Source of the DNA: an uncultured delta proteobacterium
GTDB lineage: Bacteria; Desulfobacterota; Desulfuromonadia; Geobacterales; DSM-12255
Reading direction: 5' to 3'
Assembly (NCBI GenBank): GCA_963787125.1
Contig: CAWBBV010000001.1
Location: 512,001 to 576,000 of the forward strand
Length of the DNA stretch: 64,000 nt
Shown piece after piece: positions 1 through 64,000 of the stretch; the stretch's first letter is position 1, and every line of letters starts with the position of its first letter. The position numbers and the translations under genes are program-made. Below the pieces are notes generated by a model. It was not told the origin of the DNA and did not search any database. It saw only the letters and a program-made list of their open reading frames with translations.

Positions 1-1237
1 ACTCTCCATCTTTTTTGTAGTCGCAACCATAGTTTTTGCAGTAATAGTTGGCGTTGCCTCACTGAAAGGTTTCGAATTTACCGAATCGACGACCTTCTGC
101 GGTGAACTCTGCCATGTGGTTATGGCGCCTGAGCATACCGCCTGGAGCAACTCACCTCACGCCAAAGTAAAATGCGTCGAATGCCACGTCGGCCCTGGCG
201 CCCAGTGGTATGTAAAAGCGAAGATTTCCGGCCTCAGACAGGTATATGGCGTGCTTGCTCATGCCTACCCCACACCGATTGAAACTCCTATCGACAACCT
301 CCGTCCGGCTCGCGATACGTGCGAGCATTGCCACTGGCCGGAAAAATTCTACGCCGGCAGACAGAAAATATTTTATCACTACGCTCCCAATGAAGAGAAC
401 ACCCCGCGGGAAATCGATATGCTGATCCATATCGGTGCCGCGCCAAAAGGACCGAACACGAAAGGTATCCACTGGCATATCGGCAAAGATGTAACTTTTG
501 TGGCAAATGATAGAAAGCGCAATGATATCCCATATGTCGCAGTAAAGGAAAAAGACGGAACTGTAACAGAGTACGTAACTACAGAGAAACCGTTATCAGC
601 AGATGCGCTTGCCAAAGCCACCAAGCGTCATATGGACTGCACCGACTGCCACAACAGGCCGACACATATCTATCATGCTCCCGGCGAAGAGATGGATATG
701 AAGTTCGTGACCGGCAAAATTGATCGTTCTTTGCCGTTTGTTAAAAAGGTGGCTGTTGAAATTCTTGAGAAACCATATAAAACGGCGAAAGAGGCTCACG
801 CCGCAATTACTAACGGCATTCCTGCTTTTTATGCCAAAGAGTATCCAAAGGTTGCCCAGGAGAAAGCTGCCGCAATAACACAGGCGGTGGAGCAGGTTAA
901 GGATATCTATTCCAGGAACTTCTTTCCTGAAATGAAGGTAAACTGGGCTACTTATCCAAGTAACCTCGGCCACTTCTACACCCCGGGCTGCTTCCGCTGT
1001 CATGATGACAAGCATAAAGGGCCAAATGGCAAAGTAATCTCCAAAGATTGCAAGATCTGCCACACTATCCTGAACCAGGTTCAGGAGAATATTCCGGCCG
1101 GAACAAAGCCTAAAGAGTTCGTCCACCCGGTTGATATCGGCACCGAGCTTAAAACTACAAACTGCAGTGACTGCCACCTTGTCGGCGGAGAAGATGTCAC
1201 TGGTGGTGGAAGCCACAGTGAAAAGAAGAAACATTAA
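1..1237 (+). CDS. imcH: NapC/NirT-family inner-membrane multiheme cytochrome c (ImcH-like), 5' end outside window
   Basis: Frame is open from base 2 (LSIFFVVATIVFAVIVG TM helix, then FTESTTFCGELCH). Seven heme motifs: CGELCH, CVECH, CEHCH, CTDCH, CFRCH, CKICH, CSDCH. Confidence 0.8.
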   Translation, partial: LSIFFVVATIVFAVIVGVASLKGFEFTESTTFCGELCHVVMAPEHTAWSNSPHAKVKCVECHVGPGAQWYVKAKISGLRQVYGVLAHAYPTPIETPIDNLRPARDTCEHCHWPEKFYAGRQKIFYHYAPNEENTPREIDMLIHIGAAPKGPNTKGIHWHIGKDVTFVANDRKRNDIPYVAVKEKDGTVTEYVTTEKPLSADALAKATKRHMDCTDCHNRPTHIYHAPGEEMDMKFVTGKIDRSLPFVKKVAVEILEKPYKTAKEAHAAITNGIPAFYAKEYPKVAQEKAAAITQAVEQVKDIYSRNFFPEMKVNWATYPSNLGHFYTPGCFRCHDDKHKGPNGKVISKDCKICHTILNQVQENIPAGTKPKEFVHPVDIGTELKTTNCSDCHLVGGEDVTGGGSHSEKKKH

Positions 1238-1274
1238 CCTGACCCTAAAAAGACAGGCTAACTGCTAACTTACT

Positions 1275-1307
1275 AAAAAGCCCCCGGAAAACCGGGGGCT
1301 TTTTTTG
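1275..1307. terminator. Bidirectional intrinsic terminator
   Basis: aaaaagcccccgg-aaaa-ccgggggcttttttt between convergent genes. Confidence 0.9.
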
Positions 1308-1330
1308 TTTCTGGAAATCAACTTCAATGT

Positions 1331-1834
1331 CTACTCTCTTACAAAAGTATCCATCTCCGACTTGTCAACCATTCCCATAATATGCATGTATTCATCTTCG
1401 ATCAATTCGTAATGCCCTTGAGTCTCCTTGATAACACGGTCAAAGATTCCTTTGACGAGAGGGTCTATAATGTCTTTAGCTATAACTGTATAGTGATCGA
1501 CAACAGACTTCTCTTCTTTCATGGCGATTTCAAGGGCCTGCTTCTCTTGTGTTCCTTCGCCAATGACTTTCAATAACGCTTTGTAGGTTGAGTTATTGGT
1601 GTCCGGCGGAGTCTTCATAAAACTTTCGACATCGCCAAACTCCTTGCCTTTGTAGTACTGGAAAAAAGTTTTCAGATGACCGACCTCTTCATTGGCGAGC
1701 AGTTCAAAAACTTTTTTAGCGCGCTCATTCTTGGCAACCGAAGCTGCCTTACGGTAGAAATCCATACTGTCTTTCTCTCCCTGAATAGCCAGTTTAAGCG
1801 CTTCTTCAAGTGAATATTCTTTGCCCATATTCAT
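1331..1834 (-). CDS. Ferritin-like/rubrerythrin-family di-iron protein
   Basis: EALKLAIQGEKDSMDFY...LANEEVGH and a second EIAMKEE...KETQGH repeat (ExxH ligands). Confidence 0.85.
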   Translation of the reverse strand: MNMGKEYSLEEALKLAIQGEKDSMDFYRKAASVAKNERAKKVFELLANEEVGHLKTFFQYYKGKEFGDVESFMKTPPDTNNSTYKALLKVIGEGTQEKQALEIAMKEEKSVVDHYTVIAKDIIDPLVKGIFDRVIKETQGHYELIEDEYMHIMGMVDKSEMDTFVRE

Positions 1835-1946
1835 CCCCTCCCTGCTTAATAGATTTGTTTGCTATCAGTGTAACGCAAATTTTAACCAGTTCAAGCAATA
1901 CGGCGATTTTTTAGCAGGGTTAACTGCGAGTAACGATTTTGAAGAG

Positions 1947-2723
1947 TCATGTAATTCTAAAGAGTGTTTTGGCATTTTCCGTAGTAACCGCAGCTACCAA
2001 GTCGACAGATAACCCTTTTATCGCCGCAACCTTGCAGGCGATCTCCGGCAGAAACGCAGGCTGATTTATAGTGCCGCGGTGGGACTGTGGCGAGAGGTCA
2101 GGTGAATCCGTTTCCAGTAAAAGCTCCTGAAGAGAAATTTCCTTGACCACTTTTACCGGTTTAAGGGCGTTACTCCATGTTGCCGGCCCGGCAACGCCGA
2201 TTTTAAGACCCAGGGCAATGAAAGCGCGAGCAGTCTCCACGCTGCCGGAAAAAGCGTGCATGACGCCACCAAACTTCTCGACCCGCTCCTCTGCCAGAAT
2301 TCTGAGCGTGTCTGCAAAGGCGCTGCGACAATGGATGATGACCGGCAGGGCTGCCTCTTTGGCAATCCGCAGTTGTGCCCGGAAGACCTCTTGTTGCAGC
2401 TCAGCGGCGGGCATCCCTGGCGAGTAGTCGAGACCGATCTCGCCGACGGCAACCAGCTCACTGCTAACTCGCCGGAGAATCGCGCCATTTTCATGGTTCC
2501 AGGTGGCGGCATACTGGGGATGCACTCCCAGGGCAGCGAATATCCGCGGATTTTCTGCAGAAAGGGAGATTATCCTCTGCCAGCGCTGCGGCTCTATTCC
2601 GGGGACAATAAACTGCTCAACGCCGTATTCCAGCGCAGCGCTGATAATTGCAGTCCGGCGTTCATAAAGCCGCGGATCATCAAGATGGCAGTGGCTATCA
2701 ATAAGATTAATTGTGCTGTTCAC
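1947..2723 (-). CDS. tatD: TatD-family hydrolase/DNase
   Basis: IDSHCHLD, GEIGLDY, IIHCR, LLETDSP motifs; GTG start overlaps the upstream stop. Confidence 0.9.
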   Translation of the reverse strand: MNSTINLIDSHCHLDDPRLYERRTAIISAALEYGVEQFIVPGIEPQRWQRIISLSAENPRIFAALGVHPQYAATWNHENGAILRRVSSELVAVGEIGLDYSPGMPAAELQQEVFRAQLRIAKEAALPVIIHCRSAFADTLRILAEERVEKFGGVMHAFSGSVETARAFIALGLKIGVAGPATWSNALKPVKVVKEISLQELLLETDSPDLSPQSHRGTINQPAFLPEIACKVAAIKGLSVDLVAAVTTENAKTLFRIT

Positions 2724-4134
2724 CGGCGAGTCTCCCCAGCGTTTCAATGGCGTGCTCAACCTTGGCGTCCAGATATGCTGCTGACAGGCGGATGTAATTA
2801 CCGAATTTGCCGGAGAGGGAAAAGAGGGGGCCCGGAGTTATGCTGATCCCTTCTGCCAGCGCCTGGTGGTAGAGCGCGAGTGCGTTTGTGTCGGGCGGCA
2901 TTTCGATCCAGAGAATGAAGCCACCTTTTGGCCGGGACATCCCTGTTCCGGGTGGAAAATACCTGGCGACCAGATCGGTCATAATGGAAATGTTGCGGCT
3001 ATAAATTCTGCGAATGGAGCGGAGATGGTGGTCATAACCGCCTGTGGCAAGAAACTCTGCCAGCGCCAGCTGGGTCGGTGAGGCTGTTGCCAGGTTTATC
3101 ATCATCTTGAGGCGTTCCATCTCCCCCTGAAAGCGCCCGCCGATTGTCCAGCCGACCCGGTAGCCGGGGGCAATGGTCTTGGAGAATGACGAACAGTAGA
3201 TGACGAGACCTTTTTTGTCAAAGGCCTTGGCTGCAATCGGTCTTTCGTTGCCAAAGACAAGGTCGCCATAGATATCATCTTCAATCAGCGGAATTTCATG
3301 CTCTGCCAAGAGCTCTACCAACTCTTTTTTCCGCTCGTCCGGCATGAGATTACCAAGAGGGTTACCAAAATTAGGGATTACCAGGCAGGCGCTGATTATA
3401 TTGTGCTCAATTGCGTAGCGGAGCGCTTCGATGCTGATCCCCTCCCTCAAGGTAGAGGGAATTTCCAGCGCCTTGAGGCCCATCTCCGCTACCAGTTGGA
3501 GGAAGTTGAAGTAGAAGGGTGATTCAACGGCAATCGTATCGCCTGCCCGGCAGGTTGCCCGCAAGGCAAGGAGCACTGCCTCGACACAGCCGGAGGTAAT
3601 CAGCACCTGGTCCGGGCGGACGCTGAAGCCGGCCAGAATCGACCGCTTGGCGATCTGGGTGCGCAGCCGCTCACAGCCTGGCGGCATCATATAGCCGATG
3701 CTCTCCTTACCGAAGCGGCGCAACTCGCCGGCCATGATACGGTTGAGTTTTTCAACCGGCAGATGACTTGAGTGAGGGATTGCACCCCCCAGCGGCAGCA
3801 GCTCCCTGTTCATCATATTGCGGATGACCTGCTGACAAATCTCGTTGATGGTAACTTTCGCCGGAGCAATGATGTCTTGTCGCAGGGTGATTTCCTCACG
3901 GATTTCCTGAGCGCGGGCACAGACAAAATAGCCGGATTGGGGCCTTGCCTCGATGAGTCGCTGATCTTCTAGAACGGCGTAGCCCTGCATGATCGTATTG
4001 ATGCTGACTCCGAACTTGCTGCTGAGCTGCCTGATTGAAGGGAGGCGGTCCCCGGCCCGGTAAGTGCCGCCCTCAATAAGGGCCGAGATCTCACTGCCGA
4101 CTTTTTCGTAAAGGAGCTGAGTTTCCGGAGTCAT
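2707..4134 (-). CDS. MocR/GntR-family regulator with PLP-dependent aminotransferase domain
   Basis: N-terminal wHTH (RLPSIRQLS...RPQSGYFV); C-terminal IIEDDIY and SFSKTIAPGYRVGW. Confidence 0.92.
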   Translation of the reverse strand: MTPETQLLYEKVGSEISALIEGGTYRAGDRLPSIRQLSSKFGVSINTIMQGYAVLEDQRLIEARPQSGYFVCARAQEIREEITLRQDIIAPAKVTINEICQQVIRNMMNRELLPLGGAIPHSSHLPVEKLNRIMAGELRRFGKESIGYMMPPGCERLRTQIAKRSILAGFSVRPDQVLITSGCVEAVLLALRATCRAGDTIAVESPFYFNFLQLVAEMGLKALEIPSTLREGISIEALRYAIEHNIISACLVIPNFGNPLGNLMPDERKKELVELLAEHEIPLIEDDIYGDLVFGNERPIAAKAFDKKGLVIYCSSFSKTIAPGYRVGWTIGGRFQGEMERLKMMINLATASPTQLALAEFLATGGYDHHLRSIRRIYSRNISIMTDLVARYFPPGTGMSRPKGGFILWIEMPPDTNALALYHQALAEGISITPGPLFSLSGKFGNYIRLSAAYLDAKVEHAIETLGRLAGEQHN

Positions 4135-4152
4135 TGGTTCACCGTCCGGGCC

Positions 4153-4237
4153 ATGGATACAGATGCCCTGTTTTGGAATGGATACAGTCGCCATTATAGC
4201 AGACTGTTATGGATACAAAACAGATTTTTTGTATCTG
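4153..4237. promoter_or_regulatory. Putative MocR operator array: three ATGGATACA direct repeats plus an inverted partial copy
   Basis: atggatacag 4153, atggatacag 4178, atggatacaa 4209, tgtatc 4230, in the divergent intergenic region. Confidence 0.6.
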
Positions 4238-4301
4238 TACGGATCCGGTGCAATCGGATATTTTCAACTGTAGTCAGCTTGAAAGGCAAAAGGGGGGGCA
4301 G

Positions 4302-4568
4302 ATGAACTGTTCACTGCAAAAAGGGGAGATATTCTCACTTGAGGCTGCTTTAGAGAACGAGCTTCGCTGCCTGAAAGGACACCTGTGGATTACGGTCGGG
4401 GACGGGATAGATTATCTGGTGACGGACAGCTGTCCTCTCCGGAGATTGAGCAGTAAAAGGGTGCTGATAGAAGCTCTGGAGGATTCGGAGATTCGGATTC
4501 AAGGCCAGACCGGCAAGTCTTTATCAATCGGGTTTCACAAGGTAGCAGGTTTCATGGCCGGCGTTTAA
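4302..4568 (+). CDS. DUF2917-like small protein, divergent from MocR
   Basis: G-rich RBS; LRCLKGHLWITVGDGIDYL pattern typical of DUF2917. Confidence 0.75.
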   Translation: MNCSLQKGEIFSLEAALENELRCLKGHLWITVGDGIDYLVTDSCPLRRLSSKRVLIEALEDSEIRIQGQTGKSLSIGFHKVAGFMAGV

Positions 4569-4600
4569 AACGGAATGAAGCAATTCTCCTCATTGACTCC

Positions 4601-5098
4601 TCACAAACAAGATTTTTCCTTCTTTAGCCGCCCCTCTTCCCTGAGCATGTCAAGGGCAAGCAGGGCGACCCCGACACAGATGGCAGAGTCGGCAACATTG
4701 AAAGCCGGCCAGTGGTGAGTTTTCCAATACACATCAAGAAAATCAACGACTTCACCCATTCTCACCCGATCAATCAGGTTGCCGACTGCGCCGGCAAGGA
4801 TCAGCGTGAGAGAGAATGCAGCCAGGCGCTGATCGTCACGCAGCTTGCTGAAAGCGATCATGATGGCGATGACGGCAATCACCGTTGCCAGCAGGAAAAA
4901 CGGTAGCCTCCAGCTTGCCTCCGCCAGGAAGCTGAAGGCAGCTCCCCTGTTGCGGAGGTAGGTGATGCTGAAGAGACCGTTGATCACCGGGATTGACTGA
5001 TACAGCTGCATCGATTTATGGATATAAATCTTGGTCAGCTGGTCGAGTATCAGGATCAGAGGGGTCAGCAGGAGCAGTATCTGGTATTTGGTCTTCAT
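4601..5098 (-). CDS. lspA: Lipoprotein signal peptidase II
   Basis: DQLTK, NRGAAFS, GNLIDR, VVDF, WPAFNVAD; follows ileS. Confidence 0.97.
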   Translation of the reverse strand: MKTKYQILLLLTPLILILDQLTKIYIHKSMQLYQSIPVINGLFSITYLRNRGAAFSFLAEASWRLPFFLLATVIAVIAIMIAFSKLRDDQRLAAFSLTLILAGAVGNLIDRVRMGEVVDFLDVYWKTHHWPAFNVADSAICVGVALLALDMLREEGRLKKEKSCL

Positions 5099-7869
5099 AT
5101 TACCGCAGCGGTACATTTCGGGCAGATTGCCGGATGGTCTGCAGCAGTCCCCAGCTCTTCACTGTAGCACCAGCAGCGTTCGCACTTCACACCGGGAGCA
5201 GCAGCGACGAAAATCCTCAGTCCGGTGACAGCTTCAGCTGCATAAGCGTCTCCGGCAATTTCCTGCACAAGCTCAACTTTCGAGACAATGAAAATGGCGG
5301 CAAGCTCTTCGGCATACTCGCCAAGAAAACCGAGGAGTTCAGCGTCTGCCGTCATTACCACTCTGGCATCCAGGGAATGACCGATGGTTTTTGCTACCCG
5401 TGCCAGCTCCAACGCCTTGGAAACTTCTGACCGGACCTTCATGATCCGTTCCCAGCGCTCCAGGAGGGTATCGTCCTTCAGTTCAGGTTGTAGCTTGGGG
5501 AAGGCGGCAAAATGAACACTTTTTTCATGCTCACCCGGCAGGTACTGCCAGGCTTCATCGGCTGTGAAGGAGAGCACCGGCGCAATCAGACGCAGCAGCG
5601 TATCGAGGATCCGGTACATGACAGTCTGGGCGCTGCGGCGCTGCAGTGAATCTGCCTTGCTGGTGTAGACGCGGTCTTTGAGGATGTCGAGGTAGAAGGA
5701 GCTCATCTCCACGGTGCAGAAGCCGTTAACCGCGTGATAAAGCACATGGAACTCGTATTCATTGTAGCAGCAGAGCACCTTCTCCTTGAGAATTTCCAGC
5801 TGATGCAGCGCCCAGCGGTCGATCTCGGGCATAGCTGCCGGATCAACCGAGTCCTTCGCCGGATCGAAATCGCTGAGATTACCAAGGATATATTTGCAGG
5901 TATTGCGGATGCGGCGGTACGCTTCGGAAAGGCGGGTCAGAATCTCCTGGGAGATGCGGATATCGTCGCGATAATCCTGAGCAGCCACCCAGAGGCGGAG
6001 GATCTCGGCGCCGTATTTCTTGATGACCTCTTCCGGGGCAACAACGTTGCCGACCGACTTGCTCATCTTCCGACCCGAGCCATCAACGACAAAGCCGTGG
6101 GTGAGGACGTTCTTGTAAGGGGCTTTGCCGCGGGTGCCGACGCTCTCAAGGAGTGACGAGTGGAACCAGCCACGATGCTGGTCGCTCCCCTCCAGGTACA
6201 TGTCAGCCGGTGATCTTAATTTAGGGTTCGGCTCAAGCACCGCCGCGTGGGAGACGCCGGAGTCGAACCAGACGTCGAGAATGTCGTTCTCCTTGTCGAA
6301 TGAGGCTGCGCCGCACTTGGGGCATATCGTCCCCTCTGGCATCAGCTTCTCCGCACTCCAATCGAACCAGATGTCTGAGCTGTGCTCCTTGAAGTGGTTG
6401 GCAACATGATCCATGATGGTGCCATCAGCAATGTACTCGCCGCAGGCAGTGCAGGAAAAAGCGGTGATCGGCACACCCCAGGTGCGCTGCCGCGAAATGC
6501 ACCAGTCAGGGCGGTTCTCGATCATACCGAAGATCCGCTCACGACCCCATTTTGGAATCCATTCAACCTCGTTGATCGCCTCAAGAGATTTATTTCTAAG
6601 ACCATTTGCTTCCATTGAGATGAACCACTGTTCGGTGGCGCGGAAAATGATCGGTTTCTTGCAACGCCAGCAGTGTGGGTAGGAGTGGGAGATATTTGCC
6701 TGTCCCACCAGCGCGCCGACTTCCTGAAGTTTTTCAATGACGTTCGGATTGGCGGCAAAGACAAACTGGCCGGCGAAGAACTCGACGTTGCCCAGATACT
6801 TGCCGTGATTATCCACCGGATTGTAAACCTCGACCCCTTCCTTCAGAGCCAGAACATAGTCGTCATGACCATGGCCGGGAGCGGTATGAACACAGCCGGT
6901 GCCAGCCTCAAGAGTTACATGCTCTCCAAGGAGAATCACAGAATTCCTGTCGTAGAAAGGGTGAGCACAGTTTTTCCGCTCAAGGGCGGTCGCCTTGAAG
7001 GTGGCGATGACGCTCCCGGAAAGTCCGTTCGCCTTCAGGAAGCCATCTTTTAGTCCCTCGGCAACGATCAGAACCCCCTGCTCTGTCTCCAGCGCCACAT
7101 AGTCAAACTCCGGGTGCATGGCTATTGCCAGGTTGGCCGGTATTGTCCAGGGGGTTGTTGTCCAGATGACGACAAAAGCTTCCTTGCCCGCCAGTGCGGG
7201 AATAGCAGCGGAGACATCATCCTTCAATCTGAATTTGACGAAGATCGATGGTGAGGTGTGGTCGGCGTATTCGACTTCCGCCTCGGCCAGAGCGGTGACG
7301 CAGGAAGAACACCAGTGGACCGGCTTTCTGCCGCGATAAAGGCCGCCGTTGTGGGCAAACTTGGCCAGTTCGGCCGCTGTCAGCCCTTCGTACTCGTAAT
7401 TCATGGTCAGGTAAGGGTTGTCCCAGTCGCCGAGGATGCCGAGGCGCTTGAACTCCTCCCGCTGGATATCGATAAATTTCTTCGCATAGCTGCGGCACTC
7501 CTTGCGCATCTCCAGTTTGGACATGTCGCGCTTTTTGCTCCCCAGATTCTTCTCCACCTGCAGCTCTATGGGGAGACCATGACAGTCCCACCCCGGCACA
7601 TAAGGGGCGTGAAAGCCTTCCATCCGCTTCCCTTTGAGGATTACATCCTTGAGAATCTTGTTGAGGGCGTGGCCGATATGGATGTGGCCGTTGGCATAGG
7701 GAGGGCCGTCATGAAGTATATAGAGCGGCTTCCCGGCTCCGTTGGTCTCCAGTTCCTGGTAAAGCCCTTCTGCTTCCCACTTGGCCAGCATTTCCGGCTC
7801 ACGCTGGTTAAGGTTCGCCTTCATCGGGAAGTCGGTAAGCGGCAGGTTCAGGGTATCTTTATATTCCAT
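5095..7869 (-). CDS. ileS: Isoleucyl-tRNA synthetase
   Basis: HDGPPYANGHIHIGH, KMSKS, C-terminal CERCW...CPKC zinc motif; GGAG RBS before MEYKDTL. Confidence 0.98.
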   Translation of the reverse strand: MEYKDTLNLPLTDFPMKANLNQREPEMLAKWEAEGLYQELETNGAGKPLYILHDGPPYANGHIHIGHALNKILKDVILKGKRMEGFHAPYVPGWDCHGLPIELQVEKNLGSKKRDMSKLEMRKECRSYAKKFIDIQREEFKRLGILGDWDNPYLTMNYEYEGLTAAELAKFAHNGGLYRGRKPVHWCSSCVTALAEAEVEYADHTSPSIFVKFRLKDDVSAAIPALAGKEAFVVIWTTTPWTIPANLAIAMHPEFDYVALETEQGVLIVAEGLKDGFLKANGLSGSVIATFKATALERKNCAHPFYDRNSVILLGEHVTLEAGTGCVHTAPGHGHDDYVLALKEGVEVYNPVDNHGKYLGNVEFFAGQFVFAANPNVIEKLQEVGALVGQANISHSYPHCWRCKKPIIFRATEQWFISMEANGLRNKSLEAINEVEWIPKWGRERIFGMIENRPDWCISRQRTWGVPITAFSCTACGEYIADGTIMDHVANHFKEHSSDIWFDWSAEKLMPEGTICPKCGAASFDKENDILDVWFDSGVSHAAVLEPNPKLRSPADMYLEGSDQHRGWFHSSLLESVGTRGKAPYKNVLTHGFVVDGSGRKMSKSVGNVVAPEEVIKKYGAEILRLWVAAQDYRDDIRISQEILTRLSEAYRRIRNTCKYILGNLSDFDPAKDSVDPAAMPEIDRWALHQLEILKEKVLCCYNEYEFHVLYHAVNGFCTVEMSSFYLDILKDRVYTSKADSLQRRSAQTVMYRILDTLLRLIAPVLSFTADEAWQYLPGEHEKSVHFAAFPKLQPELKDDTLLERWERIMKVRSEVSKALELARVAKTIGHSLDARVVMTADAELLGFLGEYAEELAAIFIVSKVELVQEIAGDAYAAEAVTGLRIFVAAAPGVKCERCWCYSEELGTAADHPAICPKCTAAVI

Positions 7870-8006
7870 GGATTTTCCTCCAATAAGTGAATGCTCCAAA
7901 CCTGACAAACTAGCCGGAACCCATTGAAAAGTCAAGGGTAAAGGGTAATTTATTGTGCTGTGCATGCTTCCATGCTATAAGGCGTTGTTGTTTGAAAGGA
8001 CGGGTC

Positions 8007-9827
8007 ATGAGCCAAAAACACGAAGATTCATTCTGGGGCGGGATAGTAAAATCCATGGGGCTGGTGTTCGGCGACATCGGCACCAGCCCGATATATACCC
8101 TGACGGTTATAATCGCCCTGACACCTCAGTCGCAGCAGAGCATCTACGGGATTATCTCCCTGATTGTCTGGACACTGATTACTCTTGTCAGTGTCGAGTA
8201 CGCCTGGCTGGCCATGAGTCTTGGCCGCAAAGGCGAAGGCGGGACGATCGTCCTGAAGGAGATCCTGGTAAAACTCCTGAAACCGGGACGTCAGCTTGCC
8301 TTTGTCGGCTTTCTTTCCTATGTCGGCGTCTGCCTGTTGTTAGGCGACGGCGTCATAACTCCGGCGATCTCGATCCTCTCCGCGGTCGAGGGTCTGGAGT
8401 TGATCCCCGGTCTGGAACACACACCGCAATGGCTGCTGATAGGCATCGCCGCTGTCATCGCCGTAGTCCTCTTTATTTTTCAGTTCAAGGGGACTGACAA
8501 GGTTGCCAAGGCGTTCGGCCCGATAATGGTGATCTGGTTTGTTGCCCTGACGCTCTCCGGCCTGTTTTCCATTGCCGATCATCCCGAAATTCTCAAGTCA
8601 CTAAGTCCTTGGTACGGGATCAAATTTCTGCTGGATAACGGTCTGCCTGGCTTCTTCATCCTCTCGGAAGTCATTCTCTGCGCCACCGGTGGTGAAGCTC
8701 TTTATGCCGACATGGGACATCTCGGCAGAAAACCGATCATCCGGGCGTGGTACTTTGTCTTTGGCGCCCTGGTAATCAACTATCTGGGGCAGGGCGCTTT
8801 CATTGTCACTCATCCAAAAGCGACCAACATCCTTTTCGGGATGGTCAGAAGCGAAGTTGAATTCCTGTATATTCCTTTTTTAATTCTCACCGTCATGGCC
8901 ACGGTTATCGCGTCCCAGGCGCTGATCAGCGGGGTTTTCTCCATTGTCTATCAAGGGATAACAACCAGGATCATGCCGCTGATGAAGGTTGACTACACCT
9001 CCAGCAATCTGAAGTCCCAGATCTATATCGGCTCGGTGAACTGGTTTCTGATGCTTCTGGTCATCTTCATCATGCTTGTGTTTAAAAAATCAGAGAATCT
9101 GGCCGCAGCCTACGGTCTGGCCGTAACCGGCACAATGACCATTACCGGCATCATGATGGTGATGATTTTTGCCCGGACAACCAAAAAATGGAAGGTGCCG
9201 ATTGCAGTCTTTGTGACCCTGCTCGATTTTGCCTTCCTTATCGCCAATCTGAACAAGCTCCCCCATGGCGGTTACTGGTCGATCATCCTGGCGGCAATAC
9301 CTTTTGTGACAATACTTGTCTGGACGTATGGCCAGAAGGCGCTTTACAAGGCTCTCCGCCCTCTTGATCTGGAGACCTTTCTCATCAGCTACGAGCAGAT
9401 ATTCTACAAGAGCAGAAATATTCCCGGAACCGGGCTTTTTTTCACCAAAGAGTGGAGTGTTGTCCCCCCCTACGTTATTCACTGCATTATCAGAAGCAAC
9501 ATCATCTACGAGCGGAATGTCTTTATCTCCATAGTCCGGACGGATGAACCTTTCGGGATTCACACGGCATTGATGAACGGCATAGGCCCGGGGCTGGACT
9601 CTTTCGAGGTCCGGGCAGGCTATATGGAGATGATCGAGATTGAGCGGCTGCTGAAAGAGAACGGCATCAGCGAGAAGGTTATCTTTTACGGCATCGAGGA
9701 TATCTCAACCAATAACCCAATCTGGAAGATGTTCAGCGCCATCAAGAAGCTGACCCCCAACTTCGTCCAGTTCAACAAGCTCCCGGCCAGCAAACTGCAG
9801 GGGGTTGTGACCCGGGTGGAGATGTAG
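8007..9827 (+). CDS. kup: KUP/HAK/KT potassium transporter
   Basis: VFGDIGTSPIY, GDGVITPAIS, TGGEALYADMGH. Confidence 0.96.
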   Translation: MSQKHEDSFWGGIVKSMGLVFGDIGTSPIYTLTVIIALTPQSQQSIYGIISLIVWTLITLVSVEYAWLAMSLGRKGEGGTIVLKEILVKLLKPGRQLAFVGFLSYVGVCLLLGDGVITPAISILSAVEGLELIPGLEHTPQWLLIGIAAVIAVVLFIFQFKGTDKVAKAFGPIMVIWFVALTLSGLFSIADHPEILKSLSPWYGIKFLLDNGLPGFFILSEVILCATGGEALYADMGHLGRKPIIRAWYFVFGALVINYLGQGAFIVTHPKATNILFGMVRSEVEFLYIPFLILTVMATVIASQALISGVFSIVYQGITTRIMPLMKVDYTSSNLKSQIYIGSVNWFLMLLVIFIMLVFKKSENLAAAYGLAVTGTMTITGIMMVMIFARTTKKWKVPIAVFVTLLDFAFLIANLNKLPHGGYWSIILAAIPFVTILVWTYGQKALYKALRPLDLETFLISYEQIFYKSRNIPGTGLFFTKEWSVVPPYVIHCIIRSNIIYERNVFISIVRTDEPFGIHTALMNGIGPGLDSFEVRAGYMEMIEIERLLKENGISEKVIFYGIEDISTNNPIWKMFSAIKKLTPNFVQFNKLPASKLQGVVTRVEM

Positions 9828-9907
9828 GGTTGATTGCTACATATTGGCTGTTTGCTGCATGGTAAGTGACTTTTTTGTGGACTTACCATGCATAAAAACA
9901 GTATTGT

Positions 9908-10570
9908 GTGAGCATGCTCATGGACCTGCGCCGCCACATCCCCTTTGAAGAGTTCGACTACCAGATCCTCCTGGATTCGCTGCGGGAGTACGCGCATCCT
10001 CGCAAGAAGATCACCTCTCTTTTGCGCAAGGGTGAGATTATCCGGGTGAAGAAGGGGCTTTACCTCTTCGGCGAGCAGTACCGCCGCGCCTCGTACTGCC
10101 GCGAACTGCTGGCCAACCTTATTTACGGCCCATCCTGCGTTTCCCTTGAATATGCCCTCCACTATCACGGCCTGATCCCTGAGCGGGTCGAGACGGTCAC
10201 CTCGGTCACCTGCGGCCGGTCACACAGCTTTGACACCCCTGTCGGACATTTCAGCTATCGTGCCATCCCGATGCCGGCCTACAGAATTGGTATCGACCGT
10301 ATTGAATTGGCCGACGGGCGGGCGTTTCTCATGGCAATACCGGAAAAGGCGCTGGCCGACCGGGTGGTAGCGGAACGGGGGAGCGCCCTGAGGACGCAAA
10401 AAGAACTGGCAGTTTTCCTGCAGGATAACCTGCGCATTGACGAGTCCAGCCTCAAGGGGCTCGATCCCGAAGCAATCCTGACCATTGCCGCGGCTTATCG
10501 CTCCCGGCGGCTGAAGCTGCTTGGGCAGGTGGTCGCCCGGCTGAAGAGTGCGGAGGCGTCCCATGCATGA
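9908..10570 (+). CDS. Type IV toxin-antitoxin AbiEi-like antitoxin
   Basis: IIRVKKGLY wHTH, PSCVSLEYALHYHGLIPE, PEKALAD; overlaps downstream AbiEii. Confidence 0.85.
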   Translation: MSMLMDLRRHIPFEEFDYQILLDSLREYAHPRKKITSLLRKGEIIRVKKGLYLFGEQYRRASYCRELLANLIYGPSCVSLEYALHYHGLIPERVETVTSVTCGRSHSFDTPVGHFSYRAIPMPAYRIGIDRIELADGRAFLMAIPEKALADRVVAERGSALRTQKELAVFLQDNLRIDESSLKGLDPEAILTIAAAYRSRRLKLLGQVVARLKSAEASHA

Positions 10571-11444
10571 TGCCGTAGCGCGGATGCTGTCCCGATACGA
10601 GAACAGAAGCCTGGACGACCAGATGCGGGCGCTGCGGGAGATCATCCAGGAGGTGGCCCTGCTCGGTTTGTGGCGCGCCCGGTTTTTTGAGCATGGGGCA
10701 TTTTACGGTGGCACCGCTCTGCGGATTCTCCACGGCCTGGACCGTTTTTCCGAAGATCTGGATTTTTCCCTGCTGGCGCCGGCAGCTGACTTTTCTTTGC
10801 AGCGCTTCAGTGCGGCTTTGGAAGAGGAGGTGCGGGCTTTCGGTTTCAACCTGCGGGTCGAGTCGGTCAACAAATCGGTGGAAAGCGCCGTGCAGTCTGC
10901 CTTTCTCAAGGCGAATACCCGCAACGAGCTGCTGGTGATCGAGACCGACGAGCGGCTTACCCGGAATACCCCGCCGGGGCAGGTGCTGAAAATCAAGATC
11001 GAGGTGGACACCGATCCGCCGCCGGGGTTCATGACCACGACCCGGTTTCTGCTCCAGCCGATACCCTTTGCTGTCCGCTGCTATACGCTCCCCAGTCTGT
11101 TTGCCGGTAAAATCCATGCGCTGCTCTTCCGCCGCTGGAACAACCGGGTCAAGGGGCGCGACTGGTACGACCTTGTCTGGTATGCGGCTAATCATCCCCA
11201 GCTCAACCTGTATCACCTGGAACAGCGGATGCGGCAGACCGGGCAGTGGAGCGGCGAAAGCCGCCTGACAAAGAAGCAGTTCGCTGAACTGATGAACAGC
11301 GCCATCGATCGCCTGGATCTGGAACAGGCACGGCAGGATGTTTCCCCTTTTGTGAAAGACCAGCAGGCTCTGGCGATCTGGTCCCGGGATTTCTTCCGGG
11401 ATGTGGCGGCCAGAATCAGTATTGTGGAAGAACAGGAGGTGTAA
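10563..11444 (+). CDS. AbiEii/AbiGii nucleotidyltransferase toxin
   Basis: FYGGTALRILHGLDRFSEDLDFS, KIHA, KGRDWYD. Confidence 0.92.
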   Translation: MHDAVARMLSRYENRSLDDQMRALREIIQEVALLGLWRARFFEHGAFYGGTALRILHGLDRFSEDLDFSLLAPAADFSLQRFSAALEEEVRAFGFNLRVESVNKSVESAVQSAFLKANTRNELLVIETDERLTRNTPPGQVLKIKIEVDTDPPPGFMTTTRFLLQPIPFAVRCYTLPSLFAGKIHALLFRRWNNRVKGRDWYDLVWYAANHPQLNLYHLEQRMRQTGQWSGESRLTKKQFAELMNSAIDRLDLEQARQDVSPFVKDQQALAIWSRDFFRDVAARISIVEEQEV

Positions 11445-11511
11445 CGCCCCTTGCCCAATTTCATCTCCGAAGACAGTATCGAAAAGGCCATTCTAATGCG
11501 GCTGGGCTAGC

Positions 11512-12735
11512 TCAGAGCAAAGCGACGTCATCGTTGTTATCAACAAGCTCCGCCGGCAGACTCTTCCCCGGTTTTATCCCCAGTTCCCGCAGCATCTCTG
11601 CCTGACGGATGACATTGCCCTTACCGCTATAGAATTTACCGCAGGCATCGTCATAACTTCGCTGCGCCTGGTTCAGCCTTGCGCCGAGCCCCTTCAGGTC
11701 ATCCACAAAGCCGACCAGCTTGTCGTAGAGCTCAGCGCCCCGCCTGGCGATCTCCTGGGCATTTTTGTTCTGCTGCTCCTGCCGCCAGAGGTGGGCAACG
11801 GTTCGCAGGACAAAGAGGAGAGTGCCGGGGCTTACCAGGAGGATATTTCGTTTCCAGGCATCCTGCCAAAGGTCACTGTCGTGGGCGCTGGCCAGCATGA
11901 AGGCCGGTTCTACCGGGATAAACATGATGACAAAGTCGAGTGATTTGACGCCGTGAATATCCTGGTAGTTCTTCTCGGCAAGTCCCTTTATATGGACCCT
12001 GATGGAGTCAAGATGTCTCTTTAGAGTGATCTCCCTGGCCTGGTCGCTGTCGGAGTTGACATGCTCTTCGTAGGCACTCAGGGAGACCTTGGCGTCAATG
12101 ACGATATGGCGCTCTTCAGGAAGATTGATAATCACGTCAGGCTGAACCCTGCTGCCATCTTCGCGGCTGTGACTCTCCTGAACAGTGTACTCAAAACCTT
12201 TTCGCAGACCCGATGATTCCAGAATCTTTTCCAGAATCATCTCTCCCCAGTTCCCTTGAGTCTTGCTGGAGCCTTTTAACGCCCGGGTCAGGTTGTGGGC
12301 ATCATCAGAAAGCTGGCGGTTGAGCGCCATCAGCCCTCTGACCTGCTCGGCCAGGGCGCTGCGGTCTTTGCCTTCCTGGAGATAAACCTCTTCGACTTTC
12401 CACTGAAATTCGGTCAGTTTAAGTTTGAGCGGTTCCAGCAGTTGCCCGATATTGGCCTGATTCTGCTCGGTGAATCTCTTTGACTTATCTTCGAGAATCT
12501 CGGCGGCCAGCGCCTTGAACTGGTTGGAAAGCTGCTCCCTGGCATCATTCACCAACGCCAGTTTTTCCAGGTGGTGTCTTTGCTCGGCAGCCAGTCGCTC
12601 TGCAAGGCGGGCGATCTCAACCTGGCCTTCACTTCTGGCAAGCCGGGCAGCGTCTTGAGCCTTTTTCCCAAGGAGTACGGTTGCTGAGGCAATGCCGATA
12701 CCGATGCCGATGACGAGAGTTATGACTGTTTCCAT
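11512..12735 (-). CDS. rmuC: DNA recombination protein RmuC
   Basis: N-terminal TM, coiled coil, QGNWGE, QPDVII, IDAKVSL, FIPVE. Confidence 0.95.
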   Translation of the reverse strand: METVITLVIGIGIGIASATVLLGKKAQDAARLARSEGQVEIARLAERLAAEQRHHLEKLALVNDAREQLSNQFKALAAEILEDKSKRFTEQNQANIGQLLEPLKLKLTEFQWKVEEVYLQEGKDRSALAEQVRGLMALNRQLSDDAHNLTRALKGSSKTQGNWGEMILEKILESSGLRKGFEYTVQESHSREDGSRVQPDVIINLPEERHIVIDAKVSLSAYEEHVNSDSDQAREITLKRHLDSIRVHIKGLAEKNYQDIHGVKSLDFVIMFIPVEPAFMLASAHDSDLWQDAWKRNILLVSPGTLLFVLRTVAHLWRQEQQNKNAQEIARRGAELYDKLVGFVDDLKGLGARLNQAQRSYDDACGKFYSGKGNVIRQAEMLRELGIKPGKSLPAELVDNNDDVALL

Positions 12736-12777
12736 AGCTCCTCCCTGAAACGGAATTATTCCGCGGAATTAGTGTTG

Positions 12778-14178
12778 TTATGATTTGGTGTCGACAGCAA
12801 GGGTCTGCAGCGACGTTTCCAGAAGGGTCAGATCATTGTCGAGGATAGTTCGGGTGTCAAGGAGAAAGAGGCCCTTGGCAATCCGGCCGATCACCGGGGT
12901 TGGCGCAGTGCGCAGTCGCTGCTCTATCTCGACCGCAGAGAGGGTGGGACTTGTTACCGTCAGAAGTTTTGTCGGCAGTTGCAGTAGCGGCAGCGTACCG
13001 CCACCGGCCATGGAAAAACCGCTGACCAGTTCAAGGGAAATAGTTGGCGGTAGAACTTTCTTCAATCTTCGCAGCAGCTTCCGTGCCCGGATATTCAGAT
13101 CCTTTTCCGGGATAGTCAGCATTCGCAGAATCGGGATGTCCAGTAAAGCGCTCCGCTCGTCGCGGTGCAGCTTTAAGACCCCTTCCAGGGCGCACAGGGT
13201 CATTTTGTCTACCCGCAGAGCTCTCAGGAGCGGATGTTTTTTCAGCGGCTCGATGAAACATTTTTTGCCGGCAATGATGCCTGCCTGTGGTCCACCCAGA
13301 AGCTTGTCGCCGCTGCAGACAACAATATCAGCCCCTGTGGACAGGTATTCACGCACAGTAGTCTCCCGGCAGCCGGATATGGGTGCAAGATCGATAAACA
13401 GGCCACTGCCGGCATCAACCATAACCGGCAGACCGGCTTCCTTGCCCAGTTCGGCAAGCTGGGTATGACTGACTTCAGCAGTAAAGCCGACCATGGCAAA
13501 GTTGCTGCAGCTGACCTTCAGAAGAAGAGCGCTCTCAGGTGAGATGGCGTTGCGGTAATCCTTGAGGTGGGTCCTGTTGGTCGTGCCGACCTCCCGCAGG
13601 AGTGCGCCACTCTGGGTCATGATATCCGGAATCCTGAAGGAGCCGCCGATCTCCACAAGTTCGCCGCGGGAAACGATGACTTCACGCCCTTTGGCAAGGG
13701 ATGAAAGAGCCAGCAACAGGGCGGCTGCATTGTTGTTAACCACCAGGGCGGCTTCTGCACCGGTAAGCTCGCAGATCAGCGGTTCCACATGACTGTAGCG
13801 ATCGCCCCGTTCTCCGCTTTGGCCATCGAATTCCAGATTTGAGTAGTGGAGCGCTGTTGCGGTTAGCTGTTGAGCGATCTTTTGCGGCAGGGGGGAACGG
13901 CCGAGATTGGTGTGGATGACTGTGCCGGTGGCATTGATGACCCGGCGCAGCGAAAAGCTGTTGTCTCTTTGCAGTTCTTTCGTAACCAGGGCGGCGATAG
14001 CGGGAAACTCAACGGCTGCAGCGGTAACAGCGCCGGTTTTTATTTGTGCGCGGATCGTTTCAAGGACAGTCCTGACGGCTTTCAGAACAGCCGTGCCGGG
14101 GTTGCTTTCCCGGATTGCCTGAAATGCCGGATCAGCAATCAGTTTGTCTACTTTTGGGATCTTGCGCAAAACTGACAT
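12778..14178 (-). CDS. selA: L-seryl-tRNA(Sec) selenium transferase
   Basis: VINATGTVIHTNLGR, VSRGELVEIGGSFRIPD, SGDKLLGGPQAG. Confidence 0.97.
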   Translation of the reverse strand: MSVLRKIPKVDKLIADPAFQAIRESNPGTAVLKAVRTVLETIRAQIKTGAVTAAAVEFPAIAALVTKELQRDNSFSLRRVINATGTVIHTNLGRSPLPQKIAQQLTATALHYSNLEFDGQSGERGDRYSHVEPLICELTGAEAALVVNNNAAALLLALSSLAKGREVIVSRGELVEIGGSFRIPDIMTQSGALLREVGTTNRTHLKDYRNAISPESALLLKVSCSNFAMVGFTAEVSHTQLAELGKEAGLPVMVDAGSGLFIDLAPISGCRETTVREYLSTGADIVVCSGDKLLGGPQAGIIAGKKCFIEPLKKHPLLRALRVDKMTLCALEGVLKLHRDERSALLDIPILRMLTIPEKDLNIRARKLLRRLKKVLPPTISLELVSGFSMAGGGTLPLLQLPTKLLTVTSPTLSAVEIEQRLRTAPTPVIGRIAKGLFLLDTRTILDNDLTLLETSLQTLAVDTKS

Positions 14179-14186
14179 GGTTAGTC

Positions 14187-14894
14187 TCAGATATCGACCT
14201 GTGCTGCGGCCAACTGCTCGCTCGGAGTGAAAGAGGCGTCTGCTTCGCCCTTCTCCATCAGAACCCGACCGCCGTATTCGGCGTTTTTCCGGACAAGTTG
14301 CTCTGCCAGTTCGGCGTTTCTTGCCCTGAATGCCTCGATTATTTTGACGTGTTCCTGGACGGAGACTTTCATCCGGCCCGGTTTTGAGAGTGATTCATAG
14401 CGGAGTCGCTGGAATTTGCTTAAAAGGCCGTTGATCATCTCATCAAGCTTCTCATTGTCAGCAGCTTTGCGAAACAGCTCATGAAAGTCGTTGTGAACTT
14501 TGAAGAAATGTTTGATGTCACCAGCGGCAGCCAGCTGCCCCAGCTTTTCGTTGATAGCGACAAGCTTGTCGATCTCCTTTTCGGTCAGGTTCTTACAGGC
14601 CTGCAGCGCCGCGTACCCTTCGAGGATGCTCTTGATCGCATAGAACTCTTCGATCTCTTTGGAGGAGAAGGAGACAACCACTGCGCCTTTGCGGGGAATA
14701 ACCGTCAGATAGCCTTCAGATTCCAATTGGCGAAAGGCTTCACGAATCGGCGTTCTGCTGATGCCGAAACGTTCGGCCAACTCAGGTTCCGCCACTTTTT
14801 CGCCGGCTTTCAGCGTGCCGCTGGTGATGGCATCACGAATCGTTTCGAGGATTTTTTCCCGTAAAGTCAGGTGCTTTTCAATGGATCTTTTCAT
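14187..14894 (-). CDS. GntR-family (FCD) transcriptional regulator
   Basis: LAERFGISRTPIREA wHTH; FCD domain with FH and EH motifs; alternative start at 14924. Confidence 0.92.
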   Translation of the reverse strand: MKRSIEKHLTLREKILETIRDAITSGTLKAGEKVAEPELAERFGISRTPIREAFRQLESEGYLTVIPRKGAVVVSFSSKEIEEFYAIKSILEGYAALQACKNLTEKEIDKLVAINEKLGQLAAAGDIKHFFKVHNDFHELFRKAADNEKLDEMINGLLSKFQRLRYESLSKPGRMKVSVQEHVKIIEAFRARNAELAEQLVRKNAEYGGRVLMEKGEADASFTPSEQLAAAQVDI

Positions 14895-14918
14895 TTTCAA
14901 AACTCCGAATTGGTTTGT

Positions 14919-14945
14919 TTTCATTGTATACTGTATACAATGAAA
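14919..14945. promoter_or_regulatory. Perfect 13-1-13 palindrome, probable GntR operator
   Basis: tttcattgtatac-t-gtatacaatgaaa directly upstream of the GntR gene. Confidence 0.75.
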
Positions 14946-15099
14946 GTCAAGCCGGAGTATAACATCATTTGGTAAAAATGATCAGGCTGAGTCTGTCAGG
15001 GGTTTTTTGCCTGGTTATCGTGGTCTTTCGCTTGAATTTTACAAGCGCGGGATGTAATCTCTCGACTGTTGCATAATGAGCGTAAGTTAGAGGTTTTGA

Positions 15100-16152
15100 T
15101 TGGATCCTATCAGGCATCTGAAAATATCAATGATGGTTTTGCTGGCGCTGGTTTCTCTCGGCGTTAGCGGCTATATGACGATCGAGGGGTGGTCACTGCT
15201 CGACGCGCTCTATATGACAATCATTACCCTTGGCACCGTCGGTTTCAAGGAGGTACATGACCTCTCCCCCTATGGCAAGATGTTTACCATCTGTCTGATC
15301 ATCTTTGGGGTCAGCGTGCTCGGTTATATTGTGGGAAGTCTTGCCCAGATCATGTTTGAAGGCCAGATTCAGAGGATTATCGGGAGGAAGAAAGTGGAGA
15401 AAAGGATCGATTCCCTCAAGGATCATTACATTATCTGCGGTTTCGGTCGCATCGGCCAGCTTATCTGCAAGGAGTTCGCCGCGAAACCGATACCGTTTCT
15501 GGTGCTGGAGAAGCATCCGGAGGCGCACGAAAAGCTGCATCACGAAGAGTATCTGCACCTGCGCGGCGATGCCACTGAAGATGAGACGCTGCTACGGGCC
15601 GGGATAAAAAGAGCCAAAGGGCTGATTTCGGTAGTAACGTCAGATTCGGAGAACGTTTATATCACTCTGACCGCCAGGGGGTTGAACCCGGACCTTTATA
15701 TCCTTGCCCGGTCGGGTGAAGAGGGTTCGGAAATCAAGCTGCGGCGCGCCGGCGCCAACAAGGTCGTTTCTCCCTACGTGATCGGTGGCGGCAGAATGGC
15801 ACAGGCGATTCTGCGCCCAAATGTAGTCGATTTTATCGAAATTGCCACTGGCCGCGAACATCTTGAACTGCAGATGGAAGAGATCATGATTCCGGCCCAA
15901 TCAGCGTTTGTCGGCGAGAATCTGATCAGCTCCGGTTTTCGGAAAGAGACCGGCACCATCATTGTCGGCATCAAAAAGTGCAGTGGCAAGATGGTATTCA
16001 ATCCTGAATCCCACTCCAAAATGGAGGCAGGTGATACCTTGATCGTGCTGGGCCATCCGGCGGCGATCAAGAAGCTGGAAGATCTGATACTGTGTGAATC
16101 CTGCGCTGCCGATGTAATCAAAAAACATAAACCGGAGTATCCCCGTGCCTAG
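15100..16152 (+). CDS. Potassium channel protein with RCK (TrkA-N/TrkA-C) domains
   Basis: Two TM helices with TLGTVGF pore signature; CGFGRIG NAD-binding RCK domain. Confidence 0.92.
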   Translation: MDPIRHLKISMMVLLALVSLGVSGYMTIEGWSLLDALYMTIITLGTVGFKEVHDLSPYGKMFTICLIIFGVSVLGYIVGSLAQIMFEGQIQRIIGRKKVEKRIDSLKDHYIICGFGRIGQLICKEFAAKPIPFLVLEKHPEAHEKLHHEEYLHLRGDATEDETLLRAGIKRAKGLISVVTSDSENVYITLTARGLNPDLYILARSGEEGSEIKLRRAGANKVVSPYVIGGGRMAQAILRPNVVDFIEIATGREHLELQMEEIMIPAQSAFVGENLISSGFRKETGTIIVGIKKCSGKMVFNPESHSKMEAGDTLIVLGHPAAIKKLEDLILCESCAADVIKKHKPEYPRA

Positions 16153-16948
16153 AACCATTCATGCCCACGTCCCTTTCCCCCAGGTGCAGCTGCATCTGGA
16201 CTACATGATCGCAAAGAATCTCCATCCCGAAATATTTTTCTCCGGAAATGTTCTGGACGAAACTTTTCCGGAAGAGATCGAGTCGGTGGCGGCAGCCCTG
16301 GCAGCCTCAGGCCGGGCCTGTACCATTCATGCCCCGTTCATGGATCTTAACCCCGGCTCTGAAGAGGATCTGATCCGGGAAGTGACCAGTCGCCGTTTCG
16401 ATCAGGTCTGCGCTGCAGCGGCAATCCTGAAGCCAAAGGTGATGGTTTTTCATCCGGGATATGACCGCTGGCGCTACGGTGAAAAGCAGAGTTCCTGGCT
16501 GGGACATTCGATTGAAACCTTCAGTGAAATACTGCAGGCTACCGAGGCGATCGGCTGCACAATAGCGGTGGAAAATATCTTTGAGGAGGAGCCGTCCACT
16601 CTGCTCGCTCTTCTGGAGTCTTTCAACCACCCCCGACTGCGTCACTGCTTCGATGTCGGCCACTGGAACCTTTTCCATGCTCCCGGTATCGGCCTGGACG
16701 AGTGGTTTGACGCTCTTGGAGCCCACATTGCGGAAATCCATATTCACGATAATAGTGGCAAAAAAGACGACCATGCCCCTGTTGGTGAAGGCAATATAGA
16801 CTTTGAACAGTATTTCAAGCTGCTGGACCGTTATGCCCCCGCTGCCGTCTGGACTATCGAAGCCCACAGTCGCGCCTGTCTTGAACGGGCGGTCGTCAAC
16901 GTTGCCAAATTTGCCGCTATTCCGGCCGCTCCCTTGAAATATTGCTGA
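16145..16948 (+). CDS. Sugar phosphate isomerase/epimerase (AP endonuclease 2 TIM barrel)
   Basis: IHAPF, FHPG, AVEN, CFDVGH, HIHDN..DDH. Confidence 0.88.
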   Translation: MPRTIHAHVPFPQVQLHLDYMIAKNLHPEIFFSGNVLDETFPEEIESVAAALAASGRACTIHAPFMDLNPGSEEDLIREVTSRRFDQVCAAAAILKPKVMVFHPGYDRWRYGEKQSSWLGHSIETFSEILQATEAIGCTIAVENIFEEEPSTLLALLESFNHPRLRHCFDVGHWNLFHAPGIGLDEWFDALGAHIAEIHIHDNSGKKDDHAPVGEGNIDFEQYFKLLDRYAPAAVWTIEAHSRACLERAVVNVAKFAAIPAAPLKYC

Positions 16949-16991
16949 TGAGCGCTTATTTTTCTTTAAGATGTAGAAAAGGAGGTCATAA

Positions 16992-17156
16992 ATGAAAGAT
17001 ATCCTGCTGCTTGGCGGAGTTGTTGCCATCTGGTATGTTATGAACCGGTTTATTCTACCTAAAATGGGGATTCAGACCTGAATGTCCGACTCATGCTCCC
17101 TCGAGGATCGAGGGGCTAAAAAAAAGAACGAGTCTGAGAAGAAAGCGGAGGAATGA
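16992..17156 (+). CDS. Candidate small membrane-anchored selenoprotein, 54 aa, Sec at codon 30; absent from ORF track
   Basis: AAGGAGG RBS; MKDILLLGGVVAIWYVMNRFILPKMGIQT-[TGA 17079]-MSDSCSLEDRGAKKKNESEKKAEE*; hairpin downstream of the TGA; final stop abuts next ATG (17158). Confidence 0.65.
17097..17115 (+). promoter_or_regulatory. Putative bacterial SECIS hairpin
   Basis: tccctcga-gga-tcgagggg; the G-starting apical loop begins 23 nt after the UGA. Confidence 0.6.
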
Positions 17157-17157
17157 A

Positions 17158-17982
17158 ATGAATCAGCTGCAGATTGACAGGGAAAAGTGCCGGATGGACG
17201 GCATCTGTGTTGCCGTCTGCCCGATGCGAATCATTGCCATGAAAGACAGCTCGTCACTGCCGGCGCTGGTGAGCGGGACCGAAGAGCTTTGCATCAAATG
17301 TGGCCACTGTGTTGCCGTTTGTCCTCACGGTGCCTTGGCGCTTGATGATATGAAAACAGAAGACTGTCCGCCGCTGCGGGCGGAGCTTGCCATTGACAGC
17401 GATCAGGCAGAGCAGTTGATCCGCTCGCGTCGTTCGATTCGTGTTTACAGTAAAAAGCCGGTAGAGCGTGAGAAGCTGGCCAGGCTGATCGATCTGGCCC
17501 ATTATGCTCCGACCGCCACCAACAGCCAGCAGGTACAGTGGCTGGTAATAAACTCGCAGCAGCTGCATTCTCTGGCCGGGATGATTATTGACATGGTACG
17601 TTATCTGATCAAGGAAGGTCATCCGCTGGCCAAGGCCTATCGGCTCGAACGGTCGGTGGCAGCCTGGGAAGCCGGGCTGGACCCGGTTCTGCGCGGAGCG
17701 CCGGCTCTTGTCATTGCCCATGCTCCCAAAGGGTACGCCATGGGCCAGGTGGACAGCACCATCGCTCTTACATCACTGGAACTGGCTGCGCCGACTGTCG
17801 GCCTCGGCTGCTGCTGGGCCGGGTTCTTTATGATGGCTGCCGGCCAGTGGCCGCCGCTGCAAGAGGCGCTGGCGCTCCCTGAAGGCCAGGTCTGCTGCGG
17901 AGCGCTGATGATCGGTTATCCGCACTACTCCTACCACCGGCTGCCGCTCAGGAAGCCTGCGGTAATCAGCTGGCGGGGATGA
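17158..17982 (+). CDS. Nitroreductase family protein with N-terminal 4Fe-4S ferredoxin domain
   Basis: CRMDGICVAVCP, CIKCGHCVAVCP, RRSIR, APTATNSQ. Confidence 0.92.
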   Translation: MNQLQIDREKCRMDGICVAVCPMRIIAMKDSSSLPALVSGTEELCIKCGHCVAVCPHGALALDDMKTEDCPPLRAELAIDSDQAEQLIRSRRSIRVYSKKPVEREKLARLIDLAHYAPTATNSQQVQWLVINSQQLHSLAGMIIDMVRYLIKEGHPLAKAYRLERSVAAWEAGLDPVLRGAPALVIAHAPKGYAMGQVDSTIALTSLELAAPTVGLGCCWAGFFMMAAGQWPPLQEALALPEGQVCCGALMIGYPHYSYHRLPLRKPAVISWRG

Positions 17983-18024
17983 AGGCGTCGGGAAGAGTGC
18001 CCCATCTTGATTAGGCGGCTATAA

Positions 18025-21000
18025 ATGCTAAAACATCGGCAACTGCCGCTCTTTTTTAATAAAGTCAGTGTCCGGCTCGTTCTCGAAGAAAGTTATGGAC
18101 GCCTGAACGGCAGCGTCCAGTATGGTGAGACACCGCTCAATCAGTGGAGTCGCGGTCTGCCGAGGGAGGTTGCTTCCTGGCTGACACAGCTACCGTATTA
18201 CGAATCCACCCTGCGCTACTTTCTGGCGTACACTACCCTGACCAAAGGTAAATATCCGCTTGTGTTCAAGCACCCTGATGGCAGGGAGCAGCCGCTGAGG
18301 CTCCTTGCCGATTCACCGCGCCGGGCTTGCCTCACTTTTTCAATAATTGATGATGAGGTAACCATTTGTCGGACAGTCGACGGCGCCTCTCCCCTTTCCG
18401 ACTGCTGCGTCGCTGCCCGGGAACTCCTTCTCGATCTGGATGCAGGGACAATCCACCCACTTGCCGACCGGGAGATCTGGAGAATATGGGATACGCTTGA
18501 GGACGAACTGAGTGTCGAGAGGGAGCCTGACGTTTTCGCCGCTGATTTTGCTGACGATGACGATTTTTATGACGACGAAGGCTTTGGTGACGACGTCGAT
18601 GACTATTGTCCGGACAATGAGCAGCGAAAAGGCAACCGGAGCGTCACCACCCGCGCGCGCTTCAATGCCGCGGCGCTACGGTTGAACTCGAACTTTACCC
18701 CCCACTGTAACGAATCTATCCTGTTTTTTCACAACGGCGCGCCGGTCATCTGCCGTCCAGAGCGGCAACTCTCCTATCAGCTGGAGCTCCCCGCCAATCT
18801 CGACAGCGCATTTATTGGCCTGCTGCCGCTGGTCTGTCTGAATGATCAGAAATACACGTTTGCCGGCGAGCTTTTCCGGTTTTTTGATCACGACAACCGC
18901 GCCCAATATTACCGGCTGCTAAAGGCGAAGAAACGGGCGCGCAATCTCATAACCGCCTGTTTTGAACTGGCAGAGGCGGCCACCCCGGCGGCGCGCCGAG
19001 CTATCATCAAGTGCGCTGTCAGTGGGCCTGATTATCTCAAGCGGGTTGTAAAAAGAGAAGCAAAAGAGATCCTGACCGCCTTTGTGGAGGAGAGCGGCCA
19101 GCGGCCGCTTCTGATCCAGGCCGCCGCTGACGGCTGGCACTTCGCCGAGGATAACCGCCGGGAGCAGATCCGCCTGGTGCGGCTTCTTCATGACCTCTTC
19201 GGTATTGATGCTTTTGATTCCGGCACCAGTCCGGGTGAGATGACTGTTGCGCAGGAGGATCTGCTGGCGCAGCTGCCGCGCCTGGCAGAGCGACTCCAAC
19301 TGGGGGGATTTTCCTTGCGGATTGGTGGCGAACCCCTGGCAACCGGAGCCTGGGATTTTGCCCTTGATGCGACCGCCAGCAGCGTTGATTGGTTTGAGCT
19401 GCGCCCCGAGATCCGCTGCGACGGTGAACTGCTCAACGCGGAAGATCTGCAACGCCTGGCAAACAGCGGGATTCTGCGCCGGGATGGCAAGCTGATTCTG
19501 ATTGACGACCTGAGTGCACAGATTTTGGCCATGCTGGCCGGGAGCGGCCTTTCTATCGGCAAACGGAAGAAGAAAGGGGGCTCAGAGGCGCTGCGGATTC
19601 CGCGGCTCCAGATCCTCGACTGGCTGCAGCTGCGCAGTCGTGGCGTTACCGTGCGGCTGGGGGCGGACGATGCCAGAATCCTGGAGAGCCTGCTAAGCTT
19701 CGGCAACATTGCTGAACGCCCGTTACCACCAAGTCTCAATGCCACCTTGCGTCCCTATCAGTGCGACGGTTATCAGTGGCTCGGCTTCCTTTACGAGCAC
19801 CGCTTCGGTGCCTGTCTGGCTGATGACATGGGCCTTGGCAAGACCATTCAGAGTATCTCCCTGTTGGCCGGTATCGCGGCAGAAACCGTTGTCAGCGCTG
19901 CTGCTCCCCGGACTCCCCATCTGATAGTGGTGCCGCCGTCGCTGCTGTTCAACTGGGAAAGCGAACTTGCCCGCTTTTTCCCCGGAGCAACCGTCTTTAC
20001 CTATACAGGCTCCAGCCGCTCCAGCGATACTTTCAAGGAACACGATATTATTCTGACCAGTTACGGCATTATCCAGCGCGACATAGAAAAACTGCTGGCA
20101 TTTCGCTTCAACGTCATCATTTTTGACGAAGCCCAGATTGTCAAAAATCTCCAGGCTGCCACCACCAGTGCGGCGCGGCGGCTTGTGGGGGCGTTCAAGC
20201 TGGCGCTTACCGGTACACCGGTGGAAAACCGCATCGAAGAGTATTACGCCATCATGGATCTTTGTCTCCCCGGACTGCTGGGGACAGCGGAAGAGTTTTA
20301 CCGTGCCTGCAGCAACCGGGCTCAAGGGGGGATTGACCGGCTGCTGCGCCGTACCCGCCCGTTTATCCTCAGGCGCAACAAACAGCTGATCGCTGCCGAC
20401 CTGCCGGATAAGATCGAAACCGATATCCACCTGGAGCTGTCGGCCAAGCAGAAGACGCTGTATCAACGCACTGTTGAAGAGGTGCGCAGCCAGATAGATG
20501 AGGCTTTTGCCAAGAACTCACCCGGTCAGGCGCGGATCATCGCCTTGACTGCCATCCTGCGCCTGCGCCAGATCTGCCTGGCGCCAGCCCTGGCACTGCC
20601 GGGCGCCACCGACTCCTCCCCCAAGCTGGATTTCCTCCTGGAGCAGCTGGCAGAGCTGCGGGATGAAGGGCATAGTGTCCTGGTTTTTTCCCAGTTCACC
20701 TCGTATCTCGATATTGTTGAAGCCGGTTTAAAGCGGCACCATCTCCCTTACCTGCGACTGGATGGCTCCACGCCGGTGCCACAGCGCAAAAAACTGGTAG
20801 AGAGCTTTCAGGATTCGGCGGCGCCAACAGTATTCCTGATCAGCCTCAAAGCCGGTGGCAAAGGGCTTAACCTGACCCGCGCCACCTATGTGTATCACCT
20901 CGACCCCTGGTGGAATCCGGCCGTGGAGAACCAGGCCTCGGACCGGGCGCACCGCATCGGCCAGACGCGCCAGGTCACCATCACCAGACTGATAATGCGG

Positions 21001-21132
21001 CACACGATTGAAGAGAAGATGATGGCTCTCAAAGAGCAGAAACTGAAGCTGTATAAAGCCATACTTGAAGAGGGAACTGCCGGCGGCGGTGCCGGCTTGA
21101 CCAGAGAGGATTTCGACTTTCTGCTTGGGTAA
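18025..21132 (+). CDS. SNF2-family helicase/ATPase
   Basis: LADDMGLGKT, DEAQ, LTGTPVEN, FSQF, GLNLT, QASDRAHRIGQ; start uncertain. Confidence 0.92.
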   Translation: MLKHRQLPLFFNKVSVRLVLEESYGRLNGSVQYGETPLNQWSRGLPREVASWLTQLPYYESTLRYFLAYTTLTKGKYPLVFKHPDGREQPLRLLADSPRRACLTFSIIDDEVTICRTVDGASPLSDCCVAARELLLDLDAGTIHPLADREIWRIWDTLEDELSVEREPDVFAADFADDDDFYDDEGFGDDVDDYCPDNEQRKGNRSVTTRARFNAAALRLNSNFTPHCNESILFFHNGAPVICRPERQLSYQLELPANLDSAFIGLLPLVCLNDQKYTFAGELFRFFDHDNRAQYYRLLKAKKRARNLITACFELAEAATPAARRAIIKCAVSGPDYLKRVVKREAKEILTAFVEESGQRPLLIQAAADGWHFAEDNRREQIRLVRLLHDLFGIDAFDSGTSPGEMTVAQEDLLAQLPRLAERLQLGGFSLRIGGEPLATGAWDFALDATASSVDWFELRPEIRCDGELLNAEDLQRLANSGILRRDGKLILIDDLSAQILAMLAGSGLSIGKRKKKGGSEALRIPRLQILDWLQLRSRGVTVRLGADDARILESLLSFGNIAERPLPPSLNATLRPYQCDGYQWLGFLYEHRFGACLADDMGLGKTIQSISLLAGIAAETVVSAAAPRTPHLIVVPPSLLFNWESELARFFPGATVFTYTGSSRSSDTFKEHDIILTSYGIIQRDIEKLLAFRFNVIIFDEAQIVKNLQAATTSAARRLVGAFKLALTGTPVENRIEEYYAIMDLCLPGLLGTAEEFYRACSNRAQGGIDRLLRRTRPFILRRNKQLIAADLPDKIETDIHLELSAKQKTLYQRTVEEVRSQIDEAFAKNSPGQARIIALTAILRLRQICLAPALALPGATDSSPKLDFLLEQLAELRDEGHSVLVFSQFTSYLDIVEAGLKRHHLPYLRLDGSTPVPQRKKLVESFQDSAAPTVFLISLKAGGKGLNLTRATYVYHLDPWWNPAVENQASDRAHRIGQTRQVTITRLIMRHTIEEKMMALKEQKLKLYKAILEEGTAGGGAGLTREDFDFLLG

Positions 21133-21224
21133 GTGGTGAACTGATGTTCAGCTGATTTTTGATGATTCACTCGTCTTCGGCGGTGCCAACGCCAGGCTCT
21201 CAACGATGACTGTAGCGAAGCAAC

Positions 21225-21336
21225 AAAAAAAGGGCAAAGCAGATATGGCTGCCTTGCCCCTCATTTTTAAAGATGTTTTCCGTCCTGCTTACTCTTTCTT
21301 CAGCTCTATCCCCAGATCACTGATCTTCTCGCGGAG
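21225..21336 (-). repeat. Duplicated copy of the ntrC 3' end plus terminator (copy 2)
   Basis: 21264-21329 is identical to 26142-26207 (66 bp); the flanking terminator copy is diverged. Confidence 0.95.
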
Positions 21337-21442
21337 TATAAACCACAGCGGCGTCATGACCCAATTGTCCCTGTCTTTAGTAGTGCACACCTCTGGGGCT
21401 GGCTTCCGGGCCTGACCCTTTTCGGTCGCCTGTCACCCTTCT

Positions 21443-21949
21443 CTACCTCGCCATCGGTGCCCCACCCTGGAACTTCGACATCATGTCGTCAATTTTTTTA
21501 TTCAGCTCGCCAATCGTTACGGTCAGATCGGCCGCTCTACTTTTCAGGGTTGCAATTCTTTTCTGCTGCAGGTCCGCTGTTATAACCAGGTTGTTGTACT
21601 CACTCTGAACTGTCGGATTGCTAATGGGCATTTGATCCCTTATCTCTGACAATCGCTGATTAAGTTCCAATGCAGAGCCGGTCATCGCTTCAAGCTCTTT
21701 GTTGGCATTTTCAAGTGCGTTGGTATTTTGAAGGATTTGTTGCCGATTATATTCGACCTGGTTAAATACCCCCTGCATTTCGACCTGAATAGCCATAGAG
21801 TTTTTCAATTCCTTTTTAATATCTCGTAGTTCAGACAATATTTCACCCAGGTAAAAATTAGTATCTTGCTCCACTGCATGCGCCATAGCAGGGGGTATTA
21901 ATACTGCAGACAGTGCGAATACAACCAAAATAATACCCACTTTTATCAT
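21443..21949 (-). CDS. Hypothetical exported coiled-coil protein
   Basis: Signal peptide ending AMAHA; heptad-like helical body; AT-rich. Confidence 0.7.
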   Translation of the reverse strand: MIKVGIILVVFALSAVLIPPAMAHAVEQDTNFYLGEILSELRDIKKELKNSMAIQVEMQGVFNQVEYNRQQILQNTNALENANKELEAMTGSALELNQRLSEIRDQMPISNPTVQSEYNNLVITADLQQKRIATLKSRAADLTVTIGELNKKIDDMMSKFQGGAPMAR

Positions 21950-22439
21950 CGTAATTGCCCCCGTGTGGATCCAGCATTAGTCACAATTTAACTGCCCCAT
22001 ATATAGCTGCAATAACTTCTAAGTCAACTATTAACGATCCAAGAGACAACTCTTGTTTATACCCTTTCAGGTGTCGGCTCAAATTAACGTACCAGCATTT
22101 TAGTATTCGTCACCAGAATGCCAATCTGGCCGCATATTCATCTTGTCTGGTATAGTAAACTACTGTTATGCGCAACAACATCTAGCATGAAATGGCCATA
22201 AATCTTCTAAAGCGAAAATAAAAATTCGTTTATACCGATACAAAAGAAGCGTTGCCAGGCATCATCACCCAATGCTATTTACATGAGAATGCAAGTATAT
22301 CAAAGGTTTATAACGGACGCCCCGCCAATATCCAGCAAAATGATTATGCAATAGCCAAGTCTCGCCGGGCTCAAATTTTTCTTGTTATTTTCATTTTAAA
22401 ACTTTAGATACTGGTACATCGACGGTTGGCGTTACGGGT

Positions 22440-22529
22440 CTGCATGTTGCATTCAAAACGCTATTTCAAATAACTGAGCACCACAATGGTATGCACAAAG
22501 GAGAATTGGTCATGAAAAAATCGTTATTT
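22440..22529 (+). repeat. Diverged direct repeat of upstream region and gene start (partner ~23289-23374)
   Basis: tgcatg..tg.attcaa.acgctattt...ccac(a)aatggtatgca...tggtcatgaaaaa.cgttatt present at both positions. Confidence 0.8.
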
Positions 22530-23138
22530 GTTGTTCTGGCAAGCTTGTTTCTGTACGTCACACCGGCTTCGGCACTCGATCCCATTGTCTTCGTTCATGG
22601 CTACTCCGGCAGCACCATCGTCAACTTTTCAGCCATGATTGGCTGGTTCAAGGCTGACGGGTACCCCTCAAATTACCTCAACTACTACACCTACAACACC
22701 ATTCCCGGTGTTATCAACGGGGCAAAGATCTTGCAATCGAAGGTAAACGCTACCCTGGCGGCAACGGGAAAGAGCAAGGTGGACCTCGTCTGCCACTCAA
22801 TGGGGGGTCTGGTCGCCCGTTATTACATGAAATATCTGGGAGGCGCAGCCAAGGTTAATCAGGTTGTTTATATCGCTACGCCTCATCAAGGGACCATTAT
22901 CTCTTATCTCGACCCCTTTACGCAGGCGGCAAAAGACATGCATGCGGGGTCGTCGCTCCTCAAATCCATCGACGGGTATATCCCGGGGATGTCACTCTGG
23001 TCTTACTGTGACGAGGTAGTGATCCCCAACTCAAGCGCAAACTACGGCTATGCTGTCTGCGACGGCTGCCAGCTGCACATAGCCAGCACCTGGAACTGGG
23101 GCGTCTATACCAAAACAAGGGATTACATTAAGCCGTAG
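22512..23138 (+). CDS. Secreted small alpha/beta-hydrolase lipase/esterase
   Basis: Signal peptide (ASA/LD), PIVFVHG, nucleophile CHSMGG, ATPHQGT, DEVV. Confidence 0.88.
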   Translation: MKKSLFVVLASLFLYVTPASALDPIVFVHGYSGSTIVNFSAMIGWFKADGYPSNYLNYYTYNTIPGVINGAKILQSKVNATLAATGKSKVDLVCHSMGGLVARYYMKYLGGAAKVNQVVYIATPHQGTIISYLDPFTQAAKDMHAGSSLLKSIDGYIPGMSLWSYCDEVVIPNSSANYGYAVCDGCQLHIASTWNWGVYTKTRDYIKP

Positions 23139-23196
23139 CGAGTAGCTAAATGAATCAGCTTGATTAGGTCATCTTGTCCGAACGTGGAATTCCGAT

Positions 23197-23252
23197 AACG
23201 CTGCTTGATATTTTGCTAGTGCCATAATTAGCAATCTAACAAGCAGCGTTTT
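23197..23252. terminator. Long interrupted hairpin, probable terminator
   Basis: aacgctgcttg...ttgcta...tagcaa...caagcagcgtt followed by tt. Confidence 0.5.
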
Positions 23253-23445
23253 CAAGCGCACACCACGGAGGGGTCAAGTATCCTCGGGGTGCATGATGAA
23301 TTCAAGACGCTATTTAAACATGCCGCGCCACAAATGGTATGCAAAAGGCGCAATGGTCATGAAAAACCGTTATTCAGGACCAAGACAGGGGCTCCAGTAT
23401 TTTGTTCTATCTAAAAGAACTTAAAAATTAGAGAGGGGAACATTT

Positions 23446-26025
23446 ATGAAAATTCGCATTACCGAGACAAAGCTCCATTGGGTCGTTTTTCTGACCGCCC
23501 AGTTGTTAATGATGTTTTCGGCTGCTTATGCCGCAAACCTGCCGGGAGGCAGGTACATCGTCACCGTCGCCAGCAGCCAGAAGTGTGTGAATGTCCCCAA
23601 TGGCAGTACAGCTGACGGTGTGCAACTGCAACAGTTGACCTGCAACAGCTCTGTTGCACAACAGTTCGATATAAACCCCACCGATAACGGCTACTACAAG
23701 ATCATCAACGCCAACAGCGGCAAAGCTGTCGATATCCGGGGCTCCTCAACCGCTGATGGCGGGGTTGCGCAGCAGTACACCTGGAACAATTCCAATGCCC
23801 AGCACTATCTGCTCCAGACTAACGGCAAGGGTTTTGTGCTCCGTAACCGCAATTCCGGCAAATGCCTTGACCTGAAAGACTGGAACAGTGCTGACGGCGG
23901 TCTGTTGCAGCAGATGGCCTGCACCGGCGGAGCCAACCAGACGTTTCAGCTTACCCCAACTGCCGGAGCCAACAAGACTGTGGAAGATGGCCGCTACTCC
24001 ATAAAGTCTGTAAACAGCGGCAGATGCCTTGATGTCCCCAACTCCAGCACCGCTGACAGCGTCCAATTACAGCAGTGGGGTTGCAACGGGACCGCCACCC
24101 AGCAGTATGATTTCACCTATGTCGGCAACAGCCTGTATGAAATCATGAATGCCAACAGCGGCAAGTGTGTCGATCTTCGCTCCGGCGGCACCGGTAACGG
24201 TACTGCCATTCAGCAGTATAGCTGCAACCAGGGCGTCAACCAGCGGTTTTATGCCAAGGGGATGGGGGACGGTTCGTTCCAGTTCAACCCTTACGCAACT
24301 ACCCGGGTATTTGACGTTTATAACGCTTCAACTGCTGATGGCTCGAAAATCCAGATCTGGGACAACGCTAACAGCGCCAATCAGAAATGGAATATGACCA
24401 AGGTCGCCTACACTCCGAACATGACCGATGCGACCTATAAAATAGTTGCCGTTCATAGCAACAAATGTCTTGATGTGCCGAACTCCAGCACCTCCCCCGG
24501 GCAGCAGATCCAGCAGTATAGCTGTAATGGCACCAATGCCCAGAATTTCACGGTTGCCCACCAAGGGGACGGCTATTACAAGATTGCCAATGTGACTAAC
24601 GGCCTGTCCCTGGCGGTACGCGACTTCTCAGCCGGTACTAAAGCCATCGAACAGAGTGACCCGCATGGCGGCAACAACCAGCTCTTCCGGTTTGTGCCTT
24701 ACGGTTCCGGGTATCTGATTCGTCCCAAATCCAGCTACCTCTGCTTTGACATTAATGGCGCCAGCACCTCCGATGGTGCGCTGCTGCAGCAGCAAACCTG
24801 CAACTACAATAATAATCAGGTTTATAAATTCCAGTTATCATCGTCATCTTCCTCTACTTTGCCGTCAGGCACCGCCAACTCCGACACCGTCGTGCTGCTG
24901 CATGGCTTTGCCGGCTGGGATCGGAATGAAATGTTTGGCCTTAAATACTGGGGTGGTGGTTGGTCCGGCAGTATGGATCTGCAGGAGTATCTGAAATCCC
25001 AGGGGCATAACACTGTCACCCTGGGGGTCGGACCGATTAGCTCCAACTGGGATCGTGCTGTCGAAGCATATTATGAGCTTAAAGGCGGGTGCGTCGACTA
25101 TGGTGCCGCCCATTCAGCACGCCACGGCCACAATCGCAACGGTCGCTGCTTCACCGCTCGCACCCCGACCTGGGATGACAGTCACAAAGTTCATATCATC
25201 AGCCATAGCCAGGGTGGCCAGACCGGCAGGATGCTGATTGAGTTGCTGCGCAACGGGTCCCAGGCGGAGCGTGATGCCAGCGGCAGTTCGGTTTCTGATC
25301 TTTACAAAGGTGGCAAAAACTGGGTGCACAGCCTGACTACCGTCAGCACTCCCCACAACGGCACTACCCTGACCAATGTCGTGCAGATGCTCGGCATCAC
25401 CCAGAAGTTTGTTGAAATGGCTTATGGCGTTGCAGGAATGATCAGTGGCGAGAATGTTGTATATGACCTGAAACTTGACCAGTGGAACCTGCTGCGCAAT
25501 CAGAATGAGGGCTTTACCAGCTACTCCAACCGTGTTAATGCATCCCCCATCTGGACATCTTCCTATGACACCAGTCTCTGGGATCTCAGCCCGGATGGCG
25601 CCAAGGAGATGAATCAGTGGGTGCATGATTTTTCCGATATCTATTACTTCTCATTTTCCACCAAATCAACCTATAAGGCGTTTTGGGACGGGAAGCAGTA
25701 TCCAATCATCAGCACTTTCACACCGTTCATACCGCAATCATTCCTGATGGGACGCTACACCCACAATGACCCGACCAAGGTCATTATTGACAGCAGTTGG
25801 TGGCCGAACGACAGCGTGGTGAACACCAGCAGCATGAAGGCCCCGTCCGGTTCGCTGTCGACCGACTACACCTACAACGGTTTCCCCCAGGTCGGTATCT
25901 GGAACAACATGAGCCTTTTGAACGGCTGGGATCATTTGGATGTAACCGGTATGTTCTGCGCACCATTCTGCAATATCAACTCGCTCTACCTGAATCATGT
26001 GAAACTTCTGAAAACCCTCTACTGA
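23446..26025 (+). CDS. Secreted protein with three ricin-B beta-trefoil lectin domains and a C-terminal lipase
   Basis: Signal peptide; repeated SGKCLDV...QQY.C...NQ.F/W units; Ser linker; VLLHGFAGW, SNWDRA, HSARHGH, SHSQGG, TPHNGT, WPNDSVV, WDHLD. Confidence 0.9.
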   Translation: MKIRITETKLHWVVFLTAQLLMMFSAAYAANLPGGRYIVTVASSQKCVNVPNGSTADGVQLQQLTCNSSVAQQFDINPTDNGYYKIINANSGKAVDIRGSSTADGGVAQQYTWNNSNAQHYLLQTNGKGFVLRNRNSGKCLDLKDWNSADGGLLQQMACTGGANQTFQLTPTAGANKTVEDGRYSIKSVNSGRCLDVPNSSTADSVQLQQWGCNGTATQQYDFTYVGNSLYEIMNANSGKCVDLRSGGTGNGTAIQQYSCNQGVNQRFYAKGMGDGSFQFNPYATTRVFDVYNASTADGSKIQIWDNANSANQKWNMTKVAYTPNMTDATYKIVAVHSNKCLDVPNSSTSPGQQIQQYSCNGTNAQNFTVAHQGDGYYKIANVTNGLSLAVRDFSAGTKAIEQSDPHGGNNQLFRFVPYGSGYLIRPKSSYLCFDINGASTSDGALLQQQTCNYNNNQVYKFQLSSSSSSTLPSGTANSDTVVLLHGFAGWDRNEMFGLKYWGGGWSGSMDLQEYLKSQGHNTVTLGVGPISSNWDRAVEAYYELKGGCVDYGAAHSARHGHNRNGRCFTARTPTWDDSHKVHIISHSQGGQTGRMLIELLRNGSQAERDASGSSVSDLYKGGKNWVHSLTTVSTPHNGTTLTNVVQMLGITQKFVEMAYGVAGMISGENVVYDLKLDQWNLLRNQNEGFTSYSNRVNASPIWTSSYDTSLWDLSPDGAKEMNQWVHDFSDIYYFSFSTKSTYKAFWDGKQYPIISTFTPFIPQSFLMGRYTHNDPTKVIIDSSWWPNDSVVNTSSMKAPSGSLSTDYTYNGFPQVGIWNNMSLLNGWDHLDVTGMFCAPFCNINSLYLNHVKLLKTLY

Positions 26026-26034
26026 TCTGAAAAA

Positions 26035-26065
26035 ACTGCTCCATATTGTAAAGATATGGAGCAGT
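26035..26065. terminator. Hairpin after the ricin-lipase gene
   Basis: actgctccatat-tgtaaag-atatggagcagt, perfect 12-bp stem. Confidence 0.65.
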
Positions 26066-26104
26066 AACTCCACAGCGGGGCCAACACAGCGCGGGCAGGT
26101 AAAG

Positions 26105-26146
26105 AAAAAGGGGCAAAGCAGCTATGAATGCTGTGCCCCTTTTTTT
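26105..26146 (-). terminator. Intrinsic terminator of the dusB-ntrB-ntrC operon
   Basis: aaaaaggggca-aagca...tgctg-tgcccctttttt. Confidence 0.8.
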
Positions 26147-26166
26147 AAAGATGTTTTCCGTCCTGC

Positions 26167-27606
26167 TTACTCTTTCTTCAGCTCTATCCCCAGATCACTG
26201 ATCTTCTTGCGGAGGGTGTTGCGATTTATTCCGAGAATGCTGGCGGCGCGCACCTGATTCCAGCGGGTTTTTTCCAAAAGAAACGTGATCAGTGGCCGCT
26301 CAACCTGCTCAATCACCATATTATAGAGCTCGCCGCTGTCAAGTTTGTCCACATTGACAAAGGATGATCTCAGTTTCCTGTCTACCAGAAACTCCAGTGA
26401 CACATCGTCTCCGGGGGCAGTGCCCCCACCCGCCGGCGTCAGCACCGGAAAATCCTCTATCGTCAGCAGCGGATCGGAAGAGAGGATTACCGCTCTCTTG
26501 ATAACATTTTCCAGCTCCCGCACGTTGCCGGGCCATGAGTTCGCCGCCAGCCGGTCCAGTGCCGGTTGCTCGATCTTTTTGAGCTGAATGTCCAGTTCGG
26601 CACAGGTCTTCTGGAGGAAGTGGTCGACAAGGAGCAGGATATCCTCGCGCCTCTCACGCAGCGGCATAAGGTTAATCGGCACGACGTTGAGGCGATAGTA
26701 AAGATCTTCCCGGAAGAGCCGTTGCTGGACGAGTTGGTGCAGATCCTGGTTGGTGGCGGCAACAATCCGCACGTCGACAGCTATATTCTGACTACCGCCG
26801 GTACGGGTGATCTCCCGCTCCTGGAGAACTCTGAGGATCTTTGCCTGCAGGTCCAGCGGCATGTCGCCGATTTCGTCCAGAAATACCGTGCCGCCGTTGG
26901 CCTGTTCGAATTTCCCCGGCTTGCGCTCGGTTGCGCCGGTAAATGAACCTTTTTCATGGCCGAAAAGTTCTGTTTCCAGGAGCTCTTTCGGAATGGCGGC
27001 ACAGTTCATGGCGATAAACGGCTTACCGAGTCTTTTGGAGTTGCAGTGAATGGCTTTGGCGATCAACTCCTTGCCGGTGCCCGATTCTCCCTGTATCAGG
27101 ACGGTCATGTCGCTGGGAGCAACTTTGCCGATAGTTTTATAGACCTCCCTCATGGGGGCGGAATTGCCGATAATCCCTTTGTCCAGCAGGTAGTGCTCTT
27201 TCAGTTCGTCTTTGAGCGTTGATACCTGCAGTGTCATCTCCTGCGCCCTGCTGGCTTTCTCGACTATGGCGTCCATCATGTCAAGGTCGAACGGTTTTGT
27301 CAGATAGTCGTAGGCGCCCCGTTTCATCGCCTCGACAGCATTTTTCATCCCTGCTTCTGCGGTCATGATGACTACCAGCAGCTCGCTTTTCAGTTCACGC
27401 ACCTTGTCCAGCAGGTCGAGACCGTTGATTCCGGGCATTTTGATGTCGAGAATGGCGAGATCGTAGCTTTCGCTGCGGATAAGGCGGAGCGCTTCGTCGC
27501 CATCACGGGCCAGATCAACGGTAAACCCTTTTTTGCGGAGCGCCTTTGATAGGACCCAGCGCATGCTTTCTTCGTCATCGGCCACAAGTATTCTATGTAT
27601 TGACAT
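26167..27606 (-). CDS. ntrC: Sigma-54-dependent response regulator, NtrC/GnfM type
   Basis: REC domain, [22 protein letters not shown], Fis HTH; dusB-ntrB-ntrC context. Confidence 0.88.
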
Positions 27607-27642
27607 AACAAACCTCTAGTGCCGGGGCTGTCCCGACTCTGC

Positions 27643-28731
27643 TCACTGAATCAGCGGCAGCATGATTGCAAATGTTGTCCCGCGCCCGACTGTTGAATCA
27701 ACCCGGATCATGCCGCGATGCTCGGCAACAATCTTTTGACAGATAGCCAGACCAAGGCCGGTCCCTTTCTCTTTGGTGGTGTAAAACGGGGTGAACAGCT
27801 GCTCCAGCACTTCCGGCGGTATGCCGCTGCCGTTATCGGCGATCTCGATGGCAACCATGCGTGAGCGCCCCTCACCTTTCTGGGTCATGCTGTATTCGGA
27901 AACGATTCGACTCGAAATTTCAATGACCCCGGATTCACCAACTGCCTCAACAGCGTTTTTAATCAGATTGAGAAACAGTTGGGTCAGTCGCCCTTCATCC
28001 GCCAGGATGGGAGGAATGCTGGGGTCGAGATGGCGCTGGAAGATGATGTTTTTGCTTTCCGTTGCCTGTTGCTGCAAAAAGACGATATGGGCAAGAATCT
28101 TGTGGAGATTAACCCCGACAAGGTTGAGGCTCCGCGGCGAAGAGAGGTCCAGCAGCTCCTCGACAATCCGGTTGACCCGCTGCACCTCTTTGAGCACAAC
28201 GCCGGTACATTCCCTGAGCTCATCATCTTCAGCAAGTTCCATCTCCAGGAGTTGCGCCGCCCCCCTGATGCCGCCGAGGGGATTTTTTATCTCGTGGGCC
28301 AGGCCCGCTGCCAGGGTGCCGAGAGCGGAGAGTCGGTCAGCCTTGCGGACAGCTTCTTCAAGCTCCCTGATGTTTGTCAGATCACGCAACAGGACGATGG
28401 TGCCGGCGCGGGCACCGTCGCCAAGGAGGAGCGGCGAAACCGAAACGCTTAACGGGGTGAGACGGTTCCCCTTTGTAAGGACAATATTCTCGTGGTCGGA
28501 GATAGACATGCCGCTGACAAGGCACTTTTCCGCCATCTCCAGCAGTTGTGATTCACCTTTGAAAAGCATGGAAAAAGGCTGGCCTTTGCTGATTCGCCGG
28601 GAGACACCGGCGATCTCCTCGGCAACAGGGTTCATCAGGATGACATTGCCGTCGCGGTTCAGGACTATGACGCCGTCGCCGACACTGTCGATCACGTTTG
28701 CGTAGAATTCGGGAAGATTTTCAGGGTTCAT
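27643..28731 (-). CDS. ntrB: PAS sensor histidine kinase, NtrB/GnfL type
   Basis: PAS, LAHEIKNPL, NLIKNA, DNGSGI, GTGLGL. Confidence 0.88.
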   Translation of the reverse strand: MNPENLPEFYANVIDSVGDGVIVLNRDGNVILMNPVAEEIAGVSRRISKGQPFSMLFKGESQLLEMAEKCLVSGMSISDHENIVLTKGNRLTPLSVSVSPLLLGDGARAGTIVLLRDLTNIRELEEAVRKADRLSALGTLAAGLAHEIKNPLGGIRGAAQLLEMELAEDDELRECTGVVLKEVQRVNRIVEELLDLSSPRSLNLVGVNLHKILAHIVFLQQQATESKNIIFQRHLDPSIPPILADEGRLTQLFLNLIKNAVEAVGESGVIEISSRIVSEYSMTQKGEGRSRMVAIEIADNGSGIPPEVLEQLFTPFYTTKEKGTGLGLAICQKIVAEHRGMIRVDSTVGRGTTFAIMLPLIQ

Positions 28732-29701
28732 GGTTTCCTTGGAGGAAAAATTCATGGCAAGCGGCCTCCAGTTCGGCTCTGCTCCCCAGCCTGTTTACGG
28801 TTCCTCTGAACTGTGCCGCCCCGCTGAGGCCTCGTGCATACCAGCAGAGGTGTTTGCGCATCTCACTGATGGCGATCCGTTCACCGCTGTCTGCAATAAA
28901 CAGCTCAAAATGGCGCATCGCCACGACGTATCTTTCTGCTGCCGCTACCGGGACAGCTTCGCCGCCGCTTTGCAAGACCAGCGCCTGCCTGAATATCCAG
29001 GGGTTGCCCAGGGCGCCGCGGGCAATCATGACGCCGTCGCAGCCGGTCTTTTGCAGCATTGCTGTAACGTCTTCAGCCGTGAAAAGGTCGCCGCTGCCGA
29101 GAACCGGGATGCTGAGGGCAGTTTTCAACGCAGCCAGGTGCGTCCAGTCAGAGTGGCCTTCAAACATCTGGTTGCGAGTCCTTGGGTGCAGCGTTACGGC
29201 ATCGGCGCCTTCATCCTCGGCAATCCGGCCGACAAGCATAAAATTAATCGAGTCGGGATTCCAGCCCGAGCGGATCTTGACGGTCAACGGCAGTTTGGTC
29301 GCGGCACGCACCGCCCGGACAATAGCCCGAATCTTTTCAGGGTTTTGCAAAAGTGCGCTCCCTGCACCGCTCCCGACCACCTTTTTTACCGGGCACCCCA
29401 TGTTTATATCAATCAGATCTGCATAGGTTTCGGATAGCCGCGCACCCTCTGCCAGCAGTTCTGCGTTATCCCCGAAGAGTTGAACGCCGAGCGGCCGGTC
29501 CGCACTACTGCTGCGCATCAGTTCAAAACTGCGCTTGCCATCTCTGACAAGGCCATTGACGCTGACCATTTCGGTAAAACAGAGCGCTGCCCCCTGCTCT
29601 CTGGCCAACAGGCGCGCCGCAAAATTTGTAATCCCTGCCATTGGTGCAAGTAGCAAGTTGTCTGCCAGTTCAAGAGAACCTATTTTCAGTTTTATGTTCA
29701 T
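28721..29701 (-). CDS. dusB: tRNA-dihydrouridine synthase DusB
   Basis: LAPMAG, DINMGCP, VKIRSG, HPRTR, IARGALGNPW; alternative start at 29746. Confidence 0.95.
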   Translation of the reverse strand: MNIKLKIGSLELADNLLLAPMAGITNFAARLLAREQGAALCFTEMVSVNGLVRDGKRSFELMRSSSADRPLGVQLFGDNAELLAEGARLSETYADLIDINMGCPVKKVVGSGAGSALLQNPEKIRAIVRAVRAATKLPLTVKIRSGWNPDSINFMLVGRIAEDEGADAVTLHPRTRNQMFEGHSDWTHLAALKTALSIPVLGSGDLFTAEDVTAMLQKTGCDGVMIARGALGNPWIFRQALVLQSGGEAVPVAAAERYVVAMRHFELFIADSGERIAISEMRKHLCWYARGLSGAAQFRGTVNRLGSRAELEAACHEFFLQGNHEP

Positions 29702-29868
29702 TGATTGTGGTTGCTGAAGGGCTGATTTTATTGCAATTGCGGGCATTGATCGGCCAATCTGTAAAATTATTATTCAAAGGCCCGGAAAGTAGTGTGCCAA
29801 ATTTTTATGCAATTACGGCTGATATGCCTAAAAAACATGCACGCCGGACGGTTTGTTAATGTTAGCCG

Positions 29869-30609
29869 CTATTTTTTCCGGAAACAGTGCAGGAACTCAC
29901 TCCGGGAAAGCTCTTTCTTCCTCACCAGATGCTCCACACTCCTGCTCATGGCCATCCGCTCCCCTTCCTTGGTAACATCCTTTAACAGGACAAAAAACGG
30001 GATATTGCGTGTTTGCGGATACAGTTTCAAGCGCTCCTGAAATTCGAAAGCAGAGCTGTCAGGCAGCATGAACGAGGTAAACAGCAGATAGGGATGAGTT
30101 GTTGTTGCAATAGCTACGCCCTCTTTTGCCGAGTAGGCATTAATCAGGGAAAAACCGAGTTCGGTTATCGCCTTTGCCAAAGGTTCGTCGCCTTTACGGG
30201 TGACCAGCATAACCTGAAGATCATACTCGTCAGCTTCATCAGTCAGCTTCATGACCGCCAGCTTTTCTGCCAGGTGATCCTTGTTGACCGGCGTGAGGAA
30301 AAAACCGGCAACCGGAAATGCACCGCCGATTCTGCCTGTTTCACTCAAAAAAACCGGGAGCACCGGTATGTCCCGGGTTTTTGGATTACTCTTCAGTATT
30401 GCCAAAAGTCCCCAGCCGTCGACGGAATGGGGCGATATGTCAAGGATAATTCCTAAGGGGCGTGAGTCAGACAGCTCTTCCGGTTTGGCGGTACGTGCCC
30501 AGTAGTCAGCCTCTGCCAGGTAGCTGCAGACAACAGCCCCTCTTTCTACCCGGTCACCAAGACCCATAATCCAGAGTTCGCGTTCCAGTTCGTTGCTTGT
30601 CATCAGCAT
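29869..30609 (-). CDS. Receiver-domain protein with two degenerate REC domains
   Basis: IILDI...DGWGLL..LKSNPKTRDIPV and a second REC-like unit FMLPD...TRNIPF. Confidence 0.7.
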   Translation of the reverse strand: MLMTSNELERELWIMGLGDRVERGAVVCSYLAEADYWARTAKPEELSDSRPLGIILDISPHSVDGWGLLAILKSNPKTRDIPVLPVFLSETGRIGGAFPVAGFFLTPVNKDHLAEKLAVMKLTDEADEYDLQVMLVTRKGDEPLAKAITELGFSLINAYSAKEGVAIATTTHPYLLFTSFMLPDSSAFEFQERLKLYPQTRNIPFFVLLKDVTKEGERMAMSRSVEHLVRKKELSRSEFLHCFRKK

Positions 30610-30760
30610 CACCTGTAAATAATGATAGAAAGTAGGGAAGTCCCTTGCGGGGATACGAGAGTGATAACATATTTTCAGAGAATGGCAATAATACTTTAAT
30701 CTTTTTGGCCACGCGGTATAATCAGCAAAAAGAAATCCGCAGGGTGGAGAGGAGGCTATC

Positions 30761-31867
30761 ATGAAGGGCACGGTTTACTTTTCGGATATGAGGGCAGGGC
30801 ACAAGGAAAATTTTTTCGACAAGATCTCGAAGCTGCTTGCCAGTTGCGACCTCGGAAATATCATCCAGGCAGGGGATCTGACCGCCGTTAAACTTCATTT
30901 CGGTGAAAAAGGGAATCATGCCTTTATCAGGCCGGTCTTTATACGCAGAATTGTCGAAGAGATCAAAAAAGCCGGGGGCAGACCTTTTTTAACTGACTCT
31001 TCGACCCTTTACCCCGGGGAAAGAAAAGAGGCTGTCTCCGCACTGCAGTGCGCCATCGAGAACGGCTTTGCCTACGCCGTTGTCAATGCCCCGCTGATCA
31101 TGTGCGACGGCATCAAGGGGCAGAACTCGGTTAAGGTTGCAGTCGCCGGAGAACTGCTGCAGAGTGTCAGCATTGGCGCTGAAATTGTCGAGGCTGATGC
31201 TCTTGTTACCGTATCCCACTTCAAATGTCACGAGTTGACCGGGTTTGGCGGAGCGCTTAAAAATCTGGGCATGGGCTGTTCAAGCCGCGCCGGCAAGATG
31301 CAGCAACACTCAACAGTTGCCCCGAAAGTAGCTGAAAAGTTTTGTAACGGCTGTAGCGTCTGCCTGAAATCCTGTGCTCACGCAGCGATTGCCGTTATTG
31401 AAGGAAAGGCAAAAATCGACCCCGACGCTTGTGTTGGCTGCAGTCGCTGCATCACCGCCTGCGCGCAAAAAGCGATCAATGTGCAGTGGAATGAAAGCTC
31501 GGCCCTGGTGATGAAAAAAATGGCTGAATATGCAAGCGGAGCTGTTGCCAATAAAAACGGCAAAACGGTCTTTTTGAATTTCATAACCCAGGTTTCTCCA
31601 GCCTGTGACTGTTATGGTCACGCTGATGCTCCCATTGTCAACGATATCGGTATCTGTGCCTCCACCGATCCGGTTGCCCTCGATCAGGCCTGTGCCGACC
31701 TTGTCAATGGCGCAGTGGGGAATCAGCAGACGGCTCTAGGGAGTGGTCATGAACCGGGCGGCGACAAGTTTCGTGGCGTACACCCTGAAATTGAGTGGGA
31801 AGTCCAGCTGGAACATGCTCAAAAGATGGGAATTGGCTGTAGAGAGTATGCGCTGGTGAAGATCTAG
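30761..31867 (+). CDS. DUF362 domain Fe-S protein with 2x4Fe-4S ferredoxin insert
   Basis: AVKLHFGE, SHFKCH, GGALKNLGMG, CNGCSVC/CVGCSRC, CDC, DPVALD. Confidence 0.9.
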   Translation: MKGTVYFSDMRAGHKENFFDKISKLLASCDLGNIIQAGDLTAVKLHFGEKGNHAFIRPVFIRRIVEEIKKAGGRPFLTDSSTLYPGERKEAVSALQCAIENGFAYAVVNAPLIMCDGIKGQNSVKVAVAGELLQSVSIGAEIVEADALVTVSHFKCHELTGFGGALKNLGMGCSSRAGKMQQHSTVAPKVAEKFCNGCSVCLKSCAHAAIAVIEGKAKIDPDACVGCSRCITACAQKAINVQWNESSALVMKKMAEYASGAVANKNGKTVFLNFITQVSPACDCYGHADAPIVNDIGICASTDPVALDQACADLVNGAVGNQQTALGSGHEPGGDKFRGVHPEIEWEVQLEHAQKMGIGCREYALVKI

Positions 31868-31885
31868 GCGGCAACCTCTTCGCTA

Positions 31886-33373
31886 TTAAACATCATGGAG
31901 TTCGATGGTGAAGATGCTTCCCCCGCCGGGAGCATCTTCAACCCAGACTCTGCCGTTGTGGAGCCGGGCAATCTTTTTTACCGTAGCAAGACCGATGCCT
32001 GTGCCTGAGACCTTTTTACCGGTAGACCCCCGGTAGAAAAGCTCAAAAATCCGCTCTTTCTCTGCATCGGGAACTCCGGGGCCATGATCCCTGACAGCCA
32101 GCCAGGCGGTTGAGCCGTCCCGCCCGCCCGAAACCTCGACCGGTTCACCGCCTGCATACCGCAGCGCATTGCCGATAAGATTGTCGAGAATCTGAATGAA
32201 AAGGGTTCTTGACAACATCATCTCCGGGAGAGCTGAAGTGGTCAGTACTGCTTCATCAGCAAAGCCGGCGGCAAACCGGAGCAGAATGTCCTTCAGCACC
32301 TCCTCTCCGGAAACAGGCGCGGATGGCGGTTCAACTTTGCCAAGCGTTGCCAGGGAGAGCAGATCCTCAAGCATCAGATGCATCCTTTCCCCCTGCTTCA
32401 TGACCTCATCAAGCATCTCATTGACAGCAGGCGGCAAATCAGCGCCATACTGTTCCTGAATAAACTGAACATAGCCGAGAATCGGGGTTAACGGTGATCT
32501 CAGGTCGTGGGAGACGGTATGAACAAAGGCGTCAAGCTCCCGGTTTGCCTGCAGCAGCTTCTCTTCCAGAGCTTTTCTCAGACTTATATCCTGTACCAGG
32601 GCAATGGCATAGGCCGGGCGACCGTCTCCGCCGATAACGCAGGCAACCGAGACATGCCCCCAGACAATAGTGCCGTCTTTACGAATATAACGTCTTTCAC
32701 AGTCGATTGAGTCTGTTTTGAAAGCAAAGAGCTCATCGTACATGGAGGTGATTTTCTCGGTGTCGTGGGGGTGGGTGATATCAAGGATGTTCTTGCCGAT
32801 CAACTCCACTTCACTGTAGTCGGTAAAGGTGCAAAAGGCAGGATTCACCTGTACGATATTGTGAAATGGTGAGATCACCACCAACCCTGCAGCAGCTGTC
32901 TGAAAGATGGAGCGGAAGCGCTCTTCACTCTCTTTCAGCGCGTCCTCGGTAAGTCTCTGTCTGACGACATAACCCCACTGGCGCAGGGCCTTGTAAATAA
33001 CCTTGGGAACATTGGCAAGGGATTCGGGGGTTTTCAGCAGGTAGTCGAAGGCTCCGGCTTTGATGGCGTCAACGACCTCAATCTCGTTGCCGACATCTGC
33101 GGTAAGAATAATCGGGAAATGAGCGCTGTTCTTGTCAAATGGCAGCAGCACGGTCCCTCTGCCGTCAGGGAGCAGCAGGTCGGCAATAACCAGGTCAGGC
33201 GTGTTCTCATCAAGCCATCGCCTGGCTTCAGCTATCGTCGTCGCCAGATGGAAAGAAAAACCTGTTTCAGAGGCGGCAAGCGACTCACGGATCAGGCTGA
33301 CTGTACCTGCTGAATCCTGAACCAGCAGCAAAGATATCGGTCTGCTAATGTGAGTGTCGGCTGATATCAGCAT
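31886..33373 (-). CDS. REC-PAS-histidine kinase
   Basis: N-terminal REC, PAS/PAC, VSHDLRSPL, NLIGNA, GTGIGL. Confidence 0.92.
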   Translation of the reverse strand: MLISADTHISRPISLLLVQDSAGTVSLIRESLAASETGFSFHLATTIAEARRWLDENTPDLVIADLLLPDGRGTVLLPFDKNSAHFPIILTADVGNEIEVVDAIKAGAFDYLLKTPESLANVPKVIYKALRQWGYVVRQRLTEDALKESEERFRSIFQTAAAGLVVISPFHNIVQVNPAFCTFTDYSEVELIGKNILDITHPHDTEKITSMYDELFAFKTDSIDCERRYIRKDGTIVWGHVSVACVIGGDGRPAYAIALVQDISLRKALEEKLLQANRELDAFVHTVSHDLRSPLTPILGYVQFIQEQYGADLPPAVNEMLDEVMKQGERMHLMLEDLLSLATLGKVEPPSAPVSGEEVLKDILLRFAAGFADEAVLTTSALPEMMLSRTLFIQILDNLIGNALRYAGGEPVEVSGGRDGSTAWLAVRDHGPGVPDAEKERIFELFYRGSTGKKVSGTGIGLATVKKIARLHNGRVWVEDAPGGGSIFTIELHDV

Positions 33374-33527
33374 AAAGAAATGACCCTGTGTTATCTCGAC
33401 CTTGAAAATTTACCAGATTTACTTCAAGATAGATTTTCCCGGAGAATAACATAACCTAATCCTGATAAACAGAATAAGTGCATTAAAGAAGTTTTTACTA
33501 AACCCACTTCATGACAAAAGATAACCG

Positions 33528-33962
33528 ATGAATCTTAAACAGCACCTGACAGCAACTGCCCTGGTAGCAGTCCCCCTTCTGGCCTGCAGCAGCAGCCTGG
33601 AGACTGCTGTCTTTTGCACTGGCAGCATCCTGATAGATGTTGACCACCAGATATTTTATTTTATCAGAACCGGCAGACTTGATATCTCAGGCATGTTCCG
33701 TTATTTCAGAGAGGATGTTGACGAACATCTTTACTCCATTCCCTACCTCGGGGTGTGCATTTTTCACACCATTGAATTTTTTCTGCTCGTTGGGCTGCTT
33801 TCGCTTTTTTACCCTCTGTTCCACTATCTCCTCGCCGGACTCGTCTTTCATATCTGCCTTGACATCTATGATATGGTCCGCCTCAAAGTCCCGTTCATCC
33901 GCGCCTACTCTTTGATCGAGCACCTGTTCCGCAGGCGGATGAAAGGGTATCCGTTTGTTTGA
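33528..33962 (+). CDS. Hypothetical membrane protein (possible YdjM/LexA-binding-type metal hydrolase)
   Basis: Hydrophobic; QH, IDVDH, FHTIE, FHICLD metal-ligand-like motifs. Confidence 0.6.
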   Translation: MNLKQHLTATALVAVPLLACSSSLETAVFCTGSILIDVDHQIFYFIRTGRLDISGMFRYFREDVDEHLYSIPYLGVCIFHTIEFFLLVGLLSLFYPLFHYLLAGLVFHICLDIYDMVRLKVPFIRAYSLIEHLFRRRMKGYPFV

Positions 33963-34212
33963 AACCGGCAGCAGCTCTGCTCGCTGTTGAAGTATTTAAT
34001 GCTGGAGGTGCGGCCAGCAGCGGCTTGATAAACCGTTCGAAGGTGGCCTGTTGTTTGTCTGTCAGCAGGTCGAAGTTCCCTTCATTGTCGAGTAGAAAAG
34101 TGCCGACACCAATGACCGTTTTTGCCAGATAGCCGGTATCGCGAACACTCTTTTCAATTTCAGCGGACCGCCTGCTCAAAAGAAACCGCAGCTTGTTCAG
34201 GTCTATTTTCAT
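33895..34212 (-). CDS. Hypothetical protein
   Basis: GGGAG RBS; protein-like N-terminal ~65 aa; tail overlaps the convergent gene by 68 nt. Confidence 0.65.
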   Translation of the reverse strand: MKIDLNKLRFLLSRRSAEIEKSVRDTGYLAKTVIGVGTFLLDNEGNFDLLTDKQQATFERFIKPLLAAPPALNTSTASRAAAGFKQTDTLSSACGTGARSKSRRG

Positions 34213-34283
34213 ATCTGTCTGCTCCCGTAATGTTAAAATGAGTTATTGCCGCGATAGTGAAGGCTATTGCTGGTGGCGAGGAG

Positions 34284-34655
34284 TTAATCGTCCCAGTTGC
34301 CCGATTCCCAGCGCTCAATCGCCATGCCGGCCCGAAAGCCGAGCAGCCCCGGTTCTGCTGCCAGCCGGCGCAGGGTCGCCAGGCAGTGGCTGCTGTTATG
34401 GCGCAGCGAGTAAACCGCCGCCATGCCGGCTACAACCGGGTCACTACTGTCGACCAGGGCCTGCAGTCTTTCCAGCCCTTGCTCTCCGCAGCCTGCCACT
34501 GCTTCATAAAGACCGGCAATCATCCGGGCCTGGCTTTCGGCGCGCTCTGCTGCCAGTGACTCCAGTGCAGCGTGATGTGCCTGAGCCGCAAAGGCGAAAC
34601 GCTGCAGCAGCCGCTGCAACCGGGGATCAGCCGAACCGCTTTCAGGGAGTGTCAT
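34284..34655 (-). CDS. Hypothetical alpha-helical (HEAT-like/DUF2019-like) protein
   Basis: LQALVDSSDPVVAGMAA...GLLGFRA...WESG. Confidence 0.6.
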   Translation of the reverse strand: MTLPESGSADPRLQRLLQRFAFAAQAHHAALESLAAERAESQARMIAGLYEAVAGCGEQGLERLQALVDSSDPVVAGMAAVYSLRHNSSHCLATLRRLAAEPGLLGFRAGMAIERWESGNWDD

Positions 34656-34685
34656 TAATCAGCCTTCTGTCCGGAGCGGTTTAAT

Positions 34686-34907
34686 TTAAAGTTCCTCGCT
34701 TAACGTAAAACGCGGCACTTCTTTCCCATCAACATGGACCGTTTCTGTGAACATTGCCAGCGGTCGTACCCAGAGTGAGTTGTTGTCATAGGTGCAGCGA
34801 TATACCACCAGCAGTTCATCGGACTCGCTATGCCGTGCCGTGCCGATCACCCGGTATTCGCCCCCCTTGTAGTGCCGGTATTGACCCGGAGTTACAGCTT
34901 CCTGCAT
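34686..34907 (-). CDS. DUF1653 domain protein
   Basis: YRHYKGG.Y.V...ARHSE...VVYR...WVRP..MF...RF. Confidence 0.92.
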   Translation of the reverse strand: MQEAVTPGQYRHYKGGEYRVIGTARHSESDELLVVYRCTYDNNSLWVRPLAMFTETVHVDGKEVPRFTLSEEL

Positions 34908-34923
34908 AAACGCTCCTTGCTTG

Positions 34924-35877
34924 TCACTGTTGCCAGTCTTTGCTGCGAGTCATGCTTTGATCCGCCTCTACCTCGGCCAGCAGTTCCAGATAAGTGGCGT
35001 AGCGCCCGGCCGGGATCTCTCCCTGCTCTACCAGCTTGATAACAGCGCAGCCCGGTTCAGTCCGGTGCCGGCAGTTGCGGAAGCGGCAGCTCGTGTCGCC
35101 ATGTTCTTCGAAACCGGGAAAGTGGCTGGAAAGTTCCTCCGCCAGGATGTCAACCAGACCGAAATCCCGGAAACCGGGGGTGTCGACCAGTTCGCCCCCT
35201 CCTGACAGGGCATGCAGTGTCGAGACGGTGGTAGTGTGTCGGCCCAGGCCGCTCTGCGCGCTGATCTTGCCCACTTTGAGATCGATTTCCGGGCAGAGAG
35301 CATTCAGCAGCGAGCTTTTACCGACGCCGCTGGAGCCGACAAAAACCCCCCGGTGCCCCTCGTGCAGAAAAGCCTGCAACGGCTCCAGTCCGGTTCTGCT
35401 CTTGGCGCTGATGGCAAAGACTGGTACCGAGCCGGCATAGATTCTGCTCAGATTGGCGAGCAGGGGGGCTGTGTCATCAATATCACACTTGTTGACTACT
35501 ATGAACGGTTGCAACTTTGCCACCCTGGCCGCAACAATGGCCCGATCAATGAATCCGGCCAACGAATTCAGTGCCACGACAATGCCGAGAACATCCAGAT
35601 TAGCCGCAACCAGGTGGATACCGCCCCGGGCATCGCGCCGCCTGAGCTCTGTCCGCCGGGGCAGACGTCGCAGCAGTTCTCCCGCGACCTCCACATCATC
35701 GCCGACAACGTGTCCGGAATTCCGCTTGACCCTCACCATCCGGCGTTTGCCGGTTGTAAAGACAACCTCGACCTCAACACCGTAGTGGGAGGATATCAAC
35801 CCCTGGCACGTCTGGTCGGAATCGGTGGCAGCCGTTCTGATAGCGGTGCGGTCGTTGCTGCTACGATCCCTTTTCAT
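34924..35877 (-). CDS. rsgA: Ribosome small subunit-dependent GTPase A
   Basis: Circularly permuted NKCD, GSSGVGKSS, GRHTT, DTPG; CRFRNCRH..EPGC zinc finger. Confidence 0.93.
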   Translation of the reverse strand: MKRDRSSNDRTAIRTAATDSDQTCQGLISSHYGVEVEVVFTTGKRRMVRVKRNSGHVVGDDVEVAGELLRRLPRRTELRRRDARGGIHLVAANLDVLGIVVALNSLAGFIDRAIVAARVAKLQPFIVVNKCDIDDTAPLLANLSRIYAGSVPVFAISAKSRTGLEPLQAFLHEGHRGVFVGSSGVGKSSLLNALCPEIDLKVGKISAQSGLGRHTTTVSTLHALSGGGELVDTPGFRDFGLVDILAEELSSHFPGFEEHGDTSCRFRNCRHRTEPGCAVIKLVEQGEIPAGRYATYLELLAEVEADQSMTRSKDWQQ

Positions 35878-36155
35878 ATAAATATCACCAGGCCGAAAGC
35901 TGACAGGTGTTCGACAGCTGCTGCAAATATGCTCAAAAAATCCACGGAGGCGTTTTCCTTTTAGTTAAGACACTACGCAAAATAACACGTTACGGTTATG
36001 GGAGCAATTATTTCGCTTTTGTGTAAGGCTCATGGCATGTGGCTCGTCATGAAAGCGGGTTTTTTAAAGCCCGGATTTTAAAGCGGGAGTATAATGAAAA
36101 TAGAGATAGCAGCTTCATCAATAAGGGCCTGACAAAAGGCAGGGAGGTGGCAACC

Positions 36156-36317
36156 ATGAAAGCAATGACAACCAGAACAATGATGCCGCGCCGCCGGATG
36201 AGCGCAGCCATGAGAGCGTTGACAAGCAGAAAGCTCCGGATGACTCCGAACCGCAATGTTCATGTCATCACCCCTCACGGGAAATTGATGCTTGGGCGCA
36301 AGGGACGTAAAGTGTAA
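36156..36317 (+). CDS. Small highly basic hypothetical protein (53 aa)
   Basis: Strong GGGAGG RBS; MKAMTTRTMMPRRRMS...GRKGRKV; downstream hairpin. Confidence 0.6.
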   Translation: MKAMTTRTMMPRRRMSAAMRALTSRKLRMTPNRNVHVITPHGKLMLGRKGRKV

Positions 36318-36397
36318 ACCAGCGGTTACCTGCACCGGTATCCGGATTGCTGGCGCCAGTCGGGTTGGCCTGTGTGCCGGAGTGGCAGCGCTACAGA

Positions 36398-36432
36398 AAC
36401 AGGAAAGGCGGCCGATGGTCGCCTTTCCTGTT
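36398..36432 (+). terminator. Stem-loop after the small basic ORF
   Basis: aacaggaaaggcg...cgcctttcctgtt, 13-bp stem. Confidence 0.6.
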
Positions 36433-36591
36433 GCAATTCTCTGCTCCCGCGTCTCCCGGGAAATAGCCGGTAGTATCGATGAATACGATTAACAGAATTG
36501 TGATTATTGAAATTATCAATTTGACCTTACCCTGGCGACCTGTTAATAATCCGTCCATTCATTAAAATAGCACCATTCTAGGCCCGGGAAC

Positions 36592-37387
36592 ATGGCAGGA
36601 GACTTTATTAAACTGGCCGGCATTGATATCGGATCGAGAAGTATCGAGTTCGTGCTCCTTGATAGTGAACGTAATGCGGTTATAGACCGCTTTCAGGCGG
36701 AGACATCCATCGACCTCTCCGCGCAATTGCGCCTGATCAAAGAACGTTATGCGTGGGATCATCTCATCTCCACCGGTTATGGCCGCCAGCTCTCCCAAAA
36801 GGTGCTGGGTGGTGCGGTCATTACCGAAATCAAGGCCTACTCCACCTCGGCCCATCATTTCCATCCGGACATTGACACCGTTATTGATCTCGGCGGCCAG
36901 GATACCAAGGCGTTGTCAATCAATCGAAACAACGGCCAGCTGCAGAAATTCGAGATGAACGATAAATGTTCAGCCGGTACGGGCAAATTTTTTGAAATGA
37001 TGGCCGGCTCATTGGGACTCAGTCTGGATGAACTGGTGACTGCAGCGCTCCGGGGGAGCAAAACGATCGAGATCAACAGTACCTGTACCGTTTTTGCGGA
37101 ATCGGAAGTGATCTCGCTCTTAACCTCGGGAATTGCCCTGGCAGATATCGCCCGGGCGATCCATGAAGCGTTGTTGATAAAACTGGTCTCCCTGCTGTCA
37201 AAAGTAATGCGGTCCGACACGGCAGAGATCCTTTTTGTCGGCGGCGGCGCGAAGAACAGCGCCTTGGTGCAGTTTCTTGCCGAAGCACTGAATCGTCCAG
37301 GTGATCGTCCCGGAATTTCCCGATTTCTACGGCGCCTATGGCGCTGCCATTCACGCAAAAACTTTAACTAACCAGGAGAACAGATGA
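36592..37387 (+). pseudogene. ATP-dependent activator (HgdC/BcrAD/DCCP-R type ASKHA ATPase), +1 frameshift near 37300
   Basis: GIDIGS, STGYGR, DLGGQDTK, MNDKCSAGTG, STCTVFAESE; the conserved tail VIVPEFPDFYGAYGAA is in the +1 frame. Confidence 0.8.
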
Positions 37388-38534
37388 CCCCGCTATTTAA
37401 TGATGATTTTCAGGATTTTCCTCTCAAACGCGCCCTGGCGCAGGTTGTCAAAAAAAGAGAGGCCGGCGCCAAGGTTATCGGCGCCTACTGCTCCTATGCA
37501 CCGGTTGAACTCATCTGGGCCATGGGTGGTGTTCCGGCGGTGCTGTGCGCATTTTCCAACGCACCGATTGCCAAGGCTGAAGAGACACTGCCCGTCAATC
37601 TCTGCCCGCTGATCAAGTCCAGCTTCGGTTTTATCGAACTGAAAACCTGCCCGTTCTTTGAACTGACCGATGCGGTCGTCGGCGAGACCACCTGTGACGG
37701 CAAGAAGAAGATGTTCGAGCTGATTGAACAACATCGGCCGCTCTACGTCATGGATCTCCCCCAGTGTCCGACCAATGAAGGGGCGGTTACTTACTGGCGT
37801 CATTCCGTCAACGGCTTCAAAAATTTCCTTGAAGTGACGTTTGCCACCACTCATTTCCAACGATGCTGCCCTGGAAGAGAGCATCAAGGACTGCAACCGT
37901 AAAAACCGTCTGGTAGAAAAGATTTTCGCCTTCGGCGCCTGCAAGCCTCAGTCATCACCTGGCAGGAGATGTACGCCGTTGCGACCTATGCCATGGCCAC
38001 CAACGGTGCCGAGGCCGGTGCGAAACTTGAGGAAATCATTGCCACGCTTTCGGCACGGAAAGAGCAGAAGGTCTTCACCGTCAAAGGAGAGTGCCAAAAG
38101 AGTTCTGATCACCGGCTGCCCGGTTGGCGGCGATGTTCTCAAGGTGTTGAAGACTTGTCGATGAAGAGGGTGCTGTTATTGTCGGCCTCGATTCCTGCAC
38201 CGGTCTCAAGCCGTATGTCGGCGCCATTGAGGAAGGGAGCGGCGATCCGCTGCTGGCGATAGCAAAACGGTATCTGCAGATCCCCTGCGCCTGTATGACC
38301 CCGAACACCGGTCGTTTTGCGGCGCTGAAAAGCCAGGTAGACTCACTCAAGCCGGATCTGGTCATCGATCTCGTGCTGCAGTCCTGTCACACCTACAATG
38401 TCGAGGCGGTCAAGGTCGAGTCCTATGTGCGGGGGGATCTTGGCACCAACTATCTGAAAGTCGTCACCGATTTTTCCCAGCAGGATCTGGGGCAGCTAAA
38501 GACAAGAATCGCCGCAGCGCTTGAAATGGATTAG
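37384..38534 (+). pseudogene. Double-cubane-cluster reductase / 2-hydroxyacyl-CoA dehydratase family, four frameshifts
   Basis: GAYCSY, NLCPLIKSS, GETTCDGKKKM, RVLITGCP, DSCTG, PCACMTPN, CHTYNVE spread over shifting frames. Confidence 0.85.
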
Positions 38535-38604
38535 GCAGCATAGATAGCAGCTGTATCTGATCAGCACTGATCCTTGATGATGCTTGATGCTAAGCGACGG
38601 ACGT

Positions 38605-38646
38605 AAAGGCCGCTTTACCGCGAATACCGGTGGAGCGGCCTTTTTA
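38605..38646 (+). terminator. Intrinsic terminator
   Basis: aaaggccgct...agcggcctttttt. Confidence 0.85.
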
Positions 38647-38761
38647 TAGACTTAAATGATTGTCAGTTGAAATGTTGGCGAAAGGGTAGAAACCGGTAAA
38701 ACCAGGTCGAAATATTTGGTCATTTTTTGAAGATGAACTGTTATAAATCAGCTGGTTAAGT

Positions 38762-38787
38762 CAAAACTTCGGGCGCCCGAAGTTTTG
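38762..38787. repeat. Perfect 26-bp palindrome, probable terminator of the DUF445 gene
   Basis: caaaacttcgggcgcccgaagttttg is its own reverse complement. Confidence 0.75.
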
Positions 38788-38867
38788 TGTTCTTTAATGG
38801 ATAGTTTTCACCGGTTTAAGCTTAATTTGTGTGGCACATGCGGTTTCCGTCATTGTTTGAATGGCGG

Positions 38868-40130
38868 CTACGCGAGTAACAGGGCGATTGCATGCAGCAC
38901 CAGGCCGATGACACCGCCGACCAGGGTGCCGTTCATCCTGATAAACTGCAGATCGGAACCGATGCTCAGCTCGATTTCGTTGACGTAATCTTCACTCTCC
39001 CATGCCTGCACTGTGCTTGAAATGTGCCCGGCGATGGCCGTACGCAGCGTATCCCCGTAGCGCAGCACCAGTTTTTCCAGATGCTCATTCAACGATTCCT
39101 GCAACCCCCGGTTGTGCGCCAGAGCAGTGCCGAGGCCGGCAACCGCTGCTGCAATCTTCTCCTGCACTTTTGAATCTGACTTGCACAGATCGGCATTCAG
39201 CCAGTCTTTCAGATCAGTGCCGATATTCTTCGCATAATCAGTGATCGTCTGGCTATGGACGGCTTCTCGCTTGAGCGCTTCTATCTTGCCACGCAGCTCC
39301 GGATCGGATTTCAGCCTGGCACTGAAATTCGCTATTGCCGTGTCAAACGTCCCCCTGACCTCATGAGCAGGATCGGCATTAACTTCCTGGATAAAGACGT
39401 TGATCCTCTTGACTATCTTCTCACCCGCCCCTTTTGCAAACTGATCCCTGTTGGGGATAAAGGCGACGAGCAGCGGATACTCCCTGGCGCACATATCGTC
39501 AATGGCCCTGGCGAGTCTCGTCTGGGCGTCATCGGTAGCCAGCCATCCGGCAAAACGCTTGAAAAGGTCATCAAGAACGAGCTGGTGGCGATTACTTTTT
39601 GTCAGAGTATCGAGAATCGCTCCGGCTGACGAGGAGAGGTCGAAGTTGTCGATCCGGTTGCTGAGAACATTTTTGAGCAGCAGTTGCACCCGCGCATCAT
39701 CAATAAAATCAATAGAGTCGGCACAAGCGCGGGTCAGTCCCTTCGCAAGGCCGGCGGCATGCTCTTTCGACATCAGGTAAACGGCAAGATGTTCTGCCGG
39801 ATTGTACACCCGCAGCTTGGCGATCAGGGTGTCGCTGGCAAGAAACTTGTCACGGATAAATACGGCCAGATTTCCGGCAATGGCCTCCTTCTTGTTCTTG
39901 ATGATGGCCGTATGGGGGATCGGCACCCCCAGCGGGTGGCGGAACAGTGCCACCACCGCAAACCAGTCTGCCAGGGCGCCGACCATGGCCGCCTCGGCAA
40001 AAGCGGCCAGCCAGCCCCAGACCCCGACTCCCCGCTGCGAACGGGCGATCACGAATAGTATTGCTGCACCGAGCATCAATCCTGTGGCTATTCTCTTGTT
40101 TCTGATCAGTAACTGTTTTCTGTTGTCCAC
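38868..40130 (-). CDS. DUF445 family membrane protein
   Basis: EAAMVGALADWFAVVALFRHP..IPHTAII; DLQFIRMNGTLVGG. Confidence 0.93.
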   Translation of the reverse strand: MDNRKQLLIRNKRIATGLMLGAAILFVIARSQRGVGVWGWLAAFAEAAMVGALADWFAVVALFRHPLGVPIPHTAIIKNKKEAIAGNLAVFIRDKFLASDTLIAKLRVYNPAEHLAVYLMSKEHAAGLAKGLTRACADSIDFIDDARVQLLLKNVLSNRIDNFDLSSSAGAILDTLTKSNRHQLVLDDLFKRFAGWLATDDAQTRLARAIDDMCAREYPLLVAFIPNRDQFAKGAGEKIVKRINVFIQEVNADPAHEVRGTFDTAIANFSARLKSDPELRGKIEALKREAVHSQTITDYAKNIGTDLKDWLNADLCKSDSKVQEKIAAAVAGLGTALAHNRGLQESLNEHLEKLVLRYGDTLRTAIAGHISSTVQAWESEDYVNEIELSIGSDLQFIRMNGTLVGGVIGLVLHAIALLLA

Positions 40131-40183
40131 ACATTTTCTCCGGGTTTAAATTGTGCTGCTGTCGCGCTAAAAAGTTCTAAAAC

Positions 40184-40254
40184 TGCCGGATCAGAAGCCG
40201 GTCAGGTCGAGATCGGCGCGTCGCCGAGTTTTCGGCCCGACCGGTTCTGCCGAT
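40184..40254 (-). repeat. Degenerate, internally deleted copy of the DEAD-box helicase 3' end
   Basis: 40184-40219 matches 42881-42916 (32/36); 40230-40254 matches 43013-43037 (24/25). Confidence 0.85.
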
Positions 40255-40497
40255 ACTGGGGGAGGATTCCAGGGGGGGCGTCAGGTTATATTGCCGTCAT
40301 TAAAATGGGAATAAGTGGCGCATCGGTAGCGCGAAAGTTGAATGTCCGCCGCGCCGGAGTCAGCCAGGCAGCCGGACGGGTCGAAGTAGATATATAAGAC
40401 GAAAACGGCGTTAAATGATATTGGAAATTGGGGAGAGTTTGCTAACGTCAGCTATGTCCCGTTACATCGTGCAACGTTCCCTCCCGTTCCTTTCCCT

Positions 40498-41094
40498 TTA
40501 TCTATCTTTAATGCTTTGCAGCGTCTGTAACTGGATCGTTGCCGTCTCTAACGCCTTTTTTGCTTCCTGGTGGCCGGGTCTGATCGCGAGCAGCACCTTC
40601 CACTTACTGATAGCGCTTTCCAGGCTGCCGCGCCGATACTCTTCGAGCCCTTGTTCCATCAGACGGTTCACACAGCTGTCCAGGAGTGCCCGAATCTTCT
40701 TCGGGTCGTGGCTGACCCGGTCCCTGAGCGAGGCCTCAAGCGGATAAGCATTGAGCACCCCTCTGAAAGCACGCGCCGCAACCGCATAATCACCCGCTGC
40801 GTAGGCGTCAGTACCAACCTCCAGCAGTCCGTTGACAGCCAGAATATATTCCCGTTCCAGTCCTTCACGATTTCTGTTGTTCAGTAGCTCGAGCGCTTGG
40901 CGGTAATTTTTCTTTTCCAGCTGAAAGACAACCTTTCGGCGCAGGAGCGAGTGCTGCTGCTGACGATTCGCAGCGACTGCTGCCTGCTGCTGACTGTCTC
41001 CACCTGCTTTGACGAGAGCGCTATCCTGGCTGGAACAGGCGGCCAGGCCGATGGCCGCCGCAAGAAGAAGTATCAGACCGTTGCCGGTTTTCAT
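40498..41094 (-). CDS. TPR-like lipoprotein
   Basis: Lipobox LAAC; helical repeats (GLEEYRRG.LESAI..W..LL...PGH.EA); overlaps the HD-GYP stop. Confidence 0.8.
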   Translation of the reverse strand: MKTGNGLILLLAAAIGLAACSSQDSALVKAGGDSQQQAAVAANRQQQHSLLRRKVVFQLEKKNYRQALELLNNRNREGLEREYILAVNGLLEVGTDAYAAGDYAVAARAFRGVLNAYPLEASLRDRVSHDPKKIRALLDSCVNRLMEQGLEEYRRGSLESAISKWKVLLAIRPGHQEAKKALETATIQLQTLQSIKDR

Positions 41095-42476
41095 ACAGCT
41101 GTCCTGAGGAACGGTGAGTTGAAAACCGGCAGTTCGAGGGCCGTAAGATTCGGGGGGACAAGGTTTCGCCGCTGCATTGCGGCGACGAAACAGTCGGTGA
41201 GGAGTGGATGAAACTGGGTCCCCCGGCAACGAATGATCTCACGGATGGCATACTCGGCCGGGAGTCCGGCGCGATAAGGCCGGGAAGTGGTCATGGCATC
41301 ATAGGCATCGGCTAGGGAGATGATTGCGGCAAAAAGCGGTATCGTCTCTCCCTTTAGGCCCTCCGGGTATCCCTCGCCATTGTGCCACTCGTGATGGTGC
41401 AGTACCGCGGGGATGACGCGCCGCAGGGCCTCGGAGTGGCCGAGGATATCTGCGCCATCGTGGGGGTGTCGCTTGACGCGATGAAATTCGTCGTCGTCCA
41501 GCGGGGCCGCCTTTTTGAGGATGTGATCGGGGATGCGGATCTTTCCCAGATCGTGTACCAGTGCCGCCACCTCCAGATCGCGCTGCTCTTCAGGGGCCAG
41601 TCCCATCTCTTTCGCCATCAGGAGCGACAGGGCTGCGACCCGGGTCGAATGCTCCAGGGTATAGCCATCCCGGGCATCGATGGCGGTGGCGAGAATCTTC
41701 ACCGTGGCAAAGTACGACTCCTCCAGGCCACGCGCATATTCGGCAAGCTTGTCCTTCTGGTTCACAATGACGCCGGCCATTTCATTAAAATTGCTGGTTA
41801 GCTCGCCGAGTTCATCGTGCTGTGTTACCGCTATCGGCCCGATTTGACCACCAGATTTCAGGCGGGAGACGCCGTCACTCAGCCGTTTGATCGGCTGCGT
41901 GAAGCAGCTGGCAATGGCGCAGGTACCGGTCACCGACAGCAGCAGGATGATCACTGCCATCACCGCCACCTTGCGGCGTGCTGCTCCCTGGGCACTGGTC
42001 AGCGCGGTGGAATCGATGCCAAGAGCGAACAGGCCGAGCTCTTTGCCGGCAAACACAATCGGAGCCCTGAATTCATAGCTATCCTGCCCGTTCCTGGTTA
42101 CCCGCAAGGCCAGCGCCCCGTCAGGCTCTCTTTTGAGTACGGTACCGGCTTCCGGCTTAAAGCTGCTGCCACTCTGCAGCAGGTCGCTGTGAGCTGCTAT
42201 CATCCCGTGGTGGTCAATCACCGCCATAGAGATGATGTCCTCCTGCCGTTCCCTGATTTTCGCCACCAGGTTGTCCAGGGAGAGCCTGTCCCGGACCAGC
42301 ATGCTGTAGCCGGCCGCATTCGCGGCCCCTCGCGACAAGGACAGGCCTCGCTTGACCGTTTCTCCCAGCAGAAAGGTATCCATGATTCCCATGACGATCG
42401 CCGAGGAGACGATGATAACAGTGGTAACGAGCAGGCACGTTAACAGCGATAATTTGAACCTGATGCCTAAATACAC
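41091..42476 (-). CDS. Membrane sensor HAMP + HD-GYP cyclic-dinucleotide phosphodiesterase
   Basis: Two TM helices, HAMP (DELGEL), HSTRV, HDLGK, HHEWHNGEGYP, ADAYDAM..SRPYR; GTG start after GGGAG. Confidence 0.92.
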   Translation of the reverse strand: MYLGIRFKLSLLTCLLVTTVIIVSSAIVMGIMDTFLLGETVKRGLSLSRGAANAAGYSMLVRDRLSLDNLVAKIRERQEDIISMAVIDHHGMIAAHSDLLQSGSSFKPEAGTVLKREPDGALALRVTRNGQDSYEFRAPIVFAGKELGLFALGIDSTALTSAQGAARRKVAVMAVIILLLSVTGTCAIASCFTQPIKRLSDGVSRLKSGGQIGPIAVTQHDELGELTSNFNEMAGVIVNQKDKLAEYARGLEESYFATVKILATAIDARDGYTLEHSTRVAALSLLMAKEMGLAPEEQRDLEVAALVHDLGKIRIPDHILKKAAPLDDDEFHRVKRHPHDGADILGHSEALRRVIPAVLHHHEWHNGEGYPEGLKGETIPLFAAIISLADAYDAMTTSRPYRAGLPAEYAIREIIRCRGTQFHPLLTDCFVAAMQRRNLVPPNLTALELPVFNSPFLRTAV

Positions 42477-42589
42477 GAGCCGTTCTCCCTTACCGTCAAA
42501 GCGCAAAACTCGCCGCTTTCGGTCAGGCTGTCCATTCCTGTCCGTGGGCTTGAACCGAGCGCTTCGCTCCGGTTTTCCGGCGGCAAAAT

Positions 42590-42636
42590 AAAAAAGCCGG
42601 GGCAAAAATATCAGGTGATATTTCGGCAACCCGGCT
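42590..42636 (-). terminator. Riboswitch expression-platform terminator
   Basis: Minus strand agccggg...tatca-cc-tgata...cccggc followed by T6; 5' arm overlaps the aptamer 3' end. Confidence 0.8.
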
Positions 42637-42700
42637 GTCTTCGAGAGACCCGTAGGCTTTCCGCCCCATCCTCGCGGATGGTTAGGTATTATCGTCTATT
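42620..42700 (-). ncRNA. GEMM-I (c-di-GMP-I) riboswitch, probable 3',3'-cGAMP-selective variant
   Basis: Minus strand acgataatacctaaccatccgcgaggatggggcggaaagcctacgggtctctcgaagacagccgggttgccgaaat: GNRA-capped P2, GAAAG junction, tetraloop receptor. Confidence 0.92.
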
Positions 42701-42887
42701 CCTGTGGTAAAAGTGAGTATTCTTATAACTTGCTGCGGCGCGAAAGTCAATTTCATACTGCCGGAATCCCGCTGAGGCAAGGACGTTGCCAATGCCCTGT
42801 CAGATGATTTGGGTTGCCCGCACAGTCAGATTTGTAAATCAGTATACCGATCCCTGAATTTTGCGACCTTCAAAAAAAGTTGCCGGA

Positions 42888-44033
42888 TCAGAAGCCGGCA
42901 AGATCGAGAGCGGCGCTATCTATTTTGGCTAACCGTTGCCCGAGCCGCTTTTCAATCACCCGGAAATGGTTTAAATCTTCCGGGCAGAGGAGGGTCAGTG
43001 CCTCCCCGGCTGTTTCGGCGCGACCGGTTCTGCCGATGCGGTGGATATAATCGTTTGGGGAACGGGGGAGCTCGTAATTGACCACATGGGGGAGTTCGCT
43101 GATGTCGATGCCGCGGGCGGCCAGATCGGTGGCCACCAGCACCTGCAGTGTGCCGGCCTTGAAATTCTCCAGCGCCTTGGTGCGTCCTCCCTGGCTCATG
43201 CCGGCGTGGAAGGTGGCGGCGCTGATGCCGTTTTGCAGCAGTTTCTGCGCCACACTGTCGGCTCGCTTGCGGGACGCTGTGAAAACCAGATACTGCTCGC
43301 CGTCGCCGGTCTTGATCAGGTATCTGAGGAGCGGCCCTTTGCGCTCCGGCGTGACCGTATAGATCAGCTGGGTAATGAGCTCTGCCCCGACCTTTGCCGG
43401 AGTAATCTCGATCCGTAGCGGTTCGACCAGCAGGGCGTCTGCAAGCCGCTGCACCTCAGCGGCAAAGGTGGCGGAAAAGAGCAGCGTCTGCCTTTTTTGG
43501 GGGAGCAGGGCCAGGATCTGTTGCATCTCCTCTTCAAAGCCCTCCTGGAGCATTTTTTCTGCTTCATCCAGCACGAGGATTTTCAGCGTCCTCAGTTGCA
43601 GACTGTTTCTGGCCACCAGCTCCAGCAGTCGACCCGGGGTGGCAATGAGCAGCTCGACGTTATTCACCATGATCATCTGTGGGTTCAGTGCCACGCCGCC
43701 AAACACTGCGCCGCTCTTCACCCGTGGCTGCAGATACTGACCGAACTCCCGGGCAACCTCGCCAATCTGGGCGGCCAGCTCCCGGGTCGGCACCAGCACC
43801 AGCGCCTTGAGTGTCTGCCCCTGGTCCGCCGCCGATCGCTGGATCAGCTGCAGCAGCGGCAGGATAAAAGCGGCGGTTTTGCCGGAACCGGTCCGGGCGA
43901 TGGCCAGCAGGTCTTGCCCGTGCAAAATTGCCGGAATGGCCTGATGCTGAATCGGGTAGGGTCGTTTGAACTGCTCTCGGTCAGCAAGCGCCTGGAGCAA
44001 TCCGGGGCAAAGACCAAGTGATGAAAATGACAT
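42888..44033 (-). CDS. DEAD-box RNA helicase (RhlE-like)
   Basis: Q motif, ARTGSGKT, PTRELA, TPGR, DEAE, SAT, ARGID, HRIGRTGR. Confidence 0.93.
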   Translation of the reverse strand: MSFSSLGLCPGLLQALADREQFKRPYPIQHQAIPAILHGQDLLAIARTGSGKTAAFILPLLQLIQRSAADQGQTLKALVLVPTRELAAQIGEVAREFGQYLQPRVKSGAVFGGVALNPQMIMVNNVELLIATPGRLLELVARNSLQLRTLKILVLDEAEKMLQEGFEEEMQQILALLPQKRQTLLFSATFAAEVQRLADALLVEPLRIEITPAKVGAELITQLIYTVTPERKGPLLRYLIKTGDGEQYLVFTASRKRADSVAQKLLQNGISAATFHAGMSQGGRTKALENFKAGTLQVLVATDLAARGIDISELPHVVNYELPRSPNDYIHRIGRTGRAETAGEALTLLCPEDLNHFRVIEKRLGQRLAKIDSAALDLAGF

Positions 44034-44410
44034 GTAAGGGACTCCTCGAGAAGTGGCAACAGGGGGTGCGCCGGCACTGCAGCGGCACCCAAAAATAAAA
44101 CCACAGGAGTATCCCTGTGGTTCAGATCTGCCCGGAATATAACACGTTACGCGATGGGGCGACAACGGCTTTCTTGCCAAGGTGGAGTTGCAGCCGATTC
44201 CCGGGTGCTAAAGCTGTATAGATATGGCATGGTTTCCCCAAAAAGCTCCAAATACAACAAATCCCAGACAGATGTTGCGCCGCAACCGTTGAAAATGTTA
44301 CATAGATAGGTAGCCCTCTTCACCTGCCCTGACCTTATGGACAGGATAAGTTCCAGTTCCCTGAAGGGATGGAGAATGCGGGCTCATATCAAATTAGTGA
44401 GGTTGAAAGC

Positions 44411-45730
44411 ATGACAATGAAACAGTTTGGTCCGACGAGACTGGACGCAGCGCTCATCCCGAAAATAGCTCAGCAGTGGGGTACACCGGTCTATCTCCAT
44501 GATCAGGAATATATCGAAAACAGCTGCCAGCAGTTGCTGGACATGCCCAATGCCTACGGCCTGCATGTCCGCTACGCCATGAAGGCAAACTCGGATCGGA
44601 CGGTATTGCGGGTCGTCACCAATAAAGGCCTGGATCTGGATTGTTCGTCACTTAATGAAGCGGCCCGTGCTTTTGCCGCCGGGGTTCCATATAGCCGGAT
44701 GATGCTGACGACCCAGGAGGTTCCGACGGGTGAGGAGCGCGTCGAACTGGAGGAGATGATCCGTGGCGGACTGAAGTACAACGTCTGCTCCATGACACAG
44801 TTTCATCTGATTGCCGACTTTGCCAGGAGCATCAATCTGGACCTGTCAATGAGGGTCCACCCGGGAGCTAAAGGCGGAGGCGAAAGCGCCACCCGCGATA
44901 CCGGCAGCGAATATTCCTGCTTCGGGGTTCATTTAAACGATGTCCCCACGGTAAAAGCCCTGGCTGACAAGCAGGGACTGCGCTTTACCCAGGTGCATGT
45001 CCATATCGGTTCAGGCGGCGACCCGGAAAAATGGCGGGAGAATATCGACCGTGAACTGGGCTTTGTCAAAACCTATTTCCCCGATGCCGTCACGGTCAGC
45101 TTCGGCGGGGGGCTCAAGGTGGCCAGAATGCCGGGGGAAAAGCAGGCCGACATCGCGTCACTTGGTGCTTATGCTGCGCAGAGGGTAACGGCGTTCAAGG
45201 AGTCAACCGGAAGGCAGCTGCAGATGGAGATCGAACCGGGGACTTTTGTCGTGGCCAATTCGGGCCATATCATTACCCGGATTATTGATAAGAAGTTGAC
45301 CAATGAGCTTAACTTCCTCATCGTCGACGGCGGCATGGAACTGCTGACCCGCCCGCTCCTGTACGGCTCCGAGCACCCCATTGCCATTGTCCGTCAGGAC
45401 GGTACGCTGCTCTCCAGCGAGTATGACGGCAAGCCGACGGCCGGGCTGAAATCGTTCGGCATTGTCGGGCGCTGCTGCGAAAGCGGCGATTCGGTCCGTC
45501 TGGACAACGACGGCAACATTGTGCCGGTGCTGATTGCCGAACCGGAAATCGGCGATTATGTCGTCATCGGTGGCACGGGAGCCTATTCCGAGAGCATGTC
45601 GCCGGAAAACTACAATTCGCACCGCAAGCCGCCGGCTGTCATGAGGACGCGCAGTGGTGAACTGGTACTGATCAGGAAGAAGCAGGTTCGTGAGCAGATA
45701 GTCCAGAATGAGCTGGATGTGAAACTGTAA
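44411..45730 (+). CDS. lysA: Diaminopimelate decarboxylase-family PLP enzyme
   Basis: GTPVY, RYAMKAN, HVHIGSG, GGG, EPG, GRCCESGD, GAY...NYNS. Confidence 0.8.
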   Translation: MTMKQFGPTRLDAALIPKIAQQWGTPVYLHDQEYIENSCQQLLDMPNAYGLHVRYAMKANSDRTVLRVVTNKGLDLDCSSLNEAARAFAAGVPYSRMMLTTQEVPTGEERVELEEMIRGGLKYNVCSMTQFHLIADFARSINLDLSMRVHPGAKGGGESATRDTGSEYSCFGVHLNDVPTVKALADKQGLRFTQVHVHIGSGGDPEKWRENIDRELGFVKTYFPDAVTVSFGGGLKVARMPGEKQADIASLGAYAAQRVTAFKESTGRQLQMEIEPGTFVVANSGHIITRIIDKKLTNELNFLIVDGGMELLTRPLLYGSEHPIAIVRQDGTLLSSEYDGKPTAGLKSFGIVGRCCESGDSVRLDNDGNIVPVLIAEPEIGDYVVIGGTGAYSESMSPENYNSHRKPPAVMRTRSGELVLIRKKQVREQIVQNELDVKL

Positions 45731-45751
45731 GCTATAAATCAGAGCTGTACT

Positions 45752-45791
45752 AAAAAGAGGCCAGGGGTTATGCACCTCTTGGCCTCTTTTT
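45752..45791 (+). terminator. Intrinsic terminator
   Basis: aaaaagaggcca...tggcctcttttt. Confidence 0.88.
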
Positions 45792-45933
45792 ATGTGAGAC
45801 CTTACTGCTGGCAACATGGTAGGTAGCCCCCTGGCCCTGTAAGTTTCTCCACACTAAGATTTTATAAGTATCCCTGGACCGGCCCGATAGCCTACACTGA
45901 CGCAACAATGCAAAACAATCAAGGGAGTATCCA

Positions 45934-46371
45934 GTGAACAGACAGCCTTCAGCAGGAAGTAATATTGAAACCCGGTGTACCCGCTGCCGCGAAATTCTAA
46001 ATCATACAATTGTCGCCATGATCGGGGAAAAGATCGCGCGGGTTGAGTGTAACACCTGCCACGGTACACACAATTATCGTCCGGAAAAGCCCGTTAAGGA
46101 GCCTGCCGCAGCCAAAACCGTCCTGAAGAAAACGCCGGTGCCCCGCAAGGCAAAAGTTGATCCTTTGGAGCTTGAGCGTGCCGAGTGGGAGGCGCTGCAG
46201 CCAGACATGAATCCGGAGAAGGCGATCCCTTACGATATGAACAAGCCTTATCGCGTCAGGAATCTGTTGCTCCACACTGTTTTCGGTCTCGGAGTTGTGC
46301 AGCTTGTTCTGCAACCGAACAAGATTGATGTTCTGTTCCAGGAAGGGATAAAACGGCTCCGTTGCGGTTAA
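45934..46371 (+). CDS. Hypothetical zinc-ribbon protein
   Basis: CTRC...CNTC..H; C-terminal H..FGLGVV beta domain; AGGGAG RBS. Confidence 0.75.
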   Translation: MNRQPSAGSNIETRCTRCREILNHTIVAMIGEKIARVECNTCHGTHNYRPEKPVKEPAAAKTVLKKTPVPRKAKVDPLELERAEWEALQPDMNPEKAIPYDMNKPYRVRNLLLHTVFGLGVVQLVLQPNKIDVLFQEGIKRLRCG

Positions 46372-46597
46372 ATGCGCCTTAAATGACAGCGGCACGTATC
46401 CGCATAATTTTTGGACCGGCCCGTCTGGAGTTTCTGCCCCAAATCAATTCAACGCGATATAGTCTGAATGGCGGCTCATATCTTGCGTTCGCGAGATATG
46501 AGCCCAAAAAACATTCGCAGGATACACATCGTTTTTTCCTGCGCCGCTACCCACACAGATCGTTTTCCTGTTGACCGGCGCCATTCCTGCATTTTAA

Positions 46598-47593
<996 letters not shown>

Positions 47594-47614
47594 TAATCCG
47601 GTGGGTTAAGCTGC

Positions 47615-48499
47615 TTACCCTTTTGCCTTGGGATGAGCTTTGTCATACACCTCCAGCAGTCTGTCAATGCTGACATGAGTGTATTTCTGAGTGGTTGACA
47701 GGGAAGCGTGGCCGAGCAGCTCCTGAATTGAGCGCAGGTCTGCCCCCCCTTCCAGCAGATGGGTGGCGAATGTGTGACGGAGCGTATGTGGCGAGGCCTT
47801 TTTCATTGTTTCAAGGTGGAGCATGTAGCGATCGACGATCCGGGCAACGCTGCGCCGGGTAAGCCTTCCGCCACGGGAATTTACGAATAGCGGCGCTGTT
47901 ATCGCCGGGGTTCCTCTTAAACCAAGATATTCTTTCAGCGCCTGGATGGCTTTGCTTCCCAGAGGCACGATCCGCTCTTTCCCCCCTTTGCCGAAAACAC
48001 GTACAGACCCGGCTTCAAGATCGATCCCCTTAATATCAAGCCCGGTTAATTCAGAGACTCGCAGGCCGGAAGAGTAGAGCGTTTCCAGAATCGCCCTGTC
48101 CCTTGAGGGGAGAATTTCGGGTGCCCGAGGCGCTTCCACCAGTGTGGTAATTTCGTCGATATTCAGATGGAACGGGAGTTTCTTCTCTTTTTTGGGAGTG
48201 CTGATAAGCTCTGCCGGGTTTTTCCCGATTATCCCCCGGCGCAGCAGGAATCTGAAGAGCGAACGGATTGCCGCCAGTTTCCTGCCGGCACTGCTCTTGG
48301 ACAGCTCTTTATGAACAGATGCCAGGTAGCTGCGGATGTGAAGGTGATTGATCTGGTGGATTGTCAGCGTGGGGTCAATCTTTTTGGCGAGAAAAGCGCT
48401 AAACTGCTGCAAGTCGCGGCTGTAGGCTTCGATTGTGTGCGGTGAGGCGTTGCGCTCAGACTGCAGGTACTGAATGAATGTGGCGATTTCCTGCTGCAT
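47615..48499 (-). CDS. xerC: Tyrosine recombinase XerC
   Basis: SPHTIEAY, RDRAILETLYSSGLRVSEL, GKGGKER, HTLRHTFATH, LLGH, TTQKY. Confidence 0.9.
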   Translation of the reverse strand: MQQEIATFIQYLQSERNASPHTIEAYSRDLQQFSAFLAKKIDPTLTIHQINHLHIRSYLASVHKELSKSSAGRKLAAIRSLFRFLLRRGIIGKNPAELISTPKKEKKLPFHLNIDEITTLVEAPRAPEILPSRDRAILETLYSSGLRVSELTGLDIKGIDLEAGSVRVFGKGGKERIVPLGSKAIQALKEYLGLRGTPAITAPLFVNSRGGRLTRRSVARIVDRYMLHLETMKKASPHTLRHTFATHLLEGGADLRSIQELLGHASLSTTQKYTHVSIDRLLEVYDKAHPKAKG

Positions 48500-48597
48500 C
48501 TCCTCCTCCCGGCTTATCGTTGCCATATTTTTAGCAGAGTCCCATGATATGCGCAATTTCTTTGACAGAGGCTTTTCCCGCTAGTTATATTCCGGAC

Positions 48598-49743
48598 ATG
48601 ATCAAAGTTGCCATTGAAAAAGTTGCATCGTATGAGCTGAGTCAGGTAAAGACCGGGGTGACAAGCCTGCTGCAGCATCTGGGCGGCATTGAGGCCTTTG
48701 TAAAGCCTGGCGAGCGGGTGCTGATAAAGCCGAACATGCTTTACGGGAAACCCCCTGAAGCGGCGATTACGACTCATCCCCGCCTTGTGCAGGCTGTCAT
48801 TGAGTTGGTCATGGGTGCAGGAGGGCTGCCACTTGTAGGAGATAGCCCAGGGAACGGTGCCACCAGGAAAGTAGCTGAGCAGTGCGGCATTCTTGAAGTC
48901 GTCAGAAAGACCGGCGCTGAGCTGGTTGAGTTTATAGAGCCGGTAGCAGTCAAAGGGAGCGGGCTATACAAAACTTTTGAACTGGCGCGACCGTATCTGG
49001 AGGCTGATAAAATCATCAACCTGCCGAAGCTCAAAACACATGTCATGATGACCATGACCTGCGCGGTGAAGAATCTTTTCGGTGCTGTTGTCGGCAGGGA
49101 GAAATCAGCCTGGCACTTGAAGGCCGGTAAAGATCGTGACGTCTTTGCCAGAATGCTCGTAGAAATCTATCAACTGCGTAAACCTGATTTGACTATCGTT
49201 GATGCCATAACTGCCATGGAAGGAGATGGTCCGGGAAGTGGCGACCCGTACCATGTCGGCCTGCTGCTGGCAGGCGTTAACGCTCTGGCGGTAGACGTGA
49301 TTGCCGGAGAAATTGCCGGTATACCAAGTGAACTTCTCTATGTTGAACGTGTGGCTGCCAAGATGGGACTGGAAGGAGCTGAGCGGACAGAGATTCAGGT
49401 TGTCGGAATTGACCCTGGAGGATTGTCGCTGCGGCCGTTCAATCTGCCGCGTAGCATGAGTATACCGTTTGGACTGCCAACCTTCCTTGGTCAACAGGTG
49501 CGACAACAGTTTACTGTCCGTCCGGTTGTTGTCCCGGAGCGGTGCGTAGCGTGTGGCATCTGTTGCGACGCCTGCCCACCGCAGGTGATGGCGCTGAATC
49601 AAGGGAAACTTACTATTGATTATGCAGGCTGTATTCGTTGTTACTGTTGCGTGGAACTTTGTCCGGAGAAAGCACTTGATCTCAAAGCAGGAACTTTGCT
49701 TGGGGCGGTGAAGAGGATTAGAAAGCTTGTCAGAAAGAAATAA
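48598..49743 (+). CDS. DUF362 domain protein with C-terminal 2x4Fe-4S
   Basis: VLIKPN, TTHP, NLPKLKTH, AVKN, MEGDGP; CVACGIC...CIRCYCC. Confidence 0.9.
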   Translation: MIKVAIEKVASYELSQVKTGVTSLLQHLGGIEAFVKPGERVLIKPNMLYGKPPEAAITTHPRLVQAVIELVMGAGGLPLVGDSPGNGATRKVAEQCGILEVVRKTGAELVEFIEPVAVKGSGLYKTFELARPYLEADKIINLPKLKTHVMMTMTCAVKNLFGAVVGREKSAWHLKAGKDRDVFARMLVEIYQLRKPDLTIVDAITAMEGDGPGSGDPYHVGLLLAGVNALAVDVIAGEIAGIPSELLYVERVAAKMGLEGAERTEIQVVGIDPGGLSLRPFNLPRSMSIPFGLPTFLGQQVRQQFTVRPVVVPERCVACGICCDACPPQVMALNQGKLTIDYAGCIRCYCCVELCPEKALDLKAGTLLGAVKRIRKLVRKK

Positions 49744-49763
49744 TGTCTGGTAGCAGATTTGAA

Positions 49764-50168
49764 TCAGGTCTGAAAAGAATAAAGACTGAGCGATGAAACA
49801 GAGGCGATAGCTTCGAAGTCGCGGTCATTATGCATGAGCTCGGCTTTATGCTCAATGGCGGTTTGAGCTATCAGCAGATCAACAGTACTGCGAATGGTCA
49901 TCCCTTTGGTTCGGCATTTGCGGTATAAATCAGCTGCTTTAATGTAGGAATCATGGGATTTGAGAGAGAGTATCGGAAAGGTCATGAGCGACGAAAGCAC
50001 TTCGCGGTAGTCGCGCTCGTTGCGGATACCTTGCAGCACTTCTGTAAGAGTGATCTCAGCTATTGCAATATCGGCGTCGTTTGAAATCAGGATTTCAACC
50101 GCCTTGTCATAGCTCGAACCGGAGCGGTTAAGGAACTCGATAAGGGCGCTGGTGTCAAGCAGGATCAT
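49764..50168 (-). CDS. vapC: PIN-domain toxin (VapC)
   Basis: MILLDTSALI, EVLQG, DLLIA, HNDRDF. Confidence 0.92.
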   Translation of the reverse strand: MILLDTSALIEFLNRSGSSYDKAVEILISNDADIAIAEITLTEVLQGIRNERDYREVLSSLMTFPILSLKSHDSYIKAADLYRKCRTKGMTIRSTVDLLIAQTAIEHKAELMHNDRDFEAIASVSSLSLYSFQT

Positions 50169-50367
50169 GGCGGCTTTCCCGTAATGCGTTCAGATCGCCC
50201 TTCCAGAGACCCGCATGGCGGATGGTCAAAAGCCTTTTCCTGCTGCGTTGCTTGATCAGCTCCTGCAGTGCGCAGATAATGACATCTTTCTTGGTCTTAA
50301 GCCCGGTCAAGCGTCCGGCCTCATCCAACAGGTCAGAGTCTATGACTACATTGGTTCTGGCGAGCAT
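50155..50367 (-). CDS. vapB: VapB-type antitoxin
   Basis: RTNVVIDSDLL...TKKDVI..AL ribbon-helix-helix; overlaps vapC. Confidence 0.88.
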   Translation of the reverse strand: MLARTNVVIDSDLLDEAGRLTGLKTKKDVIICALQELIKQRSRKRLLTIRHAGLWKGDLNALRESRHDPA

Positions 50368-50475
50368 GATGCACCTCGATACGTGATATTCATACACATT
50401 ATCTTACACTGTTTATGTGGATGCAAGCGGAAGTTTTCTTTTGAATTTGTCATGCAATATATTCAGCTTTTCCAA

Positions 50476-50805
50476 TTACCCCCGCATCTCCTTCATCCAT
50501 TCAGTAATCCGATAGAGTAGTTGCCGGTCTTTCTCGTCAACGCATTCCAGGTTTTTTATCAATATTTCGGGAGAGATTGCCTCCGGGTCGTGGTGCATGA
50601 AGTCGAACAGGCTCGGCAGTGCCACCTTTAGTGCTTCGGCGATCCGCATCAGGCGGTCGAGAGAGGGGTAGCTTTTGCCTAGCTCGATTCGACTCATATA
50701 TTGCTGCTCTATACCAAGTATCTCCGCAAGCTGTTCCTGCGCTATTCCTTGAGCCTTCCTCAACTCCCGTATACGTGCCCCCAATAATTCAGTTGCGGCT
50801 CTCAT
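50476..50805 (-). CDS. XRE-family HTH regulator
   Basis: LGARIRELRK...QEQLAE...SRIELG..YPSL. Confidence 0.9.
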   Translation of the reverse strand: MRAATELLGARIRELRKAQGIAQEQLAEILGIEQQYMSRIELGKSYPSLDRLMRIAEALKVALPSLFDFMHHDPEAISPEILIKNLECVDEKDRQLLYRITEWMKEMRG

Positions 50806-50976
50806 GCTGGTATCCCCTTTCAATACCTAATTTTCAAGGGAAGTTGCACGAATAGTTACATTTGATTAGTTGTATTAATGTTGACTGTACAATCATAGGA
50901 ATGTATTTTGTCTAATGTGCCATGTAACAAGCGCCAAAATACATTGTTACCGTTGTATTAAGCTAAGGAGGAGAAA

Positions 50977-51834
50977 ATGAAAAAAACTACGTTCACACTT
51001 TTGGCTACTATGATTATGGCATGTTCAAGCATTGGGGGATGCGTTTCGGCACCGGCGCCAAGGGCAACCTACGATAATTACGGGTGTTTAATGCCTCAAC
51101 CAAATACCTTGAGCAGTATTGGCATTGAGGCAAGCATATCCGGAGGCATTCTCAGTAAAATAATTCCCAATATCAGCGTCAAAGTTGATCCCAAGGTAAT
51201 TGAAACTGGCAGCAAGGCAAGCAAGGACTTGGAGATGTCTCGATATGTAACGTGTACCCTTATGAACCAATATAATATTCCTCCTGATAGAGCGCTGCCG
51301 GTGTTCGAACTATTGACGTTCTTCACAACTAGCCCGACCTCAGAACAATTTATGAAATATGTAAATGATAGGCCTTCATTAAAGCAGATAGTTACAGTTG
51401 TTAATGACGACAAACCATTTTCAGGGCAATTGAATGGAAGACGAATTTACGTGGATGCAGTTCGTAATGGTTCATCCAGTAGAGATGGTTGGGCAAAGGG
51501 GCAGAAAATAACTTTGCAGGCAGGAAATTGGGAAGTTAAGCCTGTTGGTGGTGGCTGGTCCGCATGGAGAAGAGATAACAGCGCTCCGCCAAATGTAAAA
51601 GGTGCTTGGACTTGGTCTATGTATGTCACGATGGACAACAATACGAATGAAGTCGGTAGCTTTTCATGGTTGTATAAAAATTCGGATGAAGCTAATGCAG
51701 CGGCATCTAGCATTGAATCGTTAAAGTTCTCACTGGACAAACCGGCGGATGTGTTTTTCTGGATTTTCGACGTTGACGGGACTGAGGACAATAGAGGCGT
51801 TCTGGTCGTTGATGTAATTAGAAAGTCTCTCTGA
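50977..51834 (+). CDS. Hypothetical lipoprotein, AT-rich
   Basis: AAGGAGGAG RBS; signal peptide with Cys lipobox; Trp-rich beta C-terminal domain. Confidence 0.7.
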   Translation: MKKTTFTLLATMIMACSSIGGCVSAPAPRATYDNYGCLMPQPNTLSSIGIEASISGGILSKIIPNISVKVDPKVIETGSKASKDLEMSRYVTCTLMNQYNIPPDRALPVFELLTFFTTSPTSEQFMKYVNDRPSLKQIVTVVNDDKPFSGQLNGRRIYVDAVRNGSSSRDGWAKGQKITLQAGNWEVKPVGGGWSAWRRDNSAPPNVKGAWTWSMYVTMDNNTNEVGSFSWLYKNSDEANAAASSIESLKFSLDKPADVFFWIFDVDGTEDNRGVLVVDVIRKSL

Positions 51835-51836
51835 TT

Positions 51837-52982
51837 ATGACCATAGCAATTCGCCAATCAAACGAGTTCTGTGTCGGAATAGAAGAACTCTTTGCCGACC
51901 TCACGTTCATTCCAGGCAAGCAAGTATTCGTCAAACCCAATCTTTGCGGACGCGAGCCGGTTTCGCCGGGCGAGAACACCAGCGTCGCGGTAATGGATGC
52001 ACTGCTGGAGGTACTGCAAAACCGCAGATGTTCCGTAACCATCGGTCATGGCGAGCTGTTGGGAACCGCCGACAACAGGACGCCATTCGCGGAGACTCTG
52101 CATGCTTCCGGGTTTGACCGCTACCTAAATCGTCCCGGCGTGTCGATGGTCAACCTGGATGAACTGCCACGAGTGGCCGTGGAAACCGAGGAGATGACCT
52201 TCCATCTTCCAGCGCCGCTGCTGGACGGCAGTTTTGACACCTATATCAACCTCGCCAAGATCAAGACCCACATGGAAGCGACTGTCAGCCTGTCGCTGAA
52301 AAACCAGATGGGACTGCCTGCTGCTGGCGACCGGGCGCTGATGCACAAGACAAATCTTGAACGCTGCATTGCCCGGCTGGCGACCATTATCAAACCTCAC
52401 ATCAGCATTCTGGAAGGGTGTCCGGCAATGGAGGGTAATGGTCCGCATCACGGCACACCCCGCAACCTCAATCTTATTGCCGCTGGAACCGACATGCTGG
52501 AGCTTGATTCCTGTATTGCCGGACTGTTTGGTTTCAATCCCGCTGCTATTCCTCATTTTAGTCATGCCGTAGAACTTGGTGTCGGTTGTCTGGCCGATGC
52601 CTCTATCATGGCAAGGTTTGCTGAATTCCGAGTGCCGGATTTTCTCCCGGCAAGCCCGGTCTACGGTTTTGGCCGTACAGTGCGGGCCTGGCCGACCTAT
52701 GCCTGCTCACGCTGCATCTATGCCGTGGAACGAGCAGGCCGAAAGATCAAGAAGCAGCCGCTGAAATACTGGCGTTTTGTGCTGCGGGCATATTTCGGCA
52801 AGCCACTGAATATTGTTTTTGGTCGGGCGGATCAGGCTGCAGAGGAGTTTTCCGGAGACACTATTTATGTAGGTTCATGTTCAAAGGAGTTTTCTCAAAA
52901 CAATAGAAATGCTTGCCTTGATAAATGTCCACCGACAATTGAAGAAACGTTGAGTTTCATCATACAAGGCAGCAAACCATGA
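51837..52982 (+). CDS. DUF362 domain protein
   Basis: VFVKPN, NLAKIKTH, SLKNQMG, MEGNGP; C-terminal ACSRC...CPP. Confidence 0.85.
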   Translation: MTIAIRQSNEFCVGIEELFADLTFIPGKQVFVKPNLCGREPVSPGENTSVAVMDALLEVLQNRRCSVTIGHGELLGTADNRTPFAETLHASGFDRYLNRPGVSMVNLDELPRVAVETEEMTFHLPAPLLDGSFDTYINLAKIKTHMEATVSLSLKNQMGLPAAGDRALMHKTNLERCIARLATIIKPHISILEGCPAMEGNGPHHGTPRNLNLIAAGTDMLELDSCIAGLFGFNPAAIPHFSHAVELGVGCLADASIMARFAEFRVPDFLPASPVYGFGRTVRAWPTYACSRCIYAVERAGRKIKKQPLKYWRFVLRAYFGKPLNIVFGRADQAAEEFSGDTIYVGSCSKEFSQNNRNACLDKCPPTIEETLSFIIQGSKP

Positions 52983-53964
52983 AATTCCTTGTAACCGGTG
53001 CAGCCGGATTTGTAGGGCAGACACTCTGCCATGAACTTGTGCGCCGTTATGGCAGCAACGGCAATAATTTTCTATTCATGGAACGCAGCGGTTCCACACA
53101 CACACACACACAAATTCAGGTAGTTACGCGACTTATGGAGTTTCATACATAAAGGGTGATGTCACTGATCCGGAAACCATCGAACCACTGATTGCAGAAA
53201 GCGATGTCATTTTCCACGTAGCAGCACGGGTCAGCTATGGTGATTTTGAGAGTGAGCCATTTTACCGAATAAATGTTTACGGCACGGAAAACGTGCTGCG
53301 GCTGGCAGTCAAGCATGGTGTAAAGCGGGTGATCATAGTCAGCTCTGCCGGAATATGGACGCCGACAGGTGAAGTTCAGGCCACCGAAGAAACAGTGCTC
53401 CAGGAGAAACAGACAACCCGCTATACCCACAGCAAATATCTGGCGTACCTCAAAACGTTGGAGTTCATGCTGCGGGGCACGCCGGTAACGGTGGTGCTGC
53501 CGGTGGGTTTATTCGGCTCTGAAAGCCCGCTGTTCGTGCCGCTGATCCGGCTTTTGAAGCTCTTCCGCATGGCAGTCGTCCCTGAATGTTCGGCGCGGAT
53601 GTGTCTGATTTCGGTTGATGAATGTGTCGACGGTATCATTAGAGCCTTTGAGCTGGGCAAGGCGGGCGAGAGTTACATCCTTTCCGGGAGGGCACTATTA
53701 ATGGGCGAAATCGTTGAGCGCTGCCGCCCTTCTGGGCTCTGGTTCGGTACGGTGAAACTGCCGCTCGCGCTATTCCGGTTGCTGATCCGTGTGCTGGATA
53801 TGGTAGGGCAGCTCAGCCGCCATGTCTTCTACTACAACAGCGAGTTCCTGGCTTTTTGTACCGGGGGGGTTTTTTTAGATGGCAGCAAAGCGGAGCGTGA
53901 GCTTGGTTTCAGGCAGGAAAATTTTGATGAAAAATTCAATGCAATGGTGAGGGGGAAGCAGTGA
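52979..53964 (+). pseudogene. NAD-dependent epimerase/dehydratase (extended SDR), frameshifted at a (CA)9 tract
   Basis: MKFLVTGAAGFVG from 52979 stops at 53150; KGDVTD..FHVAA..NVYGT..YTHSK continues in another frame after the tract. Confidence 0.85.
53095..53112 (+). repeat. (CA)9 simple sequence repeat
   Basis: cacacacacacacacaca within the epimerase 5' region. Confidence 0.97.
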
Positions 53965-54647
53965 AACAAACGAATGAACCGTTGATTACCAGAATAGGCT
54001 ATCCCTTCATGAAGCTCTTTTCTCCACTGGTGCGCAGGCTCTGGATTGCCGAGGTCCACGGTCTTGAGCATATCCCCAAGCATGGTCCCTGCTTGGTAGC
54101 GTCCAACCATGAGAGCTATTTTGACTTCATCATTTTTACCGCTGCCGTTGACCGGAAAATTCACTACATGGCTGCGGAGAAATTTTTTGTACACCCTTTC
54201 TGGAAGTGGGTTATGGCTTTTATGGGATGCATCCGGATAGATCGTTATAGCACCATGAATCTGCGTGCCTACAAAGAGATTGCAAGGGTTGTAAAACAGG
54301 GGCGGCTTATTGGCATTTTCCCAGAAGGAACCCGCTCGCCGGACGGTAAGCTGATGAGGGGGAAAACCGGTGTGGCGCACTTGGCGATAAAGTCCGGTCT
54401 GCCTGTCATTCCGGTAGGAATTCGTGGTTCGTATGAAATCATGTCGGTTGGGGACAAAAGGCCCAAATTGCGAAAAGCCAGTATTCACATCGGCGAGCCT
54501 ATGAACTTTGACCATCTGAAAGAAGCAACGCTGGATGACACTTTGTTGAATCACACTACCGATAGCATCATGTTTCGTATTGCCAATCTGACCGACGAAG
54601 AGTATCGGTTTGCCGAGGATAAAAATACTCTCAGAAGCTCATGTTGA
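53961..54647 (+). CDS. Lysophospholipid acyltransferase (PlsC family)
   Basis: SNHESYFD, IFPEGTRS, PVIPVGI. Confidence 0.92.
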   Translation: MKQTNEPLITRIGYPFMKLFSPLVRRLWIAEVHGLEHIPKHGPCLVASNHESYFDFIIFTAAVDRKIHYMAAEKFFVHPFWKWVMAFMGCIRIDRYSTMNLRAYKEIARVVKQGRLIGIFPEGTRSPDGKLMRGKTGVAHLAIKSGLPVIPVGIRGSYEIMSVGDKRPKLRKASIHIGEPMNFDHLKEATLDDTLLNHTTDSIMFRIANLTDEEYRFAEDKNTLRSSC

Positions 54648-54699
54648 CGAAGGCATTATCCTTCTGTTTTCGGAGGCATAGAAAATATGACTCGACCAG

Positions 54700-54728
54700 T
54701 TGACAACCTTCAAGGGGAAGATTATATT
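54700..54728 (+). promoter_or_regulatory. Near-consensus sigma70 promoter
   Basis: TTGACA-17 nt-TATATT. Confidence 0.75.
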
Positions 54729-54734
54729 TAATTT

Positions 54735-54918
54735 ACCTCGAGGAACTTCACGAACGGAGCTAAATCCCGTAAAAGGAGACCAAACGAAAATGTGGACAAC
54801 AATTTATATGCTACGCCCGGTAACCCGCTGCAAGGAGGGTTGCCCTAGCAGGCCCACTGGCTAAGCGGTGGGCGCACAGACAGGCCCCTTGGTCAGGAGA
54901 TGACAGGGGGCTTTTTTT
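54735..54918 (+). other. Candidate sRNA or leader-peptide attenuator (24-aa ORF 54790-54864)
   Basis: Bounded by promoter and terminator; AAGGAG upstream of ATG; several hairpins. Confidence 0.5.
54883..54918 (+). terminator. Intrinsic terminator upstream of the efflux operon
   Basis: ggccccttggtca-ggaga-tgacagggggcttttttt. Confidence 0.8.
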
Positions 54919-54996
54919 GTGCCTGAAAAAAAGGTGGTACACTGATTATCCCGGTGGTATGCTGACACTCTGAAACCATCCTTGATAGAGGCATTC

Positions 54997-56247
54997 ATGA
55001 AAAAGTATATAATAATTGCGGTTGTTGCTCTCCTTGTTGCCGGTGTCGGGATTTATTACTTCAAGACCAGAAAACCTGAAATCAGTTACAAAACTGCCAA
55101 GCTGGAAAAAGGGACTATTGTTTCCACTGTTTCTGCGACCGGAAATCTCTCTGCTGTGACAACAATCCAGGTGGGCACCCAGGTTTCCGGGACAATTCAG
55201 AAGCTGTACGTTGACTACAATTCGCGGGTCAAGAAAGGGCAGACCATTGCCGAAATCGACCCGTCACTTTTCAATGCCTCAGTAGAGCAGTCCCAGGGGA
55301 ACTACTTGAGTGCCGAGGCAAATCTGCTCAAGGCAAAAGTTGCCTTGGCCGATGCCGAGCGGACCCTGCAACGCAATAAAAAACTGCTGGCTGACGGGAT
55401 AATATCCCAAGGGGATTTTGATGTCTCCGAGACTGCCTGGCAGTCTGCAAAGGCATCTATCAAGGCAGCCGAAGGGAGCGTCGCCCAGACCCGCGGTGCC
55501 CTGCTGCAGTCAAAGACGAACCTGCGCTACTCCATTATCCGTTCCCCTGTCGACGGAGTAGTCATCTCCCGCGCCATTGATGTCGGCCAGACCGTGGCTG
55601 CATCTTTTCAGACCCCGACACTGTTTACCATTGCCCAGGACCTTACCAAGATGCAGATCGAGGTTAGCGTTGACGAGGCTGATATCAGTCGGGTAAAGCT
55701 GGGTCAGCAGGCGACCTTCACGGTTGATGCCTACCCGGAGCAGAAGTTCGGCGGCAAAGTTGTCCAGATCAGAAGCGCTCCTGTTGTTACCCAGAATGTT
55801 GTCACTTATGTGGTTGTCGTTAACGTTGACAACAGCGAAATGAAACTTAAACCGGGGATGACCGCTAATGTCTCCCTGGTTGTCGCCAAAAAGGATGATG
55901 TCGTCAAGATTCCGCCTGCAGCGCTCCGCTTCAAACCCAAAGGGGGAGAAGAGAAGCCTGAGGCTGCCAAAGGCAGATCTGGGTCGTCAGCAGCTCCTAT
56001 GGGAAAAGCCGGACGTGAAAGTGGCGGCAAGCCGGGCGAGAGAAAAGGTGGTGGCGGCCAGATTGTTTACATTCTGAAAGAAGGGGTTCCGGCAGCGGTG
56101 TCAATCAAAACCGGGATTGCCAGCAGCGGCAGCATCGAGCTGGTCGAAGGTCCGCTTAAAGAAGGGGATGAAGTGATCATCGAGCAGGTCGGCGGTGATG
56201 CCAAGAAGAAGGGGAGCATGGGAAGTCCTATGGGGAGACCGTTCTAG
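54997..56247 (+). CDS. Efflux periplasmic adaptor (MacA-like membrane fusion protein)
   Basis: N-terminal TM, VGTQVSG, IRSPVDG, GQTV, VDEADI, LKPGMTA. Confidence 0.93.
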   Translation: MKKYIIIAVVALLVAGVGIYYFKTRKPEISYKTAKLEKGTIVSTVSATGNLSAVTTIQVGTQVSGTIQKLYVDYNSRVKKGQTIAEIDPSLFNASVEQSQGNYLSAEANLLKAKVALADAERTLQRNKKLLADGIISQGDFDVSETAWQSAKASIKAAEGSVAQTRGALLQSKTNLRYSIIRSPVDGVVISRAIDVGQTVAASFQTPTLFTIAQDLTKMQIEVSVDEADISRVKLGQQATFTVDAYPEQKFGGKVVQIRSAPVVTQNVVTYVVVVNVDNSEMKLKPGMTANVSLVVAKKDDVVKIPPAALRFKPKGGEEKPEAAKGRSGSSAAPMGKAGRESGGKPGERKGGGGQIVYILKEGVPAAVSIKTGIASSGSIELVEGPLKEGDEVIIEQVGGDAKKKGSMGSPMGRPF

Positions 56248-56249
56248 GG

Positions 56250-56930
56250 ATGAGCAGCGTCATCACCCTCACAGATATCCGCCGGGTTTTTATCATGGGG
56301 GATCAGCAGTTCGAGGCTCTCAAGGGGGTTTCGTTTTCAGTTGCAGCCGGAGAATTTGTCGCCATCATGGGGGCTTCGGGGAGCGGCAAGTCTACCTGTA
56401 TGAACCTCCTTGGTTGTCTTGACCGGCCGACTTCAGGAGAGTACCTGCTTGACGGCATTGATGTTGGCGGGATGAACAGCGATCAGCTTGCGGAAATCAG
56501 AAACAGAAAGCTTGGCTTCGTCTTCCAGGGGTTCAATCTGCTGGCACGCACCCCGACTGTCGAGAACGTCGAACTGCCGCTGATTTATGCCGGGCTGAAA
56601 TCCGCAGAGCGGCGGCAAATGGCCGTGGCAGCCCTGGAAAAGGTCGGTCTTGCGGATAAGCAGATGAACCACCCGAGCCAGCTATCCGGTGGCCAGCAGC
56701 AGCGGGTGGCTATCGCCAGGGCGCTGGTCAACTCGCCGGCAGTCATCCTGGCTGATGAACCTACCGGCAATCTGGACAGCGCTACCAGTGAGGAGATCAT
56801 GACCCTGTTCACTACGCTGAACAAGCAGGGGATAACCATCATCATGGTGACCCATGAAGCCGATGTGGCGGCCTACGCAGGGCGGAAAATAACCTTTCGC
56901 GATGGCAAAATCATAGGCGATACGAAATAA
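56250..56930 (+). CDS. ABC transporter ATP-binding protein (MacB/LolD-like)
   Basis: [28 protein letters not shown]. Confidence 0.95.
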
Positions 56931-58156
56931 TGGACTTTCTCCAAACACTCAAAATAGCCATGCGCGCCTTGCGAACCAACAAGATGCGCTCTTTTCTGAC
57001 GATGCTCGGGATCATTATCGGCATTTCCGCAGTTATCGCCATGATGGCGGTCGGCTCTGGAGCTCGTCATGTAATTTCGCAGCAGATTGCCAGCATCGGC
57101 AGCAACATCATTCTGGTGATTCCCGGTTCTACCACCAGCGGTGGCCTGCGAACCGGCACCGGTGGAGCACAGACGCTGGTAAGTGATGATGCCAGGGCGA
57201 TCATGAATGAATGCCCGTCTGTGGAGATAGCCGCCCCGACAACAAGAAATGCGGCGCTGGTTGTCTACGGCAATATGAACTGGTCGACAATCGCCATGGG
57301 GACGACTCCCGAGCTCTTTACGATTCGTGAGTGGGGGGTAGCGAGCGGTCGCGGCATAGAACAGCAGGATGTAGATGGTGCGCTCAAGGTCTGCGTCATC
57401 GGCCAGACTGTGGCGGAAAACCTCTTCGGCTCCTCTGATCCGGTTGATAAGATCATCAGGATCAAGAAAATACCGTTTACCGTGGTCGGTGTTCTGGAGA
57501 GGAAGGGGCAGTCGCCCCAGGGGCAGGATCAGGATGATTCTATCTTTATTCCGGTCCGGACTGCACAGCGGAATCTTGTCAGAAACCCAACACCCGGGAG
57601 TGTCGGCGCAATCATGGTAAAAGCCCGCAGCGAAAATCTCCTCGGCAAGGCGGAAGAGGAGATAAAGGCGCTTTTGAACCAGCGCCACCGGATCACCAAC
57701 AGTAAGGAAGCCGACTATTCAACCCGCAATCTTTCGGAAATTCTCGCTATCGCCGAACAGTCCTCAAAAGCGATGTCACTGCTGCTCGGCGCAGTTGCTT
57801 CCATCTCGCTGATTGTCGGCGGGATAGGGATCATGAACATCATGCTGGTTTCGGTAACGGAACGTACCCGTGAGATCGGTATCCGCATGGCCATCGGTGC
57901 CAGAAAGAACGATATCCTCCTGCAATTCCTCACAGAAGCAATCCTCCTGACAATGATCGGCGGGATAATCGGGATAATCATCGGCAGCGGCGGGGCGATG
58001 GTGGTCTCCAACCTGCTTTCCTGGCCGACTCTCATCTCCATCGAGTCGATTACTCTCGCCTTTGTATTCTCAGCCTTTGTCGGGATCTTTTTCGGGTTCT
58101 ATCCGGCCAGGAAGGCCGCGTCACTCAACCCTATCGATGCGCTGCGCTACGAATAG
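56930..58156 (+). CDS. ABC transporter permease (MacB/FtsX family)
   Basis: RSFLTMLGIIIG, GIGIMNIMLVSVTERTREIGIRMAIGA, PIDALRYE. Confidence 0.95.
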   Translation: MDFLQTLKIAMRALRTNKMRSFLTMLGIIIGISAVIAMMAVGSGARHVISQQIASIGSNIILVIPGSTTSGGLRTGTGGAQTLVSDDARAIMNECPSVEIAAPTTRNAALVVYGNMNWSTIAMGTTPELFTIREWGVASGRGIEQQDVDGALKVCVIGQTVAENLFGSSDPVDKIIRIKKIPFTVVGVLERKGQSPQGQDQDDSIFIPVRTAQRNLVRNPTPGSVGAIMVKARSENLLGKAEEEIKALLNQRHRITNSKEADYSTRNLSEILAIAEQSSKAMSLLLGAVASISLIVGGIGIMNIMLVSVTERTREIGIRMAIGARKNDILLQFLTEAILLTMIGGIIGIIIGSGGAMVVSNLLSWPTLISIESITLAFVFSAFVGIFFGFYPARKAASLNPIDALRYE

Positions 58157-58158
58157 GG

Positions 58159-60291
58159 CTACCTCATCTTTATCCAGATAAAAATTCCAATCGCAACAAA
58201 CAGGATGAAAATCAGGATGCTTTTCCAGGGGCGCTTCTTTTCGGCAAACGGATCTGCAAGCTGCTGACTGGAGCCGGTCGGCAGTTTTGCCAGGGCGGTA
58301 AGTGAGGCACCGAAGGGAATATTCAGCTTTGCCCGGGCGTTGATTGCCCAGCCATTGGCGTCAAGGATCGGCCCGAGATTGCGCTGACGCAGTTTAAACC
58401 AGGCGATGATCATTGCCGGCCCGGAAACTATCAGCAACAGGCCGCCGAGAGCCAACGGCATCTGCCACCACTGAAGCTTCATGAAGCCGGTCAGGGTGGT
58501 GGCCAATGCTGTTCCCAATGCGCCGACAGCAAGACCGATGGCCGCAAATATTCCCACATATTTACCCATGTCGAAGAGCTGTTGAGGTGGGGCAGGTTTC
58601 GCGTCAGGTTTTTTATCGACCGTATGCAGTACGGAGGCCAAGGCCCGGTCTTCAGCGGCTTTGGAGCGGGCGGCGGCCATCTTTTGCATCTGCTCGCCAA
58701 CCATCCTGCCGAGTTTTTTATAGGGCGACCAGAACGCCTGCCGCAAACTTATCGGGTGATCGATGATTCTGACCACTGTCGCATCCCAGTCGTCACCGTT
58801 ATAATCATAAAAAAGGCCGTTGCGTCCGACAATGATCTGATCAGAATCGCCGTTGGTAATGGCTGCAGCAATGGTCATCTTGTCGGTTCCACCTCGTCTG
58901 ACGCAGTCGCAGTAGACCAGATATAGTCGGCTGAGCGTCGCCAGGGCCGCATGTTTAGCCGGATCGGCAACTGCTACGCAGAGCTCGCAGCTTCGGCCAT
59001 CTATATACAGCGTACCGCACTGAAAGATGCCGATACCTTTTTTGGTGTAAAAATCCCTGAAAGCAACGAAATTGTTGAGCAGAGGGTACAAATAGCGGAC
59101 GTAATGCAGCAGCCTCTCCACCTCTATGATCGCCTCGGCTTCGCTGGAGAGCTCCAGATCCTGTTCAATCAACCGGTTCAGCCTCTCTTGAATTTCAGCC
59201 TCACGCCACTCGCAAAGAAGGGACTGCTCAAGCTCAATAACAGTTGCGACCGGTTTAGTTTTCCACCAGTCTGAAAGCGGTAATATGGTCAACTTCAGAG
59301 CATCCCATTGGCTTATTGACAATGAATCTGCTGCTCCAAGAAGTGGCAGAGCGATACGTTTTCTGAACTGCTCCAGTTGTGACTGCCAGGCAGGATTGAT
59401 CCCTTTACTCAGGTCAAGCGTGGCTTGAGCGGAGACAAGTGAAAGCGGCAGACTGGATATCTCTGCAGACGACTCGTCCAGCGTTTTGGCTCCCAGGGAG
59501 AAAAGTTCGCTCTCCGGGCTGTTCATGGCGTCTACTGCTCGCGGATCAAAAGCAGCCAGACGACAGCGAACAAAATAGTCTTCTATTTTCGGGGCAAGAT
59601 TTTCCCAGAGCGCGCAGATCTCATCAATCTGTTCAAGTTCAAGGCCGGCAGCTGCATATTCTGCCGCGGAGCGCCATTCACACCAATCTGTTGCCAATGT
59701 GGCAAATTGTGCTAACGCTGCGGCGTTGATTCCGTTTTCACCGCTTCTATCGATTACAGCGCCGCACTCGGACTTAATCCGCTCGATCCAGGCCTTTAAC
59801 GTGTCATCGTCAGTGGAGAGGCAGGTAATGACTCCGTCACCGTTAAAACCGGTTCCCGCAAAGATTATTTCGCTGTCAATGGCATCCTCGAGAGTAATTG
59901 CCTTGGCGTCCGTCTTCCCCAGGTTCTTGAGGATTTCCAGTGACGATGCCAGCACCCGCTTCCCTTCAATACGGCTGGAATCTATCTCTGACAGCTGCAT
60001 TTCGGAAGGGGTGGTTACCAGCAGGTCGAGGCACTTTAAGCGTTCTGCCGTCCAATCAAGCGCTGCGAGCAGTTCCGGCACCCTTATCTGACCATCGAAG
60101 TCAGTATCAATAAGCTCAAGAGTGCGATTGTCAAACTGCACACCTTTTACGGGAGAGCTGAGCGCTACCCAGAGTTTCTGGTCAAGAGCCGCCAGGTTGC
60201 GCAGGTCGTCACCGCTTTCCAGCAGTACCTGATCAAAGCCGCCGGCGCGAAAAAACCGCCATTTATGCAAGTTAGTGGGTTCTGGCATCAC
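58159..60291 (-). CDS. Conserved hypothetical membrane protein with EF-hand-like loops
   Basis: DTDFDGQIRVPE, FNGDGVI; C-terminal TM helices. Confidence 0.75.
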   Translation of the reverse strand: MMPEPTNLHKWRFFRAGGFDQVLLESGDDLRNLAALDQKLWVALSSPVKGVQFDNRTLELIDTDFDGQIRVPELLAALDWTAERLKCLDLLVTTPSEMQLSEIDSSRIEGKRVLASSLEILKNLGKTDAKAITLEDAIDSEIIFAGTGFNGDGVITCLSTDDDTLKAWIERIKSECGAVIDRSGENGINAAALAQFATLATDWCEWRSAAEYAAAGLELEQIDEICALWENLAPKIEDYFVRCRLAAFDPRAVDAMNSPESELFSLGAKTLDESSAEISSLPLSLVSAQATLDLSKGINPAWQSQLEQFRKRIALPLLGAADSLSISQWDALKLTILPLSDWWKTKPVATVIELEQSLLCEWREAEIQERLNRLIEQDLELSSEAEAIIEVERLLHYVRYLYPLLNNFVAFRDFYTKKGIGIFQCGTLYIDGRSCELCVAVADPAKHAALATLSRLYLVYCDCVRRGGTDKMTIAAAITNGDSDQIIVGRNGLFYDYNGDDWDATVVRIIDHPISLRQAFWSPYKKLGRMVGEQMQKMAAARSKAAEDRALASVLHTVDKKPDAKPAPPQQLFDMGKYVGIFAAIGLAVGALGTALATTLTGFMKLQWWQMPLALGGLLLIVSGPAMIIAWFKLRQRNLGPILDANGWAINARAKLNIPFGASLTALAKLPTGSSQQLADPFAEKKRPWKSILIFILFVAIGIFIWIKMR

Positions 60292-61285
60292 TTTCTCCTT
60301 TCACAGGCATATTTTTTATAAGGTTATCATACTCTGCGGCAGTTACCGCTGTCTTCCAGTGACCGGTGACTTTGCCGATGATTGTCCCGCCGCAGAAAAT
60401 CAGCAGTACCAAAAGGGCAAAGATAATCCCGGGAACAACGATCTTTCGCCCAGGGAGTTTCATCGCCAGCGCCCCCTCTGCCCGGCAATGGCTGATACAG
60501 CGCCAGCAGCCGACACATTCGGGGGAGTGAACACGTAGTTGCTCCATGACCGGTATCCCTGCCGGACAGAATTGGCTGCAAGCACCGCAAGAAACGCAGA
60601 TATCTTTGTCCCTGGTAACTTTTGTCGGAGAGAAGAAGGCGATGAGCCCAAGTAACGCCCCGTAAGGGCAGAGGAAACGGCAGAACGGGTTTTTGAGCGG
60701 CAGTGAAAGTAACAGAGTGACAATGATGAAAATCAGCGGGAAGCCGGAGATGTTAAGAAAAAAGTCAAGCATCCTCACATCGGCAATCTTGTTATAGTCC
60801 GACTCGATAAAGGCTGTAATCTGTGCTGCCGGCATCCTGACGAAGATAAAGAAAATGAAAAATGCAAGCAGCAGATATTTCAGGCTTCTCAGGGTGCCGT
60901 CGAGCCATGGCGGGAGGCGAAAATTTCGTTTAAAGAGAGAAAAGCCGCTCTTCCAGAGCAACTCTTCCATGGTGCCGATCGGGCAGATCCATGAACAGAA
61001 AGAGCGCCTGAGTAGCAGCGAGACCAGCACAATCGCAACAAGGATCACAACTGAAGCCGGATGTATCAGGTTGATACTGCCGGTAGAAAGCCAGTCCTTG
61101 ACACCGAGCAGTGCGGCAATCGGCAGAAATCCTTCAACGCCATCAGGTCTGGCAACAGCGGGAGATATGCCGCCGGTTCTGAAGTGAGCGACAAACTGAT
61201 AAAAACGGATGCCGAGATAAATAATGAAAAAAAGGTAGAGCCACTGTATCGCCACTCTGAGGGGCTGCATGAAGCGGTTTCCCAT
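60272..61285 (-). CDS. Membrane 4Fe-4S binding protein (NapH/MauN-like)
   Basis: FCSWICP, FCRFLCP, CVSCGAC..FCP, CVGCWRC; multiple TM helices. Confidence 0.9.
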   Translation of the reverse strand: MGNRFMQPLRVAIQWLYLFFIIYLGIRFYQFVAHFRTGGISPAVARPDGVEGFLPIAALLGVKDWLSTGSINLIHPASVVILVAIVLVSLLLRRSFCSWICPIGTMEELLWKSGFSLFKRNFRLPPWLDGTLRSLKYLLLAFFIFFIFVRMPAAQITAFIESDYNKIADVRMLDFFLNISGFPLIFIIVTLLLSLPLKNPFCRFLCPYGALLGLIAFFSPTKVTRDKDICVSCGACSQFCPAGIPVMEQLRVHSPECVGCWRCISHCRAEGALAMKLPGRKIVVPGIIFALLVLLIFCGGTIIGKVTGHWKTAVTAAEYDNLIKNMPVKGESDARTH

Positions 61286-61377
61286 AGTTTTAAAATTCCT
61301 TTCCGTGCGCAAGACTTTACGACTTATTCTGTCGCACACATGTGTTAGCCTCTCGATACAAGGATCAGGGAGGGGTT

Positions 61378-61566
61378 ATGGAACTTATATCATTTTTTAG
61401 CGCAGGGATTACAATTTATTGCGGCTGGGTGGCGGTGCAGGATGACGTAAGGTGCTGGCGGCATTTTCGGAGAGTCTCCGCGCAGCGGGTAAAAAGTCCG
61501 CCACAGGTAAAGGTTGTCACTCAGACAAGCTATTCATGTTCGCTGCTCTCTTGTTCAAGGTTATAG
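61378..61566 (+). CDS. Small hypothetical protein
   Basis: AGGGAGG RBS; hydrophobic N-terminus; overlaps the convergent gene end. Confidence 0.45.
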   Translation: MELISFFSAGITIYCGWVAVQDDVRCWRHFRRVSAQRVKSPPQVKVVTQTSYSCSLLSCSRL

Positions 61567-62993
61567 CGTACGATTCTGCTGCGCAGGGTATTACGGGATA
61601 TTCCGAGCATTTTTGCTGTCAGTACCTGGTTGTGGCAACTCTTTTTTAATGCAAGCTCGATGGTGGCTTTTTCCAGTCCCTGGCTGACATTCTGATATAA
61701 ATCTTCGATGTTGTCCGGATGAGAAGACTCTATTTTGGGTTCGAGTAGTCGCATGAAATAGGCGTAGTAGCTGTTCTCCTCAAGGTTGGGTATTGCGGGA
61801 GCCGCCTGTGCGGTGCTGACACTGACAATATCTTCCCTTCTCAGTATTTCCCCCTGCGCCAGCGCCGCCGCTGAGCCAATTACGTTTTTAAGCTCCCTTA
61901 TATTACCTTCCCAGCGGCATTGTAGCAGGTAGTCCCTGGCCTTGGTAGAGACCCCCTTGATCTGTTTTCCATGCTTGAGAGAAAATATCCTGCAGAAAAG
62001 ATCAATGAGAATAGGGATATCCTCAGGCCGCTCCCTTAAGGGCGGCAGGGTTATATTCACCCCTTTGAGACGGTGATAAAGATCCAGTCGGAAGAGTTTC
62101 TGGTGAACAGCCTCTTCCAGGTTTGCGTTGGTGGCGGCAATAACACGCACGTCTGTTCTTATCGGCTCATTGCCGCCAATTCTCTCAAATTCTTGATTTT
62201 CCAGAACTCTCAAGAGTTTGCTCTGGCTCAGCAGACTCATCTCGCCGATTTCATCAAGGAGGATCGTGCCACCGTTGCAATGCTCGAATTTACCGATTCG
62301 CCGTTGATGGGCATCGGTAAACGCCCCTTTTTCATGACCGAACAGTTCAGCCTCCAGCAGAGTTTCCGGCGTTGCTGCGCAGTTAATGGCAAGAAAAGGT
62401 TTGGTGTTGCGGTTGGAATGGCTGTAAATGGCCTTTGCAAGGAGTTCCTTGCCGGTGCCGCTCTCGCCCTGAATCAGCACGGTTGCGTCATTATCGGCGA
62501 TTTTACCTATAAGTTTCCATATTTCCATCATCTTTGGCGATGAGCCGATCATCAGATCCTCGCCAAGATCCGACTTATCAAGATGGGTAGAGTTGGGAAT
62601 GTAGTGGACGCGGCGATTGAGAATGCTGCATTCAAGGGCTTTACGGATCACCAGCTGAAAAAGTTGCAAGTCCGGCGGTTTAATAAGGTAGTCAAAAGCC
62701 CCGTGTTTCATTGTTTCGATTGTGTCACTGACATTGCCGCAAGTAGTGGTCATTATGATTGAGACGGCATGGTCGATTTTCTTTGCTTCAAAGAGAAATT
62801 GAATGCCGGTCATGCCTGGAAGGCACATGTCATAGAGTATGACATTGGGGTGATGTGAGCTGATATGGCGCATCCCCTCATGGGGGTCGACAGTCTCAAA
62901 CAGAGAAATGTCATAATCCGGAAGAGTTTTAAAAAGTCTGGCGGAGAGCTCTTTGCCGTCTTTGCCGTCAACTATCAGAAAGTGGTATTTCAT
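61530..62993 (-). CDS. Sigma-54-dependent response regulator
   Basis: [25 protein letters not shown], Fis HTH. Confidence 0.93.
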   Translation of the reverse strand: MKYHFLIVDGKDGKELSARLFKTLPDYDISLFETVDPHEGMRHISSHHPNVILYDMCLPGMTGIQFLFEAKKIDHAVSIIMTTTCGNVSDTIETMKHGAFDYLIKPPDLQLFQLVIRKALECSILNRRVHYIPNSTHLDKSDLGEDLMIGSSPKMMEIWKLIGKIADNDATVLIQGESGTGKELLAKAIYSHSNRNTKPFLAINCAATPETLLEAELFGHEKGAFTDAHQRRIGKFEHCNGGTILLDEIGEMSLLSQSKLLRVLENQEFERIGGNEPIRTDVRVIAATNANLEEAVHQKLFRLDLYHRLKGVNITLPPLRERPEDIPILIDLFCRIFSLKHGKQIKGVSTKARDYLLQCRWEGNIRELKNVIGSAAALAQGEILRREDIVSVSTAQAAPAIPNLEENSYYAYFMRLLEPKIESSHPDNIEDLYQNVSQGLEKATIELALKKSCHNQVLTAKMLGISRNTLRSRIVRYNLEQESSEHE

Positions 62994-63214
62994 GGTCGCG
63001 GCCTTATCAGATGCAGTTAAGTTAGCGCTGCATAATTAAGGCTACTACCAGGAATTATTTTGTCAACTCGGGAGTCTATCGGACTTAGGAAATCAAAGCG
63101 AAAATTCGGCTGTATGATGGCAGATTTCGCCAAATTTGCAGGTCAATAGCTGTTCTATTGATCAAGAAAGTGGCGAGATATGAACCGTTCAGACGGATTT
63201 GCAGCAGATTTATT

Positions 63215-63982
63215 CTAAGTCCGACAGCCTCCCAGTCGCTGGTCCAAGAGGTGTCGTGGCTGGACATTGGCGAGGGCGCTCAGGAGACTGCGCTTGACGT
63301 GGGGGATTGATTTCTGCAGTTCAGTCAGAAGCTGCTTCATTTTTTTCCGTTGCATGTCAGCCGTGCCGCAGACCGGACAGCAGCAGCAGACAACCGGGAA
63401 GCTGTTTTCCAGGGAGAACTGGATGATCTCCTGCTCTTCTACATAGACCAGTGGTCTGATAACAGTCGTTTCACCATTGTCGGCAAGCATCGACGGCGCC
63501 ATTGCCTTGAGGGAGCCGACAAAGAACTGGTTAAGGAGCAGAGTCTCGATAAAATCATCGAGATGGTGACCGAGTGCCAGTTTGTTGCAGCCGTATTGCT
63601 TGGCAAGAGTATAAAGCGAGCCGCGTTTCAGCCGGGCGCAGATGGAGCAATAGGAGGAACCGGGGCGGCGCTTCTCCTTGATTATTTCGTAGTGCCCTGC
63701 ATTCTCAAGGTGATGCTTAAAGCTGTTATCTTCCAGATGATTGACAATGACGTCAGAGCGAAAGCCGGGATAACCCGAGTCTATGGTTATGGCAACAAGC
63801 TCGTATTTGATCGGGGCACGGCGTCTGAGCTCCTCAAGAATATGGAGCAGAGAATAAGAATCTTTTCCTCCAGAAACTCCGACCGCAATTCTGTCTCCAT
63901 CCTGTATCAGTGAAAAATCGGCAATCGCCCGGCCGACAGCATTTTTAATCTGTGTATAACGCTTGTTTTTTATCAGCGGCAT
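63215..63982 (-). CDS. ttcA: tRNA 2-thiocytidine synthetase
   Basis: SGGKDS PP-loop, CSIC, GHHLDD, IRPL, CCCPVC. Confidence 0.93.
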   Translation of the reverse strand: MPLIKNKRYTQIKNAVGRAIADFSLIQDGDRIAVGVSGGKDSYSLLHILEELRRRAPIKYELVAITIDSGYPGFRSDVIVNHLEDNSFKHHLENAGHYEIIKEKRRPGSSYCSICARLKRGSLYTLAKQYGCNKLALGHHLDDFIETLLLNQFFVGSLKAMAPSMLADNGETTVIRPLVYVEEQEIIQFSLENSFPVVCCCCPVCGTADMQRKKMKQLLTELQKSIPHVKRSLLSALANVQPRHLLDQRLGGCRT

Positions 63983-64000
63983 TATCAGTCCTGTTCTTGA

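Follow-up and report, generated by a model that had tools for sequence, protein, structure and literature searches.

Does the in-frame TGA at positions 17079-17081 of the window (the whole 64,000-nucleotide stretch of DNA that was analysed) end a short hydrophobic reading frame, or does it specify selenocysteine (Sec) within a longer protein, and what might such a protein do? The first reading frame comprises 29 hydrophobic codons, running from the ATG at 16992 to this TGA on the forward strand, and is preceded by a Shine-Dalgarno sequence, AAGGAGG, at 16979-16985 (forward strand), 6 nt upstream of the start codon; purine-rich GGAG-type sites are found 5' of the start in nearly all of the homologues displayed. 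When the TGA is translated as Sec (U), the frame continues as U-M-S-D-S-C, with the Cys codon at 17094-17096, and then as a Lys/Glu-rich tail, giving 54 residues in total. So read, the whole gene covers 16992-17156 on the forward strand and consists of 54 codons, of which the 30th is the TGA, followed by a stop codon, also TGA, at 17154-17156. A hairpin of the SECIS type occupies 17095-17116 on the same strand. The elements to which the initial annotation had drawn attention, namely the ribosome binding site, the 29-codon frame, the U-M-S-D-S-C readthrough, the second stop, the hairpin and a selA gene, are all present in the sequence.

On one reading translation does end at the UGA, giving a 29-residue hydrophobic micropeptide, and the conserved hairpin is an RNA element concerned, for example, with mRNA stability or regulation. 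Gene callers do yield proteins of this length: the gene is, as had been supposed, missed by ORF callers, and protein collections hold truncated 29-residue 'hypothetical proteins' in its place (10 of the 150 database matches listed are exactly 29 residues long). The in-frame TGA is found in all 40 matches with E ≤ 3e-6, which come from 37 of 41 related genomes, and in all 150 matches listed from a 401-genome sample of the phylum, where the peptide gene occurs in 180 genomes (about 45%; 145 of 340 among high-quality genomes). In a sample of the phylum Planctomycetota 21 of 201 genomes have a match, 19 of them with the TGA. The pattern of change past the TGA argues against a stop. When differing codon pairs are compared among 87 distinct Sec-form windows, the share that is synonymous is 0.466 at codons +1 to +5, matching the 0.467 at the 17 upstream codons, as compared with 0.11-0.13 out of frame (0.128 and 0.113 in the other two frames), a sign of in-frame purifying selection; the share falls to 0.147 in the hairpin codons and to 0.094 in the tail. 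Cys is retained at +5 in 86 of these 87 windows and Ser at +2 in 81, in a column that contains 9 different codons. By this measure, the five codons after the TGA evolve as coding sequence.

The core stem of the hairpin pairs CCCTCGA (17098-17104) with TCGAGGG (17108-17114) around the loop GGA (17105-17107), and the predicted fold adds two more outer pairs. The loop begins 23 nt downstream of the UGA, at +26 to +28 from the T of the TGA, and the hairpin of the same genome's fdhA gene, whose loop is GGC, has its loop likewise at this position and this distance. The E. coli fdhF gene, the type example of a selenoprotein gene decoded through SelB and SECIS, similarly has an in-frame UGA followed by a coding-sequence hairpin with a G-first loop. 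As a single sequence, the fold stands out from shuffles just slightly (-19.7 kcal/mol, z -1.99, 8 of 200 shuffles equally good), and this modest advantage is consistent with a true stop, as is an Rfam scan of 16500-17700 that gave chance-level matches only (E 1-7) and no SECIS family. The arrangement recurs across genomes, however, and for this reason we take it to be more than chance despite the mild single-sequence fold. In 32 sequences picked from 46 loci for their common hairpin register, the other 14 being left out, 97.3% of cells are paired and 5 of the 7 hairpin pairs show compensatory changes; shuffles give 74.6% pairing, with 0 of 500 reaching 97.3%, and sliding the hairpin gives 21-53%. 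The mean fold z-score is -1.90 in 85 Sec windows against +0.14 in 34 Cys windows, a comparison whose p-values are overstated since the compared genomes share kinship.

The initial annotation had further supposed, from the presence of selA, that the genome encodes Sec, and this is borne out. The selA gene, for L-seryl-tRNA(Sec) selenium transferase, lies at 12778-14178 on the reverse strand (TIGR00474, E 4.5e-177, 589.5 bits against a cut-off of 267.9), and selB (362.6 bits), a Sec-containing selD and tRNA-Sec are located elsewhere in the genome. The association of Sec machinery with the peptide gene extends to the other carriers checked: selB is present in 5 of 5 near-complete peptide-positive genomes (93-100% by marker genes) that have no selA match, and in 4 of 5 Sec-form planctomycete genomes compared with 2 of 5 Cys-form ones.

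Homologues with Cys in place of the TGA also bear on the question. In 31 of 39 fetched database relatives, Cys stands at the TGA position and is followed by MSGAC; one further relative is cut at residue 29, and the residue is otherwise W (5 of 39), G (1 of 39) or L (1 of 39). The Cys homologues continue through this position with the same motif, and the hairpin is absent behind their Cys codon. The initial annotation had suggested that a hidden selenoprotein would be recognised by conservation downstream of the UGA, Cys orthologues aligned to it and covariation in the hairpin, and each of these has been found, the last in the same-register set. A true stop is thus very unlikely, and we conclude that the 54-residue product is, with high probability, a genuine Sec-decoded protein. 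Readthrough of the UGA without Sec, by near-cognate suppression (Trp or Cys) or a variant code, is suggested by the W, G and L forms but is hardly credible, as TGA ends the peptide gene itself and many others in the genome, the Sec apparatus is complete, the hairpin geometry is that of the genome's own fdhA SECIS, and W or G in a database sequence may simply reflect a TGA that a gene caller decoded with table 4 or 25. For the Sec-decoded product, translation would begin at the ATG at 16992 and terminate at the TGA at 17154, and the hairpin (17098-17114), lying within the coding sequence, would recruit SelB and Sec-tRNA(Sec) so that Sec is inserted at the UGA at 17079-17081.

The family to which this protein belongs is large. 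A word-indexed protein search with the peptide gave no match, but an exhaustive profile search of 1.84 billion representatives did find the family, with 1500 proteins at E ≤ 1e-3 and 77 at E ≤ 1e-10. As far as these sequences delimit it, the family consists of proteins of roughly 45-90 residues from Desulfobacterota-type anaerobes and Planctomycetota, in which the first position of a U/C-x4(5)-C pair is predicted to be Sec in most members and is Cys in others; the Cys form occurs in 34 of 80 fetched loci. The nearest entry in the ESM Atlas is a planctomycete 'hypothetical protein' cluster (score 0.88, 123 members), which gives no functional lead. In public sequencing reads, relatives' DNA contigs matched the conserved core only, and no run contained half of the query words; the lone RNA run matched 17598-17761, inside the neighbouring nitroreductase gene, and did not extend to the peptide gene, which speaks neither for nor against its expression.

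What would the 54-residue protein look like? An AlphaFold2 model (45-row alignment) has a helix at residues 2-24, with pLDDT about 89, and the remainder, including the tail, is disordered. This helix, encoded by 16995-17063 (forward strand) and containing an invariant Trp14, is the only predicted membrane helix, and from its hydrophobicity and the model we infer that it is inserted in the membrane. It leads into the conserved motif L-P-K-M-G-I-Q-T-U-M-S-D-S-C (residues 22-35, encoded by 17055-17096 on the forward strand), in which the family alignments show P23, G26, T29 and U30 to be invariant and C35 nearly so. The tail (17097-17153, forward strand) is rich in Lys, Arg and Glu and is poorly conserved, its first six codons being shaped by the hairpin. 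The mean Lys/Arg count is 0.53 ahead of the helix compared with 2.84 behind it, and because of this excess the motif is probably on the cytoplasmic side of the membrane. The N-terminal helix would then place T-U-M-S-D-S-C directly at the membrane surface, with the disordered, charged tail beyond it. The membrane-anchored selenoprotein with a SECIS hairpin that had been proposed for this locus is supported in these respects, its membrane insertion as a prediction.

No described family accommodates this protein in the collections searched. No Pfam-A or NCBIfam 20.0 family matched the peptide at E ≤ 0.1; 19 members gave chance-level matches only at E ≤ 10, and 19 Cys forms gave nothing below E 0.02. 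In the accessible part of a 119-family selenoprotein table (2026 review, PMC13188914) no row has the peptide's motif or architecture, the families of Haft & Tolstoy 2025 (mSystems) being compared through that table and the NCBIfam models. Nor was a description of the family found in the available portions of the literature, including PMC13188914, 10.1101/2022.07.06.499078, PMC12013277 and PMC13510729. Compared with known genes decoded by SelB and SECIS, this one is distinguished by its very short product, 54 residues long, which has one membrane helix and in which neither a fold nor a domain can be recognised.

The closest likeness in body plan is to SELENOK and SELENOS, which are short single-pass membrane proteins with Sec in a disordered cytosolic segment that follows the helix. 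The disorder of the Sec-bearing segment has been described for SELENOK (10.1101/2021.05.15.444318). This is a resemblance and not membership, and a sequence relation is not expected. The two eukaryotic proteins carry Sec close to the C-terminus and have their SECIS in the 3' UTR; in the peptide, Sec comes 6 residues past the helix and the SECIS is within the coding sequence. The YgaP-like_TM proteins (PF11127), which occur alongside rhodanese and ArsR-type regulators, are small and membrane-bound like the peptide and, like it, have Cys residues towards the C-terminus; their tail, ILxKLGV...CC, locally resembles the ILPxxGV...C of the peptide; they have two helices and no Sec, compared with one helix and Sec here. 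In one genus (g8) and in loci L025 and L198, PF11127 genes share an operon-like cluster with the peptide gene. The PF11127 HMM did not match the peptide in a whole-genome scan (E ≤ 0.01), which returned one other gene (C16:91043-91204), and it matched neither the peptide nor the Cys relatives when these were scanned against Pfam. An hhalign comparison of the two families gave a probability of 19% and E 0.0012 over 17 columns, in the tail only, and homology to PF11127 is thus not established.

Is the protein functionally tied to its downstream neighbour? A ferredoxin-nitroreductase gene occupies 17158-17982 on the forward strand (Pfam Fer4 and Nitroreductase, PF00881, E 1.8e-30), and a single base separates the stop TGA (17154-17156) from its ATG at 17158, within a tightly packed run of same-strand genes from 15100 to 21132. 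From this spacing the initial annotation had proposed translational coupling, and the same two features would suit a selenium-sensing leader, in which the efficiency of Sec insertion couples translation of the nitroreductase to selenium supply. The neighbour is not conserved, however. No nitroreductase lies beside any other homologue among the downstream neighbours scanned (42 from the Desulfobacterota set, together with further loci), and in genomes of the same genus the peptide gene stands alone between opposite-strand genes. For these two reasons the 1-nt spacing is a local accident of packing; a functional link to the nitroreductase is not supported, and any coupling to it would be peculiar to this genome. 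A leader also fits poorly with protein-level conservation of the helix and motif across two phyla and with the existence of Cys forms, and we give it next to no credence. Linkage to the nitroreductase as a conserved feature is likewise rejected, since the downstream neighbours vary and many are on the opposite strand. Within the window, the genes around the peptide gene encode a K+ channel, a TIM-barrel enzyme, the nitroreductase and an SNF2 helicase, and have no sulfur theme.

Neighbourhoods elsewhere in the family are more suggestive. In Planctomycetota the peptide gene is often flanked by a persulfide-dioxygenase-like/rhodanese gene on one side and a TauE exporter gene on the other, and in Lacipirellula limnantheis the order is Prx, CoA-disulfide-reductase-rhodanese, MBL-rhodanese, peptide, TauE, type III SQR and methyltransferases. 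Genes for MBL-rhodanese (persulfide-dioxygenase-like) proteins occur in 30, TauE in 18 and SQR-like proteins in 6 of 77 parsed loci, with at least one of these in 31 of the 77, the planctomycete loci among them being a biased set, drawn from the best 80 of 312 in a search that relied in part on a Cys-specific pattern, and including several near-identical MAGs. TauE is the next same-strand gene in 13 of the 77, and in 7 of these its start lies 0-4 nt past the peptide stop. The same parts make up the BigR/CstR/SqrR sulfide and persulfide detoxification operons (blh/cstB, tauE, sqr), as these are described in the accessible text of PMC5823870, PMC7315123 and PMC5480029, and they surround the peptide gene in the 31 of 77 mostly planctomycete loci; the phrase 'small membrane protein' does not occur in the 15 papers listed, of 35 that matched, on such operons. 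The window's own locus has none of these operon genes, which leaves the sulfur role weakly founded for this genome, and in Desulfobacterota the sulfide-detoxification gene set is found beside the peptide gene in a few loci (L025 and L198): MBL-rhodanese is present in only 1, and ArsR in 5, of 46 loci with 1.5 kb flanks, and when one locus was taken from each family, with 6 kb flanks, the immediate neighbours were mostly housekeeping genes or genes of unknown function. ArsR-family genes lie directly next to the Sec form in several families of Desulfobacterota. Other neighbours encode efflux pumps (HlyD, AcrB and MacB-like), ECF sigma factors, ArsA and methyltransferases, which fit a role in metal(loid) handling or in general envelope stress.

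A redox or metal-binding function is plausible for a Sec/Cys pair of this kind, and the recurrent neighbours suggest reactive sulfur rather than any particular metal. Since the planctomycete neighbours are persulfide-dioxygenase-like/rhodanese proteins and TauE, they suggest a membrane-tethered Sec/Cys relay in reactive-sulfur handling. Judged on gene context, a role in the handling of reactive sulfur or thiol stress has about an even chance of being correct. The tethered selenol/thiol pair would cycle between reduced, selenenylsulfide and sulfur-loaded states, and its task at the membrane would be to carry reactive sulfur (persulfide, polysulfide or sulfite) or to sense it. Its likely partners would be the TauE-type exporter, persulfide-dioxygenase-like/rhodanese enzymes, SQR and thioredoxins, with control by ArsR/BigR-like regulators; that the peptide is a direct partner of TauE is doubtful.

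Could the protein be a genuine selenoprotein that instead handles metals or metalloids? The Sec/Cys pair might bind soft ions (Hg, As, Sb, Cu, Cd, or selenite and tellurite products) or pass them to efflux pumps or methyltransferases, under the control of metal-sensing ArsR/SmtB or MerR regulators. In the mer system, small membrane proteins with Cys pairs transport mercury, and MerT, MerF and MerE, like the peptide, are small membrane proteins that display two soft-ligand residues at the membrane surface. MerT-like selenoproteins are, moreover, listed in Table 1 of PMC13188914. The peptide differs from MerT, MerF and MerE in helix count and motif, neither the peptide nor its Cys relatives matched PF02411 (MerT) in Pfam scans, and no mer genes were seen nearby. 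ArsR/SmtB-family genes do adjoin the peptide gene in several lineages, and a MerR gene in one; downstream SAM methyltransferases have weak arsenite-methyltransferase-like matches, and ArsA-type ATPase genes are found in 4, and HlyD/AcrB/MacB-type efflux genes in 11-15, of the 77 loci. The commonest and most tightly linked neighbours, however, are the sulfur enzymes counted above, together with CoA-disulfide-reductase-rhodanese; the best specific NCBIfam model for the adjoining ArsR-family genes is BigR, a sulfite/persulfide sensor, although below its cut-off; and genes for MerA, MerP, ArsB and ArsC were not seen beside the peptide gene in the loci scanned. We therefore consider metal(loid) handling unlikely. 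On all of this evidence, we regard it as likely that the locus encodes a membrane-anchored, 54-residue selenoprotein with an inferred role in reactive-sulfur handling.

A more specific form of the reactive-sulfur role can be offered tentatively, as an unlikely but definite proposal: the peptide may be a missing membrane-tethered acceptor or relay for sulfane sulfur. Sulfur from membrane-bound SQR or from polysulfide would be loaded onto Sec30 (or Cys) and handed on, as this residue and Cys35 run through a Se-S-S/selenenylsulfide cycle, to TauE or to rhodanese/persulfide-dioxygenase enzymes. If so, the peptide would be a core component, overlooked until now, of how sulfidic anaerobes deal with sulfide, and would rank among the most widespread of unannotated selenoproteins, being found in 45% of the sampled genomes of the phylum.

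Finally, the combination of tiny size and a UGA codon makes this gene invisible to standard gene calling, although it is present in about 45% of the sampled phylum genomes and in Planctomycetota; the number of selenoproteins counted in these organisms is consequently an underestimate, and a family model would allow annotation pipelines to call the gene. The predicted body plan, with one membrane helix and Sec in a disordered tail, would be new among bacterial selenoproteins, no described counterpart having been found. Its placement beside TauE, persulfide-dioxygenase-like/rhodanese and SQR genes makes the family a candidate for an unassigned step in the handling of sulfide and persulfide.

The peptide gene begins with an ATG at position 16992 (+), preceded by the ribosome-binding site AAGGAGG (16979–16985, +), and after 29 mostly hydrophobic codons reaches an in-frame TGA (17079–17081, +). 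Beyond this TGA the same frame reads M-S-D-S-C-S-L-E-D-R-G, followed by a Lys/Glu-rich tail, and ends at a second TGA (17154–17156, +). A 7-bp hairpin with the loop GGA (17098–17104 paired with 17108–17114, +) begins its loop 23 nt 3' of the UGA. A ferredoxin–nitroreductase fusion gene (Pfam Nitroreductase, E = 1.8e-30, plus Fer4 domains) starts at 17158 (+), one base past the second TGA, and selA occupies 12778–14178 on the opposite strand (TIGR00474, 589.5 bits). These elements match to the base their description in the initial annotation, which had proposed a hidden, membrane-anchored selenoprotein with a SECIS hairpin. Comparison with homologues bears out the recoding: the UGA very probably encodes selenocysteine, and the conserved gene that contains it would yield a tiny, membrane-anchored protein. 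A weak sigma-70-like site (16934–16962, +; TTGAAA-17-TATTTT, 9/12) lies within the final part of the upstream gene, just before the ribosome-binding site; apart from it, 15100–21132 is a single, tightly packed same-strand block. This block includes a 1035-residue SNF2-family helicase (18025–21132, +), whose best NCBIfam matches (SCO1167-type, pilus-regulating Snf2 and Zorya ZorD) all fall below cut-offs.

When the readthrough peptide was searched against six-frame translations of whole related genomes, strong matches were found in 37 of 41 genomes, the source genome included; two of the others gave chance-level matches only and two gave none. All 40 matches with E ≤ 3e-6 in these genomes carry the in-frame TGA, and the alignment continues beyond it. 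A profile built from 19 members, applied to 401 Desulfobacterota genomes sampled evenly, located the gene in 180 (145 of 340 high-quality genomes, 118 of 255 genera), with the TGA present in all 150 matches listed and 34 further matches lying outside the listing. Of 201 genomes sampled evenly from the phylum to which Lacipirellula belongs, at least 21 gave matches, 19 of these 21 with the TGA. The peptides have in common M-x-D-L-L, a helix whose Trp is invariant and, after it, L-P-[KR]-[MLF]-G-[VI]-x-T-U-[ML]-[SA]-x-x-C; distant members have U-x5-C or different residues following U. In one metagenome-assembled genome (L135:4001–5485, +) no stop separates the peptide frame from that of an FAD-dependent, SQR-like oxidoreductase, into which it continues; either a natural fusion or loss of the stop could explain this.

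Are the codons past the TGA read as protein? Among 87 distinct windows of the Sec form (homologues with the in-frame TGA), the synonymous share among differing codon pairs is 0.467 for the 17 codons 5' of the TGA and 0.466 for codons +1 to +5, compared with 0.128 and 0.113 for the same +1 to +5 bases in the other two frames. Position +2 is Ser in 81 of the 87, with nine different codons in that column, and +5 is Cys in 86. The share is 0.147 in the six hairpin-forming codons and 0.094 in the tail. Amino acids encoded by the hairpin vary jointly with the stem: S-L-E-D-R-G, S-P-G-S-R-G and D-L-G-D-R-G each specify a different stem, all still pairing. The conservation past the UGA thus agrees with the initial proposal and argues that the codons after it are translated.

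Taken singly, the hairpin is modestly unusual (fold z −1.99; 8 of 200 shuffles equally stable), and an Rfam scan of its region gave no family match. Covariation was assessed in 32 Desulfobacterota sequences sharing a hairpin register, chosen from 46 loci, in the other 14 of which the stem is displaced by a few bases. For these 32, RNAalifold gave seven pairs, five with compensatory double changes, the covariation that the selenoprotein reading had called for. Paired cells make up 97.3%; shuffling lowers this to 74.6%, with none of 500 shuffles attaining the observed value, and sliding the partner by 1–3 columns lowers it to 21–53%. The 36 nt past the TGA in 85 distinct Sec windows have a mean fold z of −1.90 (46% below −2), compared with +0.14 (3% below −2) past the Cys codon in 34 windows of the Cys form (homologues with a Cys codon at that position), although the sequences are related and p-values for this comparison overstate independence. 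For the 39 Sec windows of the planctomycete-dominated set, the mean is −1.29. These values indicate that the hairpin goes with the TGA and not with the protein. In fdhA of the source genome a hairpin has its loop, GGC, at +26 to +28 from the T of the TGA, the position of the peptide's GGA loop, and the hairpin of selD is similar, its loop being 5 nt long. All this points to the hairpin acting as a SECIS element.

Cys forms aligned to the UGA, likewise anticipated by the initial annotation, are common. When 1.84 billion representative proteins were searched exhaustively with a profile, 1500 matched at E ≤ 1e-3, of which 77 reached E ≤ 1e-10. Among 150 listed proteins, 10 are exactly 29 residues long, equal to the UGA-truncated form, and six more stop at profile position 29; such truncated forms are called 'hypothetical protein' or are nameless in the source databases. 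Of 39 relatives fetched, 31 have Cys at the TGA position, followed by M-S-G-A-C, and one is cut at residue 29; the rest have W (5), G (1) or L (1) (P0004, P0005, P0012, P0016, P0018, P0019 and P0047). Gene callers using tables 4 or 25 may have produced such forms, W and G in particular, from TGA; alternatively, these residues may be genuine substitutions. A scan of species-representative genomes gave 312 loci, the best 80 of which (43 TGA, 34 Cys, 3 unparsed) over-represent Cys forms because the scan relied on one Cys-specific pattern. These 80 are mostly Planctomycetota (Pirellulales, Planctomycetaceae, Isosphaeraceae, Thermoguttaceae and Kuenenia-labelled MAGs), including the cultured Lacipirellula limnantheis I41, with Geopsychrobacter, Desulfuromonadaceae, Syntrophobacteraceae, Syntrophaceae, Myxococcales and Omnitrophota MAGs also present.

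The source genome encodes the Sec machinery, as had been expected from selA. On its contig C2 a Sec-containing fdhA (69078–72239, −), tRNA-Sec (76187–76284, anticodon TCA) and selB (83535–85424, +; 362.6 bits, cut-off 242) cluster within ∼16 kb, the tRNA ∼7 kb from selB; selD, on contig C7 (238403–239323), has an in-frame TGA and, like fdhA, encodes a selenoprotein. Among the 401 Desulfobacterota genomes selA was found in 371, and 8 of 20 listed selA-negative genomes carry the peptide. Five of these eight are near-complete (93–100% by marker genes) and all five have selB above cut-off; the other three, 61–79% complete, are outside this count. In planctomycetes selB was found in four of five genomes with the Sec form and two of five with the Cys form; the complete Lacipirellula chromosome gave no selB match.

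AlphaFold2, with a 45-row alignment, predicts one helix (residues 2–24, pLDDT about 89) and disorder elsewhere. On average, 0.53 Lys/Arg residues precede the helix, and the 25 residues that follow it contain 2.84. Positive charge marks the inner side of membrane segments (the positive-inside rule), and the Sec/Cys pair would therefore lie at the cytoplasmic face. The peptide may resemble the tail of YgaP-like_TM proteins (PF11127); the PF11127 HMM has no match at its locus, and profile–profile comparison gives 19% probability over 17 columns. The one YgaP-like_TM gene of the source genome (contig C16:91043–91204, −) ends in a CC-x-K tail; its orthologues adjoin the peptide gene in one Desulfobacterota genus (g8), not in the source genome. 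Searches of Pfam-A and NCBIfam 20.0 with the peptide and with 19 members of each form (Sec and Cys) gave no match beyond chance. The 119 prokaryotic selenoprotein families in Table 1 of a 2026 review (PMC13188914) almost all have model accessions, and as far as this table goes none has the peptide's motif or build; nor do the accessible parts of the Haft 2022 preprint and the deep-Sep paper describe it. The families of Haft & Tolstoy 2025 were compared through the review table and NCBIfam models. The family was likely missed because its 29-codon first ORF is at or below usual gene-calling length limits.

What might the peptide do? The proposed functional coupling to the ferredoxin–nitroreductase is not supported, the link being local: the nitroreductase is beside no other homologue scanned, and in the same genus the peptide gene lies between opposite-strand genes. 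Neighbouring ORFs of 123 loci were clustered and named by Pfam and NCBIfam. In 77 planctomycete-dominated loci, several from near-identical MAGs so that counts are not independent, a persulfide-dioxygenase-like metallo-beta-lactamase–rhodanese (MBL-rhodanese) gene occurs in 30, mostly just upstream on the same strand, and a TauE/SafE exporter in 18, as the next gene downstream in 13 and starting 0–4 nt past the stop in seven. Type III SQR-like genes occur in six, and at least one of these three types in 31. Other neighbours are HlyD (15), ECF sigma/anti-sigma (14), ArsR family (11), AcrB (11), thioredoxin (10) and methyltransferase–DsrE (9). The Lacipirellula locus runs peroxiredoxin, CoA-disulfide-reductase–rhodanese, MBL-rhodanese, peptide, TauE, type III SQR and two methyltransferases, genes that, in the accessible literature, are parts of BigR/CstR/SqrR-type sulfide detoxification operons. 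Aligned TauE neighbours (e.g. L067:4473–5285) share a central loop in whose consensus three Cys positions are conserved, and these could face the peptide's Sec/Cys pair. Of the ORFs L089:5026–5670 (+) and L067:5300–6499 (+), the one in L089 ends after matching only model positions 2–190 of 406 and may be a second UGA-interrupted selenoprotein of the same operon.

Across 46 Desulfobacterota loci with 1.5-kb flanks, MBL-rhodanese occurs in one and an ArsR gene abuts the peptide in five, with few-base overlaps or gaps. Genus g8 has the order AcrB, YgaP-like_TM, ArsR, peptide, methyltransferase; at L198 the peptide is surrounded by thioredoxin, MBL-rhodanese, methyltransferase–DsrE and YgaP-like_TM. 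In 40 loci taken with 6-kb flanks, six of them added for known ArsR neighbours, the one-per-family remainder has mostly housekeeping or unknown genes as immediate neighbours, with scattered AhpC/redoxin, thioredoxin-like, MerR, FUR and FmdB-type zinc-ribbon genes. The FmdB-type proteins (PF09723) adjoin the peptide at L040, L046, L180, L204, L209 and L210, in several Desulfobacterota families; FmdB is among the selenoprotein families listed in PMC13188914.

The main rival on function, metal(loid) handling, we regard as rather unlikely. For reactive-sulfur handling we put the chances at about even, and since neighbour evidence is thin in Desulfobacterota, this role would extend to the source genome by homology. 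We conclude from the sequence comparisons that the peptide, for which we found no description in the literature, founds a Sec/Cys family spanning at least two phyla, whose Sec/Cys pair would carry out redox chemistry.
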